Assembly: GCA_047495785.1 (NCBI GenBank) | Contig: JBLDXI010000019.1 | Span: forward strand, 124,001 to 188,000 | Source: Lepidodermella squamata | Lineage: Eukaryota; Animalia; Gastrotricha | Direction: 5' to 3' | DNA: 64,000 nt | Shown: in pieces, positions 1 to 64,000 of the stretch | Numbering within the stretch: the first letter of the stretch is position 1 | How the letters are laid out: every line of letters starts with the position of its first letter | The notes under the pieces: generated by a model | The model's input: only the letters and a program-made list of their open reading frames with translations | Told to the model about the DNA's origin: nothing | Database searches by the model: none | Made by a program: the position numbers and the translations under genes

Positions 1-2
1 TA

Positions 3-689
3 TATCGTTGTTCAAAATGGAAAAGGAAACTTTACGAGGATGCCCCAAATTTGCATAATGACTTCACTTCTTAACCTAAACTGTATTCTACTGTATTTAG
101 CTCAATTTGGGCGATTACGGGCTACCGCTTTCGACGAATAGTACGAAACACACTGAAGACGTGGTCAAAAGAGAACAAGTGTGAGGGTGACACCGTGATT
201 TGAAATTGCGGTTTCGATAGGTATTAAAAGAAATTATCAAAAATATCATGCCTACTTTGCGACGATACCCAATGCTCTGCACTCTGCAGGATGAATCTGT
301 GGACCAAAATGTGTCAATTACTTAATTCAAACACGCTAATTTAAATTTCGATGAATTGGATTCACCTGGCGCTTCTCTCACCAACGCGGAAACTAATACG
401 TGAAATTCTTAGAAAACCAGTCAGAATGATAAATGACCTTATTTAGCTGCCATATTAGATTGAGAGTTCGACAAGGACAATTAGATCTTATTACTTATCA
501 CAATTTCATTTGTTTTTTGCAAAGCTCCGTCTTGTTATACTCTAATTAATAAATCTATAAAGCCAGTAACTAAAAGGATTCAAATTCAGCGAGAATGCAG
601 TTTAGGTTAAGAAGTGAAACTTTCATGCAAATGTACGGCACCATCGAGAGATTGAGAACTTTTTCCATTTTCAACTTTGAACAACGATA
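3..689. mobile_element. Degenerate non-autonomous TIR element (MITE-like)
   Basis: Bases ~3-88 (tatcgttgttcaaa...cttcacttcttaacctaaactg) are an imperfect reverse complement of ~592-689; related sequence recurs near 54300-54350 and 59680-59735. Confidence 0.6.
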
Positions 690-968
690 GCTCGGTAATC
701 GGTCACGGTGAGAAATCAGCTCTTGCAGTTTTGTGATCTTACGCTCATAAGGATTCGGACTGTTTATGCCCGAAATGGGAGCCCGGGAGAACCTTGTTGT
801 TTTAGAATAAAAAGTGGATGTAAAAAGTCAACAATTTTTACGAATATTTAGCTAAAACCATACCCTACCGTCGTTTCCTACTGGTATAGCATTTTGTCAT
901 CAAGTATGAAGATGCAACAGAACAAATACGTAGATGTTATCACGTCGCCTAGATGACAGAATCTTCAA

Positions 969-1014
969 ACCTCTGGGTTATGGGCCCAGCGTGCTTCCAC
1001 TGCGCCTCTCTGCT
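969..1014 (-). pseudogene. 5' fragment of initiator tRNA-Met(CAT)
   Basis: Minus strand AGCAGAGAGGCGCAGTGGAAGCACGCTGGGCCCATAACCCAGAGGT matches the first 46 nt of the intact copies (2 substitutions); T-arm and 3' acceptor strand are absent. Confidence 0.85.
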
Positions 1015-1151
1015 TGTTAGTTCGTAAACACGGTAAATTAAATCAGTTTCCTAATATTTCAACATAACAATTACTTTGGTTTGGATATCTTAGTCACGCA
1101 TGTGCGCGCAAAGTTCACGCTTTATTTTTAGATTTTCCCTAGATGTTCTTA

Positions 1152-2108
1152 AGGTGGATTCACTAATGTGCGAATTTTCGGATACGAATATTTCGCATAC
1201 GACCGTCGCACTGTCGGGTGCGAAAATCGCATCGTTGTTCATATTCTATCCGACGTTGTCGCGTGTCGTACCGTCGCATCACCGTTTCGTACGACAGTCG
1301 CGCCGAGTGTTCATAAACGCTAGTCAGAGAACAATGTGCGCGTGCGACAAGATTCGACTAGGGCGCGCGCACTGAAACAATGGATTTTGTCGCATGGACC
1401 TGGCCTGTCGCATCGCACGCGCGATTTTGGTGGAATTTCGCGTGTGCGACACGACAGCTTAGAATCGTCCGACAGCAGATAAAACAACGTCCTAGTTCGG
1501 TCCACTTCAAGCGCGCAATCGAAGTATAACAGTGGACAGTGGACTTGTGCGCGAAACCTGGAGGAATAGACAACGCACTATATAAGCACTCTATAAGGCG
1601 CGAAACACCACATCAAAATTTTTAACAAAACGGTGGCCGCGCGCACTAATGTCAAAAGGCTAATTTCGAAAACAATAGCGGCTTTTATACCAAATTAAAA
1701 CTGAAACAATTCTCTATCAAATGACCACGAATTTCATCCTTAATAAATTTAAATAAAAAAGTTGTTAGCGCCCTCAATAGTCCGCGAGGTGGTGCCGTGC
1801 TAGGTGAAAATAATTAAATTATCAAATTTCGATGAAAATACGCGGAAATAGGGTAACTAATGTCGAAAATAACGATTTTTCTGGTTAAAAACTTAGTTGG
1901 ACAAGTTTTTTGCAAATTTGGTTTCCTTTCATATAAAAATTAGCCGCGCGCGACACTGTCTCATCGCCCGCGCGTGTCATTGTTTTGTGCGCATACGACT
2001 GTGACTATCCCTCGGCTGTCGTCCGCGGATTTGATGCGACAGAGCTGCGACTGTCGCATGCGACGGTACGACACGTGTCGTACCTGTCGCACATTAGTGA
2101 ATCCACCT
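1152..2108. mobile_element. PIF/Harbinger-like MITE
   Basis: TIRs AGGTGGATTCACTAATGTGCGA / TCGCACATTAGTGAATCCACCT, flanked by TTA on both sides (1149-1151, 2109-2111); many internal TGTCGCA/TGCGAC motifs; no transposase. Confidence 0.85.
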
Positions 2109-2548
2109 TTAGATGTTTGTGATTCATGCGCATGAATCACATGTTTGATTGTGTCTGTTTTGCTAAAATTGCAGAAGTTGTTAAAATTTAGTAAGAAATC
2201 GTTGAAGGTAAGGTGATATATAAAAAAGTTAGTTGAGTATTAGGTTAGCTTGCGAAAACCACGAAAACATAGCCACATGTCTCGCAAAATTCAAAATCCC
2301 ACCTTTTTATTTATTATAAAACAGGTAAGTTTCAGAATACCTTTTATTTGGTACCGCTGGAAAGCCCGTCCTTTGAGGCACCCCGAGTTTTTAATGGCAA
2401 TTTGTTCAACCTCACTGATAGAATACACGTGTAGAAGTCGTTTTGTTCAAATTTAGCCGGTACAAAACTAACCCCGCTTACGAACATTCCCAACCGACAT
2501 TTACAGCGTTTTTATTGATTCAGCGGAACACTTGCGACCCATGGTTTC

Positions 2549-2964
2549 CATGAGACGTACTAGGACGCCGGGGCTCCTATCCCCCCATACAAAATTCTCT
2601 GCGTCACGTGCCGGAATAATGCAAATGATTCACGTGACCGCGGACTAAACATAATAATTAAGTGGCAAATTAAAAATTATTCATTTTAATTATTTTTGGT
2701 TATTTAATATTTTTTAAAGTGAAAATGAATTACAAGAAACGGCGCGCGAAACCCGGCGTTTTAGGTTTAGAGCTAAAGATCGAGGTCTTGTGGTCGCTGC
2801 AAAAAATTGATCTTTGCGTAAACGCGTGCTTTTTGTGAATGAGATTTTTTGCTGATCGCTGCTAATGAGGTTATTTTTTGCCATTGTGACCTTCGGACCT
2901 CATTAAAAAATAACACGAAAATCAGTCGTTTTATTCGAGCTCCGGCGTCCTAGTACGTCTCATG
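2549..2964. mobile_element. MITE with 8-bp TSD (hAT- or P-like)
   Basis: 28-bp TIR CATGAGACGTACTAGGACGCCGG(G/A)GCTC; perfect TSD ATGGTTTC at 2541-2548 and 2965-2972. Confidence 0.9.
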
Positions 2965-3279
2965 ATGGTTTCCGCTTTTTCCTCTTGAGTAGGTACCTTA
3001 AATTATGACAATTATCCTCGCTGTCTGCAATGGGCGCTCGCGTCGCAGATAAAAATCAGCACGAGCGGCTATCGCCATACGATAATTACACAGCGAGCTG
3101 AAGAAGAGAGAAAGCTCGCACTGTCGCTTAGTTGAAACTTCTAAACTTCAGACTGGTTAATTGTCATGCTGAATTATTTGGAAACTGACCTAATTTGTCG
3201 TGTTTACGAAAAGACAAGCAGAGTGGCGCAGTGGAAGCGCGCTGGGCCCATAACCCAGAGGTCTGTAGATCGAAACTAC

Positions 3280-4442
3280 CCGCTCCCCACCCGCTTTTGC
3301 TTGTGCTCCCCTTTTGTTCTTGGGACTAATACTGTATGGACTCGACACTGCTAGCATCTCTCCATTAAAATCCTGCTGGACGCAAAAAACCGTCCAACAA
3401 ATCTTGGTCGTAAAGTCGTTCAAAAATCGCGAGAAAAAAATCGTTTTAAACGAGCCTTTTTACGCATGCACCCATTAAATGGAGAGAAATCGGAGTCTCC
3501 TCCCGTTGGTACCGTATCACACCTTACCTTTACATTGGATTGCGTTGAAATTTACATTACTGAATTCTACATGAGAGGACCTTTGCAACGGTATGAACCA
3601 TGACCTGATGGGTGCTGAATCTACTTCGCTAAATTGATGTTTCTAACAGAATGCGTGAAACTTTCTAAAAATAGAACCGAATTATTTACGCTGATTTATT
3701 CATATAAAAAAATAAGAGAGAATATTCATGACTCATTCAATAATTTTTTGCTATTTTTTTATTCTCTCAAAAATGGCAATTTCTGTCTAAAATTCGAAAT
3801 AAAATTGTAGCACAGTCATAAAATTTTAAACTTGGCACTGTTGCAAAGATCGTGACCTGAGCTATCGATATTCGTAAAAACTAAGTCTTTATCTCTCGGC
3901 ATGGCATGTCCATACGGTGTTCTCTTCGAACCTTTCCTATTTTTGGCTTTGTAACGGGCGGATGCGTAAAAATGATGCTTTTAATGCGTAAAAAATCATT
4001 TTTTCATGCGATTTTCTCGCTTCGAAATTATTGATTTTTTTCCTGTTCAGCAGAAAAGTGGCTAGTGTCGAGTCCATACAGTATTGGTCCCAAGCTTTTG
4101 TTACATGTTGTTCCTGGCCCCTGACGCCCTGCCGTTCTGAGTTCCTGTTGGGCCAAGGGTGGCGGCGCGTGTAAACGGCGGCCCGTGTGCAGAAATTCCT
4201 GTCTTTCCAGTCTCCAGTATCCTGCCCAGCTGATCAACTCGCCGTCGCCGCTAGACTGTAACTTTTGTCTATGTGTCACTGTCTCGCTGTGTTCCACTAT
4301 GACTATCATCTGGCTGTCTTTTTCCCTACTCTTTCTTTTACCATTATATAGATAAAATTGTACGTGTGCTGTAATGTCCCGCCGGTTTAACCTACGGGTT
4401 GCGGCGCTGTGAATTTTTGCTTTTCGATCAATAAATCATTCC
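3280..4442 (+). mobile_element. Insertion in tRNA-iMet; probable 5'-truncated non-LTR retrotransposon 3' end (~380 bp after removing a nested MITE)
   Basis: Flanked by ACTAC duplication, no TIR or LTR termini, pyrimidine-rich, 3' hairpin at 4380-4406 and AATAAA at 4430-4435 just before the junction. Confidence 0.6.
3319..4094. mobile_element. MITE with 8-bp TSD nested in the tRNA insertion
   Basis: TIR CTTGGGAC(T/C)AATACTGTATGGACTCGACACT; TSD CTTTTGTT at 3311-3318 and 4095-4102. Confidence 0.9.
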
Positions 4443-4694
4443 ACTACGCTCTGCTAATGTCACTTTTTTGCAGTATCTATTTTGCCCTTGGTTTGACGAT
4501 TCTCTTACATCAGGAAGAGCCTATCGCCTTCTTCTTGACAGGAAAAACTGAAAGATCCTTATTTTGTAATATAATAGTACATAACTCAATTTTCAGCACA
4601 AAATAATTTATTGCAAAATACAACATGAAAAGACTGATAAGACTGCAGTTAGAGAGCTTCGATATCATCATGTATCATTCTGACCACTCGGCTG

Positions 4695-5699
4695 TTAGCG
4701 CAAATTACCGTAAACAATTAAACAAGGTATCACAAGCATCCAAAGGATGCTGCAAACAAATACTACAACTGAGCTCAGTATGAGTGCCGCTCGATAAGTT
4801 TCGAAGGATCCTCTCTTCTTCACGATGGTCATAAGCAATGGAACCCAGAGGCAAAATAGAATTGGGCACAAAACGAGAGCAGTTATCGTCAAAATTAGAG
4901 CGGCTTTATGACATCGCGGCGCGGTAGGATCGATCTGAAGTTCCAAATCAGGCATTCCAAATTGTTCACTCAATTTCTTTGCCGATTGAATCCGTTGCTT
5001 CTTTCGATGTCTTTTACTCGACTTGGCCGGTTTGCTAATTTGAATCGGCAGGATTGGTGTCGAAGCATAAGCAGGGGACATTGGTGATGTTGGTGACAAT
5101 GGTGTGATCGGTTGTAGACGTGGTGATATTACGGGGACTTGGAAGACTCTGTTATCCGAAGCTTCAAGAGCTGGCAGAGGTGTTGGCCGATTCCTTATCG
5201 GCGCTGTCCGCAACGGGGGCGGGATAATAGTTGACTCGAAAACGTTGTCGGAAACAATTGAACGAGCGGTTCTGACCGCGGCAGTTTCAGACTCGAAGAC
5301 TCTGTTGTCCGAAGCTTCAAGAGCTGGCAGAGGTGTTGGCCGATTCCTTATCGGCGCTGTCCGCAACGGGGGCGGGATAATAGTTGGCTCGAAAACGTTG
5401 TCGGAAACAACTGAAGGAGCGGTTCTGGCCGCGGCAGTTTCAGACTCATCGAAGACGCTGTTGTCGACAGATGGAGCAACGAAGTTTGGATAGGTTGAAT
5501 CAGAGCTGATTGAAGACCGGGCTATCAAGCCTCGAGGCAGGTAAAACCGGTTTGTTTGAAGCGACCATCTTTCTCCTGTGGTAGAGGGTATAATAGGCCG
5601 ACCAGCTGGCCCAGATGTTGTTGGAATGACGATATTCGGAACGATATTCGGCAAATCGGAAGCTGGTGTGTAAATATTATATTCCGCTCCGAAATGCAT
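4695..5699 (-). CDS. Proline-rich membrane protein with C-terminal dispanin/CD225-like double hydrophobic segment
   Basis: 334-aa ORF; long P/S/T-rich N-terminus; C-terminal ALILTITALVLCPILFCLWVPLL...YRAALILSSVVVF shared in pattern with other genes in the window. Confidence 0.75.
   Translation of the reverse strand: MHFGAEYNIYTPASDLPNIVPNIVIPTTSGPAGRPIIPSTTGERWSLQTNRFYLPRGLIARSSISSDSTYPNFVAPSVDNSVFDESETAAARTAPSVVSDNVFEPTIIPPPLRTAPIRNRPTPLPALEASDNRVFESETAAVRTARSIVSDNVFESTIIPPPLRTAPIRNRPTPLPALEASDNRVFQVPVISPRLQPITPLSPTSPMSPAYASTPILPIQISKPAKSSKRHRKKQRIQSAKKLSEQFGMPDLELQIDPTAPRCHKAALILTITALVLCPILFCLWVPLLMTIVKKRGSFETYRAALILSSVVVFVCSILWMLVIPCLIVYGNLR
5141..5440. repeat. 150-bp (50-aa) in-frame tandem duplication inside the 334-aa CDS
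   Basis: SDNVFE(P/S)TIIPPPLRTAPIRNRPTPLPALEASDNRVF occurs twice with near-identical DNA. Confidence 0.9.
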
Positions 5700-7126
5700 T
5701 ATTTTTCGACTACAGCAACTAGTGCCAAGCTATGTGTATTGTAGTAGTTGAATGCAAGTCTCGGTGGGCACATCGTCATACGACTAGTGCGCGTTGAATG
5801 AAAAAAGGCTAAACATGTAATACCTGAAAAGAACAGGTGAAAACATCACGTTTATATGTCGTGAGTATAGCAAGCCAGTACGGCAGTATCACTTGCTTTC
5901 CCTGGCACGCTAACCGCCTCCGTTTGTGTTGAAGACCGGCATATGTGAGAAAGGTATCATCCTACCGTCATATTACCCTATTTTAATAATCTGCCCACTA
6001 GCTTCCTCGAAAACAATTGAACAGCATGAACTTTAGACTTGCAGCAGTGGGTAATGATTAATGATGAGTAATATAGTTTATACTCTGTGGCAGTCATATT
6101 TAAATTAAATATTCCGATTACCTACCTGACTTCTACCTAGAAATCGTTTGAGTTGAAATTTCTCAAATGGAAATTTCTTTTTAAGAAAAAACTGGAGAAG
6201 TGATCGCGTGAAAAAATAAAACATTATATCAGTTTAGCGATAAAATTGGGTATCAGAGTTTGTTGATAATTACCATTAAATATTTGAATTGAACATAAAT
6301 AATTGATACCATTCAAATTCATCAGGAATATATTAATTATAGGCATGTTTGAACGCGAACTCCCTGTAGGTATTAACTATTGTATAGTTCTATTGCGGTA
6401 GAATTCTGACGCATATTTAATTTATTTGAAAAAAAATGTTGCGGTTTAAGGGCGGGATAAATTCGCCGGTGGACTAATGAACTCAGTCTCCAGCTACATT
6501 TCCTTGTTTTCCTTGTATTTTCTTGGGACTCAAAATTTCCATCGGGACTAAGACAACATGGCGTCTCAGCACCTAACCCTTGCCGACCCTAAAATCGAAA
6601 AAAATTTTGAAGATTTTTTCCCTGGAATTGTGGCCAAAATCAAATCTCGCCATCTTCAAGTTTTATGGAACTCAACAGGGCGACCCCGCGACTCTCAGCT
6701 GACCTATAGAATAGAACCCGTGGCCCCAATTTTGAGAAGCGTGGGACCAAGATAATCCCACGGCAATTTTTCATACTGTAATCGCAGGAGATCGATTTCG
6801 CAATTTCAACTTGGACCGCAATTGCCAAAAGATTCCTCTCAGAGAGAAAAATTGGCTGGTTAACTTTTAAAATTCACGAGACCGAGAATGAGTTCGTAGC
6901 TTTAACCCTTTCACGGCGGGAAGGACGATTTCGGAATTTCGACTTTGAAAATTCACAGAAAATTGAATTCGATGAATTTTTGATCGCCCTTTTCAGGATT
7001 ATTGCTTTTCGATGTTGGCTACAAGGTTTCGAGACCAGGGCGCCGTTATCTTGCATGGTCAGGACATACAAGCAGTTTGAAAATAGTCAACCTGAGATTG
7101 GAATTTCGATTTTTTTCAACTTGAAA

Positions 7127-7290
7127 TCGTTAGCGCCGTTGAATAACTCGGATTTAGGCTTGTTTACATTCATTTCAAGGTGATAGGTGACAAGTAAAAA
7201 GTCTTTTGTTTTTACCTCTCCATTCACTTTGAAGAAGCCGTTTTTACTTGTCACCTATCACCTTGAAATGAATGTAAACAAGCCTAAATC
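7127..7290. mobile_element. ~185-bp palindromic MITE family, copy 1 (right end truncated)
   Basis: gatttaggcttgtttacattcatttcaaggtgataggtgacaagtaaaaa ... tttttacttgtcacctatcaccttgaaatgaatgtaaacaagcctaaatc fold-back; same family at 17840, 37191, 38157. Confidence 0.85.
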
Positions 7291-7644
7291 GATGATTTTG
7301 CGCTATAAGGAGCCAATGAAAAAATTCCTATCCAGAGTACTACGCACTATAAATAGTACTACGCACACATGTAGTAAGATATAGCCCATTGTATTCTGTG
7401 TGAAAAAATATATGTACTGGACAAATAATGACCAACAAATATCTTCGATACTGCGGTCATTCTGAGGTATCTGCGCTGGGAATTCCGAGATAATCATGGA
7501 GGAAACGTTTCAGAAACTCATGGACTGAATCGTTCTTGGACAGCTCGAGTAAAACACAGTTTAAACTCTCAACAATAAGCTTGTTTTAATAATTCTGAAA
7601 CGCTTTCAATTAGTCATATCCATCCAAGTTTCGAGGGCGTAATG

Positions 7645-9542
7645 TCACGGCGGAGGTTTAGCGTCAATGCTGCAAGCAGTAGGTTTGTTTGCGTCTTCTT
7701 CGTAAGCCATTATGACTGAGCGATAAGCTTCTGGAATGGTGCCTCTGTTGACCATTTCGATGAGATCCTTCTTAAGACTGGATTCGATCGGCAATCGCTT
7801 TTCGTATTTTTGAACAAGTTGGAAAGGAAACAAAATGACGTCTTTGTTGTAGCGCTTGGCGACGAAAGTATGAAAAGCCAAGTCGAAAGTTTTCTTGGTT
7901 TGGAGATAATTAGGGTAGTCTTTCTCGTATCTGAACCAACATGGCTCCGACCATTTAACATCATTTTTCTGTTCGTCTTGCAAATACTGAGCGAACTTTG
8001 GTGACTTGTCAAAGCTGAAGAAGCTTGAAAATTGCATTTCAGTTATGCTGTATGGTTTCACTTTCAAGCGGTTTGGTGTTTCCTCGCCGTACACTTCGAG
8101 TCTCAGATCAGCATCAATCGGAGCCTTCCGCGACGCGGCCACGATTTCTCTCCATTCCTTTGAATAGCTGATGTTGACTCGTTTCTTAGCTTCCCTTTCA
8201 ATAGTGGCATGCACGGAATCACATTCCATTTGCGAGTGGCCCGGCTCGAAGAACTTGTGATCGATGACTTTGAGATTACCTTTGGAATTGGACAAGGCTG
8301 CGAATAAAGCGTTGACAATGTACTGAGATTTGTTCTGGCTTCCAGTGCTGTCGCTCCATAGAATCAACTGCTCAACTTCGTCAGGAATCATTTCAGTGAT
8401 GAATTTATAGAGACATGAACCAACTTCATCCGTCCCACGACCCCCTTCTGTTTGATCCCACATGAAACAGTAGACATCTTTTGATGAAGTATCGTAGAAA
8501 GTCAGGTTTGAGGTGTGGAACTTTTTTTGTACATTATCGAGCAGCAAGGGCTTTCGAGGATTGACTGCATATCAAACTGGATGCACAAGATCAATCCTTT
8601 CGACTGTTTTGCTAAAATTTTGTCAGCATTCTTGGCATCTCTTGCAGCGTCTCTGTTGGATTCGTGGTTCCGTTTCTCCACGATCACTTCATGGGTGAAC
8701 AGTTCATCCGGCAAAGTCGCAAATCGTGTGCATTTCTTGCAGGTGTCCTTCTTAGGATGACTGAAAGCGAGATTGGGAAAAGATCTCTTGAATATGGATC
8801 GGTAAGTAGCGTATTTGACGGGTTTCTCATCAGTACGCAGAGCCCAGTTTTGGTGTGCTATGCAGTACATTCGATGCATTTCCTTCAGATTGAGCGCGGA
8901 CCCGAGATATTGCTTGCTAGTTTGACTTCTCGCATAATGACTGTCTAATCGCTCGAAAGAAGTGATGTGCTGATAAACAAATTTGTAAGCATTATCGCTG
9001 GTGGTATTTGGCGGCTTATGGCGACCACGTTGATCTGGTATGATGTAGAAGCCGTCTTCGACTTTTTTCTCAACAGTTGTGTTTATGAAAGCGCGAGTTT
9101 CATCGAGCGCCTTCAGAAAGAAAGACCTGCATACTTCGATTGAGTCCCTAGATTGTGAAGGCGAAGGGGTTGCCAAGTAGTTGCCTGGTAAGTAATAATC
9201 AAATCTTCAAGGACCATTCTCTCGTTTCTGTTTATAACTGACGTAACGGTTGATGATTGCTCGTCTAGTGTCGATAGAAGATGCTCGGGACCAGTACGTG
9301 TTAAAGCATTGTTTGACTGAATTTTCATTGAATTTCAAGGAGCATTTACGCCAGCAACCACACTTGAAGTAAACAGGCTTACGACCGGAATTAAACTTAG
9401 CGATAACCCCTTTATCTGACTGACGGTAGGGTTTCCCAGAGTTGCGCTTGCGTTTTCTTTCCATCGCTTGTTTGGATGGGCGGTGTCTAGAATCCACTAT
9501 CCTCGGAGGAAACTGTTTCAGCCAATGGTCGTTATCAGTCAT
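7645..9542 (-). pseudogene. Decayed Sola-like DDD transposase
   Basis: Three collinear ORF pieces with motifs SHYARSQTSKQYL, FSHPKKDTCKKC, QFDMQ, CFMWDQTEGGRGTDEVGSCL, LWSDSTGSQNK, FEPGHSQMECDSVHATIER; in-frame TGA at 9207-9209 and a frameshift near the A-run at ~8522-8528. Element ends not identified. Confidence 0.8.
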
Positions 9543-11554
9543 CAGCTCAAATCGTTGTTAAAAATGAAACATTGAATGCTTTAGTCCTAAATGACAAGCG
9601 TCATAAATTAAAATGTCAAGGTTAGAAAACAGGGAGTTGTCGAAAGCCGAATTGCCAATCTGAGAAGTTCTGTTCTTGACCTAAGGCTGTAAGACCTCAG
9701 ATTTACAGCTACCGATGAAGGATTGCCCAACTGAGTAAAGATGGAAGTTAAAGTGGCCAGTAATCGGGAGTTTCAAATATCATAACAAAGCGATAGGTTC
9801 ACTTTGTATATTGCTGTGAAAGGTATTTATCAGCCAAAACATAAACCAGAAATTCCAATAAATCGCGTTAGTTTTAACTGCAGCAGAAACTTGGGATGGG
9901 GTTATCCCAGTCGTATAAAAGCTGACCCTAGCACGTGAGTAGCATGTGATCGAACGGCCTAGGCATCTCAAAATCACCGTGTTCAATCCCAATAACCGCA
10001 ACATCAATCATCCATGCATTGAATGCGGCGTTTATCAAGTATCAAGCTGACAGGAAGGGTTGACAGGAAGCGTGAAACCGCCAAGCAAATCCTCCCTTCT
10101 GGAATGGGCCGCCATTCACCGGTAATATATGGTAAAGATGTGGCTACTCAGCGGCCAAAGCAATCATGGGAATAGTCGGCTCCTAAGCATTGTGAAGATG
10201 GCATGATACCAAATGCTAAATTTTAAAAGGCAATAAAGAGTACTTCTGGTTAGATCTAATTAAGAGACTGTTTCGATTGTTCGTAAGGCTTCGACCTTCG
10301 ACCGTTAGTAGATTGTAGGATTCACGCACGATCGATAAGTCTATAGTTTCCGTCTAAGTAGCTGTCAAGTTCTAGGTGGAGTTTGAGCCCCAAACCGACA
10401 AACTTGGCTTTCTATCTTTGATCAGAAGTTGTGTTGTGTTTTGGAGGTGGTTGTTTGAGGAAAAGGGCGATAGTTTCAAATTATCCAGGGGCCCAAACCA
10501 CATTATCAGCTTGATAAACGCCACAACAACGAAATAATGGAATATTTTCCTAACAGAGTAGCCAGCAGCCACTTTCGGAATCTCAGCCGAAACAACCTTT
10601 CTACCCTATTTTTGCTGAAACCTCAAAACAGGAGTTTAACTTTGTGGTAAGCTCAGATTTCACTAAACTCCTAAAGAATCTGATAAGAAGCCTCTATCAA
10701 TCTATCGGAGATTCTAATCATTCTAAAAGAAAATTTTGCTGCGATTTAAAATGGAAACTATGGAAAACATTCCTACTCCGTCCCATGAACAGACCAGGTC
10801 AGAATTACTAAAATCGTGGGTAATTTAAAGCACATGCTTTCAATGTCCTACTTTCAGCAAAAATGATGCGGGAGATCTAAGAAAGAATGATGATAAAAAT
10901 GAAAAAACAAGAGAACAAAATGCGCAAATATACCATGTTACTGCGGAAGAATCGATCGCTCTCGTCTGAGTGCATTCTCTTGTGCATGCACCAAAATGCT
11001 ATTAGCCCTGCGTATAACCATATATACTCGCATATACTCCGCACAGTTTTTATGGGCGTATATCAGAATGCAGCCTATCGGTCTGTTTTAGCGCAAAACC
11101 ATCGAAATCCGAGTTATTCAACGACGCTGACGAAATCTCGTTTCTGATCATTTTTTGATCCAACAAAAAATACCACCGTGTCCGCCGTAGTCTCATTGCC
11201 CTCTGTGTAAATTTTTTCGTGTTGGAAATAAAAAATGACGACACTATTGAACTTCAATCAAACCGGCCGAATTAGTCCTTTCCGCCCAGACTTATACAGG
11301 CGGAGTGCTTGATTTTTGTGCTGCAAAAACTGTCGCGAGCAAACCTAGAAAAGCTGAATTCAGATCTGAATGCTGAGCCTCTGAAACTTTTTTAAACTGA
11401 ATGTTTTCGGCGATTTAAGTGAGGGAGAATCTTAGGGACATTCATGGGAGTAATTTATAATCTAAAATTCCAAAGCTGGAGGCACCTGACACAGAAATTA
11501 AGGTGTTCGAAAAATCTGCTGAAATCAGCTGGACGGATAGGACGATTTCGGCCA

Positions 11555-13670
11555 CCCATATCGGCAAAATTTTGCTGGAAACAGCTGGAAAAACAGGTCA
11601 GCTGGAAAGAGGTGGCACATTTTAAAATGTGCCAGGTATTTCCAGCAAACTATTTCCAGCTATTTCCAGCAGTATTTCTCCACGTTATTCCAGGTGATTC
11701 AAATACTTCGTGTTTTCCCTCTAGCTTCAATTAATCAAAAAGAGACAAATGAACTCTATCAGTATTTTATTCAAAAAGTGAATAAGCGCCAGAGACGTAT
11801 ACGAGTATGCATCAGGCACAGGTAGATTTCCGTTAGAATTGCTTCCTCAGCAACGGCTGGGTCTTCAATTTTCGCCAATCGCTTCTTCTCCGCCGGTTGC
11901 TTTGTCTTCTTGTTGTTTCGAGCCGAGTCACTCGCAGCCAATCACGATACATGATGACCTCCATCTTTCAAACTTCACTCGATTCGAGCACCATACCGGC
12001 TCCAAGGACTATACCTGAAAACAATAAGAATGTTTAGCAGCAGACAACTAACATGAGGGCACTCTTACCGTAATTCGTACTGCTTGCCAAGTATTAAGAT
12101 TTAAGGGACGGCACCGGCTATGGGTTTGAACCCTTTTCTTTGCCCACCCTGTTAATAGCAAATATAGATTCCCAGGCATAAGCATTAAGTCTCCTCTTAC
12201 CTGCTGAGCCAGCGAAGTAGATTCGAGCCATTTGAACATTCTCAATTGTCACCTGCTGGAGACAGCCATCGGAACTTGAAACCGTAGACAATTTGCCGAG
12301 TTTCTAGCTGAAATACAATTAGTTTTGATATAACTTCAGCATCGGGATAATTACCTTGAGAGTCATTGCCACGCTTCGCCATGAACCTCCTTAATTCGGC
12401 CGTTTAGTCTAACAGAAAATTAAAAGTAAGATTTCGCAACTAGACATAACAATGTTTAATCACTCACGATATTGAAGAAATCAATGATAAGTGTTGAGAA
12501 AAATTAAAGGCCCAAACCCTATGCTTTCCAGCTATAGCGAACTTTATGTTACGAATGACGATGAAAAGTAATAATTAACGATGTGGCTTGCTAGTCTGCG
12601 CGCGTGCCTTATTTTATTACCCCTAATAATGCGAACCGCCGACCCAAAAATGCGTGCAGGCCATAGAGAACAGAAGTACAAGAGAGGAAACTCACGCTGG
12701 AAACTTGAAACATTAATTCGAAGCGGTTTTTTTAAGCCGGATCTTTTCACAAAATGCGCGTTCTTTTTTAGCGCACTTTTCTCGCTCAAACCCACCAAAT
12801 TTCGGCAAAGCTTTTCTCCGGCTTTACTACTTCAAATCGGATTCCCCTTTTTATGGTGAATAGACCTGGTCTTGAACTTCAAAAGTGCAAAAGGTTAGGT
12901 CGATATATGCAACGGCTAAGCCTTGGCATCCTTTGGAAGCTGAAAAAATTCAGCGAAAAATTTCGCAAAAATAGCTCATTTTCGACGAATTTCGACGAAA
13001 TTCGTTGAAAATGGGCTATTTTTGCGAAATTTTTCGCTGAATTTTTTCAGCTTCCAAAGGATGCCAAGGCTTAGCCGTTGCATATGTCGACCTAACCTTT
13101 TGCAATTTTGAAGTTCAAGACCAGGTCTATTCACCATAAAAAGGGGAATCCGATTTGAAGTAGTACAGCCGGAGAAAAGCTTTGCCGAAATTTTGTGGGT
13201 TTGCGCGAGAAAAGTGCGCTAAAAAACTACGCGCATTTTGTGAAAAGATCCGGCTTAAAAAAACCGCTTCGAATTAATGTTTCAAGTTTCCAGCGTGAGT
13301 TTCCTCTCTTGTACTTCTGTTCTCTATGCCTGCCTATTAAAGTTCAGCGCTGACGCAACGACGGCGAATAAATAATAGGCGAGCAAATTCCGATTGAAAA
13401 TTGCTGCATAAAGTATTTAGTGGAAGAAATGAGGTGGATTTTTTTCTACGAGTACAATTGTGTCTGGATAGAATGTTCAGCTTTCTCCAGCTGATTTTCC
13501 TTATTTTACGGACTTAGGCTATTTCGTCGCTTTGAATGCTACCTGGAATTAGCTGGAATTTTTCTAACCAACTTTCTCCACCTCTTTCCACTTGTCTGGA
13601 CGAATTTCCAGCTATGTCCAGCTTCGGTTTGAAATTCCAGCTATCTCCAGCAAGAAAATGCCGATATGGG
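11555..13670. mobile_element. 2.1-kb non-autonomous TIR element with CCC...GGG termini and 2-bp TSD (CMC/EnSpm-like)
   Basis: ~36-bp imperfect TIR CCCATATCGGCA...TTGCTGGA..AGCTGGAA; CA on both flanks; subterminal CCAGC/GCTGG motif arrays. Confidence 0.7.
12662..13328. repeat. Near-perfect 667-bp palindrome (333-bp arms, 1-nt spacer at 12995)
   Basis: CATAGAGAACAGAAGTAC...GTACTTCTGTTCTCTATG; arm coordinates are symmetric about 12995 (no net indel) with only scattered substitutions. Confidence 0.95.
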
Positions 13671-15671
13671 CAGTTTTTGTACAGCCTAAACGGTGATAGA
13701 TAGAGACAAACGGCTTTCAAAATCGTGATCGGGGCCCTCTAAAACCCCTAGAACTGCCGTCAAATATTTTTTCTCCCGCAGATAAATAATTCCGCCAATA
13801 AAGGGTTAAAACCACAACTCAATTTCACTTTCCTAAACTCCCAAATGTTTGAAAATTTTGCCAATTGGAACTGGACAAAGTTAATCGCACGTTGGAATCT
13901 TGGGCGAAACGAAATTCGTTTGCATCGAATTCTGATCTACAGGAATTAAATCGCGAAATTAAACCAAAATCTAAACGGCGAAAATAAACCAAACGGCCTT
14001 TTTACGCGGAATTTATCGGAATTTATTTCTGTCATGTAATCACTCAACAATTCTCGTATGTCCCCAAAACTAATTTTGATAAATATAGCGAATTCGGTTC
14101 TGCAACAGGCAATCATTTCAATTGCTGTAAACATGATATTAATTCTGTGCCATTTGATTTATTGCAGCATCCGAATATCACTCATTTAATATCACGAAAA
14201 TCCGGTGAAATTGTTAATGAAATGCAGGAAGTCGATCGGTTTTAGTCTCTCGCAGCGTGTTCGCACCCGTAGTAAACAATTATTGTTTTGGCTACTCGCC
14301 GCAACATACTGTTTTTACTGCCAGCAAAAAATGACCTCTTCGAAGCCAGGTACGGCGCACTTTTTGGTAGCGCGGCTGTTCATACTACCATAATAGACGA
14401 GTGCATGCACCTGCCAAGAGATTATCATCACAGATGCTATAGCGCTAATGTCGAAATAACGACCCTGGGCAAATTTAGAATACCATCCCTCATTTATACG
14501 GCAGGTTGATTTTTCCAGAACTTCGGCCACAGTAATGAACGCGATCGCGATTTGTTCTCATTTTTTCACCCTCCGCATCGGACAATTTTTTCCGCGCTCA
14601 CACATAGACATATTGCTATGAGTGAAGTGAAAGCACGCTAAGAAAAAATGGCGCTGGCTATTTAAGCAATGTAGTACATATTTTTATATATGAGATATAT
14701 AGAGGTATGAATATTACTTCCATCTTCGCATCATGCCAATAAACGAAAAATAAACACGTGAGATAGATAGCCTGTATTTTATTAGACAGTTTTCATTAGT
14801 GCGTTTTTTTGGCACTGAAACTCCTTATGAGAAGCCAAGAGATGCAACAAAACATTTAGCTGGTTTTATTTATTTGAGTTCGCTATTATTCTGATTTTCT
14901 TTAGATCTATAAATTACGAATTTATTTCCCTTTTATGACGAAAAATGATGCTCCGATTATAAATCTGGGTTAACTCGTTTTAAGCAATTGACCTAAATTC
15001 TCGTAATGTATCTAGGTCATGGGGCAATTTTAGCTTGTATCTAGCAATGATCTGTACCTATTGTTTTGCCTGCTATAAATGCTTATTTGTTTTGATAAGC
15101 TGACCTTAGGAGAGGGCTGCTGTAGCATTTTTACCTGGCTTCTAATGCCGTCCAGGCGTGCAGCGGCTCCTGGATGCTAATGTTCGCCGCGAGTTAGTAT
15201 TGCAAACGTGGTACAGCTCGCATTAAAAAAACCGCTACTGCAATGATTTACATCCACCATAAAAAACACAGACATGTTGTATTATTTTCTCCCGTTATTA
15301 GACCAAGCCCCATTATATACAATTCCTGTGCATACAACGAGTATAATACCTGGAACACGCAACTGCTATTGTCATTGTAATAATCTCTGCCCTTTTTTTA
15401 ACGACATGTCAATATACGACGTGTTTGCTATAACACACTAAACAATTACGAGGCTCGTAGTAAAAAAAAGGCGTTCAAAGTCCAAATAGTGAGGTCATTA
15501 GAGCGCCTGCGCGTGGCCACCTTGACACGGCACTTATATGTGAAAGCCGCTCCGTCTACTATGAACGAAATATACAGTTCCCGTGACATTACTCATTGTT
15601 TTGTATTATAGATGTTATAATTGCCTGAGCTATTTTCTTCTGGAAAGGTCCTATATCGCTCTCCGAACAAT

Positions 15672-16689
15672 ATGCCCGCTAGTAAAACTGGTAGGCAGTT
15701 AGCCAGAAATAGCCAATCGCCCCCGATTTTTAAACCGCAGACGCCTGAAGAAAAAGCTGCGGCTAAACGACTCATTCCATACCGAGAATCGATCGACAGC
15801 AATAACTCAACGCCCTCAAATGGCAATAAAAGCAGGGTGAGTAAACCTTCGATTAGCGAGCAACCTCCATGGCCGGCCTCATTCTTCATGGTTGGCCACA
15901 CGGCGATCTCGATTATTAAACTGCCCGATGACGAGCTGGAAGGCGCTGATCACAACGCATCGGTCCGATCAAAGCTAACCAGCCAATACGGGCTATTTCG
16001 ATTCATTCAAATTGTGAGTTGATCGTCAAAACAGGAAATTTAAATTTTTAATTTTTAAAATTTTCCCAGTTTTTGACATTTGTTGAACTTGGATTGATAT
16101 CAGCCCTCGTCGCTGGCGATGTTGAGTACCGCTTATATGTGATATGGCTAATACAAGTGCCGTTATTATCGATAATCACGGTTCTGGTCCAGCTATTTTC
16201 GCCTAGGTGTCGAGTTAACAACGCTTGCTTGGTGGGTTTTTAATTTTTTAATTTCATGAAGCTCTAATTGTTTTTCTTATACAGGACATGGTTCAAGCAT
16301 CACTTTTCTTCGCTCAAGCGATTGTACTTGTACTATTTTACATGTTCATCTGGGCAGTAAAATATTACACATGGCGTGGTCAATACTTTCTTCCAATTTC
16401 CACTGCTGCTTCGGTAAAAAAAATTATTAATTTTTTTCAAAATTAAAAAAATATATTAAAGTATTTAAATGATTTCCAAAATTTGAAAAATAATTTTTTG
16501 AGCGAATGAAACTTTTTATTTCAAGTCTTGAGTCTGCATACAATTTCAAAATTTTTAAATAATTTTTTATTTTATTTTTAGGTGATTTGCTTCATTCTGT
16601 CGCTTACTTTTTGGATAACTGGCTGCAGTTCGGCGTGCTGTCGGTGTTTACACCCGAAGCCTCGCCTCCGGCCAACCACAGCTGTTTGA
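15672..16689 (+). CDS. Four-exon MARVEL-like four-TM protein with Cys-rich tail
   Basis: GT-AG introns join in frame: ...KLTSQYGLFRFIQI|FLTFVELGLI...NNACL|DMVQASLFF...STAAS|VICFILSLTFWITGCSSACCRCLHPKPRLRPTTAV*. Confidence 0.75.
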
Positions 16690-17063
16690 ACCCGAAAAAC
16701 GGCCAACTCTCGAGACACCGTGTCGTAAGACGCTCAATCAGCCCGCCAACACCGCGACTCCTACAATTTTCATGACGGCTACGAAAATCCTCCTTCCTCT
16801 GCATAATCAAGTATTACGAGGCAAGCCCGATACCAAAGATATTAAATGACACTCGTTTTAACCGGTGCTTTTATCTTTGTTGAATTCACTTAAACTATGA
16901 TTGAGCGGCATGGTGTTTCGAATATCATAAAATTTTGTTATTTTTTTCTTTCGTTTTCCAAACGTTCTCCTCGCATTTTTAAAATAATGAGATGGAATAA
17001 AGTCTGAATTTATTTTTTCGAAAATATTGTCCATCGCATCACATCGGGTTATAGGTATTTTTG

Positions 17064-19380
17064 TTAAATTGTTATCGGCCGAGTTGGCTTCTTGGGTGGC
17101 GCTTTTGTTATGAAATTTTTCACATTTTCATTCGTCACCACGTCGAGTGCCGTGTTATTCGTGGCATTCTCATCGTCGAGCCGTGCGCCATTTGCCAGCA
17201 ACAGCCCGACTATTGTTGGCTTGGCGTTCTTGTACGCAGCGATCATTAGCGCCGTCCAGCCGACCCCGACCCCAAGCCACGACTGAGCTTTTGATGACCG
17301 CCGATTAACATCGGCGCCGCGGTCTATGAGCAGGCGCGCGAATTCCGTGTGCTCGCAGTAACACGCCCGCATCAGCGGTGTCCAGCCATACATGTCTTCG
17401 TGGTTCATTTTAGCGCCCCATTCCAGCAGGTTTCGACCCATATCAACATGGCCGTAACGAGCTTGAAATCGAAAGGATCGAAATTAAAATTTTAGCAATG
17501 AAACTGCGAATTTGTATTCAATTTTCAATTATCCTCCTTAATATTAATATTCCGAAATTAAAGATTGGCTGATCCTCTAAAGCAAAGGATCAAAGCCTAG
17601 GATATTCCAAATAATAAGTGGTTTTTAATGTTTACTATTTATCCTAGAATTTGGGACATCAAGTTGGAAAAGTCTGGAGGAATTTGAAGTTGTAACGATT
17701 AATCTGAATATTTTTAATCCAGGTGGATTCCCTGCTCAAACCAATAGGCCGATCTTTGTTTTTCAATTACAGAGAAATCAAAGCTTTTATGGAATACCCG
17801 TGCCAACCTTCATCAAAAAATATTTGTTGAGGTATATTATCGTTAGTGTCGTTGAATAACTCGGCTTTTTCACGTCAGTTTAAGGTGAAAGATGGCAAGT
17901 AAAAGGTCTTTGTTTTTGCATCTTCATTCACGTTAAAAACGTCGTGTTTTACTTGCCAACCTTCATCATTAAACGGATGTAAACAAGCCTAAATCCGAGT
18001 TATACCGACGCTAACGAGGGCCCCATATCATCCAATGTAAAATGTAATGACTGTAAATATCGAATTTCAAGGTCTGATTGAAACTGATTGAAACTAAGGG
18101 TAGACCCTTCCTAAGTTTGCATCGATCTTGGCGGTCTTGACCAGGCGATCTAATATTTTTTTCTGGAAATGCCCTTCGAAAAAGTAAACGGCAATGCCTA
18201 TAATAATTCGACATTTACGTTAAAACAATTTCTTCAACTTCTTGAAAAACAGCCGATTTCGGTGCTGGCAGATCAGTCAGGCATAATCTTCCCAACCTAA
18301 GTCCATAAACACAAAAATAATTCCTAAATTACGGTGTGTCCCAGAATTTGCGCCATTTATTAATTTGGCAACTTTTTGTAGGAAATTCAACTAATTTTTG
18401 TAAATTAAACCCACCGAGGGAATATTCCATCTTTTATCCGCAATTCAACCGGAGAAAACCGGAGAAAACCCGGAAAACCCCGATGATAACTGGTTCGGTA
18501 ATTTTCGGTATTTTACCCGGTTGGAACAAATTTCTCCGGACTTTTTTAATCCCATTAATCAGTAACATATTTGATTACTATTCTCGTGATTTTTGAATTT
18601 TTCTAAATTTTTGGCCATAAGATGTGACTTTTATCTCTTATTTTACTGAACCCTTTCCCATGTATTTTCTCAGCTTGCGTTACTTATTGGACAGGCTGTA
18701 TCGATGATTCTCAATCCTCACAAAATCATGTTGTCACCTAGAGCAAACCCAGGTTACATATGGTAATAAGTTCCGAATTTACCTGCGTATGCCAACAAGG
18801 ACCAGCCGTCTTTGTCGTGAAAATTCGGATCTGCGCCACGTTCCATTAAAATGCGAACAATTGGGGTGTGGCCGTAAATAACGCCCCATAAATACGGTGG
18901 CCAGCCACTGTTGTCCTTCTCGTTCAAATCAGCCCCGTGGTCTAGTAAATAAGTGCCGATTTCCAAGTAATTATTGATAGCACACCACGTTAGAATCGAC
19001 CAGCCAGCTTCGTTTTTCACCTTCAAATTGGCGCCGCGTTCGACCAGCGAACGTACCTGGGCGAAGTCTCCTTGTTGCACCCGTTGAAGCAGCTCTTCGC
19101 CATAGACCAAGCTCACCTTAACAAATCAAATTGATAGTTTCAAAATCACCAAGGCGACTAAATATCGGGAGGGAAATTGGACTAATTTTCAGCATTTCCA
19201 GTGTTAGAAAACAAATAATTATTGCAAATAACTTACTGTAGCTTCTACCCTCGCTGCAATTTCGTCATGCTTGGATGATTTTCGCCGTTTCGCCACCTGA
19301 TTATCCGATTCTTGATAGTAGCTCGATAATGAAACTCTATAATTTCTCATTCTCGAACTTGGCACCACAGGTGCCGACAT
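17064..19380 (-). CDS. Ankyrin-repeat protein, three exons
   Basis: Exons 19380-19237, 19116-~18783 and ~17462-17064 splice in frame; repeats such as GWTPLMRAC, GWTALMIAA, GADLNEKD. Confidence 0.85.
17840..18017. mobile_element. Palindromic MITE family, copy 2 (intronic)
   Basis: tcgttagtgtcgttgaataactcgg ... ccgagttataccgacgctaacga. Confidence 0.8.
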
Positions 19381-20424
19381 TTTAATCAACATTTTCGTGA
19401 ACCCTCTCTCGAACTTTTGCGGATTTATTTCCCGCGCAAAAGATGCTCTGAATGACTGTGAGTAACTTTTTCAGAATGTTATGAAATTCGAGTGCGAAAA
19501 ATGATAAATGGCTGCCTTTTCGAATGGGTTTCTCTTGAAAAGCGAGTGCGAGATAGAAAAGGACAAAGTGAGGACGCGGCTGGGTGAGAGAATGAGATAC
19601 AGAAAGACAGTTATTATTACGCAAAAAAATGCGCGAATTTTCTTAGTAGTTCTCTACAAATCTACCTGTTTATGTATAGTCTCCTGGCGACGGGCGACGC
19701 CTGAAGCGAAAATTTGTAAAATGTCATTGATAAATAGGTTGGGAATCAAGCGATGCTTTTTGCTGGTATTCAATAACGTGTTTACACACCGTGCAATTGA
19801 AGGTGAAAGACGCCGTCTCAACGCAAGCTATTTTTATTACCCGGGGCACGTACGAATCAGACGGCCTCTAGCGAAAAAAAACCCATCCTAAAAATTCTGG
19901 GTTAATTAAGTTTTACAAGATTGCGTTTTATGAAATAGCCAAATTCGAGGCTGTTTTATGACAAATTTATAGGTTGAAAAATAATAACACTCAGGTGAAG
20001 CTGAGAGCTCTCAATTTTTTAATGAGAAGCTTACAATTTCCTCAAGTTAAATCGGCTGGATTTATGACAACCAGACAGGCATTATAATTTGAAACAATTA
20101 CGATTAAAATACAAATAATGTCACGTGATATTCACGCATCGAAGTGAGCGGAAAAAATTCGAAAGACAATGAGTGTCAGCTGTTAAACATAAGATCAGGC
20201 CTGACGCCAAATTTTGTTCGAGATTACTTGGCAAAAGTTTTCACATTACACACACACAAACGCACACACAATATTTCATCCACACCTCAATATCGATTTT
20301 TTTCCGATTTTAATTCGATTCAAATAATTTCCGCTTATATAGGAAGCTGCTGAAACGTGCCGGTATTATTTCAGTATGCCCATATAGCTGAGATTTATTT
20401 TTGCTTGATGTAGATATTGTTGAT

Positions 20425-20946
20425 ATGGTCGGATACGAACGGCTGCAAAGCGTGGAACTCGACAGGTATTTCTCAATTCGAATTTATCATCATTACTTTT
20501 TCTAAAATCTTAGGGAGAATGTCGAAATTCGTGGGGTTGAAACACTCGGGCGAGTCGTACTGCCCGAGGGTGGTTTGATCGCGACAGAAATGACGATTTC
20601 CACAAGCCCGGCGGCGAACTTTGTCATCGCAACCCAGCCGCTGTCGAAAGCTGAAGAATACCAGCGTGACCTCCGCCGGCGTCGAAATTTCGCCCTGATT
20701 ACGTCACTACTGTCCTTGCTCACTCCCGCCTTCTGCCTATCGATGCCGGCATTTCTGCTCGCCCTACAACCCGTTGCAAAAGCTTCGCGTTCAACGTACT
20801 TGTGGTCGGTTCGATTCGCATCTATGGCACTGGTCCTCGGCGTGCCGCTCTTCATCTACCTGGTGCGAATGTACCTGGCCGGGTATCAACAAAGCCAGGC
20901 GCTGAAATGTCACGCCGATTTGCATGGCTACCTCATTTGCGATTAG
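20425..20946 (+). CDS. Dispanin/CD225-like small membrane protein, two exons
   Basis: ATG 20425, intron 20466-20513 joins in frame to ORF 20575-20946; VIATQP...RRRRNFALITSLLSLLTPAFCLSMPAFLLAL...second hydrophobic segment. Confidence 0.75.
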
Positions 20947-21467
20947 TGCAAAACGTGGAAAAATTGGCGGGAAAATTCCGCCTAATTTGCTCACACCGAT
21001 GATTTTTTTCTGCTTCTTGAACAAAGTTTTACCTGATCACAATAAAACAACAATAAATAACTTGTTTTCCGAGACGTCGTCGCTGTCGCCGTCTTGATGG
21101 TTGTTCATCGCGGGAAAAGCGCAGTGAGTAAATAGCGGTATATAAAATATCGTGAGCGCGTGTTATTTGCGCCCGGCTAAAAACCGTGTTTGTTCGGCGA
21201 CAAAAACAGCACTGCTGCGCAATGACTTTTTGACGCGGAAATCTACCAGTTTTGTTATTGTAAATACCAAATCCCGAGAAATTAAAAATTTGCACCTCAG
21301 AATGAAAATATCTTTTCTATGGCCGACTTAGCTATCCGAAACCATTTTTTAGCTAACCGTCGGGAATTATTATGAGAATAATAAGACTTGGTATGACAAT
21401 ATGTTGATCGTTGAAGAGCTTTTGCCTCCTGATAATCGAAGAGCTGATGCCTTTCGAAATAGGATCA

Positions 21468-21539
21468 TCCCTGATGGTCTAGTGGTTAGGATTCCGCGTT
21501 CTCACCGCGGCGGCCCGGGTTCGATTCCCGGTCAGGGAA
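21468..21539 (+). tRNA. tRNA-Glu(CTC)
   Basis: 72-nt cloverleaf TCCCTGA...CCGCG TT CTC AC CGCGG...GGTTCGATTCC...TCAGGGA A; T7 terminator at 21541. Confidence 0.97.
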
Positions 21540-21610
21540 CTTTTTTTCATTTTCCGTTTTTTATTTTATTTTTTTTTAATTTCAAATTATTTATTTTGTG
21601 AGCTATTTAT

Positions 21611-21908
21611 GGCTGGAAGCAGTGGCGTGCTTCTGTGACTCAGCGACTTGAGGGCCGGGCTTGGCGAATGGGTGGCCGGTGGGAGCCCTGTCTGCGGATG
21701 TCACATGTCGATCGAGCGCCCCGTGTAAGTACGCCATCAACATGGTCGGTGCGGCGGAGGCCGTACTGCCCAGGTTGCGTAATGACACGTCAAAGGTCAG
21801 GTCCTGACGGAAGCAGCCTAACGATGTGCGTGGTGAGCGGTACCGGGACAGTGCTTGTGAATGTGCGCCGCAGTCAGCCCATCGGTTCACACAAACCCAA
21901 ATCTTTTT
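21611..21908 (+). ncRNA. 7SL (SRP) RNA, copy 1
   Basis: ~295 nt collinear with metazoan 7SL: Alu-domain 5' end with UGU motif, CATCAACATGGT, helix 6 with GGAG loop, CCAGGTTGCGTAA, helix 8 GGTCAGGTCC-TGAC-GGAAGCAGCC, TGTGAAT, terminal oligo-T. Confidence 0.92.
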
Positions 21909-21952
21909 CCGCTTTTTAAAATTTTTTAAAATTTAATTTCCCACTTTAGGCA

Positions 21953-24305
21953 ATGAAATTATCAGATTATTTAGTGCTCATATCGGCAGTAGTAGCTCGA
22001 AGTTACGCCGCGGCTAGTAACAACCAAAAACACCACAAAGGCCAATCAGGCCCTCGCCCACCTCCAGGTGGCCATCACCATGGCCACGTGAACATGGCCC
22101 ACGTTCTGGAGCACATCAACGACGACTACTCAAATCACCCATGTCGCCGCGATTGCGAGGAATACCCGGCGCCTATGGTTTGCGAGTACCGCATGCACGT
22201 TGCCTGGTACACAACAATGGGCCGAGCGTGTTACTTTTGCCCGTCGATCCTCTCCGATTGCATGAAACCAGGCTGTATACCAGGCTCTGGAACTCAACGC
22301 GGCGTTGTAGTCGCTAATCGCCAATTGCCCGGTCCTTCAATCGAAGTCTGCATCGGCGATCGGATTCGGGTTAACGTCGTTAATATGATGCAAAATGGCG
22401 AGACTCTGACCATTCACTGGCATGGAATACCCCAGCGTGGGACACCCTATATGGACGGAGCAGCCATGATCACCCAATGCCCGATAATGCCTGGCGGTAA
22501 TTTCACCTACGACTTTGAAGCCGCAATACCTGGGACCTATTTCTGGCATGGCCACACCGGCGCCCATCGAGCTGACGGCCTAGCGGGTCCCCTGATCATC
22601 CGCACCCCATCCGACCCTCATCGCGAACTTTACGACAATGACAATCTACCGGCGATGATGATGCAAGACTGGTTCCCGAATGAGACCGGCATAAATCGAT
22701 TTGTGACTTATAACTTCGGAAACGCCAATTCGTCCCCGACTCAGCTTTTATTCAACGGAATATGGACCGAGCCGAACGCCGGTCGAAAATCTGATAAATC
22801 CGATGAAGATAACCCGTTACCCCCGTTCCCTATCCCACTTCCACCCGTTGAAATACGCGTCGAAGCTGGGCAACGTTATCGTTTCCGCCTGATTAACAAC
22901 GCATTTTGGCTAACCCCAATTCGATTTACTATTGAAGGACATAATTTAGTGGTTATCGCGAGTGATGGCCAGCCAATTCTGCCTGTTGTGACTCGAAGCT
23001 TGACAATTTTGCCAGCCGAACGTTTCGACGTAATTCCTTACTTCACCGGCGATCAGATTTCAATGACTGGCTACTACACGATTAGCATGAAAGGGCTAGG
23101 CGATGGGGATGAGGGCGAGGCTTGTACCTATGCCAAGTTGATTTATCGCAAGGGCGAAATTCCGGCTCCGATGGATGCCATGCAGGCGACGAATGGACTT
23201 ACCAATCACGTGTTAGATGAGGTCAACTACTGGGATTGGACTAATTACAGGGCTAATGATGACGGCATGGTTGGGCGGAAAATTTCTCAGCTCAGGTCGC
23301 TCTATCAAGGCCAATATGTTACAGGAGTTCCAGACTTCAAACTGCTGGTCGAATTTGTAAGTTCTTGATTAATATTCAATAAATAGTAAATATTAATTTT
23401 GAGAATCTTAGATTTTAATGAATTTCTTAAATTTAAATATCAATTTTAAATCAAAATAAATATATTTTTTCAATTTCATTTTCAATTTTTAATTTGATTT
23501 TTTTCAGGATTTCGAAGAGGTTAGAGACCCTCGATTGGAGCCATTATATATCGCTCGAAAAGACTTCGAGCCGTCGAAATTTTTCCCGTCCACATTCATC
23601 ACACCTCGTCTCAATAAAATCACGAACCTAATGCCGCCTGTTCCTCTACTAACGCAAGAGAACGAAATTCCCGAGGACATGTTCTGCAATGCCCAAAACC
23701 GCAAATGCCCGCCTACCGAGTTCTGCGAGTGCATTCACGCCGTTGACATACCAGTTGGAGCATTGGTTGAGCTTGTGATGGTCGACAATGGGTTCTCTGA
23801 TGAAACAGTTGATTTTAACCACCCGATGCACATACATGGCTATCATTTCCGCGTCGTCGCTCAGGGCAAGCTCCACCTTAATCTGACGCGTCGTGAGGTC
23901 ATGGAACTGGACCTTTTCGGGCAGATTCCACGCAATCTTCATTACGCGCCGTTGAAAGACGTGATTGGAGTCCCGGCGGGTGGGTATACCATCGTGAGAT
24001 TTGTTGCTGATAACCCGGGCGCTTGGCTCTTCCACTGCCACATCGACTTCCACATGGAGTTTGGCATGGGCATGGTACTTCGCGTTGGCTACCAGCGTCA
24101 CTTGCCTCCGCCTCCACCTAATTTTCCGACTTGCTCTTATTCGGCTATGATGGCGGCTTTTATCGATAAATCAATCAATTATCAGCCACCTGGTTACTTG
24201 CCTCGAAAGCGAAATGCGGCCCATCTAAGGAATGACAAGGGTCAGAATAGAACAATTCTACCGTCTCCGTGGCCTGTTTCATCGTCTACGTCGCCTAGGT
24301 ACTGA
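21953..24305 (+). CDS. Secreted laccase-like multicopper oxidase 1 (intron 23357-23507)
   Basis: Signal peptide, His-rich and Cys-rich N-terminus, copper motifs HWHG, WHGH, HPMHIHG, HCHIDFHMEFGM; AATAAA near 24353. Confidence 0.95.
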
Positions 24306-24511
24306 ATGCGATGCTTTCGGGATTAAAATGTCGCACTTTTTCTTGATTTTATTAATAAAATTGAATAATATTTTAAAAGAAAGTGATCTTCTATGAAGCA
24401 AACTTAGGGATTAGGGATTAAACGGAAATTTAATCGGCTATTGCAGATCCTGAAACCTTCCTAATGTCATTCTTCGAATAAAAGGTAACATTTGGAGCCG
24501 AAAAAATATTG

Positions 24512-24810
24512 AAAAAAGATTTGGGTCCGTGTGGACCGATGGGCTGACTGCGGCGCACATTCACAAGCACTGTCCCGGTACCGCTCACCACGCACATCGT
24601 TAGGCTGCTTCCGTCAGGACCTGACCTTTGACGTGTCATTACGCAACCTGGGCAGTACGGCCTCCGCCGCACCGACCATGTTGATGGCGTACTTACACGG
24701 GGCGCTCGATCGACATGTGACATCCGCAGACAGGGCTCCCACCGGCTACTCATTCGCCAAGCCCGGCCCTCAAGTCGCTGAGTCACAGAAGCACGCCACT
24801 GCTTCCAGCC
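24512..24810 (-). ncRNA. 7SL (SRP) RNA, copy 2
   Basis: Reverse complement of copy 1 with about 5 substitutions; T6 terminator at 24517-24512. Confidence 0.92.
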
Positions 24811-24881
24811 ATAAAAAGCTTCTGTCAACTTGATCAAATCTGTCACTCTTGATTTATTGGAATGAGTATAAAAGCTACGAC

Positions 24882-24953
24882 AGGCCCAGGCGGGAATTGA
24901 ACCCGCGATCTTCTGTTTACGAGACAGACGCTCTACCACTAAGCTACTGAGCC
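24882..24953 (-). tRNA. tRNA-Thr(CGT)
   Basis: GGCTCAGTAGCTTAGTGGTAGAGCG TCTGT CT CGT AA ACAGA AGATC GCGGG TTCAATT CCCGC CTGGGCC T; 72-nt cloverleaf. Confidence 0.95.
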
Positions 24954-25141
24954 AGGCTGGAAAATTCGTAGATTCACAGAACTTTGCGGATCCACTAAAA
25001 CGTCTTATCAAGTAGGTATCATACTGCCCTGGTTTTTGGTAGTGTGATCAAAACTTGATTGATAGTTCGGATGCTGCCGAATGTAGCTTTTGTTGGGTAA
25101 GGTTGTTTCATGAGTTAAGGAGGCACGGTCAAATTCAGACA

Positions 25142-25213
25142 AGCAGAGTGGCGCAGTGGAAGCGCGCTGGGCCCATAACCCAGAGGTCTGTAGATCGAAA
25201 CTACGCTCTGCTA
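25142..25213 (+). tRNA. Initiator tRNA-Met(CAT)
   Basis: A1-U72 pair, GGG/CCC anticodon stem, ATCGAAA T-loop (eukaryotic initiator hallmarks); T5 terminator downstream. Confidence 0.97.
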
Positions 25214-25482
25214 AATGTCCATTTTTGACCCAGTCACGTTTTTTATCGCAAGTAATGGAATTTATTAAGGATGAGTGATCTATAAATAATTTTCTATTTT
25301 TCTCTCAACACGGAGCATAATAAAGCAATCGCTTCCCTCACATGTTGTTTCCAAGGATAGCTACCTCGATGGCGAGACTGATTGAAGCTTTGACTACATT
25401 GTCGTCTGTATCAGTCCTTAATGGTGTCAGTTAACAACCGGTCAACGGTCAAGCAATATTGACTTGATTAAGGAAAGGTTTT

Positions 25483-25902
25483 TTAGGCAAGGTACAAGCG
25501 TGTAAAATAAAGGGCTCCTAAAATGTACGTCGCCAAGCCGCCTCCAATCGTAGCAATACTCAAAACGATAGAGCAGCAATACCAGAATGGCTGTAGGGTT
25601 CGCTGCGTAGCGATTGAAAGCGCTGGCACCCAGAGCGGAAACAACGGGAAGAAGAGAGCTGCCGCAATCGCTGATAGCAGATAAGCAACTTTTCTCAAGA
25701 TCGGAGAACCAGTCGCGGTATCACGGCAAATTGAGATTGGCTTTGCTGCTGAAATGATCACTACCGACTGCTTAGAAGTTGACAAATATGGAAGTTGTGA
25801 GACAGGTGAGCAGCAAACAGATTGCCGGGTGAACGGGCCGGATGAACACGCATTGCCGAACCGAGAAATCTTATACACACAACTCGTCTCCGGCATTGAC
25901 AT
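25483..25902 (-). CDS. Dispanin/CD225-like small membrane protein
   Basis: 139 aa; LRKVAYLLSAIAAALFFPLFPLWVPALSIA...WYCCSIVLSIATIGGGL. Confidence 0.7.
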   Translation of the reverse strand: MSMPETSCVYKISRFGNACSSGPFTRQSVCCSPVSQLPYLSTSKQSVVIISAAKPISICRDTATGSPILRKVAYLLSAIAAALFFPLFPLWVPALSIATQRTLQPFWYCCSIVLSIATIGGGLATYILGALYFTRLYLA

Positions 25903-26761
25903 GCTTCGAGGTACCTTTTTATAAATAGGTCACGTTTCAAACGTTCATGAGCAATTTGAATTAATACCTTTGCATTCTGTCTTCCAACCATTGGACTATT
26001 GAGAATGAATTAAGTTGATGATAGAAATCACTAGAATGTGGAATACCATAGCATTTAAAAGTTTTAATACGGATCAAAATGACCACGATTAGTCAATAAT
26101 CAAGATAGTTTTGGCAAAATTTGGTGAATCGGGCAATTTGCACAGTTGGTTGGGGTAAATAAAATTTTCGAATAAAAATTGACTTATTTATTATAACTGT
26201 TAAAGTATCCGCATTAAAAAATGAACGGGTATATATGTTTTCCAAGGTTTTTGGGCGATGTTGTTTTTCATCCTTGACCATATTTAGATTATTATTTACA
26301 TTCAGCCCGCATAAATCGTGGTGTCGCGGGGTCGTGATTCTTCCCTGGGGACCCCGCACTCCACAGTGCACTTGACCACCAACCAATTTTTTTGTGGTAT
26401 TTTTAAATCCTATTTCTATTCTTACATTATTTACGAACCTATTTACTACAATTTGTAAAGGTCAAATTACGCATTAAATGCAGTCAAACTGGAGGGGGCG
26501 TGTTTAGCTTTTATTTTCAGGAGTAAGCCACCTCCGCAGGTTCCAGTGTGGCTACACCGGCTTGATTTAATACAATTATATACCGTTTATTCTCACTCCA
26601 ATGGTATGAAGGTTCAGTAAATGAAGCGCGATGAACTGAAGATCAAGAGGGAAAACTCGTAATATCGCATCTGTTGAAACTTCAATCCAAAACTCGGACA
26701 GGTTAATTGATGTCATCTCAATTGGTAATTTGACCTAATTTATCAAGATTACACAGAGACA

Positions 26762-26833
26762 AGCAGAGTGGCGCAGTGGAAGCGCGCTGGGCCCATAACC
26801 CAGAGGTCTGTAGATCGAAACTACGCTCTGCTA
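26762..26833 (+). tRNA. Initiator tRNA-Met(CAT)
   Basis: Identical to the copy at 25142; long T-run terminator downstream. Confidence 0.97.
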
Positions 26834-26943
26834 AGCGTCACATTTTTTTTGCTCCGACCTCATTTATCGTTAAGGGATCTACAAAAGTTGGGTATGCACA
26901 AAAAGGCACAAAATACTTTTTTTCAAATAAAAAAAACGAAGTG

Positions 26944-27361
26944 CACTTTCATACATATTTATGTTGACAAAATTAACTTTCATACATATTTTTTTTCATA
27001 GAATCGTGTTTTTTAGCCAAATTGTGATTAGGAATTGGGGTTGGGGGTTGGAGTTAGGTACCAGGTTTCGGGTTAGGGTTAGGGTTAGGTTTAGGGTTTG
27101 GTTAGGGTTCAGGATTAAGGTTAGGGTTAGGGGAGTAGTTCGAGTTTCGGGTTTCTACGAAGCTCGATTTTTGGGCCCTTGCGCTTCCCCAATAACCATT
27201 TTCATGCGGAAAAAATTGACTACGCTTTCGGAACTCCGTTTTTCTTTTACATAAACCGAAAACTAGTCATCTGGCATTTCCCTAAGGTTTTCAGCTTGAA
27301 TTTAATTTAAGAAAATATGTATGAAAGTTAATTTTATCATACATATTCATGTATGAAAGTT
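26944..27361. repeat. Inverted-repeat element with internal degenerate (TTAGGG)n tract at ~27028-27132
   Basis: actttcatacatatt...aaaattaactttcatacatattt mirrored by aaatatgtatgaaagttaatttt...atgtatgaaagt; centre gggttagggttagggttaggtttaggg. Confidence 0.7.
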
Positions 27362-27447
27362 GGCACCCTAAAAAAAATTGAGAAAAGTTGGCGAACCAGG
27401 TTACAAAATGTGTCTTGAATTAATGTCCGATGCTCGAGCCCCTAATT

Positions 27448-27891
27448 TTATTCGCTTTGAGTAACAGCAACAATTATAGCAATAACCATCAGGGCATTGA
27501 TAACAAAAGAAATTATTGACATGATTGTAGACATTTTGTACCGACGTCTGCGGAGTGCGTAATACTCTTCGCCTAGCTTGTAACTTTGAGGCCAAACATT
27601 CTCCTCGCCGCCGCACAAGGTCAGAGCTAAAGCTGGGATTGAAAACGCCGGGAAACCGAGAAAAATCGCGACAATCGCTGCAGTTTGAGCCCTCCGTCGG
27701 CGTCGTTTCAGATCTCGATAACTCCACAGGCGTTCGAGATAATACGTATTTGGCGCTACGATAATTTGACGCCGAAAAGCTCGGTGAAAGTCCGACTTGG
27801 AAGCGTTGGAGAAAAAAACGCTGAAAATAATTAATTTAAGTTTGAACAGCTGAACTTCTCATTTTTACCTTGCATTGGATGATTGAGACAT
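27448..27891 (-). CDS. Dispanin/CD225-like membrane protein, two exons (not in the ORF track)
   Basis: Exon 27891-27869, intron 27868-27821, exon 27820-27448: MSQSSNASVFFSN...RDLKRRRRRAQTAAIVAIFLGFPAFSIPALALTL...YKMSTIMSIISFVINALMVIAIIVAVTQSE*. Confidence 0.8.
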
Positions 27892-28123
27892 TTGGTAAGA
27901 AAATGGCAGAAAGCAGCTCACAATTAGTATTCAAATCTGAGCACAGTAGGGCGAGGCATTTTTTTCGCGCTCTCCAGGTGCATTTTCTTGAAGCTTTATT
28001 CAATTTGCTCACATAGGTATATAGCCAGCGGGTGCAATCTGTTTTTTTTTAAATTGTGGCTAACCTTTATACTACGCTCACACTTTAAAGTTCTCTTGGG
28101 CTGTTTATTTTATATTATTTCAA

Positions 28124-29696
28124 TCATACTCTTTTAACCACATAGTTTTTGAAGTTATTTTCTATTTCGCCTCTGCTGATCTTTTCAAGCATTTGGCCCA
28201 TTGTTTTCGCAGCCGTAATAGCATCGAATTTGCAATCAGCTTTCGAATTTATCGATTTATCGGCTAAAATCGATGCATCTATAAATAAAGAGTTGAAATA
28301 AAGAAAAATAATTTAAATTTAGGTAAAATTTACTCAGAATTTCGCCAACGCCTCGAAGTCTGATCATTAGGCCGTAATGATCGTTGAGACCGACAGTTAG
28401 GATCAGGCTATCCAAAGACTCGACATGAACACTCGTGGCGTATAAAAATGGCCGGATATTCAGTCGACAAGGAATCGGAATTTTTCTCATCAAATCGGGT
28501 TCAAGAAATATTGGCGACGAGACAAAAACCACGCGCAACGTCTTCGAGTTAACCAAAATAATTTGCGATGCGTATTCTAAAAAAATATTAGGACAATCGG
28601 AATAAAAATTATTGAAAAATATTTACTCCAGAATTTTTTGTGCGCCTTCAAGCTGATGTGAGTAGCAGCTATGTAGTAGTCACCCGAATAAGGAACCAGA
28701 GGCGATCCACCTCTAAGGGTGATATTTTTGGGGTCTAGCCGTGGCTCTCCATTAATAAATTCGCAATCAATCGATGGCGCCTGGTCGTTCGGCACTGGGT
28801 CCAGATTGCATTTCATAACCGTCATTTCGGGTAGAAATTCGTAGACGAAATGAAGGCGATCATTTAACACGAATGGCATCCAATTTTTATCAGCTTTGTT
28901 CGTTTTTGGCGTTCTAGCTTTAACGGTATACAACAAGCTATCCTCGAGTGACCAGACAAATTGTCTCCTGAACGGAACCGGGATAAAATTATCGAAAAAT
29001 AATGCAAAAATTGTACCTGAATGTATCGTTCAAATCTGCGTAGAAATGGCCATTAACAAACGACGTGTAAATCGAGTTATTAAGCGAAAAAATTCTTGGG
29101 TCCTCTGGCCCTGTAGCTCGGATGTTAGTCACGTCGCTCATAATCGGCACAATTCTAGCCGATTTCGGCACAACTTTCACGTCTTCGTCGAGATCCAAGG
29201 CGTAAATTGAGCTTTCTTGATAGCGATTTAACGATTTCGCCTCGTCTTGTTTAGTAAATCGCATCCACATTCGGCTAACACAGGATAATCGGCGATTGTG
29301 GAGGTGGCATGCCGGATGTAGGGCGAACGGGCCAGGTCCGGCCAGGTAAGGCTCCCGCCAAATGTGTTCGGCAAACATTCGCTTGAAATGAGGAACAGCA
29401 ACGGCTGAGAAGTTGAATATAATCGAGGTTTCGACTTGGGCTGATGACGTAGTAACAGCATATTCGGCGCTGTCACAAGCTCGCGGGTCGAAATGAATGC
29501 CGTGCAAGGTGAATTTAAACTCATTCGTTCCATGAAAATTCGACCAGAAATTCGACTTCAGGCTAATATCGTCATTTGCGATGATGACTTCTTCTTGCAG
29601 GTACCGCCAGGATAATTCGAAAAATAAATAGCATAAGGCTGTGGTAAAAATCAGCGAAACCAAACTTGGCCTGATCGATCGCCTGCTAAGAATCAT
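28124..29696 (-). CDS. Type II membrane beta-propeller glycoenzyme, Bmt/GT91 (DUF3589)- or GH130-like; four exons
   Basis: N-terminal signal anchor; motifs GPEDPRIF, KNWMPF, LRGGSPL; three ~50-nt introns link ORFs 28989-29696, 28577-28936, 28257-28556 and a last exon ending NYVVKRV* followed by AATAAA. Confidence 0.7.
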
Positions 29697-30822
29697 TGAA
29701 ACAATTTTAGTGAGCGGAAAAAAATGATTTCATCAATAATTTTACGTTCTCTTTATGATTCGCACGTGCCGTAAAAAAATAAAAAAAAAGGATGAAAACG
29801 ACAAAGGTTGAATTTGGATTAAAATTCTAAATGAATTACCGTATGGGAGGGTACTTTTGGACAAAACCGTATTTATTTGAGGATTGAAAAGCAGTCAAAA
29901 GTCAGAAAACGATGATTTTTTAGAGCTCCGATTTGGTGATTTTTAGATTCTTTCCTGATTTTTAGCGATAGACAACATGTACATGGCTGAAGTTGGACAA
30001 TTAGCTGGCCAAATTCCGGACACACTCATTTGCATATGGATAGCATTGTGAATGTTATGTTTTTCCTGTGTTTATTTGGGTCAAATTCGGAAAAGAAATT
30101 ATGCGCATTCCGCGCGCATTCAGAATAAATTGAGAAACTACATTTTTGTGCAACCGCATTTTTACAGTCAAAAATTGTCTGACTTCCACCTGAAAAATGT
30201 CAATGCCCTGCAAAATACAATCGATGAACCTTCATTTCTCTTTTGATAACTAAGAGAGCAGCGCTCGTTTAGTATACCCATGCCAATTTCCTCCCCAAAA
30301 TATTCATTTTTTTGGGAGATTGTCCATTTATAACATTTCTTAAACATCAAGTATTGCTCCAATCACCTCGGAACTCGCGCCAATCAATATCTCAGAACTC
30401 AGAAAACGGGGAATTTTACGCAACAAACCCAGTGTTGTTATCGTTACAAATCTATAAGTCGATTGCGTTCACCTGCGAAGCCGAAGTGTCCAACATTTAT
30501 CCTGCGCCACGGTATAGACCATACTTTTTCCGTTTCAAGTAATTTTTGAAGTTATTTCCTTTCGTGTGCTTGTTTACATCTTTCGGATTTTTTGAGCGTT
30601 TTTGTTTAGAAAAAAAACACCCAATGTTTGATTAACAAACTGGCGTAGTATCGTTCCAATGTTTCCAATGTTTATGTTCATCCTGAATGTGAGAATTCGC
30701 ACATCAATTAACGGCGCGGCGATAAACATGTTTTAGCACAAATAATTGGCTGTTTGTTGATCATTGTTTTGGTGTCTGTGATTGTGACCGCTGCCTGGCA
30801 TTGTCTCGCCATATCAAGTAAA

Positions 30823-33092
30823 ATGGCTCACATCATTTTTATAGAAATTTTCCTCCTTTTGGCTGCTAGCCAAATTTTTAGCCAGCCTCATTTAAGCGCT
30901 CAATTTCAGATAAATCAGTTAGAGGAAAGAGCGTACTCCCGAGATGAAATCTACGACGATTTTTCGAACCACCCGTGTCGTCGAAAATGCAAACCCGAAG
31001 CTCCGCCCATGCTTTGCGACTACGAAATGCAAGTCTCGTGGTACACAACAATGGGTCGGGCGTGCTTCTACTGCCCTAACGTACTAGCCGACTGTATAAA
31101 ACCCGGCTGTTTACCGGGCAGTGGCACCCAGCGCGGCGTTGTAGTCGCAAATCGCCAGCTACCCGGCCCGGCTATTGTCGCATGCGTCAACGACAGAATT
31201 CGCGTCAATGTCGTGAATCAAATGCAAAACGGCGAGAGTATCACAATCCACTGGCACGGCGTCCATCAACGCGGTTCGCCCTATATGGACGGTACAGCAT
31301 GGGTTAGCCAGTGCCCAATCACCCCAGGGGCTAATTTCACATATGAGTTCGACGTCCCGATAGCTGGGACCTATTTTTGGCACGGCCATATGGGCGCTCA
31401 TCGGGCGGATGGTCTAGCTGGTCCGCTGATTGTCCGTAACCCTCATGACCCTCATCGGCCTCTTTATGATAAGGACGACATCGCCCTAATGGTTCAAGAC
31501 TGGTTCCCTAGCGATGTAGGAATCAATCGATTTGTCACCTATAGCTACGGCAGCGGGCAAAACGTGCCTCCCTTGTTACTTCTCAACGGAATTCGGGCCG
31601 ATCCTAATTGGAATTATTCCTCATTCACGTCGTCATATTTCGATAAATTACCCCCATTTCCAGTTCCACTGCCGCCGAATGAGTTCCTATTAGAGCCAGA
31701 GTTGCGTTACCGATTTCGAGTTATCAATAACGCGTTCATGTTAACACCAATTCGACTGACAATTCAGGGGCATAATTTAGTAGTTATCAATTGTGACGGT
31801 CGTCCTGTGATGCCTGTAGTTGTTAAGAAGATCACTGTGTTGCCAGGCGAGCGATTTGATTTTATTCCCTACTTCACTGGGGAGCATTACTCGAAAGAGG
31901 GCGTTTATCAGTTGACGGTAACAGCTCTGTTAAGGGATAACTGGCATACCAGTCCTACAACCTATGCCCATCTCGTTTACAAGGATCGAACTTCCCCGGC
32001 TAAGTCAGACCCTGGTCTAGCAACTAATGGCGCGTCTAGTCACGTTGTCGATGAGCTAAATTACCTGGATTGGAACAAAAAAACTCGATATGACGTGGAT
32101 AATGGGGTAAATATCGGGGGAATGAATGTCGCCCAGCTGAGATCGATCTACCACGGTCAAGATATGGATCGACCAGCTGATATCAAATACTTTATCGAAT
32201 TTGTAAGTTTTTTCGAGGTAAAATAATAGAAATATATTGACGAATATTTCAGGATTTCGAACTGGTTGATGATCCGAAATTGGAGCCGTTGTTCGATGCT
32301 AGGACTGCCGTTCACTTTTCCGACCATTTCCCAGCGACTTTTTTGACGCCGCGGCTCAATCGAATCACAAACACTGTCCCACCTGTCCCGCTTTTGACCC
32401 AGGAAGAAGAAATACCCGAGGAGATGTACTGCAACGCCTATCACCGAAAATGCCCGTCATCCGAATTCTGCGAATGCATCCACGTTTTGGACGTACCTTA
32501 CGGAGCTCTTGTTGAGATGATTCTCATCGACAACGGCTTTTCGGATAACCACCACGGCTACCATCATCCGATGCATCTTCATGGTTATCATTTCCGCGTT
32601 GTCGCACAGGAAAAACTCCACCTTAACTTAACCCGCCGAGAGATAATGGAACTCGACGCATTTGGCCAGGTCGAGCGGAACTTGAAGTACGCCCCGCTTA
32701 AAGACGTTATCGGCGTGCCAACTGGCGGTTATACGATTATAAGATTCGTCGCTGATAACCCGGGCATTTGGCAGTTTCATTGCCAGATTGATGTTCACAT
32801 GGAGCTAGGAATGTCCCTTGTGCTGAGGGTGGGCGATCGCCGGCACGTCCCGCCTCCGCCGGACAATTTCCCACGCTGTTCCCACCCGTCGTTTTCGGCC
32901 GCCTTAAAAAATTGGCAAAATCGACAACGGCCAGAGTATCGCATAAAGCGGCGAAATGCTAGGAGCAAAGCGGCTGTAGCTAAGATGAAAGGAGCTTTAA
33001 AGCACGACCAAGGCAGCACCAAGTTCGAAAACACTACGACAGCTGATGCAGAGAAAAATACGACCCACGAACCTGGCTTTAACCTACCTTAA
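30823..33092 (+). CDS. Laccase-like multicopper oxidase 2 (intron 32203-32252)
   Basis: Paralog of oxidase 1 with the same intron position; HWHG, WHGH, HPMHLHG, but HCQIDVH in place of HCH. Confidence 0.93.
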
Positions 33093-33483
33093 ATCTTTGG
33101 AAGCGTCCTTAAATGTTGAAAAATAATAAAAATTATTTGGGGTTAACAAGTTTTTGTCCCACAGACAGCGTAAAAATCGGTCATTCTTGAGGGTGAAAGC
33201 GTGAACATCAAATGAATTAATGAACCGTGAAGGGTGACTCTGTTGTGAAAGCTCAAAATGAGATCGATGGTGACCGATTTAGACATTGAATATTGGCTAA
33301 TTTACCTAGATTGGCTGCACTTTCAATAGGCACTAGGCACTCTGCGCCTGTCTAATTTAAGTAGGTCGTCAACAATAATCTGAGCAGTGGCATGAGTCGG
33401 TAAACAGTGGGCGAGAAAAACCCACACATTGTGGTCCTACTATAAGTTACAGATGAATCGAGCCAAATCAGCGAATTTTATCA

Positions 33484-33753
33484 ATGGAACCACCGAGTTA
33501 CGCTCTGGTCGTAGAAGCGCTGCTGGAAAAGCGCGAGAATTCGAACCTTCAACCTCTACAACCACCGCCGTATGTAGCAAATGTCAACCTGGTTGACCTC
33601 GGAAACCTCGAAAAAGTGGCCATCACAATTCCTGTGCGGCAAATCACTATTGAAGCGACAAAAAAGAAAGCACCTCGAAAACGCCTTTTGTCAACCCTAT
33701 TCTGGGGTCTTTTTGCGTCAGCAATTTTTTTTACGATTCTATTCATTTTTTGA
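33484..33753 (+). CDS. Tail-anchored microprotein with two PPxY motifs
   Basis: 89 aa; PPSY and PPPY; basic patch then C-terminal TM; AATAAA overlaps the stop codon. Confidence 0.7.
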   Translation: MEPPSYALVVEALLEKRENSNLQPLQPPPYVANVNLVDLGNLEKVAITIPVRQITIEATKKKAPRKRLLSTLFWGLFASAIFFTILFIF

Positions 33754-33855
33754 ATAAAAACGATCAAAGATGTCACCACGCAGGTATAGACACTACTCGA
33801 GTGGGGCTATATCGTTATTTTAACATTTTTTCTCATCAATAGTTAGCGCAAAGAA

Positions 33856-34386
33856 ATGCCAGATAATGGCGTAACTTCAACGCCGCCCTCCTACTCTGAA
33901 ACTGTGTCTGCCTTTTCGCAGGTGAATTTCGACGATTTTCACGCCTCTCCTACGTCACCAGAATGTGACCAGAATTTCGAACTCTGCAATCTTCACCGAC
34001 AAGACTCACTCCCGCCTGCTTACTGGGAATTATGCCCTGAGAGCAGATCAACAGCAAGGCAATTGCCAACTAGTACAAGTGTTTATTGGATTGACCTAAC
34101 TAACGGTGCTATTCGTCCTGAACCTTCAGTTGAACCCCGAAAAAGCAAGCTGACAATTGTCGCGACGAGTTTTGCGCTGATAACTATGTTCACGGTGTCT
34201 TTATTCCTCGTCCCGCTGATTTTCGGCGTACCCGGCTATCTATACGCAGTTCGCTACAGCAGATCGCCGCAGAAAGTCGCGAGATACCGCGTGATATCAA
34301 TCTGCCTATCGATCATCGCATTTCTAATCGGCGTCGCAATAGCTGGCGCTCTGTACTACGCCCGCTCCGCTTGGATGAACGCATGA
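33856..34386 (+). CDS. Dispanin/CD225-like protein with PPxY motifs
   Basis: 176 aa; PPSY, PPAY; two hydrophobic segments linked by RYSRSPQKVARY. Confidence 0.8.
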   Translation: MPDNGVTSTPPSYSETVSAFSQVNFDDFHASPTSPECDQNFELCNLHRQDSLPPAYWELCPESRSTARQLPTSTSVYWIDLTNGAIRPEPSVEPRKSKLTIVATSFALITMFTVSLFLVPLIFGVPGYLYAVRYSRSPQKVARYRVISICLSIIAFLIGVAIAGALYYARSAWMNA

Positions 34387-34514
34387 ATTAATGACAGATC
34401 TAGTGACGTTTTGAGAAATAAATCGCTTTGACAGCTCGTATAATCCTTATTCTCATAAACAGGCTCAAATCGAACATATCGGAAATAAAATATTATAAAA
34501 ATCAAGTTCAAAAA

Positions 34515-35078
34515 ATGCATGAACCCACTCTGCTGCCACTGTCATCCCCGACTCGGCGCAAAACTTTCATGGCGTCAACAACGTTTTGGTGGGCGATAGT
34601 TTGGTCGTGGACAATTTGCAACTTCGCTCTAGCGGTTCTTCAAATTATTGCATTCATCGATCGCGATGATATCAAGCTCAGCCATGAAACGCTGTGGCAG
34701 AGAATGTTTTCAGGCGAATCAGTTCGATGCGTCGATTTTTACAGCGAGTACGCCAAGGTCGATCCGCGATACGCCTATAAGCCTTACGTTTGGTTTCACG
34801 AACTCCTTAATCCGTTCATTTTCGCGTTCAGCCTGCCTTTTCTGATCAAACGACACGTTCGAGGCGCGAAAATTTTCCGAATTATTGAAATTATATTCGC
34901 TACGATTTATTTTCTCAGTCTTCTCATCGACTGTTTGATCGATCCTGATATGAGGGCTTCGATCCATGAATATGCCCAAACGTGGATGATGATCGTTTAT
35001 TACAGCCTGTGTACGAATTGGATTATCATTCCTGGCCTGATTTATTTGACTGGCAATAAATTGAACCTAACCTCGTAA
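34515..35078 (+). CDS. EBP/EXPERA-like multi-pass membrane protein
   Basis: EYAKVDPRY and NWIIIPG resemble emopamil-binding-protein family motifs; four hydrophobic segments. Confidence 0.65.
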   Translation: MHEPTLLPLSSPTRRKTFMASTTFWWAIVWSWTICNFALAVLQIIAFIDRDDIKLSHETLWQRMFSGESVRCVDFYSEYAKVDPRYAYKPYVWFHELLNPFIFAFSLPFLIKRHVRGAKIFRIIEIIFATIYFLSLLIDCLIDPDMRASIHEYAQTWMMIVYYSLCTNWIIIPGLIYLTGNKLNLTS

Positions 35079-36660
35079 CCTAAAAACGTAACCTAACAAA
35101 TCTCACGAATTTGGGTCAAAGTGCATGAATTTTGAGAAATTTCAAATAAAACAGTCTCGGTGAATAAATTCCTTATCCCATAAAAGCCAAGAATGGATTT
35201 TATTTTCTTTCCCATTGTCACGCACTATTTCGAGAGATAAACAATTTGGGAGTGAGAATTTGCGAAATCCATATTTTTATTACTTACCGTCCAGGCGGAG
35301 AAAATCCAGTGTCGAGTTGGATACGTGATCTTACCTGCGCAGGTATTTCGAGAAAGGTGATAGCTAGGAGACCGCTCTCAAAGAAAACGTTCATTCAAAA
35401 TCATTCACCAAATTTATACGCTTTCCCAGCCCGGAAATGTGCCATTTTTTAGACACCCTGGGGTTGTAGTCACCTCGCGCAAGCAAAAAGTTTTGAATAT
35501 CGAAAAATCTGCCAATGGGCTTTATCAGACAGTAGGTAAAATAGTACTATTTAAGGGAATTCTTGTCTTTAAAATACTTTGAGATGACATTCGTGACACG
35601 TCTATATAAACGAATAAAAACGTGCATTCTATTCATCTGTGTTAGCAGCGTTTTTATTCATCGGTTCAAAGGTGACAAAAAACGTAAAATGAGTGCGCAC
35701 ATACTCCTCATGTAATTTTTTGCTAATAACCAATAAGTTGTTGCGGGTCGGCATACTGAACATATCGAACAAAAACCGCATAAACCCACTAACTAATTTC
35801 TTTTTTCTTGGTATGCGATTTTTTCTGGTCGAATAGGCCATGGGAAAAATGGGCAACTTTGATGGGGCTCGAACCCCGTTCGCCTGTTGAACACGCGGTA
35901 AAATAGCAACTGCCCCATTTTGCCATCACGTTAAATAATTACCTACTCTAAATAGCTGCCGATTACAGGTCACAGCTTGAAGGCTTGGCCAAGTCGATAT
36001 AATCGATGGCTTCGGTTCAACGTGCCGCGATCCCTCTTTCGACGACCTATCCGGCCAAAAGAAATAAGTTTGTGAACGTGTCATTTTTTACGTGTCATAG
36101 TTTAACGTATGACATTATTTTTCGTCCAGGGTGGATAAAAAAGCCGTAGGTATAAGGGGAATTCGATGCGCATCATTTTAATAAGCAGTTTCGAGAATTA
36201 AGAGAAGTTTCATTGGCAAAAGAATGCTGGAAATTCTTCAACTTATGAAAACTCCTCATTTAATTTATGAGCAGGAGATTCATCCCCTTCTGCGGCTTTT
36301 TTGGCCCTGTGCTAAGGTTTGTCCCATCTGAACTATTGAAACATTGGGGAAGAGACCCTGGTTTTTGCTAATATCTACAATATCTTAGCAATTTTTGCAA
36401 AAAATTCAACTCATTCACCGGTGATGATTCATCTTGTTGCCCCTGCGCATAGAAATCAATTATTCACCGTGCTGCGAGTACATGAGAGCTTTGAAATTAG
36501 CGGTGGAAGATGAGTAAGCAAAAGATATGAATAAAATATGAATAAGCCTCAGCCTATATGTATAGTTGGAATAAATTCGGCTTCGGCAAAGAAAGGGGTT
36601 GCGTTCCGGCTCAAATTGTTGCGAATCTCAACAAATAAACATTTTTGTTTGTAGAAATTT

Positions 36661-36978
36661 ATGGATAACATGACTACAGCGTTACTGGCGGAAGATCCGC
36701 CGTCTTATGACGAGTCTTTCAAGGTTGAAATGGAAAAATTTGCGGCCTGCTGGCAACTAGACATATCCGCAACCGATTCCGGTCACTTGATTATCTTCGA
36801 CCCTAAAGCAGCTCCGCCACCGAATCCATTTCTGCCTGCCACCGATGTTATAATCGAACCAACTCGATCTTCAAGGCGGCAAATATGCAACAGCACCCTC
36901 TTTTACTCCGCAGCATTTCTTTCTGTTGCGCTTATCGCTGCTGTTTCATTCGTCGTTATTTACACATTTAATAGATGA
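36661..36978 (+). CDS. Tail-anchored PPxY/NPF microprotein, paralog 1
   Basis: PPSYDE...DISATDSGHLIIFDPKAAPPPNPF...C-terminal TM. Confidence 0.8.
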   Translation: MDNMTTALLAEDPPSYDESFKVEMEKFAACWQLDISATDSGHLIIFDPKAAPPPNPFLPATDVIIEPTRSSRRQICNSTLFYSAAFLSVALIAAVSFVVIYTFNR

Positions 36979-37190
36979 TCTTTCTGTTCCTTTTAAAAAT
37001 TATAATCTTCGTCTGCTCAAGTTGTTAAAATTCATGCTTTCTTACTTACATAATAATATATGCCAATATACTCCAATATTTGCCAATGCCATCGTGACAA
37101 TTTCTTTTCTTTCGAATTCTGGGTTGTCTTTCCGCTTTTTCACATAATTTCATCGTTTAGTATTGTATATGTATCTATCGCTTCGTCATA

Positions 37191-37377
37191 TCGTTAGCGA
37201 CGTTGAATAACTCGGTTTTAGGCTTGTTTACATCCGGTTCAAGGCCACACGTGACAAGTAAAAAGCGGTTTTTAACGTGAATGAAGAGGCAACAACAAAA
37301 GACTTTTTACTTGTCACCTACCACCTTGAAATGGATGTAAATAAGCCTAAATCTGAGTTATTCAACGTCGCTAACGA
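37191..37377. mobile_element. Palindromic MITE family, complete copy with TA TSD
   Basis: TA|tcgttagcgacgttgaataactc...gagttattcaacgtcgctaacga|TA. Confidence 0.9.
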
Positions 37378-37517
37378 TATTAACCCCTTATAAAATATTA
37401 AATAAAAATGAAAAATAAAGGCTGATAAACTTCACTTTCGAGTTTGCTGACTTTCATAAAAAGCGCGAATTTCAGAATTTCAGAAAGGTTTCGGTGAACA
37501 TTTCCTGAAAAGGTACC

Positions 37518-37597
37518 TTATCCGACCAGGAAAAACCCCAGAAAAAGAGCCTGGTTTTTATCCGACCAGGAAAAACCCCAGAAAAAGAGCCTGGTTT
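37518..37597. repeat. 40-bp tandem duplication
   Basis: ttatccgaccaggaaaaaccccagaaaaagagcctggttt x2. Confidence 0.9.
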
Positions 37598-38156
37598 CTA
37601 ACCAGTTATTCTCATCGGATCCGAGTTTGGCAGTACTATACAATATACAACAGGTCCTCGCTCAGCACCAAGCCGACGAGCCGACTGATGTTTATCCGTT
37701 TTCACCGAATTTTTATATGATCTCTCAGCGCGGAGATATGCCTTTTAAACACCCTGGAGTAGTAATTTTATAGGATTTTTCAAGTATTATAGGGTTGTCG
37801 AGAAAGCTACCTTAGGGTTTATCAGATAGGAGGTAAGAGCTTGTTCTTGTTGAGCGAATTCGAGTAGATGGAATCCGTTATTCACCGTTATCACCTACAT
37901 ATGGTCTGGATTAACGAATGCAAATGAGAACTTTCATTCACTGATGTAAGCAACGTTTGATGACTTCTGGGTGACAAAAAATAACCCACAAATCTGTCCC
38001 ATAAATTTAGGTTGAAGTTTTTTAGTTGCCGTTTCGCCAATTCGTCGAATTTTTTCCCCGAGTCTACAACCGTTGGAAAGAAGACCCTCGTCTGATTTGT
38101 TTAAGCTACAGCTCGGTGTTGTGTGATTAGCAGGTGGAAAATACCAGGTCAGCAAA

Positions 38157-38305
38157 CTTGTTTACGTCCATTTCAAGTTGTTAGCTGACAAGTAAAAAGT
38201 CATTTGTGTTGGTCTCTTCATTCACGTTAAAACGCCGCTATCAACTTGTCACCCTGAATCGGATGTAAACAAGCCTAAATCCGAGTTGTTCAATGATGCT
38301 AACGA
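38157..38305. mobile_element. Palindromic MITE family, degenerate copy
   Basis: cttgtttacgtcc...tgacaagtaaaaag...ggatgtaaacaagcctaaatccgagttgttcaatgatgctaacga. Confidence 0.7.
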
Positions 38306-38630
38306 CATCATCTTTTGTGCCATTTGAGCTCTCGAAATAACTGCGGATGAAGATACCGTGGGTTTTTCGCACCAGCAACATTTCTACACTTTTTAGAAGA
38401 AAAAAACAACTAAGTTGTTGGCGATGATTCATCTTCTGTTTTCCATTGAGCCCACATTCAACTTTCTTTTCATTTTAAATAGAAAGCGTAAAATCTGCGG
38501 TGAAAGATGAATAGGCATAGAATATGAATAGGGGAATACAATCGGCTCCCTCGTGCTTTAGCGTTAAGGTTTGTGTTTCGGACCAACATTTCAGCAAATC
38601 TCTAAAACTTAATATTCATAATTATAAAGT

Positions 38631-38945
38631 ATGACTACAGCGTTACTGGCGGAAGATCCGCCGTCTTATGACGAGTCGTACAAGGTTGAAATGGAAAAAT
38701 TTGCAGCCTGCTGGCTACTAGACATATCCGCCACCGATTCGGGACACTTGATAATTTTCGACCCCAAAGCAGCTCCGCCGCCGAACCCATTCCTGGCAAC
38801 CACCAAGGTAACAACAGAATCAGCGCGACCTTCAATGCGGCAGAGATGTAAAAGATGTAAAAACGCGCTGTTTTACTTCATAGCTTTTTTTTGCACTGTT
38901 CTTTTCGCTGCTATTTTGTCCTTCGTGATTTACAAGGATAACTGA
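38631..38945 (+). CDS. Tail-anchored PPxY/NPF microprotein, paralog 2
   Basis: Near-identical N-terminal half to paralog 1. Confidence 0.8.
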   Translation: MTTALLAEDPPSYDESYKVEMEKFAACWLLDISATDSGHLIIFDPKAAPPPNPFLATTKVTTESARPSMRQRCKRCKNALFYFIAFFCTVLFAAILSFVIYKDN

Positions 38946-40188
38946 CCTTTTGAAAATGCTATATTTCGTCTGGTCAAGTTGCTAAAAATCATGCTTTCGT
39001 ACTTATACCTAATATACATACATATAAATAATGCCGATGTCATCGTTATGAATTCCTTTCTTTCGACTACTGGAATGTCTTTCCGCTTTTTCACATAATG
39101 TCATCGCTTATGTATCTCTCAGTACCCTTAAAATATAAAAAAATTGAGAAAATAAATAAATAAAAAATAAAACGTGAGGCACTTTATTTTCGACCTTGCT
39201 GACTTTCATCAGCGCGAATTTCAGAATAGACACTCATTTATATTGTCCCAAAAATATAGGTCGACTAGCTTTGACAATTCGATGTTATACCATACAAATG
39301 TAACATTCTGTGAAGGTGTTGAAATTGCGGGAAAAATTAGATCTTCGAATTCAGCGTAGCACAACTCAGCCACGACATTTCAGGTAACGAAAGCTTAGCC
39401 AAAATTAATTAATGCCATAAAAATAGGCAATTAATCAATTAATTGCGTCATATCAATCAAATTGATCTAGAAGGCGCCGGGTAACGATCAGACCAAAGGG
39501 ATTGGACCGAACAACATAAGACTTGGCCGACTACCTCCGCCTCGTCCTTGTCCTCGACGTTCAACTTTATATACGGTCTTCTGGAACCAAAGCCTCCTGA
39601 AACCACGCCATCGTCAACATCCAACGTTGTTCGGTCCAGTCCGCCGATTGGTTGTAGTACAGCTGTAATGGGATAATGAGATTGTGCGTTTTGAAGGAAT
39701 TCTCGTTAATAGAATCCGTTGAGATGACATTCTCTGTGGTATCTATATAAACGTATAAAAACGTTTATTTTATTTATTCATTGGTGTTGGCAATTGTTGA
39801 TGGCTTTTATGGGTGACAAAAAACTACGTAACGTTTGGATATACATGTGCTCATTTTTTACACATATTTTAGCACCATACAAGGCATGACATCATCTTTT
39901 GTAATTGGCTTTATTCCATTTGAACTCTCGAAATAATTGCGGAAAAGATCCTGGCGATTCAGCCTCGGGCCAATAAGTTTGATATCAATAATTTGTAGCC
40001 AAAAATAACTCTTTTGTCGCGGATGATTCATGTTTTGCGCTATAAACATTTGCGGCGAATGATGATTAAGCGTTGGGCTTGAGGCGTGACATCCTTTTCA
40101 GCTGGAATAACCTTAGCGTTTCGCCTCAAATTGCTGCAAATCTCAACAAAAAAATTGTTGACATTTTTTGTAGAAATTAATAAACAAC

Positions 40189-40485
40189 ATGTTACCGACG
40201 GAAAATCCGCCGTCTTATGACGAGTCGGTCAAGCTCGAAATGGAAAAATTCGCTGCATGCAGACTCATAGACATATCCGCAACCGATTCCGGTCACTTGA
40301 TAATATTCGACCCGAAAGCTGCTCCGCCGCCGAATCCATTCCTGGCCACCACCAATGTAATATTGCAATCAGCTCGATCTTCAATGCGGCAGAGATATCA
40401 AAGCGCGCTGTTCTACATCGGAGCATTACTTGTTATTATTCTTTTGACTGCTGTTTTATTCATCGTGATTCACAACATTACATGA
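40189..40485 (+). CDS. Tail-anchored PPxY/NPF microprotein, paralog 3
   Basis: PPSYDE...SATDSGHLIIFDPKAAPPPNPFL...TM. Confidence 0.8.
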   Translation: MLPTENPPSYDESVKLEMEKFAACRLIDISATDSGHLIIFDPKAAPPPNPFLATTNVILQSARSSMRQRYQSALFYIGALLVIILLTAVLFIVIHNIT

Positions 40486-41014
40486 AGCTTTATATCCTTT
40501 TTTCATAGAAAATGTCAACTTTGTCTGGTCAACTTAATTGTTGCTTTCTTACTAAAAATATGTCAATGTCATCGTGATAACTTCCTTTCTTTCGACTTCT
40601 GGCCTGTCTTTCCGCTTTTTCACTTAATTTCATCGTTAATTACTATCAGCACCAACCCCTTATGAAATATGTAAAAGAAATATACCTATAATAAAAAATT
40701 ATAAGGCGGTACACTTCATTTTCGACCTTTGATGAAAACGTGGATTTCAGAATGGAGACATTTTTACTTAGTCCCAAAAGGTTAAAAATAGCCTCACAGG
40801 TAATTCCATCTAAGCATTTCTCAGAAAAAAATCGGCACTTGTTACGTTTTCCTTTGTATAGCTGGTTAGCCTTTATGAGAAACTTGACAAAAAGTTCACG
40901 GTGATCCCGCATAATACCAATGTTTGACTATTAGGATTATTTCTTAAGCAAACAATAACACTATGGTTGAATTTTCTATTTTTAGTTGAATTTTGTTCAA
41001 TATTTTTTTGTCAA

Positions 41015-41323
41015 ATGGCTTCGTCATTTCTGATTTCGTTACCAACGGGTCATCATGGCGATTTCAATGCGAAAAGAGACGATTTTCGGCAGATGCTGAT
41101 TGCCCCGTCGACCGAGCTTAGTCACCTGATGTTTTTGGACCCGCCAGCTGCTCCAAATCCTTTCCTTAACACGGAATACCGTCAAGGAATGCCAGAAACT
41201 GAAATTTCACGCAAATACCATAGCTTCATGATGTATTTCGGCTTGATACTGCTGGCTATATTTTTCGCGCTTTCGATCATTTTTATTATTTGGAAATTTT
41301 CTATCGACTTTTATCAGCGATAG
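41015..41323 (+). CDS. Divergent tail-anchored NPF microprotein, paralog 4
   Basis: STELSHLMFLDPPAAPNPFL aligns with the family core; C-terminal TM; lacks PPxY. Confidence 0.7.
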   Translation: MASSFLISLPTGHHGDFNAKRDDFRQMLIAPSTELSHLMFLDPPAAPNPFLNTEYRQGMPETEISRKYHSFMMYFGLILLAIFFALSIIFIIWKFSIDFYQR

Positions 41324-42112
41324 AATCTTCAGAAAATCTCGTTTTTTACTGGTTTGGACAATAAACTTGATTAAAAAGGAAAAAATTCGGTAAAATCTGT
41401 TAAATTTAATGTTCACTGCGACAGCTCGATTCAGTTTAATATAATTGAAATTTGAGCTCAAATTTAAGGGAAAGGTGACCCAATGGTGACCCTTTTATGG
41501 TAATTTCCTGAGCCACACACCGAACCAAGGTCAAGTATGTACACATACCTAAAGCTCACACGGAAAATATAGAAAATATGCATTTGTTGGCTAAAGAAAC
41601 TGGAAGGTTTTCTTGCGCTAATTTGAGGGTTTTAATGGTAAATAGTATGCAAATACATTTAAGCACGATTTTTGGCAGAGTTTGTATAAAAATGAGTAAT
41701 AACAGCAGCACACCTGGTTAAAATTTGAGCCACGTTTTCTCGTCGGTTGTAAAGTTTTTTTAAGGCGACTTTTTGCCACGACTTCACCCGACTAAACCAA
41801 CAGTGGAAAGTTTTTTTCGCTCCGACTACCACGCTTGTATATAATAACAACAGCAGCTTGCCGCCAAAAAGAGTCGGCTTTTTTTGTGCTACATCATCCT
41901 TATCCACATCTACACACAGCATCAATTACAAAAGAGATGGCGAGGGTTTTCTTGCTATCAAGCGAGATATAATTGAGGCCGCACAGGTGTCAAACGAGCT
42001 TGTCGTTGTAGTTTTTTCCCTACTGATGCTGTGTTCAGTATCAACATACCTCCTGTGAACTGTGCCGAAAATTAATTTACCGAAAAAAGCACGCCCGGAG
42101 CACTTTGGGTAA

Positions 42113-43145
42113 ATGGCATATTCGAGCTACAACAGAAGCAGCCGACTAAATAGAGACAACTACAACGAATTCGGGTGAGTTTTTTTCATCATCGAATTAA
42201 TTACACCGGCCAACAAATTTTTTCCATTATTTCGTGTTCAAATCATTAAATGATTTCAGCTCTACGACTTCTACGTTCCAACCTTACGAACATTACGCCA
42301 GTAATCCGAGTACAGCTCGAGCTTACTGCCCTGGCTACTACTACACGGACGAAGTTGGAAACGACTATTATTTAACGCCTGAATCATCGCCTCGTGAAAT
42401 CGTCCGAATACAACAACCGACCCGCCAGCTCTACAGCGAACCGATTGTCTACGAACATCGGCGAAGTTTCCAGAACAAAAAGGTTCAAACGATGAATCGA
42501 AGACCGATTAGCGAATTGACCCGAATACGGACAGTTTCCGGCGAATTCCCCGTCGTCTACCATGACTCGCCGCCACCGCCGTCAAATTACCACCAGTTCA
42601 TTGGCAACGAGCCAGGGCCGAAAGTTATCGAAGTTCGGGATGAGGAAGTGGTTAAACCAGCCGTGAATAAAAATCCTGTCTACAACTATCATGAGGACGT
42701 TTCCGGTAATAACAACAACTCAAAACCTCAACCGAACCCGCCAAAACCACCGGAGCAGAATCAGAATCAGAATAATAATTTTCATGACCAAGTTGTGATT
42801 CAAGCACCTGCCAATGCCACGCCGTTCAAGTATGTCGTAGTCGAAGAGCCTGCGCCAGATCCGGACGCGAAGCGCTGCCGCATTGCGGCATTAGCCCTAT
42901 CACTGTGTTCGCTAATCTGCTGCGGGCCTTTGACGTTTTGGTGCTCGATTCCAGCTTTGGTAATCGCGGCGTTTCGGCCTCGCAATTCCGACCGGTGTAA
43001 TTACACGATTTCGATCGCGCTTGCTGCCCTGGCGCTGCTGGTTGGCATTGCTGCTCTGGTTATTCTCATTGTCCTGGTTATAGTGCCTGTTGTCGATGCT
43101 GCTAAGAAAGGCGTTGTTTGGAATCCATTCCTTGGAAAATCATAA
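42113..43145 (+). CDS. Dispanin/CD225-like protein with long Y/P/N-rich N-terminus (intron 42175-42259)
   Basis: In-frame splice from ATG 42113; C-terminal LSLCSLICCGPLTFWCSIPALVIAA...YTISIALAALALLVG. Confidence 0.85.
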
Positions 43146-43427
43146 AATTATTTTCTTCAGCAAATAATTATTAATTTACCTGAATGTAGATTTTTCTCGA
43201 AGATTGACCTAATTTGATAATTTAATAATAAAATATTTTCCAGCTTAAAAAGTCCACCATTAAATAATAATATTTACAACAATTCGTGAAAAATGTGTTC
43301 ATAAATTTTATTAATTTTGAAATTTTTCCAATTTTGCACAAAGTAACACCACACCGGCGATCAGATTCATTCGTCAATAATCACGTGTGTCGAAGTTCAA
43401 GATCTTCGAAATATTGCGCTTCGCTTT

Positions 43428-44887
43428 TTAGGGACGAGGCGTCGGCAAATTGCAGTCCAAGCAATGGCAGCAAGTAATGCTGAAGCCAGCAAGGAAATAG
43501 GTGAAGGACATGACTGCACTGATACCCTGAATGAACGGAGAAAAATCGGTCAAAATGTTGCTGAACCCCACTTCAAATTAAACTAACCATGTTTGTGTAA
43601 AATAGGTAAATGTAACTTGGGTCGAAAAGGTCAAAGTAACTAAACCAATTGGTAGCCGGGCTAGTTATGAGCGGGTAGAAAACCATGTAGATTAAGGCGA
43701 TGACAACAGTGTAGACTACATAACCAACGCCATAAGCAATGTCAGAGCGACCTCCGTACGCCCAGGATAGAGTCTTCCAGTTTGAAAGCTGTTGCAGAGC
43801 AGTGCCAATTGACACTAGAGGCAAAAGTAGCATCTCCAGCCAATAGTACCAACATTCCCGACCTAGCAGTGACAGTTGCGTCGAAGCTTTATCTTGTTCT
43901 CGAGAAAACAAGCCTACCCATACGCCAATAATTATAATAGCCAGAACCTGGAAAGAGGCTTCAATAATTAACGATCATTTTTGAGAGTTTTATTATACCA
44001 GCTGAATTGCTCGTATAATGCCGTAGGGTGTTTTTATGCGCTCACTTAAAACCTCCGAACCAGTCGGGTCACGGGTAATCGCCGGCTGGCTCCCTGCAAA
44101 GGAGAAAAAGGTATAAATTTAGTTCCGCTATCGCATGAATTTTGGCATGAATTCGAGGGAATAAATTGGACCCTAGTTTGGGGTATCTAATTTGGGACCT
44201 AATTGGACCCTAATTTGGGGTATTGAAATACAAGGGCTTCAATGGCCCGAATTCACGATGTTTCATTTAAGGCTGCAGATTGCAGATCAATGGCTTCAAG
44301 AAAATGTTGGCAAATTTGAAAAATTTATTCAATTCCAAGGTGTGTATAACGAACCCACGTGGTGCTTTCAACTCAAAGCAAAGTGGTTAAACGAGGGTTC
44401 ATTTTTTTCTCTTCTGAATTTTTTTCCAAATTTGAAAATTCACATTTGAAATTTTCACGAAACCACATATTCATGGGCTGTAAAAGCTGTGTGTATGTAA
44501 ATGCCCTCTATCAAGAAAGGCTTTTTTCGATTTTTCTCCTGATTTTTCTGAATTTAATTGCCGGAATTTATGGGGTAGCGGAATTAAATTCATGTTCATG
44601 CCTTTTTTCTTATTCCTGTTTTTATTCTTCCCATGCGGCGCTCCACCCCCTCCAGACACGATGACGACCTGTTGAGATCCCGGTTGGTAGGCAACAACTC
44701 CGGGTTGCTGCTGGGCATTGTTAACACTTTGACCAGTCAGTTGCGGGTAGTGGCTGTAGACTGGCTGGCCGGGTTGCTGCGGGTATTGATTATAAACTTG
44801 TTCTTGAGGCTGATATTGCGGATCGTCTATGGACATAGCAGCCATCCAATCTGGCTGAGCTTCCTCTTGTTTCTTGGTTTTACCCAT
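43428..44887 (-). CDS. Four-exon MARVEL-like four-TM protein, paralog of 15672-16689
   Basis: Q/P/Y-rich exon 1; ERIKTPYGIIRAIQL|VLAIIIIG...YTNM|GISAVMSFTYFLAGFSITCCHCLDCNLPTPRP*. Confidence 0.75.
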
Positions 44888-45731
44888 TTATTCAAGGAAT
44901 TATATAAACAATGGGTGGTAAGTAGGCAATGAAAAAAGCTGGATTTTATCCATCAAAAAAACGCGGCAAGAGTCACGTGTCGGACATTTGTTGATAAAAA
45001 GTTGATTGCTATAGGTACCATTGCGTTTTTTTATCAGTCGGAATAAGCCATTGAATCATTCATATCTTAATTTAAGACTAGGCGATTATTTTAACATACA
45101 TTAACCTACATACCTTGGGTCGCGCGAGCTAGGCCATTTCATATCCAGTTTTTCCACATATTTCGTCATCTATGTCCAATAATACATAAACCTTGGTCGT
45201 AGATGAGTTGAATCAACTGTTAATTTTTTAAATTCTGCAGGGTGACTACAACTCCAGGGTGTCCAAACGGCACATCTCCGAGCTGGGATATCGCATGAAT
45301 TCGGGAAAACGGATAAAAACCAGCGTTTCGTCGGCTTGGTGATGAGCAAGGACCTGTCATTGGGACTGTCATGAGACTGTCACCAAACGTAAGGTCACGT
45401 GACCAACCAGACACCGCATTTTCTCCATAACGGTAAGTAATAAAAATGTGGGACTTTCGAATTCTTGTTCCCCAATTTTTTCGCTACCGAAATAACGCGT
45501 GCTAATATGGAAAGAAAAACGATAGATTTTGTCATATAAATTCTAGGCTTTAATGCGAATGTTTTGGAGTGGAAATTACGTTATTTGCTTGTCCTTAGTT
45601 TGTTTACGCTGTTTCCTTATCTCAGAGCAAGCAGGCGTGTACACGCAGAGAAAGCATTATTCCTATAAGGCAGTAATGCTTCTATACGAGAAATGATAAA
45701 CAAGTTGTTTCCTGTATAATATACCATTGAC

Positions 45732-46520
45732 ATGGCTCCAATATTGGACGACAAAACGGGTAATATCAGTCTTTCATTTGACGAATCTCAAACTTCGCGA
45801 GCTGAGGTAACTATAATAATTATTACGACCGATTCTTCTTTGATTCCTATATTCTAGAAATATGCCGACTCAATCAGTGAACAAATGCTCATCGCCCTCG
45901 GTGCTGCTTTGGCCCTTTTAACAATTCTCAATCTGATTTTCATCTTAAATTATCACACAAGACGGCTTTTTACACAAGCAGGGCCAAGTCGGAATCAAAG
46001 CCACCCGCTGCCTAATACAGCGATTCCAGCCTTCATCATTTCGGCTTTCACCTTGACTGGAGCTGTCTTCGGCCTCAGCTACGCCCTTCAATACTATTAC
46101 AATGAGACAACAATCAGCTCAATCGGCTACAAATTTGCCGCGGTCGTAACAGTTATCACTGTCTCCCTCGCTTTCATGGCAATTTTTTCCAACACCTGTT
46201 CTAAATTGTTCGAATGCGATCATGATTGTTGGAAGCGGCTGGAATTCTTACAAAATGTTGCAATATGCCGGAAGATCCCGCTCTTCTTCAACGCAGCTAG
46301 GTTGAAATTGCTGTCATGTCGCCGATCGAATTCATTCGCAGGCCGGTTAGCTAGTCTAGCGTACAGAACAATTGGCCGCGTACTGTCTTGCCTTGTCATT
46401 CTGTCTCTTGTAATCCTAGCGATTGTGATCGGAGCTAGCTTATTATGGCTGATCAGTTATGATATTGCGTATAAACGAATATTAGCACCGCTTTTAGCTT
46501 CACCAGGGCTTGAAAGTTAA
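45732..46520 (+). CDS. Uncharacterised four-TM protein, two exons
   Basis: ATG 45732, intron ~45807-45857 joins in frame to ORF 45885-46520; four hydrophobic segments; AATAAA after the stop. Confidence 0.7.
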
Positions 46521-46740
46521 ATAAAAACCACCTGGTAATACCAAACGGTACCAAATAAAAGATATTCTGAAATTTACTTGTTTTTATAATAAACATATAA
46601 AGGTGGGATGTCTCACAACGTCGATTTGGGACTCCCCTTATTCCGACATCCGCAGGCCTGGACTTCGTCACATCGTTGATGCATGGTGCGTGTAAAAGGT
46701 TCGATGGAACTTTACTTTAACGATTAATGGAATTTAATTA

Positions 46741-47178
46741 ACGTAAACTACAGTATAAAGGCCGCGGCGACTAATTTTCCTGATTTTTGAAAAAGAGGCA
46801 AAAAGTGCGGCGATTATTTGAGTGCGGCGATTATTCGAGTGCGGTCTTTATTTCCCTCAATTTTTCAAAACTTGAGTTGTAGCAGGCGTAACAGGTGTAA
46901 CAAGGGGCTTGCGCCGCCAATTCACGCGCGGCTATTCGGATAATCCGCCTCCTCGACGTCACCTAGTGAGTATAAAGTAGGTCGGCGTAGCGGTAGGAGT
47001 CGCAGTGGGGGTGCCATCTGGCGATTTGCCTGGGTGGCTGTTGATCACGTGCTTAGGTGCGGCGATTATTCGCGCGCGGCCTTTATTTATGCTGAATTGA
47101 TGAAAATAGGGCTATTTTGCGGCGATTATTCGGGTGCGGTCTTTATTCAGGATGCGGCCTTTATACTGTAGTTTACGG
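46741..47178. mobile_element. Tc1/mariner-pogo-type MITE
   Basis: TIR CGTAAACTACAGTATAAAGGCCGC with TA on both flanks; internal gcggcgattatt repeats. Confidence 0.85.
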
Positions 47179-47398
47179 TAAGTTTAATTAATTTCCACGG
47201 GAATATTTCAGCAGGCGACATCTAAGCAACCGTCACTTCAGCTGAGTTTGTTTTATTTGTCATAGAATTGAACAGAAGACATTTCTACTAAGCAGTACAT
47301 CAAATCAGCAGAAGGCATAGTACCAGGTCAAGTTCCAATTAGATGATCAGCTACCTCTACCTTGACCGTGTTGTCTTCCATGCCATCATCGTGTTCAT

Positions 47399-48586
47399 TC
47401 ATTCATTCCTTGGCGCGTTGACGTGGCACGTCGAAGTGGCACGACTTGCTCCCCGGGCCCTCAGCAAGGCTGCAAGTTCGGTTTTCTCACGGCAAACTGC
47501 ATAGTCGAGCGCTGCGTTTCCGTCGTCATTAGTAGCCTGTTTGTTCGCACCTCGATCTAATAATAGACGCGCGACATCGACGTCTCCCCTGTATGCCGCT
47601 GATATCAACGCCGTGTTGCCATCGTTATCCTTGGCCTCGATGTCTGCGTTGCGATCCAGTAGCAGTCTCGCTGTTTCGACTTGTCTATTCACGGTCGCCC
47701 GAATCAACGCCGTCATGCCTACACTATCCTTGGCCTCGGTGGTAGCGTTGCGATCCAGAAGCAGTCTTGTTACTTCGATGTCTCCCCAGTAGGCCGCGTA
47801 CATTAACGCCGTCCAGCCCTCGATACCCTTGGCATCTATGTCTGCGTTGCGATCCAGAAGCAGCTTCCCTGCTTCGACTTGATTATTCCAGGCCGCTCGA
47901 ATCAAGGCCGTCATACCTTCGTTATCCTTGGCCTCGATGTCTGCGTTGTGGTCCAGGAGCACTCTTACTACTTGGACGCGCCCGCTGTAGGCCGCGTGAA
48001 TCAGCGCCGTCCATCCATCTTTATCTCTGGCCTCTATGGTTGCGTTGCGATCCAGAAGCACATTTACTGCTTGGACGCGCCCGCTGTAAGCTGCCTGAAT
48101 CAATGCCGTCCAGCCATTTTCAGCCCTGGCCTCGATGTCTGCTTTGCGATCTAGAAGCAGTCTCATTGCTTCGACGTGCTCATTAGCGGCCGCAAACATC
48201 AACACCGTGTAGCCATTTGAGTCATCCTTTGCATTGACATCGGCACCACGATCTGCAAACAACCGAGCGATTTCTAGCCGCTGATCCGGTTGCCGCGTCG
48301 CGTCAGCGCACGCCATCAAACGGTGAAGCAGATTGCCGTTTTTGTACCACGAAAAACATGTTTCATACTTCTTAGGATCTCGCCAATTCGGGTCGAAGTT
48401 GCCGCCTGTTGCCGTGTCGATCTCAGCCACGATTTGCCGCGCCCGCGTTGCGTTCAGCGTCTCGCCCACCGCAGTCGACAACTGCTCGTACAGCGCCGTA
48501 ACAGCAGGGCTCGATTGATTTCCGCTTGAAACCTGGACACACGAAAACAAAACTACACTTCAAGCAAGGTAACTAGCTAACAGCAT
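47399..48586 (-). CDS. Ankyrin-repeat protein (about 8-9 repeats, no introns in the repeat region); 5' end uncertain
   Basis: 33-aa repeats G(W/M)TALI.AA..G.V...R.LLD.NADIEAKD; upstream ATG 48586 gives MLLASYLA*SVVLFSCVQVSS with an in-frame TGA. Confidence 0.8.
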
Positions 48587-49486
48587 AAACTATTATCGCG
48601 TTCATTCGCACTTTAACATTAAATAAAGATGCCTTCTGCTCCTACGCGAAAATCGCTGGTCGTACATAGTTTTCGGGGATTTTATGGACAGCATAGACTA
48701 GTCATTTTTTCTGATAAGTTCATGAAAATTTACAGGTTAATACGCGGTAATAAGTCCTATTCGTGGGTCAAATATCTTTTTTTTCAACTATCATCTGGCC
48801 GATGGGAGGCTCGAAAAGTGTTATTGGTTTTGCCTTTTTTCGACTGTCAAATCGGGAATCGAAGGAAGATACTTTCAGGGAAGTTACGATAGGACTGTCA
48901 TCTCTCTGCCTGCTAAAAAATAGATGTTTTCAGTTTTCGAACCACCTTGACTCTTCGGCTACTCCTAGGAATCGGCGGTTATTAGCTACTGGACTACGAT
49001 TGGAGATTGGAACCCATATTGGGTTATGTTTACTCTTGGGAACGAACTTGAGTCGTTGGCAACTGAGCGAAATCGGCGAGGTTTTGCGAAGATACTAGTT
49101 GGTGGATATGAGACAGCGTGAAACAGGTGGCCAGGACAGACAAAGGTGAAGAAGAAAAGGTTGTCTTAAAAGTCATGTTAATTTTCAGCTAATCATATTA
49201 GACAAATGCGAGGCGAAAAACTGGAATGGTTGGAATTATAAAATCACTAGACCTGCGCTTCTGTATGACGTCACTGGCTACATCTTTTTATGACAGTTTA
49301 ACATGAAAAAAGCATGAATTCATGTGCACTCCATAAACTATTTACTTAAGCAGGGCCCGGACCAACATCATGATCGATGAACAAAGGGGTGAAATCGTGT
49401 TCATCCTTGTTCATCAAAATATTAGGTGAACAGCGTTGATCAAAGGTCATGTTTACCTTTGTTTACCTCTTTTTTTATGAACAAGG

Positions 49487-49688
49487 ATGAAGAAATTACT
49501 GTCATGTCGCCGATCGAATTCATTCGCAGGCCGGTTAGCTGGTCTAACGTACAGAACAATTGGCCGCGTCCTGTCTTGCCTTGTCATTCTGTCTCTTGTA
49601 ATCCTAGCGATTGTGATCGGAGCTAGCTTATTATGGCTGATCAGTTATGATATAGCTTCACCGGGGCATGAGAGTTAAATAAAAACCA
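49487..49688 (+). pseudogene. Duplicated 3' end of the 45732-46520 gene
   Basis: KLLSCRRSNSFAGRLA...LLWLISYDIA-SPG.ES* and the following aataaaaacca match ~46303-46530 with an internal deletion. Confidence 0.85.
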
Positions 49689-49935
49689 GTACCTATGTTT
49701 GCAATTCACGTGAACAGCTCGTCAAACAATTAATCTAGAACACTGGATTAGTGATTCATGTCGTTAATCCGAATGTGACTTAGATGCACGGGGAAAGTTC
49801 TGAAAAACTAGCCGGATTAATGCGACAGGAGATTCGGATCATTATTTATCCCCAGGGTAGCAATTAACTCTCCTTTTAAATGGCTGTTTTTTCTTTGATT
49901 CAAAGTCAGATTTTTTAAATTATTAGCCAAAATCG

Positions 49936-50424
49936 ATGATTGATCATCTATCTCGATCGAATTACTTCCAAAGGCCAAGGTCTGACAGTTTTCGGCTGTC
50001 CCTACCATCATCAACGCTCAAAAAAGGCCATATTCCATTCTTCCCTAATGACGCTATGATATCACCGATGACCTCGCACCACACGATAGTAACAATATCC
50101 GATAGTCAATTGATAAAACAGGACGTCTACATCGACCGGTATCGATCAGTCGCCATCGCGTTGACAACAATTTCAATTTGCTGTTGTGCTTGCAACTGGC
50201 TTTGCGCTATACCAGCCATGCTGGCCGCTATTATCCCGAAATGGCGATCCGACTCGTGGACGCATAAACGAGCCAGGGCGTGGTACATAGTCGCTATTAC
50301 GCTAGCGAGCCTCGCGATCATTTACACAATTTTCTGGATTTTCGTTGCCGGCCAACGAGCTTATGTGATGTTTTTTACCCTGGGCCACTACACTATGATG
50401 GCTCCGTTCATACCCGAGACGTAA
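49936..50424 (+). CDS. Dispanin/CD225-like protein
   Basis: YRSVAIALTTISICCCACNWLCAIPAMLAAIIP...RARAWYIVAITLASL. Confidence 0.85.
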   Translation: MIDHLSRSNYFQRPRSDSFRLSLPSSTLKKGHIPFFPNDAMISPMTSHHTIVTISDSQLIKQDVYIDRYRSVAIALTTISICCCACNWLCAIPAMLAAIIPKWRSDSWTHKRARAWYIVAITLASLAIIYTIFWIFVAGQRAYVMFFTLGHYTMMAPFIPET

Positions 50425-50512
50425 ATTATAGTAATAAACTGATGATGATCTATGATTGAGTTGACGCCGCACTTCCGCCAGCCTTCGATATAAATACTCA
50501 AGATAAATCGCT

Positions 50513-51049
50513 ATGAAAAATATTTTGTCTAAAATGAAAAAATCGCCGCGGCCCCGTGTTCTACATCTCGCGAGCCGCAGCTGTGACTTGGCGCCGTATT
50601 TGCTGCAGATAAGCGGCCATACCAGCCTGCCGAATTTCAACCCACCACGGCCGGTTTTCGACAGCAGCAGCGATAGCCAATCACCAGCAGGTACTTACGA
50701 CGAAGAATACGGCTTCGAGCCTCCTAAAATTATTGCTAAATCTTCGCCACCATCATCATCATCGCCTGGTGGCTACAGAGTTGCGGCTATCATTATGACA
50801 ACTCTTTCGATTTTTTGTTGCACCTGCTGCGGATGGGTTTGTACCATTCCGGCTTTTATAACAACATCCGTGCCGAAATTGAACGATTCGCCGCGTCGAG
50901 CTAAATGTTGCTACGTAGCGGCGATTGTCCTGTCAATGCTGGCATTTGCGACCGGGTTTTGTTGGATGTATTTCGCTAGCAAAAAAGGCTACTACGCCAT
51001 CGTTCAGTTTACTTATCTAGTCATAACATCTCCATTCAGCTCGGCTTGA
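50513..51049 (+). CDS. Dispanin/CD225-like protein
   Basis: YRVAAIIMTTLSIFCCTCCGWVCTIPAFITTSVP...RAKCCYVAAIVLSML; start codon uncertain. Confidence 0.85.
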   Translation: MKNILSKMKKSPRPRVLHLASRSCDLAPYLLQISGHTSLPNFNPPRPVFDSSSDSQSPAGTYDEEYGFEPPKIIAKSSPPSSSSPGGYRVAAIIMTTLSIFCCTCCGWVCTIPAFITTSVPKLNDSPRRAKCCYVAAIVLSMLAFATGFCWMYFASKKGYYAIVQFTYLVITSPFSSA

Positions 51050-51962
51050 TATTTAACGCTTGTTTCATCTTCGAAGTTGTATTTTAGTTTAGATTTACTC
51101 CAAATTAGGCTCGAATATCATGATTTCATCCGAAATAAAACTTTGCCGTGAACTGAGATAAAATGTGAACCAGGTCGATGATGACAAGACCTTCTACTTT
51201 GTAAGACATTGCCAGTTGCCAGCTGTCTGCCCTTTTCACTGCGGTTGGAATTGGAATACGACAACAGCGTCATTAAAAATCGATGATGTCTTTATGTTTA
51301 ATCCCTACGGCTGAAAGGTATAATTACATCGGTTCATTGATCGGGAGCCAATTGATTACAGGCGTATTATTGAAAATTGGCATTCGGCGCAGCGAATAAG
51401 GGAAAAAATAAATGAAACGATTGAGAGCACAGATTCGAATTCCACGAATACAGACTTGCCATGATGTTTTTTTCTTTTGCCAAGAGCGCCAATAAGCGCC
51501 TATAGCAGACTATATGACTATTATATTCAATATCATGGCAGTTTTTTCTGATTTTTTGCTGTGCGGTTTTCAGTGAGAATAAGGCTTCCATATGGCTCGG
51601 GAATGATAAGGAAAAAGCGAAGAGCATACTCTATACAAGCATCGAAACGGCGGAAACGCATGCCGTAGTTTGGGCATGCAAATCGATAACAAACCGCAGG
51701 GAATAGCATATACTATACATAACATCAATACTGGGCGCATATTAGCTCGCAACTCCACAGGATGCTAGCATTTTCTCTCTTAGCTGTTAAACTTGATAAA
51801 CAAACAACACTAAATTATTGTTTAGATATTATTTATGAATTATTTTAAATTCAGTTTACATGTTATTACAGTCCTTAATGGTTTAGAGGTGATGCAATCC
51901 TGAAGTTTTTTTCCCATATTTTTATCTGATTTTAGTTAATTCGTACAAATTCTTGAGCCTCA

Positions 51963-52400
51963 ATGGCTACGACAACAAAATACGAAAATTGTCCTCAACA
52001 AGCTCCTCCTTATGAACCACCAACTGTTCTGGTTCAGCCTCAGCCAATATCATACGCTGTAGTCCACATCGATAAAGAAAACTATGACAAACGAGAGCCA
52101 CTTCGAATCGTAGCGATTATAATGAGCACCCTATCGGTCATATTTTGCTTCCACGCTTGGCCCTGCACGATACCGGCAATAGTTCTAACTATGGTCCCAA
52201 ACGGCCGTTCTCCAGATTGGCCAATATCGAGAGCTCGGCAACTTTACATTGCTGCCATCGTCTTAGCCTCAATATCAGTCTCGATAGGAGTCCTTTATTT
52301 CATTTTATCAGGAAAAAATGCGCTGTATACAATCAACATTTTCTGGACAATTGCAATGCCAGCGGAACAAAATTTGAATAGCACTGAAACAACCAACTGA
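51963..52400 (+). CDS. Dispanin/CD225-like protein
   Basis: APPYEPP; EPLRIVAIIMSTLSVIFCFHAWPCTIPAIVLTMVPNGRSPDWPISRARQLYIAAIVLASI. Confidence 0.85.
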   Translation: MATTTKYENCPQQAPPYEPPTVLVQPQPISYAVVHIDKENYDKREPLRIVAIIMSTLSVIFCFHAWPCTIPAIVLTMVPNGRSPDWPISRARQLYIAAIVLASISVSIGVLYFILSGKNALYTINIFWTIAMPAEQNLNSTETTN

Positions 52401-52795
52401 AATCCAACCTCTAGTTAGACCCAATAAAGTTGAACTAATTTTGATGATAGTTGCTTAATTTTTGCTGTGAGTTGTATTTTATAAAATTGACCCGAAGTGG
52501 TGGCGCTTATAAGCACAGCCTGCCGCCGACAGGAGGAATGGTACTTTCTGACTGGTTATATCTGCCATACCGGGTTCACCAGGCGTTGTTTCATTTTCAT
52601 GCGCGACAAATTTCGGGATGATGGACGCGTTTTATTGTATTATGATAACTAAAGCTATTATTTGAGTAATTATCTGATCATTTTATTTTTTATTTGTCAT
52701 CTTCTATAAATCAAATTATCAAAGACATTACACATTATGTTCGATCAATGAACGAGAGGTAATTTTTCAAGTTTTTCAAACGACGGAAGCGGAAA

Positions 52796-53882
52796 TCAGA
52801 CGTATGTTTCACAGAAGAAGCCAAATGCGATGAATCCGCATGTATCGTCAAACATTTGCCCGTTATTTTGCAAAGCTGCGCAAGCATTAGCCTTGTTATC
52901 GGGAAAGCTAGATGTCCAAGGAGGAATGCCTGTATACGGCGAGTTGTCTGACCACGTATACGTTGGTGCAGTGGGCACATTCGTTAGGCCAATCAGAGCA
53001 TACGTCAAACTCTGCTGCATCAACAGCGAAACCGCTGTATTGAGTTCCGATTGCGTCTTGATAGTTGCCACCAGTCCGCCGATACCTGTAAGAGAGCAAG
53101 AAATCATTTTCATGTGAATTTGGTGCTTAAATTTGGCTGTGTGTCGCGGCACATTGTGTATGCATAGCCAATGCGCGATACACTTTTCCTGTGTTCACAT
53201 AGCCACATCCTTAAATAATTAACTCATCACCTGTGCACGTTGAAAATGCTGTCCCGTAATCGGCAGCCGTCTTGAACAGTATGAGAACTTTTTGCGCGTT
53301 CTCGCACTCTGACGTGCTGCTGTAGGGCGTCGCTGGGTATGGCTTCTCCTTGAGCTGGCATGCTGTTTCTCGACAGGTAACCACGCCGCCTGCCCCCAGG
53401 CATCGATAAACGGCAAACTAATGTAAGAAAAACCGACAATTAAAATCCAGTCGCCATTTATCCTAAAATTGATCCAACCAAAGAATGTATCACAACATGG
53501 TAAAATTATGAAAAAGATTGAAATCTGAGAAAACAGATCTAACAGATCCGAATCTACAATTTCATCAAAAAGAGAAAGATATTCTTGTAATAGTCTATTT
53601 TACCGGTGTCGTAGTCGCCGTCGTTGTTGTTGACGTGGTCGTTGAAGTGGTCGTTAATTTTCGATGGTAATACCACCACGGCAATGGCGCCTCTTCACTG
53701 CCTTCGGAATAAAAATACAGTTTAGCGTCGTATTTGTTGACATTTGAGTTGGCATTCGTATTGTCGTCGAGCGAAACATGACGCCATCTCCTGTACTTAG
53801 GTTGTCGTCTAGCAGCAGGAATTCCGGCTTCTGCCAGAAAGATTCCGATGAAAAAAGCGCTAAGAAAAGAGCAAAGCTGCAT
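52796..53882 (-). CDS. Secreted C-type lectin with Thr-rich stalk, three exons (paralog A)
   Basis: Signal peptide, poly-Thr, middle exon RCLGAGGVVTC...FSTCT, last exon LVATIKTQSE...LIGL...WSDNSP...C...FDDTC...FFCE. Confidence 0.8.
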
Positions 53883-54714
53883 GGCCTCAATTAAATAGAA
53901 AAATATAGTGACTTTTCTACATTTTCAAGTGCTTCGCGCGTGCCCAAATTATCGCAATTAAATATCAGCAATCGCAGTATAAAGTTGGCATTCCAGCTTT
54001 TCCAAACAGCTTCTTATTTACTACAGCTGAAGAAATGTTTCTGCGGTTAAAGTTGTAATTTCAGCCTGGTACATTGCAATATTTTTTATTTTTCCAAGCC
54101 ATGTTGGAAACCATTGCTCATCAACAAATTACTGAACCGCGATCAAGCTCATTCCGATTAAGGAGTAATCACTTTCCAAGACTCATAGATTGATAACTCA
54201 TGTGAAACGATTTGATTTGGTTAGACTTGATTGTTATATTCATGTAGTTGCCTCTAAATTATTGCTAGAAAAATTGTGCCAGGATAGAGAAGGTAGTCCG
54301 AAATCGCCCAAATTGAGCGAGTATGCAGTCTAGGTTCAGAAGTGAAGCTGCTTTTTCATATTTTCAAGAAATTATAGTAAAATAGTGATTACTCGGATCG
54401 CCATAAATCTTTCACCATAAAGTTCTGCCGGTTCAGGGGCCAAAAAGAGTTCATAAAAGGGGTATGCCGGAGAAATCGAACGCTGGAAAATCGAGAAAAT
54501 CGATATTTTCATGTCGGATGATTTTAGTCACATTTTTGGTTGTCGGATGTAAATCGGTGGTGACATTGGTCGGATGAAAAAAGTCACACCATGCGAACAG
54601 AAACCACGAGAAATTCAAATTTCGCGTCGTTTCTGCATGTTTGTCACTGCAAATTAGGGTAATGTTACCTAAATCTGCATAAAATATTTCCAATTTTTCA
54701 TTTCATAACCACGA

Positions 54715-54873
54715 TGTTCTCCTGGCTCATATTTTCACCCATAAACAGTCAGAAGTCAGAACCCATATTCCAGTAAGCTCACAAAATCTCATGAGCCAAT
54801 TACTCAGCGTTAGGGATTAGGGAGCCATCGTTGCTCAAAGTCAAAAAAGGCAAAAATTAAAATCGCTATAGGG
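54715..54873. repeat. Dispersed repeat, second copy at ~59513-59662
   Basis: gttctcc.ggctcatattttcacc(c)ataaacagtcagaa...gctcaaagtcaaaaaag...gctataggg at both sites. Confidence 0.8.
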
Positions 54874-54993
54874 TGCCATAGAATAATTAAACTATTAATC
54901 AATTAATTATTTATTTAAGATCTAAGATAGTTCAACTCAAAAGCCCGAAGCAAAATATTTTTCAAAATGATAACCGTTAGTCTTTCAGTCCCA

Positions 54994-56257
54994 TTAAGGA
55001 ACGTTCGCGTAGGTTTCACATACGAAAGCGGGTGCGTTAGAACCACATGCAGCGTCGAAGATTTGCCCGGTTGACGCCAGAAAGCCACAATAGTTCGGGT
55101 TGTTATTAGGTTCGCCCGTCATCCACATAGGGAATCCAGCGTACGGCGCGCCATCAAACCATGTGTACGTGTTTGCTGGATTCGTTAGACCAATGACAGC
55201 AAACGGAGTGCTCAGTTGACTGAAAAGCGCGATAACTTGGTCAAGTTCATTCTGTGTCTTGATAGTAGCTACCAATCCATTGAAACCTGGGGCAAAACAT
55301 TGAAATCTTATAGATAGGATTAAAAACTATAAACTGAAAACTGAAAACAGGTATTTGAACTAATTAAATTGTCAAACCCTTGATAGATCACTCAGATTTG
55401 ATCGAAGACGGCATTTTTAATTGGATTCCAGTATTTTTTGGGGATTTTTATCAAAGTCAGATTTTTTGGATTTCTCAGATTTTGTTGGAAAATACTTGAA
55501 TCTGACCTGCGCATGCTGTTACAGCAGTCGTGTGGGTTGCTTCGACATTGAACAATAGAAATCTTTTCTGTGCGTTCTGGCATGCCGCCGTGCTGGTGAA
55601 CGGAGTTGCTGGGTATGGCGTCTCGTTATCCAGACAAGCGTTTGACCGGCATGTGACTACTCCGTCGTCACCCAAGCAACGGAAGACAATGCCCTAACAA
55701 AAACAAAACAAAGTTGGAACGAAAGTTTAAAACTCCAACATGTATGATAATGAATTCTATTCCCCATCCCATATCATAGAAAAAAACAAAAACGAAAATT
55801 ACTTCTTATAAAACAGAACGCCCCGGAAATGAGAAATAGTCTGGGAAAGAAAAAACTTCAAGATTAATTATGATGATCTGAAGATATTTCTGAGGCTGAA
55901 GGAAAATGCTAATCAGGTCGAGAGGAATTGAAAATCGGAAGAAATTCAGTTTACCGGTGCCGTAGTAGTAGTAGTGGTAGTAGTAGTAGTAGTGGTAGTT
56001 GATGGAGCACAAGTCGTTTTCGCGAATTTGTTGTGATGGAAAAACCACCACGGCAATCGCACCTGTTCACTGTCCTCGGTATAGAAATACACTTTAGCCT
56101 CGTTTTTGTTAAGATTCGAGTTGGCATTGGGGTTATCATTAAGTGAAATTTGACGCCATTTTCTGTACTTGGATTGTCGTCTAGCTGCAGGAATGCCAAC
56201 GGCTTCGGATAAAAATACACCGATGGATACGATAAAAATATAGATCAGAAAGTTCAT
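54994..56257 (-). CDS. Secreted C-type lectin with Thr-rich stalk, three exons (paralog B, EPN motif)
   Basis: Same exon layout as paralog A; WMTGEPNNNPNYC...FDAAC...FVCE. Confidence 0.8.
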
Positions 56258-57879
56258 GGTATACAGATTTTTAGGAAAAAATATTTGAAACTTCGAAATT
56301 GTTTGAGCGAGGCACGCGAGGCAATTATCAACAGTCGCGGCATGAAATCGTTGGAGGAATTTTCTCCAACACAAATGTTTGCTAATTACATAAAAATGAC
56401 GTTAAAAAGGCTCTCCCGATGATGGAAATTATTTTCATTTTTCGACGTAACTCGCCCGAAAAAGGAATTGAATTGCGGGAAGTTGCTTTCACAAGTTATT
56501 TCAGTTGCAGCTATTTCAACAGCTTAACGTATATCACATCACCTGTTGATCGCTTGACTCTTTGCATTTGCGTCCCAATAAAGACAAAATGCTGGGAAAT
56601 CTTAGAAGTGCGTTTTTCAACATGCCCACGGTCAGCCCGAACCTAATTACAGTTGTTAACAACAGATGACACAATCGAAATTGTAAATTGAAATTGCTTT
56701 TCAAACCCTTCTTAAATATGAATATCTAGAAATTATGGAAATTGAAGTTATCGGCAGGTTTGGATTCAAAATATTCGTCGGAAATAACCCAAAACTCACT
56801 AAATTTCCCAAAATTCTGCCAAATTCATCGATTTTTAAAATCGATTTACCCGTTGATTTATTGCTAAGTGGAGCAAAGAAAATAAAACTAGACTTTTGGC
56901 GCTGTTTTGCTAAAATAGCTCTTAAGACACGCAGTCAGAAATTAACGAGGGTCACATTGCGCTTTCGTAAATTAATTACAACCATGTCACGTTTTGTCGA
57001 GGCTTAAATCTCGTCGAGTCAGAGGGTGATTTGTGATTATTGATTGAATAGATCACTCCCTGCTGCTGGAAATCCTTTGGCAGTGAAGGATTCAAGGCCG
57101 TGACCACGGATTATTACATTCTTAACTGTCTGAAAGGTTGTTCAGAGTCTTGGTAGCTGGCGAAGCTTCTAACATTCTGAATGTAATTTTTTTGGGTAGG
57201 TAAATGCTGTCTGACATCAAAATCGAAGAGCACATGCTCGATCTCATCCGAGGTCATCAGCCCTTTCAGCCCTGTCGCGCTCGAGTTCCGATCATATTAG
57301 TCAAGAATCTCTGTGACGCGGAGCTGCCCGGAAGGCTCATCACTGCTATAAAACGATGGCTAACGCTGGTAAAAAAACGTATACCAGTCACCCATCCGGG
57401 CATTAATACTGATCAGAGTGCTTGGAAAAATATGCGTATCAATATTAGGCAAAGGGCTGGGCGAAAACGTGTTTTTTTGCTATGCAGTAACAAACAGCTA
57501 TATTATATCATGCCTTATTATTAGGAATCAAGGCCTGGTGGTGAAAAAAGCAGGATTGAGCGTACATTGCAAACGTCTAAACGGCTTGAACACGCCATTG
57601 TGGGCCGTGGAAATCGATAAAGGGCTAAGTATAGGGTGCATATTGATCGCAATCAATTTCTGCGGTTTCTTTCGTATGGCAGTTGGCAATGGATAAACCA
57701 GCAGCAGACGCCATTCAATATTTTTCTTTCCAATTGATAATTATCTTATTTAATAATTGTATATAGATGCTTTAGATAATAGGGCTTAAAGATTGTTGCT
57801 AGTCCATCTTGACGTACTTTTAGTTATTTCACGATTTAATTTTTCTTCAGGTAATCATTACGAAAATAGTTGCAAAAGT

Positions 57880-58290
57880 ATGGAAACATCTGCAGCTGCC
57901 ACAAAATACGAAAAATGTCCTCAACAAGCTCCTCCTTATGAATCAGCTGCCGCACTGACTCAGCCTCAGCCGATTTCATACGGTGTAATCAACATCGGTA
58001 CAACTACTTATGACCAAAAAGAGCCAATCCGAATGATAGCAATTTTCATGAGCGCCCTGTCACTCCTAACTTGCTTCCACGGCTGGCCTTGTACCATGTC
58101 GGCAATATTCCTAACTGTGCTACCGAACGGCCGATCTCGGAACTGGCCTATTACAAGAGCTCGAAAGTTTTACTTAGCAGCAATCGCCTTGGCTACAATA
58201 TCAATATCAATAGGAGCCTTTTTATTCTGGTTCTTATTACCAAATGTGTTCAGTAATATATTTTACATATATTCGCGTCCACTTGCATGA
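57880..58290 (+). CDS. Dispanin/CD225-like protein, close paralog of 51963-52400
   Basis: KYEKCPQQAPPYE...CFHGWPCTMSAIFLTVLPNGRSRNWPITRARKFY. Confidence 0.85.
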   Translation: METSAAATKYEKCPQQAPPYESAAALTQPQPISYGVINIGTTTYDQKEPIRMIAIFMSALSLLTCFHGWPCTMSAIFLTVLPNGRSRNWPITRARKFYLAAIALATISISIGAFLFWFLLPNVFSNIFYIYSRPLA

Positions 58291-58478
58291 AAATTGACAC
58301 TCAGTACCTGCTAAAGGAAGCATTAAAATAGCCCTTATCCGAACACGGGCATACCGTCCGCTTGAGTAATAGTAAAAGCCGAATTTTTTATTTATCTCAC
58401 CATGCATTTGCTTTTACCTTTAGGTCAGTTGCTCATTATTTTGAACGTACTGGATTCGTAATATAAGGACTTCACGCT

Positions 58479-58943
58479 ATGGCAGAGTCTGTGCCGATGT
58501 ATGCAGTTCAGAGCTTTGAACCTTACTCCAAGCAACAATCACTCATGCCCCCTGGTTATCAAGTCACAACCTATCAGCCAGCACCGATCGCAATCGCGAT
58601 GAACAATGAACCTGGCGAGAATGACGACAATGAAAAGCCAGAGCCACTTCGAATCGCGGCCATTGTAATGAGCCTCCTGTCGGTCGTATCTTGCTGCCAC
58701 GGCTGGGCCTGCACGATACCGGCAGTAATCCTAACCATGGTGCCAAATGGCCGATCTCGAGATTGGCCAATATGGAATGCAAACATGTTTTACATTGCAG
58801 CAGTCATCTTGGCTTCAATATCAGTCTCATTAACAATCATTTACCTGATTTTCTCAGGCGAAGATGGGCTGTATTCATTCAACATGTATTGGGCGTATTC
58901 GTATGCAACTGACCGAAAGTCAAGCGGGCGCTTTCCAATGTAA
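58479..58943 (+). CDS. Dispanin/CD225-like protein with PPxY
   Basis: PPGY; EPLRIAAIVMSLLSVVSCCHGWACTIPAVILTMVPNGRSRDWP. Confidence 0.85.
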   Translation: MAESVPMYAVQSFEPYSKQQSLMPPGYQVTTYQPAPIAIAMNNEPGENDDNEKPEPLRIAAIVMSLLSVVSCCHGWACTIPAVILTMVPNGRSRDWPIWNANMFYIAAVILASISVSLTIIYLIFSGEDGLYSFNMYWAYSYATDRKSSGRFPM

Positions 58944-60009
58944 ATTTTCGATGGTAAATAAAGATGAGAATAGCAAAAGCAAAAATGTCCCTAATTTCAC
59001 AAAAAAAATAATTATCTTTTTTTGATGATGGATTAATTTTTCAAACTGGATCAAACTGGAGGAGCAGTCATGATAATATAGTCATATAACTATCTGTCCG
59101 CTCTTCTCACGTTTGTTGGCTGACATTCACTTCGCCGACAGGCGAGTTCCAATGGCAATTACCATGTCAGGCTGGCACTGACTGTGGGTGATCATAGATC
59201 ATATGTAGTTCGATTACGATAGTTTCCATTTAAAACATGAGAAAAAAGAAATGATTAAGTAATCAGAGGTATTATGGAAGAATAACACGCTTATGCTCAA
59301 CATGTCTGAGCTTTAAAAACTAGCAGCGCTCGGCTAGAAAATGGCCGATTGTCTAGGGGACAGCCTATGTTGAAGAGAACAATGGGTAGCGAGTTGGGTT
59401 GACGGCTTGACGGCTTGACACAACGCGCGCAAAATGTTAAGCCCACGCCCACGCCGTTCTCTATGGCGGGCGGAAACACTTTTTTCAAACGCTTGTCATT
59501 TTATGACCAAGAGGTTCTCCGGGCTCATATTTTCACCATAAACAGTCAGAAATCAGAACCCATTCCAGTAAGCTCACAAAATCTCAAGAGCCAATTCCTC
59601 ACTGTTAGGGAGCCATCGTCGCTCAAAGTCAAAAAAGCAAAAAATTAAAAAAAGCTATAGGGTTGAAATCTGCATAAAAGCTTCACTTCTGAACCTAAAC
59701 TACATACTCGCTCAATTTGGGCGGTTTCGGGCCACCGAAACGAAAATCTTCTTGCGCTATTTTTTCAATTAGGTATAGATTCATCCGGATGAATTCATAG
59801 AAATCGCCAGCCAGGCTATTGCGCTGTCAGTTTTTCATGGAATTTCGAAAAAACAAAATGGGTAGTCAATTAGACCCTGCCGGACACGCCTATGAAGTCA
59901 GATAGACCAGGAAAAATACCCAAGATATCGTTTTACTCGATTGGAAAAAAAGAAAAACGTTCGGAATTAAAATATTAAAATTGATCGTATTCCGAGAGAA
60001 GAAGAGATA

Positions 60010-60196
60010 CCGTATTTGTTCCAATAGTAGCCCATCCACTAATAATCGCCCATCCCTAATAGTAGCTCAGGGTTGAGGGGTAAAGTCGGGTCGAAAACAT
60101 CAAAAATGAACGATTCGCCAACAATTATTTTTTGAAATTTTCAAAATTTCGAGGTTGAAATTTGAGTAGCCCGGGCTGCTATAGGAACAAATACGG
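60010..60196. mobile_element. Tc1/mariner-pogo-type MITE
   Basis: TA|CCGTATTTGTTCC(A/T)ATAG(T/C)AGCCC ... GGGCTGCTATAGGAACAAATACGG|TA. Confidence 0.85.
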
Positions 60197-60344
60197 TAAC
60201 TAAATTTGATTTTCGGATTCTTGTAGGCAACATCCGAAAGTAGTATTTTGCCAATTATGATGGAAAAGTTCGTTAAATTGATGGAACTGTGAATTAGCAA
60301 AGTCGAAATTCCGAAATCGTCCTTCTCGCCGTGAAGAAAGGGAT

Positions 60345-60807
60345 ATAACACGCTTACGCTCAACGTGTCTGAGCTTTAAAAACTAGCAGACCGAGGCTAA
60401 AAAATGATCGATGATCAAGGTGACTGCCCACGCTGACGAAAACAATGGTTGTCGAGATGGGTTCACACAAACCCGCGCAAAATTTGATGTCTGCGCCCAA
60501 CGATACGCCCCCGTGTAGGAGGGTCGTATCGACTTGATGTTTTCATAAAAAATACTCAGCAGATCGAGCTGCTTAAATATGGGGTTAAAATTCATCGTGG
60601 GCGTTATATGTGGGTGGACAGCTTCATAAAAATGGACTGTTAAATCGATGAGCATCCATCCATTGCGGTCCTAGCGCTTCGCAATATTGATTTCGCCCAC
60701 AATGTTGCCCTTTGAATGATTAGATTCTGTCCTCTAGACCATGGATAATTTCTTAGCCCAGGGCTGCTAGTTCTTAAAACTCAGACATGTTCAGCGTGAG
60801 CGTTTAT
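60345..60807. mobile_element. TIR element; an isolated left end of the same family is at ~59282-59360
   Basis: acgcttacgctcaacgtgtctgagctttaaaaactagcag mirrored by ctgctagttcttaaaactcagacatgttcagcgtgagcgt. Confidence 0.7.
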
Positions 60808-60997
60808 GCTTCCATTGTAAGAGCCACTATCCTGTTAGATCCGACATGATGTATGTTAGAAATACTTCTACAACTACTCCATCCTCCATCACCTCTAAAA
60901 GCCTTTTAACCTCGTTGATGATCGTAACATAACTACATTCATTTTAACCACAAGAGGCTGTTTGTTCAACAGAAAGCTTGATGCAAGCAATTTCAAA

Positions 60998-63900
60998 ATG
61001 TTTTTGAGAATAACTATTTTGGCTACATCACTTTTACTTGGTAAGTTTTTAAAAATAAATGGAATAAACAGGAATTCCTGGTTTAATTTCAGGTTCGACC
61101 CAAAATCCTGACACAGCATCCCTGCCCTTGCCGAATCCTTTCGCCGGAACACCAGCACTACAGTCAAGCGTTTCGTTCACGGCAGCGAGTTCAAGCGCAG
61201 ACACATTCAGTACGTATGAAATCGGATTTCATAACAATACGTACATCGACTTTACGAATCAAACGCAATATTACGGACGGCTGTCGCATGTAAACGTAAG
61301 ATTTTTCTATTATGGAGGATAGTATCGCGATTCTAATATTTCAGAGTTACCCACTTGGTACGTCCAACTGGCGCGCTGAGATTGACGTCTACACGGAATA
61401 TCAATACAATTCAGCTGCCTATGCCATGGCTGGCATAACTTTCTCCTCAACATCATCCGAATGGGAATCAAGTGCGTTTCAATCATGCTCTAGTTTTTGC
61501 ATAAATTATGCCATCCTATCAGGTTCCGCAAAACGAGGACGGCAAATTACGTCCCCTGGCGTTTCCGGGCTAGCGATATGGGTGGAGCTTGGATTTGGTG
61601 GGCGCGTTTACGCTTCGATGTCTACCACAGCAGCTTTTGGCGACATGCCCTTGAGTCCGCTGATTGCAGTTTCGAACATGGGATGCGGGGCTAATAATGT
61701 TTTCCCTACAACATCGGGATCAGCGGCTTTTCGCTTGTTTATACAACTGAGCAACGAGCAACTCACGGTTAGTAACACTATCCCTACTATTATGTGAGAC
61801 AGGCTGTTTACTGATGACTAAGCAAACAAGATAGCTCACCAAATCACTGAGCCTGAGTCTATTACTCTGAGCCTGAGCTGCTCAACGTCTGAATCCTGGT
61901 GACTTCAAAATCCCTATCAGGCTGCCACCCCTACCGAATTATTCATTTTCATTTTGCAGTTAAGGATGTAGGAAAAGGAAAATTCTGAAAATGTGCGTCC
62001 ACATTATCTATTATTACCCAAGTTGTATCAGAATCATAAGGCGACCCCGGTGGGTCGCGGGGGTTGCGACTCTATGTTTGAGAAGCGCCTGTGTAATACT
62101 AGCCCTGATTCATGAACCCTAAACAATTTCATACCATTTCGTTTTCATTAGACTGCTATAGCGCCGCTTCCTGCGGATGGAACTACGCCAGTATCAGTTT
62201 GCTTCTCCAACGTTACTGCAAAAGGAGCCAAGAATATAATATCAAGCGGCGATGTCAAACCTCGTTTCGTGGCTCACAACTTGGATTTAGGTATGTTGGG
62301 ACTTTCAATAAAACGCAAAAATCATGGCTTTTTTGTAGCAAGTTTCAGATTAGGAAAATACAACTTCTGGCAATTGACTGCAGGCACAGCCAGCGCGAAA
62401 CCGCCAACGAAACCTCCATCTTGCCCGGGTTCAAATAGTGAGATTTTTTGGCCTCATTACGTTATAGTCAAGTTGGAAATTATTTCTTTCGATTTCAGTT
62501 ACAAGATATTATACCCCAGAGCCGGATAGAAATTCAATCTCCCTTTCGGGCATCACTGCACTCTATCGTTATGAGACGTCTTTTGATAGTCTAGACCGTT
62601 TGATAATGATCGGGCCGAAGGCATTTTTTCCTTCTCAAGTTGAACGCAAGGAATATGGATATCAGATGAATAGCCCGCTGAATGACTCTGTTGTTGGCCG
62701 AGTCGAAGTCGGAGTGAGCCGTTTGAAGAGTTTTTGAGATGCAGCTGAATAATTAATTATTCCTTCCAGATACTTATTTTCAAGAATTGGCGAATCGAAA
62801 GTGACTTGTTCTTCGTATATAACGCAAATTCGACTTACCCTGGCTGGTTCGCTTTTATGCTGGCTACGATTTACCCGATTTATTGTGAGCTTAGGCCCAG
62901 TTACTGACATGATAAATTCATCTCGAATTTTCACCAGCCGTTAGCGCGAACAGTGATAAGTCAGTAACTTACTCCAACCTCTTTGATGGCGGATTCTCAC
63001 TTTGGCAAGAATTAAAACCAAATGGGAAGTTATATGTGAGGAGGGCTAGTGATGGAACTCTGCCAGACCCATCGACTCCCTCTTTTACGGGTTGCAGCAG
63101 TCTGTTTACGACTTCGGGCATATTGATGGTTCGATTCACTGCCCAAACCATCGATGATTACTTGACTGTGAGATGAACATCCTAAATTTGTTCATTAAAA
63201 TTGAAATTTCGCGCGATAGGTATCAATGACACCGATTGTTGGAAACTGCCTCATGACAGCATCTACTTGTTTCAGTAATTTATATATGCCAGGTTTACGC
63301 ACGACAGCTGAAACAAGTCAGGCAACCTTTCGCTTTGCAGGAGCGATTGGGACTGCCGGTATGTATGCTCCATTTACCCCCCTCTAACTCAATCTTTGTT
63401 TGAAATATTAGGCTACTCGTTTGTGAAGGATATGTTCAACTGGGGCCTGACTTATCCGTTGACTTCTTCGACTGAGTCTTCCTCATCAACTACCACCACT
63501 ACAACTACTGCTGCTCCTACAGTCTCGACTACTACATCAACTGAGGACCCAAGTACATCACCAACAACATTAACAGATGATATTAGTACCACCAGTTCAG
63601 CTGCCCCCACGACTACTACGACATCAAGCTCGTCGACAAGCACTACTTCAACTACAAGAACAGTTACCAAGTCAGATTCATCAAACTCAACTTCTGGATC
63701 GATAACCAAGCCATCTGCTAACACGACCTCAACGACCTCTACGACCCCGAAAACCTCAACTGTTGCATCGACTTCAACCACAAATTTCGGATCTACTTCA
63801 GCAAGAGAATCGACCACAACTACGATGTCGAGCTCATCATCTGCTACAACGCAATCACAAGCTGTAGTTACTTCAGCTATTATTCAATCAGCTTCCAGTT

Positions 63901-64000
63901 CTACACAGATACCTGGTACAACAACTGTCATCCAAACGACAGCAAGCGCTGGCGCATTGCTACTATCCATCGAAAATCTGAGTTCAATATCGGCTGATAA
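60998..64000 (+). CDS. Multi-exon secreted or cell-surface protein: two related globular domains then an S/T-rich mucin region; runs off the window
   Basis: Signal exon MFLRITILATSLLL|G; successive GT-AG-bounded exons splice in frame; last visible exon (from ~63412) encodes TSSTESSSSTTTTTT... Confidence 0.75.

Follow-up and report, generated by a model that had tools for sequence, protein, structure and literature searches.

Within the window, as we call the whole stretch of 64,000 nucleotides of Lepidodermella squamata DNA analysed here, an initiator-tRNA gene (tRNA-iMet, CAT) is broken in its T-arm by an insert that lies in the same orientation as the gene. The question raised by this locus is whether the inserted element seeks out initiator-tRNA genes or has struck one of them off target. 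The original prediction, made from the window alone, had read the insert as the truncated copy of a retrotransposon that may be specific for such genes, with a second transposon nested inside it. Its features, and those of the two intact genes that serve as references for the empty site, are listed here in window coordinates.

3217-3279, plus strand: tRNA-iMet (CAT) gene, nt 1-63, matching the intact genes at 25142 and 26762 throughout; the break is downstream of both internal promoter boxes
3275-3279, plus strand: 5' copy of the target-site duplication ACTAC (tRNA nt 59-63), single in intact genes
3280-3318, plus strand: first 39 nt of the LINE fragment (its 5'-truncated start), including CTTTTGTT at 3311-3318; collinear with the C24, C3, C27 and C90 copies after removal of the MITE
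3319-4094, no strand assigned: nested MITE of 776 bp, its 31-nt inverted ends 97% complementary; represented elsewhere by at least 10 full-length copies
4095-4102, plus strand: second copy of the MITE's 8-bp target-site duplication, CTTTTGTT, read from the sequence
4103-4442, plus strand: last 340 nt of the LINE fragment, up to the family's common 3' end ...AATAAATCATTCC, placed by identity to other copies
4380-4406, plus strand: 3' stem-loop, from an alignment of 13 copies
4430-4435, plus strand: AATAAA, 7 nt before the junction, in invariant alignment columns
4443-4447, plus strand: 3' copy of the target-site duplication ACTAC
4448-4456, plus strand: tRNA-iMet nt 64-72, GCTCTGCTA, with no mismatches against the intact copies
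4464-4469: the gene's own T6 terminator, 3' of the second tRNA piece
25142-25213, plus strand: intact iMet gene, an empty-site reference (ARAGORN and Rfam)
26762-26833, plus strand: intact iMet gene, flanked by sequence paralogous to that around the split copy; the best empty-site reference (alignment)

The broken gene and the anatomy of its insert

Direct comparison with the two intact iMet genes of the window defines the break to the base: the gene splits after nt 63 and resumes with its last 9 nt at 4448, and ACTAC, which occurs once in each intact gene, occurs twice in the split copy. Taken together, the two halves are identical to live iMet genes at 72 of 72 positions, which would imply either a fairly recent insertion or gene conversion, and the stretch 3217-3288 keeps an Rfam tRNA score of 34.7 bits. 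In alignment, the split copy and the intact gene at 26762 have paralogous 5' flanks; this paralogy and the T6 terminator of its own identify the locus as a real resident gene rather than a retro-copied fragment. As the break spares both promoter boxes, which precede it, the broken gene could still support initiation by Pol III, which would be expected to stop at a T4 run about 17 nt into the insert.

Nested within the insert is a hAT-like MITE, classed as such by its 8-bp duplication, that shows terminal inverted repeats, CTTTTGTT on both of its sides and many non-coding copies, at least 10 of them full-length in the genome at 86-88% identity. When the MITE is deleted together with one copy of its duplication, the outer element becomes collinear again with its other copies and measures 379 bp (3280-3318 plus 4103-4442) in the tRNA's orientation; neither inverted nor long terminal repeats are present in it, other than the ends of the nested MITE. 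The structural part of the original prediction is thereby borne out in full: the exact split of the tRNA with its duplicated ACTAC; a MITE with an 8-bp duplication at 3319-4094, confirmed by its 31-nt ends and by CTTTTGTT at 3311-3318 and 4095-4102; and around it an insert of about 380 bp lacking TIR or LTR ends, with a 3' hairpin and with AATAAA 7 nt from the junction. All coordinates given for the locus proved correct when re-read against the sequence.

At the 5' junction, the element sequence AACTGTAC, which in other copies stands just upstream of the truncation point, resembles the target AAACTAC. Microhomology of this kind is often seen where truncated LINE cDNAs are joined. LINE reverse transcriptases also make chimeras with small RNAs, and the junction could on these grounds be read as that of a chimeric retro-copy, formed by a template switch from LINE RNA to tRNA, or else of a chance rearrangement, with no insertion into a gene at all. 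Such a chimera, however, would be without the 3' nine bases and without genomic flanks. Here, by contrast, nothing but the duplicated 5 bp is left over when the two halves are joined into a single gene, an intact copy has a paralogous 5' flank, and 3' of the second half stands the terminator that belongs to the gene. We consider a chimeric origin scarcely conceivable, and take the locus as an insertion into a resident gene.

A LINE family with a common 3' end

An own-genome search with 4103-4442 as the query, covering 121 Mb in 151 contigs and yielding a copy census that is a lower bound, recovered fragments and four further long copies at 74-82% identity, namely those on C3 (82%), C24 (80%), C90 (75%) and C27 (74%), all of which have the same final base as the window copy. 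Inspection of the 3' junctions revealed one common 3' end in all copies, ...AATAAA(N)ATTCC; a single copy carries ATTCC twice, which indicates tail slippage. The 5' ends are ragged, with lengths of about 90, 123, 321, 379 (the window copy), about 620, 988 and about 2,600 bp when measured against the longest copy. The length of the duplication varies as well, from ACTAC in the window and ACTATA at the C3 copy, which has a target-site duplication of its own, to 4 to about 19 bp at the rDNA site described below. A common 3' end combined with ragged 5' ends and variable duplications is the signature of target-primed reverse transcription. With these properties, and with relatives that encode a reverse transcriptase (RT) and an apurinic-type (APE) endonuclease, the insert belongs to a non-LTR (LINE) family of low copy number and is 5'-truncated, as had been proposed. 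The hairpin of its subfamily occurs nine times in the genome; leaving out one tandem and one contig duplicate, these represent seven independent insertions.

Other identities for the insert were considered and rejected. A solo LTR would fit the 5-bp duplication, but TG...CA ends are missing and other copies reach different 5' points and extend into an ORF. A SINE is contradicted by the lack of a Pol III head and by the ORF1 carried in longer copies. The 3' exon or UTR of a host gene family, a reading suggested by the C24 copy, which sits behind a receptor kinase gene, is countered by homology that stops at the element ends and that runs into a gag-like ORF with at least 75 copies. The gene in question (C24:1210954-1216743), directly upstream of the LINE fragment, is of receptor type, with an ANF_receptor region and a tyrosine/serine-threonine kinase domain, and contains an antisense RT fragment between its exons. 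A further 5'-truncated family copy (C25:896527-899814, at about 1501-1788) is located inside the RT coding region of an unrelated LINE, its flanks translating to RT motifs such as ...IDLEKAYD....

When 13 copies, drawn from three or more lineages, are aligned over their final 95 nt, a stem-loop emerges, at 4380-4406 in the window, composed of a 5-bp outer stem and a 4-bp inner stem under a cap that reads UACG in the window copy and UACG or UGCG overall. Across the 13 copies 99.1% of cells are paired and five of the nine pairs show compensatory changes; the covariation score is reached by none of 500 shuffles, and slid controls collapse. The support for this stem-loop is comparative, the minimum-energy fold of the single sequence being different from it and not significant. 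AATAAA is invariant across all lineages, 7-10 nt before the 3' end, and a poly(A) tail is absent from every aligned copy. The stem-loop is probably what the reverse transcriptase recognises.

The copies on C27 and C90 possess an intact ORF1 of 607 and 600 aa, respectively, with three CCHC knuckles and with the 3' UTR directly after it, and those on C24 and C3 show the same direct ORF1-to-UTR junction as C27. This reading frame is a gag-like LINE ORF1: a Pfam search of the C27/C90-type protein returned no domain, a protein atlas offers CCHC or PRE_C2HC gag-like arthropod clusters as a lead only, and the genome contains at least 75 matches to it, many of them open over 500-890 aa. Full elements were found on C89, C122 and C51; they encode an ORF1 of 734-811 aa and, downstream of it, a 1,022-1,027-aa ORF2. 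A Pfam scan, run on the C89 ORF2 only, identified an N-terminal Exo_endo_phos (APE) domain and RVT_1 with no further Pfam domain; the ORF2 of C122 and C51 is 66% identical to that of C89, and C122 matches the solved R2 and L1 reverse transcriptases in the PDB. C89 represents lineage A, and C122 and C51 together represent lineage B, which has a different tail, ...CACACATT(CT)n.

Extension of the hits in the 5' direction thus arrives at an ORF2 with APE and RT domains in relatives of the window copy, with only terminal UTR blocks in common. By BLAST, the 3' UTR of C89 shares with the window element an internal block of about 55 nt and the last 60 nt or so, and it is only in these two blocks that the autonomous relatives match the window copy; C122 and C51 have the stem-loop and AATAAA of the window tail in common with it in the alignment. 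An RT-encoding element with the full 3' UTR of the window copy was not found in the own-genome search. The direct junction of ORF1 to the UTR in the C24, C3, C27 and C90 copies means that the window's subfamily is an ORF2-less derivative. This subfamily has moved several times, most likely in trans by means of the ORF2 protein of its autonomous relatives. Within the 3' UTR of lineage A, the C24, C3, C27 and C90 copies also contain an intron-like stretch of about 55-60 nt (CCAG/GTAACTG, with a slash for the boundary, then a pyrimidine tract and TTACAG/G); the window copy, considered here over 3280-4110, begins inside this stretch, and its acceptor-like AG is changed to AT.

Home sites in the rDNA spacer and the hit on a tRNA gene

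The long copies on C27, C89 and C90 are located in rDNA. An empty rDNA unit is about 8.46 kb long; 18S, 5.8S and 28S share one strand, and about 230 bp beyond the end of 28S a 5S gene follows on the opposite strand. The LINEs occupy the interval from 5S to 18S and are oriented as 5S. The C27 element has full ends and a spacer duplication of about 17-19 bp, and at this position, site 1, elements of other lineages are inserted too: their 5' and 3' flanks show the spacer interrupted at the identical point, and their duplications measure 4 to about 19 bp. The occupants of site 1 are well diverged, with 66% identity between the ORF2 of lineages A and B and 47-51% between their ORF1 and that of C27. 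The empty site, TGAATATTAAATTTTCTGAG/GTTAGTATC..., occurs 322 times in the genome and its 3' half 411 times, from which we estimate that site 1 is interrupted in about 22% of rDNA units. Of the 29 occurrences of the loop motif in the genome, 19 are on small rDNA contigs, where most copies belong to three further sublineages with the tail ...CCATTTCAAT; these sublineages have their home at site 2, which reads ...TTTTCGAAT/TCTAAG GTATGATCGCG and lies about 230 bp upstream of 5S. The two spacer sites, as read on C27:55000-74999, C27:7250-8750, C89:103500-113499, C122:32500-42499 and C51:49000-58999, are used by at least five lineages or sublineages, and flanks that are 95-100% identical around such diverged inserts signify repeated, independent use of the same site, that is, site specificity. 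The normal targets of the family are therefore two fixed rDNA-spacer sites upstream of the linked 5S gene. Specificity for a multicopy locus, as the original prediction had it, is thus real; the locus is this pair of spacer sites, not the tRNA genes.

The two spacer units have in common a TAAATATCTGCG block, an AG/GT after about 33 nt and a terminal hairpin, which provides a lead that they may be spliced-leader RNA genes. Rfam found no small-RNA family on the spacer except 5S, folding of the units is no better than that of shuffles, and a literature search for leader-like strings returned nothing relevant. On the minus strand of C27:7250-8750, a motif of about 27 nt, GTCGCCAATGACCAYGTGCATGTGGT, is present twice (at about 893-928 and about 360-398): one copy precedes the 5S gene by about 35-60 nt and the second comes directly after spacer unit 1. 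Both copies could represent one upstream promoter element, and the second may signal a further small gene. Elsewhere on this contig (C27:55000-74999), the neighbouring rDNA units 1 and 2 are 99.97% identical except for their LINE content, one holding a 2.6-kb ORF1-only element of which just the final 133 bp are present in the other. This short piece is preceded by 86 bp of GATAAACG-like filler and is missing the 5' target copy; it arose either by a truncated insertion that removed part of the target or by deletion from a longer copy.

The initiator-tRNA genes themselves number 68 exact copies in the genome, and a search by anticodon-arm pattern gives 71 loci, the three additional ones being the split copy of the window and two uninterrupted point variants. 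A sequence-specific retrotransposon of initiator-tRNA genes, caught in the window as a truncated copy at its home site, would explain why an RNA gene of very high copy number carries an insertion oriented like the gene itself, and it has precedents in NeSL-1_TV, LIN15_SM and LIN25_SM, non-LTR elements specific for tRNA genes (PMC4640811), and in Dewa, which targets the tRNA-Leu gene spacer (PMC3706591). As iMet genes make up about 4e-5 of the genome, one hit among seven copies also looks unlikely when taken alone, but this rarity argument is post hoc, since the locus was picked for being odd. Moreover, the window copy is the only interrupted locus and the other 70 of 71 are uninterrupted; the 3' flanks of the seven independent subfamily insertions are mutually unrelated, those of the six others containing no tRNA; and the sites that the family uses repeatedly are in the rDNA spacer. 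These copies at unrelated sites refute the proposed targeting of initiator-tRNA genes, which we now regard as extremely improbable.

A softer bias, by which the family or its autonomous partner prefers small-RNA genes or Pol III-type chromatin in general, can be weighed against the remaining ectopic copies. The window copy amounts to one of seven independent subfamily copies, and one of ten non-rDNA copies bearing the loop motif, in a tRNA gene; tRNA-Ser and tRNA-Gly genes are found about 400 bp away from the ectopic copy on C33, which brings to two of seven the independent ectopic copies in, or within about 400 bp of, tRNA genes, and the home sites themselves are 230-920 bp upstream of a 5S gene. 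Such proximity is cheap, however, in a genome where tRNA genes, as at 21468-26833 in the window, are very abundant and homogeneous, with about 14,660 rough first-look candidates in clusters everywhere and dozens of identical copies of other tRNAs, so that a hit and a near miss both cost little. Nor is there a tRNA within 1.5 kb of the other five ectopic loci or of eight further related loci. All 3' flanks open with A-N-T, the middle base of which differs between near-identical copies, so that the triplet reflects a nick-site preference and is not part of the element; no motif is common to the ectopic targets and the spacer site, and resemblance of the ectopic targets to the spacer motif TCTRAGGT is not above chance (P=0.42). 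We judge a general preference of this kind to be unlikely. It is very unlikely, too, that the homing machinery has a relaxed affinity for other small-RNA genes, with the tRNA hit and the C33 copy as early steps of a target switch; if true, such a relaxed affinity would amount to a switch from the spacer or spliced-leader site toward tRNA genes. With two fixed spacer sites as the normal targets, the tRNA hit is instead one of a handful of stray copies.

Known systems and the fate of the split gene

Site-specific non-LTR elements are concentrated in early-branching clades with a restriction-like endonuclease (RLE) and in the APE-bearing Tx1 and R1 clades (PMC4640811); R1 in 28S, Mutsu in 5S, Keno in U2 and Dewa in the tRNA-Leu spacer are APE LINEs at fixed sites (PMC4640811, PMC3706591). 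Like LINEs of the R1/Tx1 type, the family described here combines an APE endonuclease and RT with a gag-like ORF1 bearing three CCHC knuckles, places several lineages at one nucleotide position of a tandem multicopy locus, lacks a poly(A) tail, occupies about a fifth of the units and leaves 5'-truncated copies. Unlike them, it is at home not in a mature rRNA but in the intergenic spacer of the rDNA, on the upstream side of the linked 5S gene, its ORF2 is without a C-terminal Cys-His motif, and stray copies, that of the window among them, are present outside the target. By analogy, we take the family to work like R1-type elements, a likeness in mode of insertion. The portions considered here of a 2024 review on transposable elements in rDNA describe many such elements in the spacers, and name no multi-lineage, base-precise APE LINE of the spacer (PMC10946416). 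PDB, cluster-name and word-index protein searches yielded no clade label: the PDB gave R2 and L1 RT matches only, with the endonuclease unmatched, the word index gave one weak match, and the representative protein search gave a 41%-identical relative whose cluster provided no useful name.

If the spacer units are spliced-leader genes, insertion in the same orientation near the leader end would also recall NeSL-1, SLACS and CRE. Those elements use a restriction-like endonuclease, whereas this family has an APE domain, and the Pfam scan of the C89 ORF2 detected no restriction-like endonuclease downstream of the RT. Among DNA transposons, Dada-tL and Dada-tA are specific for tRNA genes (PMC3706591). 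With these, and with NeSL-1_TV, LIN15_SM and LIN25_SM, the window copy shares its position inside a multicopy tRNA gene and its short duplication, but tRNA-specific transposons have most of their copies at one position of one tRNA species, compared with one of 71 genes and one of seven copies here. A parallel for the subfamily itself is found in HAL1-like elements, the ORF1-only LINE derivatives of mammalian L1. Here too, an ORF2-less element keeps an open ORF1 and its 3' end and exists in several copies, presumably with an ORF2 protein supplied in trans; the lineage is an unrelated one, and the likely handle is the 3' stem-loop instead of a poly(A) tail.

We conclude, with a probability of roughly 85%, that a functional iMet gene was destroyed by the off-target insertion of a non-autonomous member of this rDNA-spacer LINE family, and that the insert was later hit by a MITE. 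We posit that autonomous relatives, which would recognise the 3' stem-loop, supplied the APE/RT protein that copied the RNA of the ORF2-less element in trans. The endonuclease would have nicked the bottom strand in the T-arm at GAA/ACTAC, and reverse transcription, beginning at the 3' end (...ATTCC), would then have halted or switched once 379 nt had been copied. Joining of the 5' end at the short microhomology between AACTGTAC of the element and AAACTAC of the target would have produced the 5-bp duplication, and the hAT-like MITE would have landed inside the LINE fragment at a later time. Loss of the gene would be buffered by the 68 identical intact iMet copies, and was presumably neutral.

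The split tRNA gene is thus best seen as an unremarkable loss for a genome that has tRNA genes by the thousand, among them 68 identical iMet copies. Its value is that of a clean and datable off-target insertion, for which the pre-insertion sequence is exactly known from paralogues, and such a stray hit shows what the endonuclease of the family accepts off target, namely only A-N-T at the nick. The site-specific family itself is the more interesting object, both for the study of how LINEs choose safe targets and for its ORF2-less derivative, which would be moved in trans via a conserved 3' stem-loop.

What the first reader, a model, noticed from the sequence alone, without database searches (positions are those of the whole stretch)
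21468..24953. Two tRNA-7SL cassettes with different tRNAs but an identical 71-nt spacer
Seen: tRNA-Glu(CTC) ends at 21539 and 7SL starts at 21611 (spacer 21540-21610); tRNA-Thr(CGT) ends at 24882 and 7SL starts at 24810 (spacer 24881-24811). Both are head-to-tail with 71-nt spacers whose sequences are unrelated except the last ~10 nt (agct(a/t)tttat). Simple duplication would keep the same tRNA, so distance appears to be what is conserved. The first spacer has several long T-runs, which argues against a dicistronic read-through transcript. Known: trypanosomatid 7SL and U6 genes use A/B boxes of an adjacent, divergently oriented tRNA gene. Inference: a tandem tRNA-as-promoter arrangement for 7SL in an animal, which I do not know to be described. 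With only two cases, coincidence cannot be excluded.
Basis: partly seen in the sequence, partly recalled or inferred. Interest (0 to 1): 0.85.

Follow-up and report, generated by a model that had tools for sequence, protein, structure and literature searches.

The report
tRNA genes fixed upstream of 7SL
Two nearly identical signal-recognition-particle RNA genes of a small invertebrate each sit exactly 72 bases behind a different tRNA gene, which suggests, without proving it, that tRNA genes help switch on these genes, a habit known so far only from trypanosome parasites.

Summary
tRNA-Glu(CTC) (21468-21539, +) lies before 7SL-A (21612-21906, +). tRNA-Thr(CGT) (24953-24882, -) lies before 7SL-B (24809-24515, -). 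That puts the tRNA B box at -94 and the A box at -137 from both 7SL starts.

The 7SL copies differ at 5 of 295 positions. Homology starts at -11 (AGCT[A/T]TTTATG) and fades just past the T-run terminator. The remaining 61 nt of each spacer are unrelated: 16/61 identical, below the shuffle mean of 18.2. No motif is shared in position. Each spacer holds a T-run of five or more, so co-transcription is unlikely.

I could get no RNA evidence and no other 7SL loci.

Other agents of this scan have already reported, on other DNA of the same genome, more tRNA-Thr to 7SL cassettes and genome-wide tRNA-then-snRNA cassettes for U1, U4 and U2. I did not check those notes.

My best reading is that the tRNA gene is a fixed-distance upstream helper for a separately transcribed 7SL gene (confidence 0.42). 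Coincidence, close packing and targeted insertion remain open. I found no paper describing this arrangement in an animal.

The parts
21468..21539 (+). tRNA-Glu(CTC), intact, canonical A box (tRNA positions 8-18) and B box (51-61)
21540..21611 (+). Spacer A: 72 nt, 85% A+T, with T7 directly after the tRNA, then T4, T6, T4, T9, T4
21601..21611 (+). Conserved motif AGCTATTTATG at -11 to -1, shared 10/11 with cassette B. It is the start of the 317-nt homologous unit.
21612..21906 (+). 7SL-A (SRP RNA), full-length Metazoa_SRP match, ending in a T5 terminator
   Evidence: 179.8 bits, gathering score 70
24515..24809 (-). 7SL-B (SRP RNA), full-length. It differs from 7SL-A at positions 60, 63, 276, 282 and 283.
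24810..24820 (-). Conserved motif AGCTTTTTATG at -11 to -1. It contains a T5 run.
24810..24881 (-). Spacer B: 72 nt, 67% A+T, with T4 at +9 to +12 after the tRNA and T5 at -8 to -4 before 7SL
24882..24953 (-). tRNA-Thr(CGT), intact, A and B boxes at the same tRNA positions as in tRNA-Glu
25142..25213 (+). Initiator-type tRNA-Met, divergent from tRNA-Thr across a 188-nt gap. It is part of the three-gene unit that other readers noted elsewhere in the genome.
21953..24305 (+). Context: a two-exon multicopper oxidase (laccase) gene bracketed by the inverted 7SL pair (317-nt arms, 97% complementary)

Best explanation
Each cassette holds two separate RNA polymerase III transcription units. One is an ordinary tRNA gene that ends at its own T-run. 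The other, 72 nt further on, is a 7SL gene that starts at G+1 and ends at its own T-run. What the two cassettes share upstream of 7SL is only an 11-nt start-proximal motif and a complete same-strand tRNA gene, with its B box at -94 and its A box at -137. I propose (inference) that TFIIIC and TFIIIB bound to the tRNA gene keep this stretch free of nucleosomes and rich in Pol III. This helps a 7SL gene that has no B box of its own and no conserved upstream PSE or TATA to assemble its initiation complex. The short motif and the first bases of 7SL would then fix the start site. Any tRNA gene would serve, which would explain why its identity can change (Thr or Glu) while its distance cannot. Shown here: gene identities, spacing, lack of spacer homology, terminators between the genes. 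Inferred: any effect of the tRNA gene on 7SL transcription.
For: Both 7SL genes are full-length and carry terminators. The tRNAs differ in type but sit at identical distances, with the A box at -137 and the B box at -94 in both. The first 61 nt of the spacers are no more alike than shuffled sequence, 16/61 against a mean of 18.2, so the equal length is not inherited from one recent duplication. No k-mer of 5 or more is shared in position between -72 and -12, so no common PSE- or TATA-like element is visible. Spacer B has no TATA-like stretch near -30. Homology is limited to -11 through +306. Each spacer has a T-run of five or more, which rules against read-through. Precedent: in trypanosomatids the A and B boxes of an upstream tRNA gene at a conserved distance drive 7SL and snRNA genes, together with an element in the first ~21 nt of the transcribed region (PMC4950102). 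Unchecked notes on the same genome report more tRNA-Thr to 7SL cassettes, and U1, U4 and U2 genes about 115 nt behind same-strand tRNA genes.
Against: Only two cases could be read here, and both lie in one 3.5-kb stretch. In the tandem orientation TFIIIC normally places TFIIIB upstream of the tRNA, away from 7SL. The tested trypanosomatid case is divergent, so the proposed mechanism has no tested precedent in this orientation. A follow-up agent judged a truncated tRNA remnant upstream of a U1 gene in this genome to be a leftover rather than a recruited control element. Another follow-up found that U1 and U4 keep their own ordinary promoters. 7SL may run on an internal promoter alone.
Confidence: 0.42

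Rival explanations
1. Neutral by-product. Pol III genes cluster and are copied together in this genome, and the equal 72-nt spacing of the Glu and Thr cassettes is a coincidence with no role in 7SL expression. 7SL runs on internal or start-proximal elements only.
For: There are only two independent pairings. The window holds a local Pol III cluster: five tRNA hits and two 7SL genes, four of those tRNAs and both 7SL genes within 5.4 kb. 7SL genes in yeast and human rely largely on internal or proximal elements (general knowledge). A follow-up on a triplicated tRNA/U6 block in this genome concluded ordinary local duplication.
Against: An exact match in length between spacers with no sequence homology is roughly a 1-in-100 event if spacings range over about 100 nt (my rough estimate). 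Both tRNAs are on the same strand as their 7SL. Other notes describe several further small-RNA families with a same-strand tRNA at a near-fixed distance.
Confidence: 0.24
2. Closest packing. Deletion bias has pushed the two Pol III units as close as their factor footprints allow (TFIIIC over the tRNA end plus TFIIIB over about -45 to -5 of 7SL). This gives a fixed minimum distance without functional dependence.
For: Both distances are identical and short. The spacer sequence is unconstrained apart from -11 to -1.
Against: Other intergenic stretches in the window are not squeezed to a minimum. For example, the gap between tRNA-Thr and tRNA-iMet is 188 nt. This rival does not explain why a tRNA gene should be the upstream neighbour in the first place.
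Confidence: 0.12
3. Targeted placement. The 317-nt 7SL unit (-11 to +306) was copied into sites at a preferred distance downstream of tRNA genes by a tRNA-gene-targeting mobile-element machinery or a recombination hotspot.
For: The homologous unit has sharp limits and begins 61 nt after the tRNA end in both cassettes. Other readers noted tRNA-targeted retroelements in this genome, one of them inside this window at 3217-4456.
Against: The unit has no target-site duplication, no A-tail and no element sequence at its edges. It includes 11 nt upstream of the mature 5' end, which a retrocopy of 7SL RNA would lack.
Confidence: 0.1
4. Dicistronic gene. Pol III starts at the tRNA, reads through into 7SL, and RNase Z plus trimming release both RNAs, as in plant tRNA-snoRNA and Yarrowia tRNA-5S genes.
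For: The order is tRNA first, on the same strand. Yarrowia 5S genes are fused behind six different tDNA types (PMC2566860). tRNA-Thr has only a T4 directly behind it.
Against: Spacer A starts with T7, followed by T6 and T9. Spacer B has T5 at -8 to -4. So each spacer holds at least one strong Pol III stop before 7SL. The known dicistronic genes lie immediately 3' of the tDNA.
Confidence: 0.06

Closest known systems
Trypanosomatid companion-tRNA promoters of 7SL, U6, U1-U4 and U3 genes (PMC4950102, PMC2695483)
   Same: A complete tRNA or tRNA-like gene sits upstream of a small-RNA gene at a conserved distance. Its A and B boxes are the only conserved upstream elements. A start-proximal or intragenic element is also used. 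The tRNA type varies between genes. The organism uses spliced-leader trans-splicing, according to other agents' notes on this genome.
   Different: There the tRNA is divergently oriented with the A box about 104-106 bp upstream. Here it is on the same strand, with the B box nearest (-94) and the A box at -137. There the dependence is shown by mutagenesis. Here nothing has been tested. This organism is an animal.
[quoted passage not shown]
   Same: A same-strand tRNA gene leads a second small-RNA gene. Several different tDNA types are used. The cassettes are amplified in the genome.
   Different: Those genes lie immediately 3' of the tDNA, have no terminator in between and are co-transcribed. 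Here 72 nt with T-runs of five or more separate the genes.
Yeast Pol III genes with displaced TFIIIC sites (SNR6 with a B box outside the transcribed region, RPR1 with A and B boxes in a removed 5' leader); from my own knowledge, not checked here
   Same: The B box that serves a non-tRNA Pol III gene lies outside the mature RNA.
   Different: Those boxes are not part of a working tRNA gene. In RPR1 they are transcribed with the RNA.
Same-genome tRNA-then-snRNA cassettes reported by another agent of this scan (s1-429999)
   Same: A same-strand tRNA gene lies at a near-fixed distance upstream of small-RNA genes in what is stated to be the same genome.
   Different: Those are U1, U4 and U2 genes at about 115 nt that keep their own promoter. 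Here the genes are Pol III 7SL genes at 72 nt with no recognisable upstream promoter of their own. I did not verify that report.

Membership tests
Metazoan SRP RNA (Rfam RF00017) | Full-length match to the covariance model above the gathering score | tested here: met
   179.8 and 178.3 bits against a gathering score of 70, model positions 1-299 of 299
Metazoan SRP RNA (Rfam RF00017) | Pol III terminator (T-run) at the 3' end | tested here: met
   T5 and T6 runs end the two genes
Trypanosomatid-type tRNA-dependent extragenic promoter | tRNA or tRNA-like gene with A and B boxes directly upstream of the small-RNA gene | tested here: met
   Intact tRNA-Glu and tRNA-Thr lie 72 nt upstream
Trypanosomatid-type tRNA-dependent extragenic promoter | Divergent orientation of the tRNA relative to the small-RNA gene | tested here: not met
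   Both tRNAs are on the same strand as their 7SL. The divergent iMet next to cassette B starts 332 nt from the 7SL start.
Trypanosomatid-type tRNA-dependent extragenic promoter | Conserved distance from the boxes to the start site (A box about 104-106 bp) | tested here: inconclusive
   The distance is identical in the two cassettes (A box -137, B box -94), but the value differs from the trypanosomatid one and n=2
Trypanosomatid-type tRNA-dependent extragenic promoter | Loss of small-RNA expression when the A or B box is mutated | not testable with these tools
   Needs transfection or in vitro transcription
Dicistronic tRNA-led Pol III genes | No Pol III terminator between the tRNA and the second gene | tested here: not met
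   Spacer A has T7, T6 and T9. Spacer B has T4 and T5
Dicistronic tRNA-led Pol III genes | A precursor RNA spanning both genes | not testable with these tools
Type 3 (PSE + TATA) Pol III promoter | Shared upstream elements at fixed positions (PSE near -55, TATA near -25 to -30) | tested here: not met
   No k-mer of 5 or more is shared in position between -72 and -12. A TATA-like stretch occurs near -25 in spacer A only. The genome's own PSE consensus was not available to me.

The most novel reading that the evidence does not exclude
In this animal (probably the gastrotrich Lepidodermella squamata) working tRNA genes serve, in tandem orientation and at a fixed distance, as required upstream promoter modules for 7SL. 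According to other notes they would also help U6, U3 and the spliceosomal snRNA genes. That would be a second, independent origin of the tRNA-dependent small-RNA transcription known only from trypanosomatids, again in an organism that uses trans-splicing.
Probability: 0.3. Interest if true: 0.85.

Novelty: new variant of a known kind. Interest (0 to 1): 0.62.

Why it matters
Use of a neighbouring tRNA gene's promoter boxes by other small-RNA genes has been shown only in trypanosomatids and is treated as one of their oddities. A tandem, terminator-separated, fixed-distance version in a metazoan would show two things. TFIIIC-bound tRNA genes can be recruited as general activating modules more than once in evolution. 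Animal Pol III promoter types are also more varied than the three or four textbook classes. The natural 'swap' of tRNA type at unchanged distance gives a simple design for tests with B-box and spacer-length mutants.

Tried and rejected
1. The metagenome scan with the 7SL helix-8 pattern returned 117 loci. BLAST showed that they match only 24-32 nt of helix 8, so I take them for bacterial SRP RNAs.
No read or contig evidence was obtained.
3. I tried to fetch other 7SL-bearing contigs through chance ORFs that overlap 7SL. The antisense frame gave no hit. The sense frame gave only low-complexity hits against repeat proteins.
4. A 20-mer from the 7SL 5' domain found nothing in genome contigs or viral contigs.
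5. Contigs carrying the nearest laccase relatives (L118-L122, 45-47% identity) hold no Rfam RNA genes.
6. Six literature searches on tRNA-linked 7SL or snRNA genes found the trypanosomatid and Yarrowia or plant cases but no animal case.
7. Identifying the organism from window proteins failed. The best laccase hits are 47% identical unnamed metagenome proteins, and the other ORFs have no informative Pfam family.
8. I considered and rejected an MDA-chimera assembly artefact for the inverted 7SL pair. The arms are only 97% alike, they are limited to the gene (317 nt), and they have unrelated flanks.
Full report
What is there. ARAGORN finds four tRNA genes in the window, and Rfam adds a fifth, weak hit at 3217-3288. 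Rfam finds two full-length metazoan-type SRP (7SL) RNA genes. 7SL-A is at 21612-21906 on the + strand (179.8 bits). 7SL-B is at 24809-24515 on the - strand (178.3 bits). The gathering score is 70. A permissive scan at E<=0.1 finds no further 7SL copy or fragment in the 64 kb. Directly upstream of each, on the same strand, lies an intact tRNA gene. These are tRNA-Glu(CTC) at 21468-21539 and tRNA-Thr(CGT) at 24953-24882.

Spacing. With the Rfam boundaries both spacers are 72 nt. The two lengths are equal on either count. Both tRNAs are 72 nt with their boxes at the same internal positions. The B box therefore starts at -94 and the A box at -137 from the first base of 7SL in both cassettes.

How the two cassettes are related. 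The two 7SL genes differ at five of 295 positions: 60, 63, 276, 282 and 283. All five lie at the base of helix 5 and are not clearly compensatory. The repeat finder gives inverted arms of 317 nt at 97% complementarity, 21601-21917 and 24504-24820. Homology starts 11 nt before 7SL (AGCTATTTATG against AGCTTTTTATG, 10/11 identical) and fades within about 11 nt after the T-run terminator. Outside this unit nothing aligns. The first 61 nt of the spacers are 16/61 identical without gaps. Shuffles of the same composition average 18.2, and 83% of them reach the observed value. No word of five or more bases is shared in position between -72 and -12. The tRNAs are of different types. So the upstream halves of the two cassettes show no sign of recent common descent, yet they place a tRNA gene at exactly the same distance.

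Separate or joint transcription. Spacer A begins with T7 directly after the tRNA and goes on with T4, T6, T4, T9 and T4. Spacer B has T4 nine bases after the tRNA and T5 at -8 to -4. Each spacer thus holds at least one T-run of five or more, which in known eukaryotes stops Pol III (general knowledge). Both 7SL genes end in T5 or T6. I read the cassettes as two Pol III units each, not as dicistronic genes of the Yarrowia tRNA-5S or plant tRNA-snoRNA kind. Those lie immediately 3' of the tDNA and are co-transcribed (PMC2566860).

What could drive 7SL. Apart from the 11-nt start-proximal motif, the only upstream feature the two genes share is the tRNA gene. Spacer A has an A+T-rich, TATA-like stretch near -25, and spacer B has none. 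By eye I saw no canonical B box in the 7SL sequence that is kept in both copies. A GGTTCAC stretch near position 273 in copy A is GGTCCAC in copy B. This fits a model in which TFIIIC and TFIIIB on the tRNA gene keep the region open and loaded with Pol III, so that the adjacent 7SL gene can start. The -11 to -1 motif and the first transcribed bases would set the start site. The tested precedent is the trypanosomatid system. There the A and B boxes of an upstream tRNA or tRNA-like gene, with the A box about 104-106 bp from the start, plus an element within the first ~21 nt, drive U-snRNA and 7SL genes (PMC4950102; gene maps in PMC2695483). In that system the tRNA is divergent, so TFIIIB sits between the two genes. 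Here the orientation is tandem and TFIIIB for the tRNA would sit on the far side. The mechanism cannot simply be carried over, and that is the main weakness of the proposal.

Evidence from outside the window. I could obtain none of my own.
- The single metagenome scan was wasted. The helix-8 pattern I chose is shared with bacterial SRP RNAs, and all 117 loci matched over 24-32 nt only.
- Chance ORFs over 7SL found no relatives in the protein collections.
- A 5'-domain 20-mer found nothing in genome or viral contigs.
- Contigs with the nearest laccase relatives hold no small-RNA genes.
- The run index lists several RNA and metatranscriptome runs (activated sludge, root, biofilm) that hold part of the cassette-A stretch near-identically. 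I could not lay them, so I cannot say which part they hold or whether 7SL is expressed there, and they say nothing about its 5' end.

What the scan noted before. These are unchecked AI notes, used as leads only. The scan has found this kind of arrangement before on other DNA of the same genome.
- A 'tRNA-Thr - 7SL cassette in four copies, two with a divergent initiator tRNA-Met' overlaps the start of this window (s1-398169).
- The same three-gene unit is duplicated on another piece (s1-379839).
- A follow-up reports that most U4 and U1 genes, and about half of the U2 genes, sit about 115 bases behind a same-strand tRNA gene while keeping their own promoter (s1-429999).
- Further cassettes are noted for U1 with iMet, U4 with Gln, U6 and U3.
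- One follow-up read a truncated tRNA remnant upstream of a U1 gene as a leftover, not a control element (s1-421498).
If these notes hold, the 7SL cassettes are one part of a genome-wide habit. They would then be the case with the least independent promoter of its own. I could not verify any of them.

Organism. Metazoa_SRP is the best Rfam model. The enclosed gene is a two-exon multicopper oxidase whose best named relatives are arthropod, echinoderm and mollusc laccases at 40-44% identity. Other agents name the gastrotrich Lepidodermella squamata (s1-421969) or a rotifer (s1-429999). The published L. squamata assembly has 122 Mb, 157 contigs and 43% G+C (PMC11660948). That fits the window's roughly 42% G+C and the roughly 149 pieces the scan reports. 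The paper never uses the words tRNA, telomere or trans-splicing. That assembly came from MDA-amplified DNA, which can create inverted chimeras. The 7SL arms are only 97% alike, are confined to the gene and have unrelated flanks, so this is not such an artefact.

Novelty. Six full-text searches on tRNA-linked 7SL or snRNA genes found the trypanosomatid and the dicistronic yeast and plant cases. None describes a same-strand tRNA gene at a fixed distance upstream of 7SL in an animal. The library covers open-access papers only. I class the finding as a new variant of a known kind.

Verdict. The anatomy fits a fixed-distance tRNA helper and argues against co-transcription and against simple duplication. 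Function is untested, and only two cases could be read. My confidences are 0.42 for the tRNA-helper reading, 0.24 for coincidence within a Pol III cluster, 0.12 for closest packing, 0.10 for targeted placement and 0.06 for a dicistronic gene.

Noticed in passing
window 21601-21917 and 24504-24820, enclosing 21953-24305: The two 7SL units form a 317-nt inverted repeat (97%) that tightly brackets a two-exon multicopper oxidase (laccase) gene. Its ATG lies only 47 nt after the end of 7SL-A and is preceded by a TTTAG acceptor-like site at 21944-21948, so the mRNA may be trans-spliced. Its stop codon lies 210 nt from the end of 7SL-B. A second laccase paralogue lies at 30754-33092.
   Followed up: partly
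window 21795-21825 (7SL helix 8): Helix 8 has a UGAC tetraloop instead of GNRA. A 19-mer over it, with R at the loop's third base so that UGAC and UAAC both match, occurs in at least 117 metagenome contigs. They match 7SL over 24-32 nt only, and I take them for bacterial SRP RNAs. Other readers noted the same.
   Followed up: partly
window 25137-25226 and 26757-26846: Two initiator-type tRNA-Met genes share a 90-nt unit (94% identical) with unrelated flanks. Unlike the iMet genes that other notes describe upstream of U1, neither has a recognisable small-RNA gene behind it.
   Followed up: partly
window 27053-27132 and 24405-24420: Degenerate interstitial TTAGGG-type (GGGTTA) repeats.
   Followed up: no
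window 12822-13140: A stretch matches three unrelated Rfam models (MIR8562, tsr1, Yfr17) on both strands, all below their gathering scores. It is probably a palindromic or simple repeat rather than an RNA gene.
   Followed up: no
window 3217-3288: A weak tRNA hit (34.7 bits) that ARAGORN does not call. Another reader describes it as an initiator tRNA split by a retroelement-like insertion (3217-4456). The 344-codon open frame at 4698-5729 (-), just beyond that insertion, has no Pfam match.
   Followed up: no
window 21671, 21674, 21887, 21893, 21894 (7SL positions 60, 63, 276, 282, 283): All five differences between the two 7SL copies cluster at the base of helix 5 next to the Alu domain and are not clearly compensatory. 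The minimum-energy fold of copy B changes there.
   Followed up: partly
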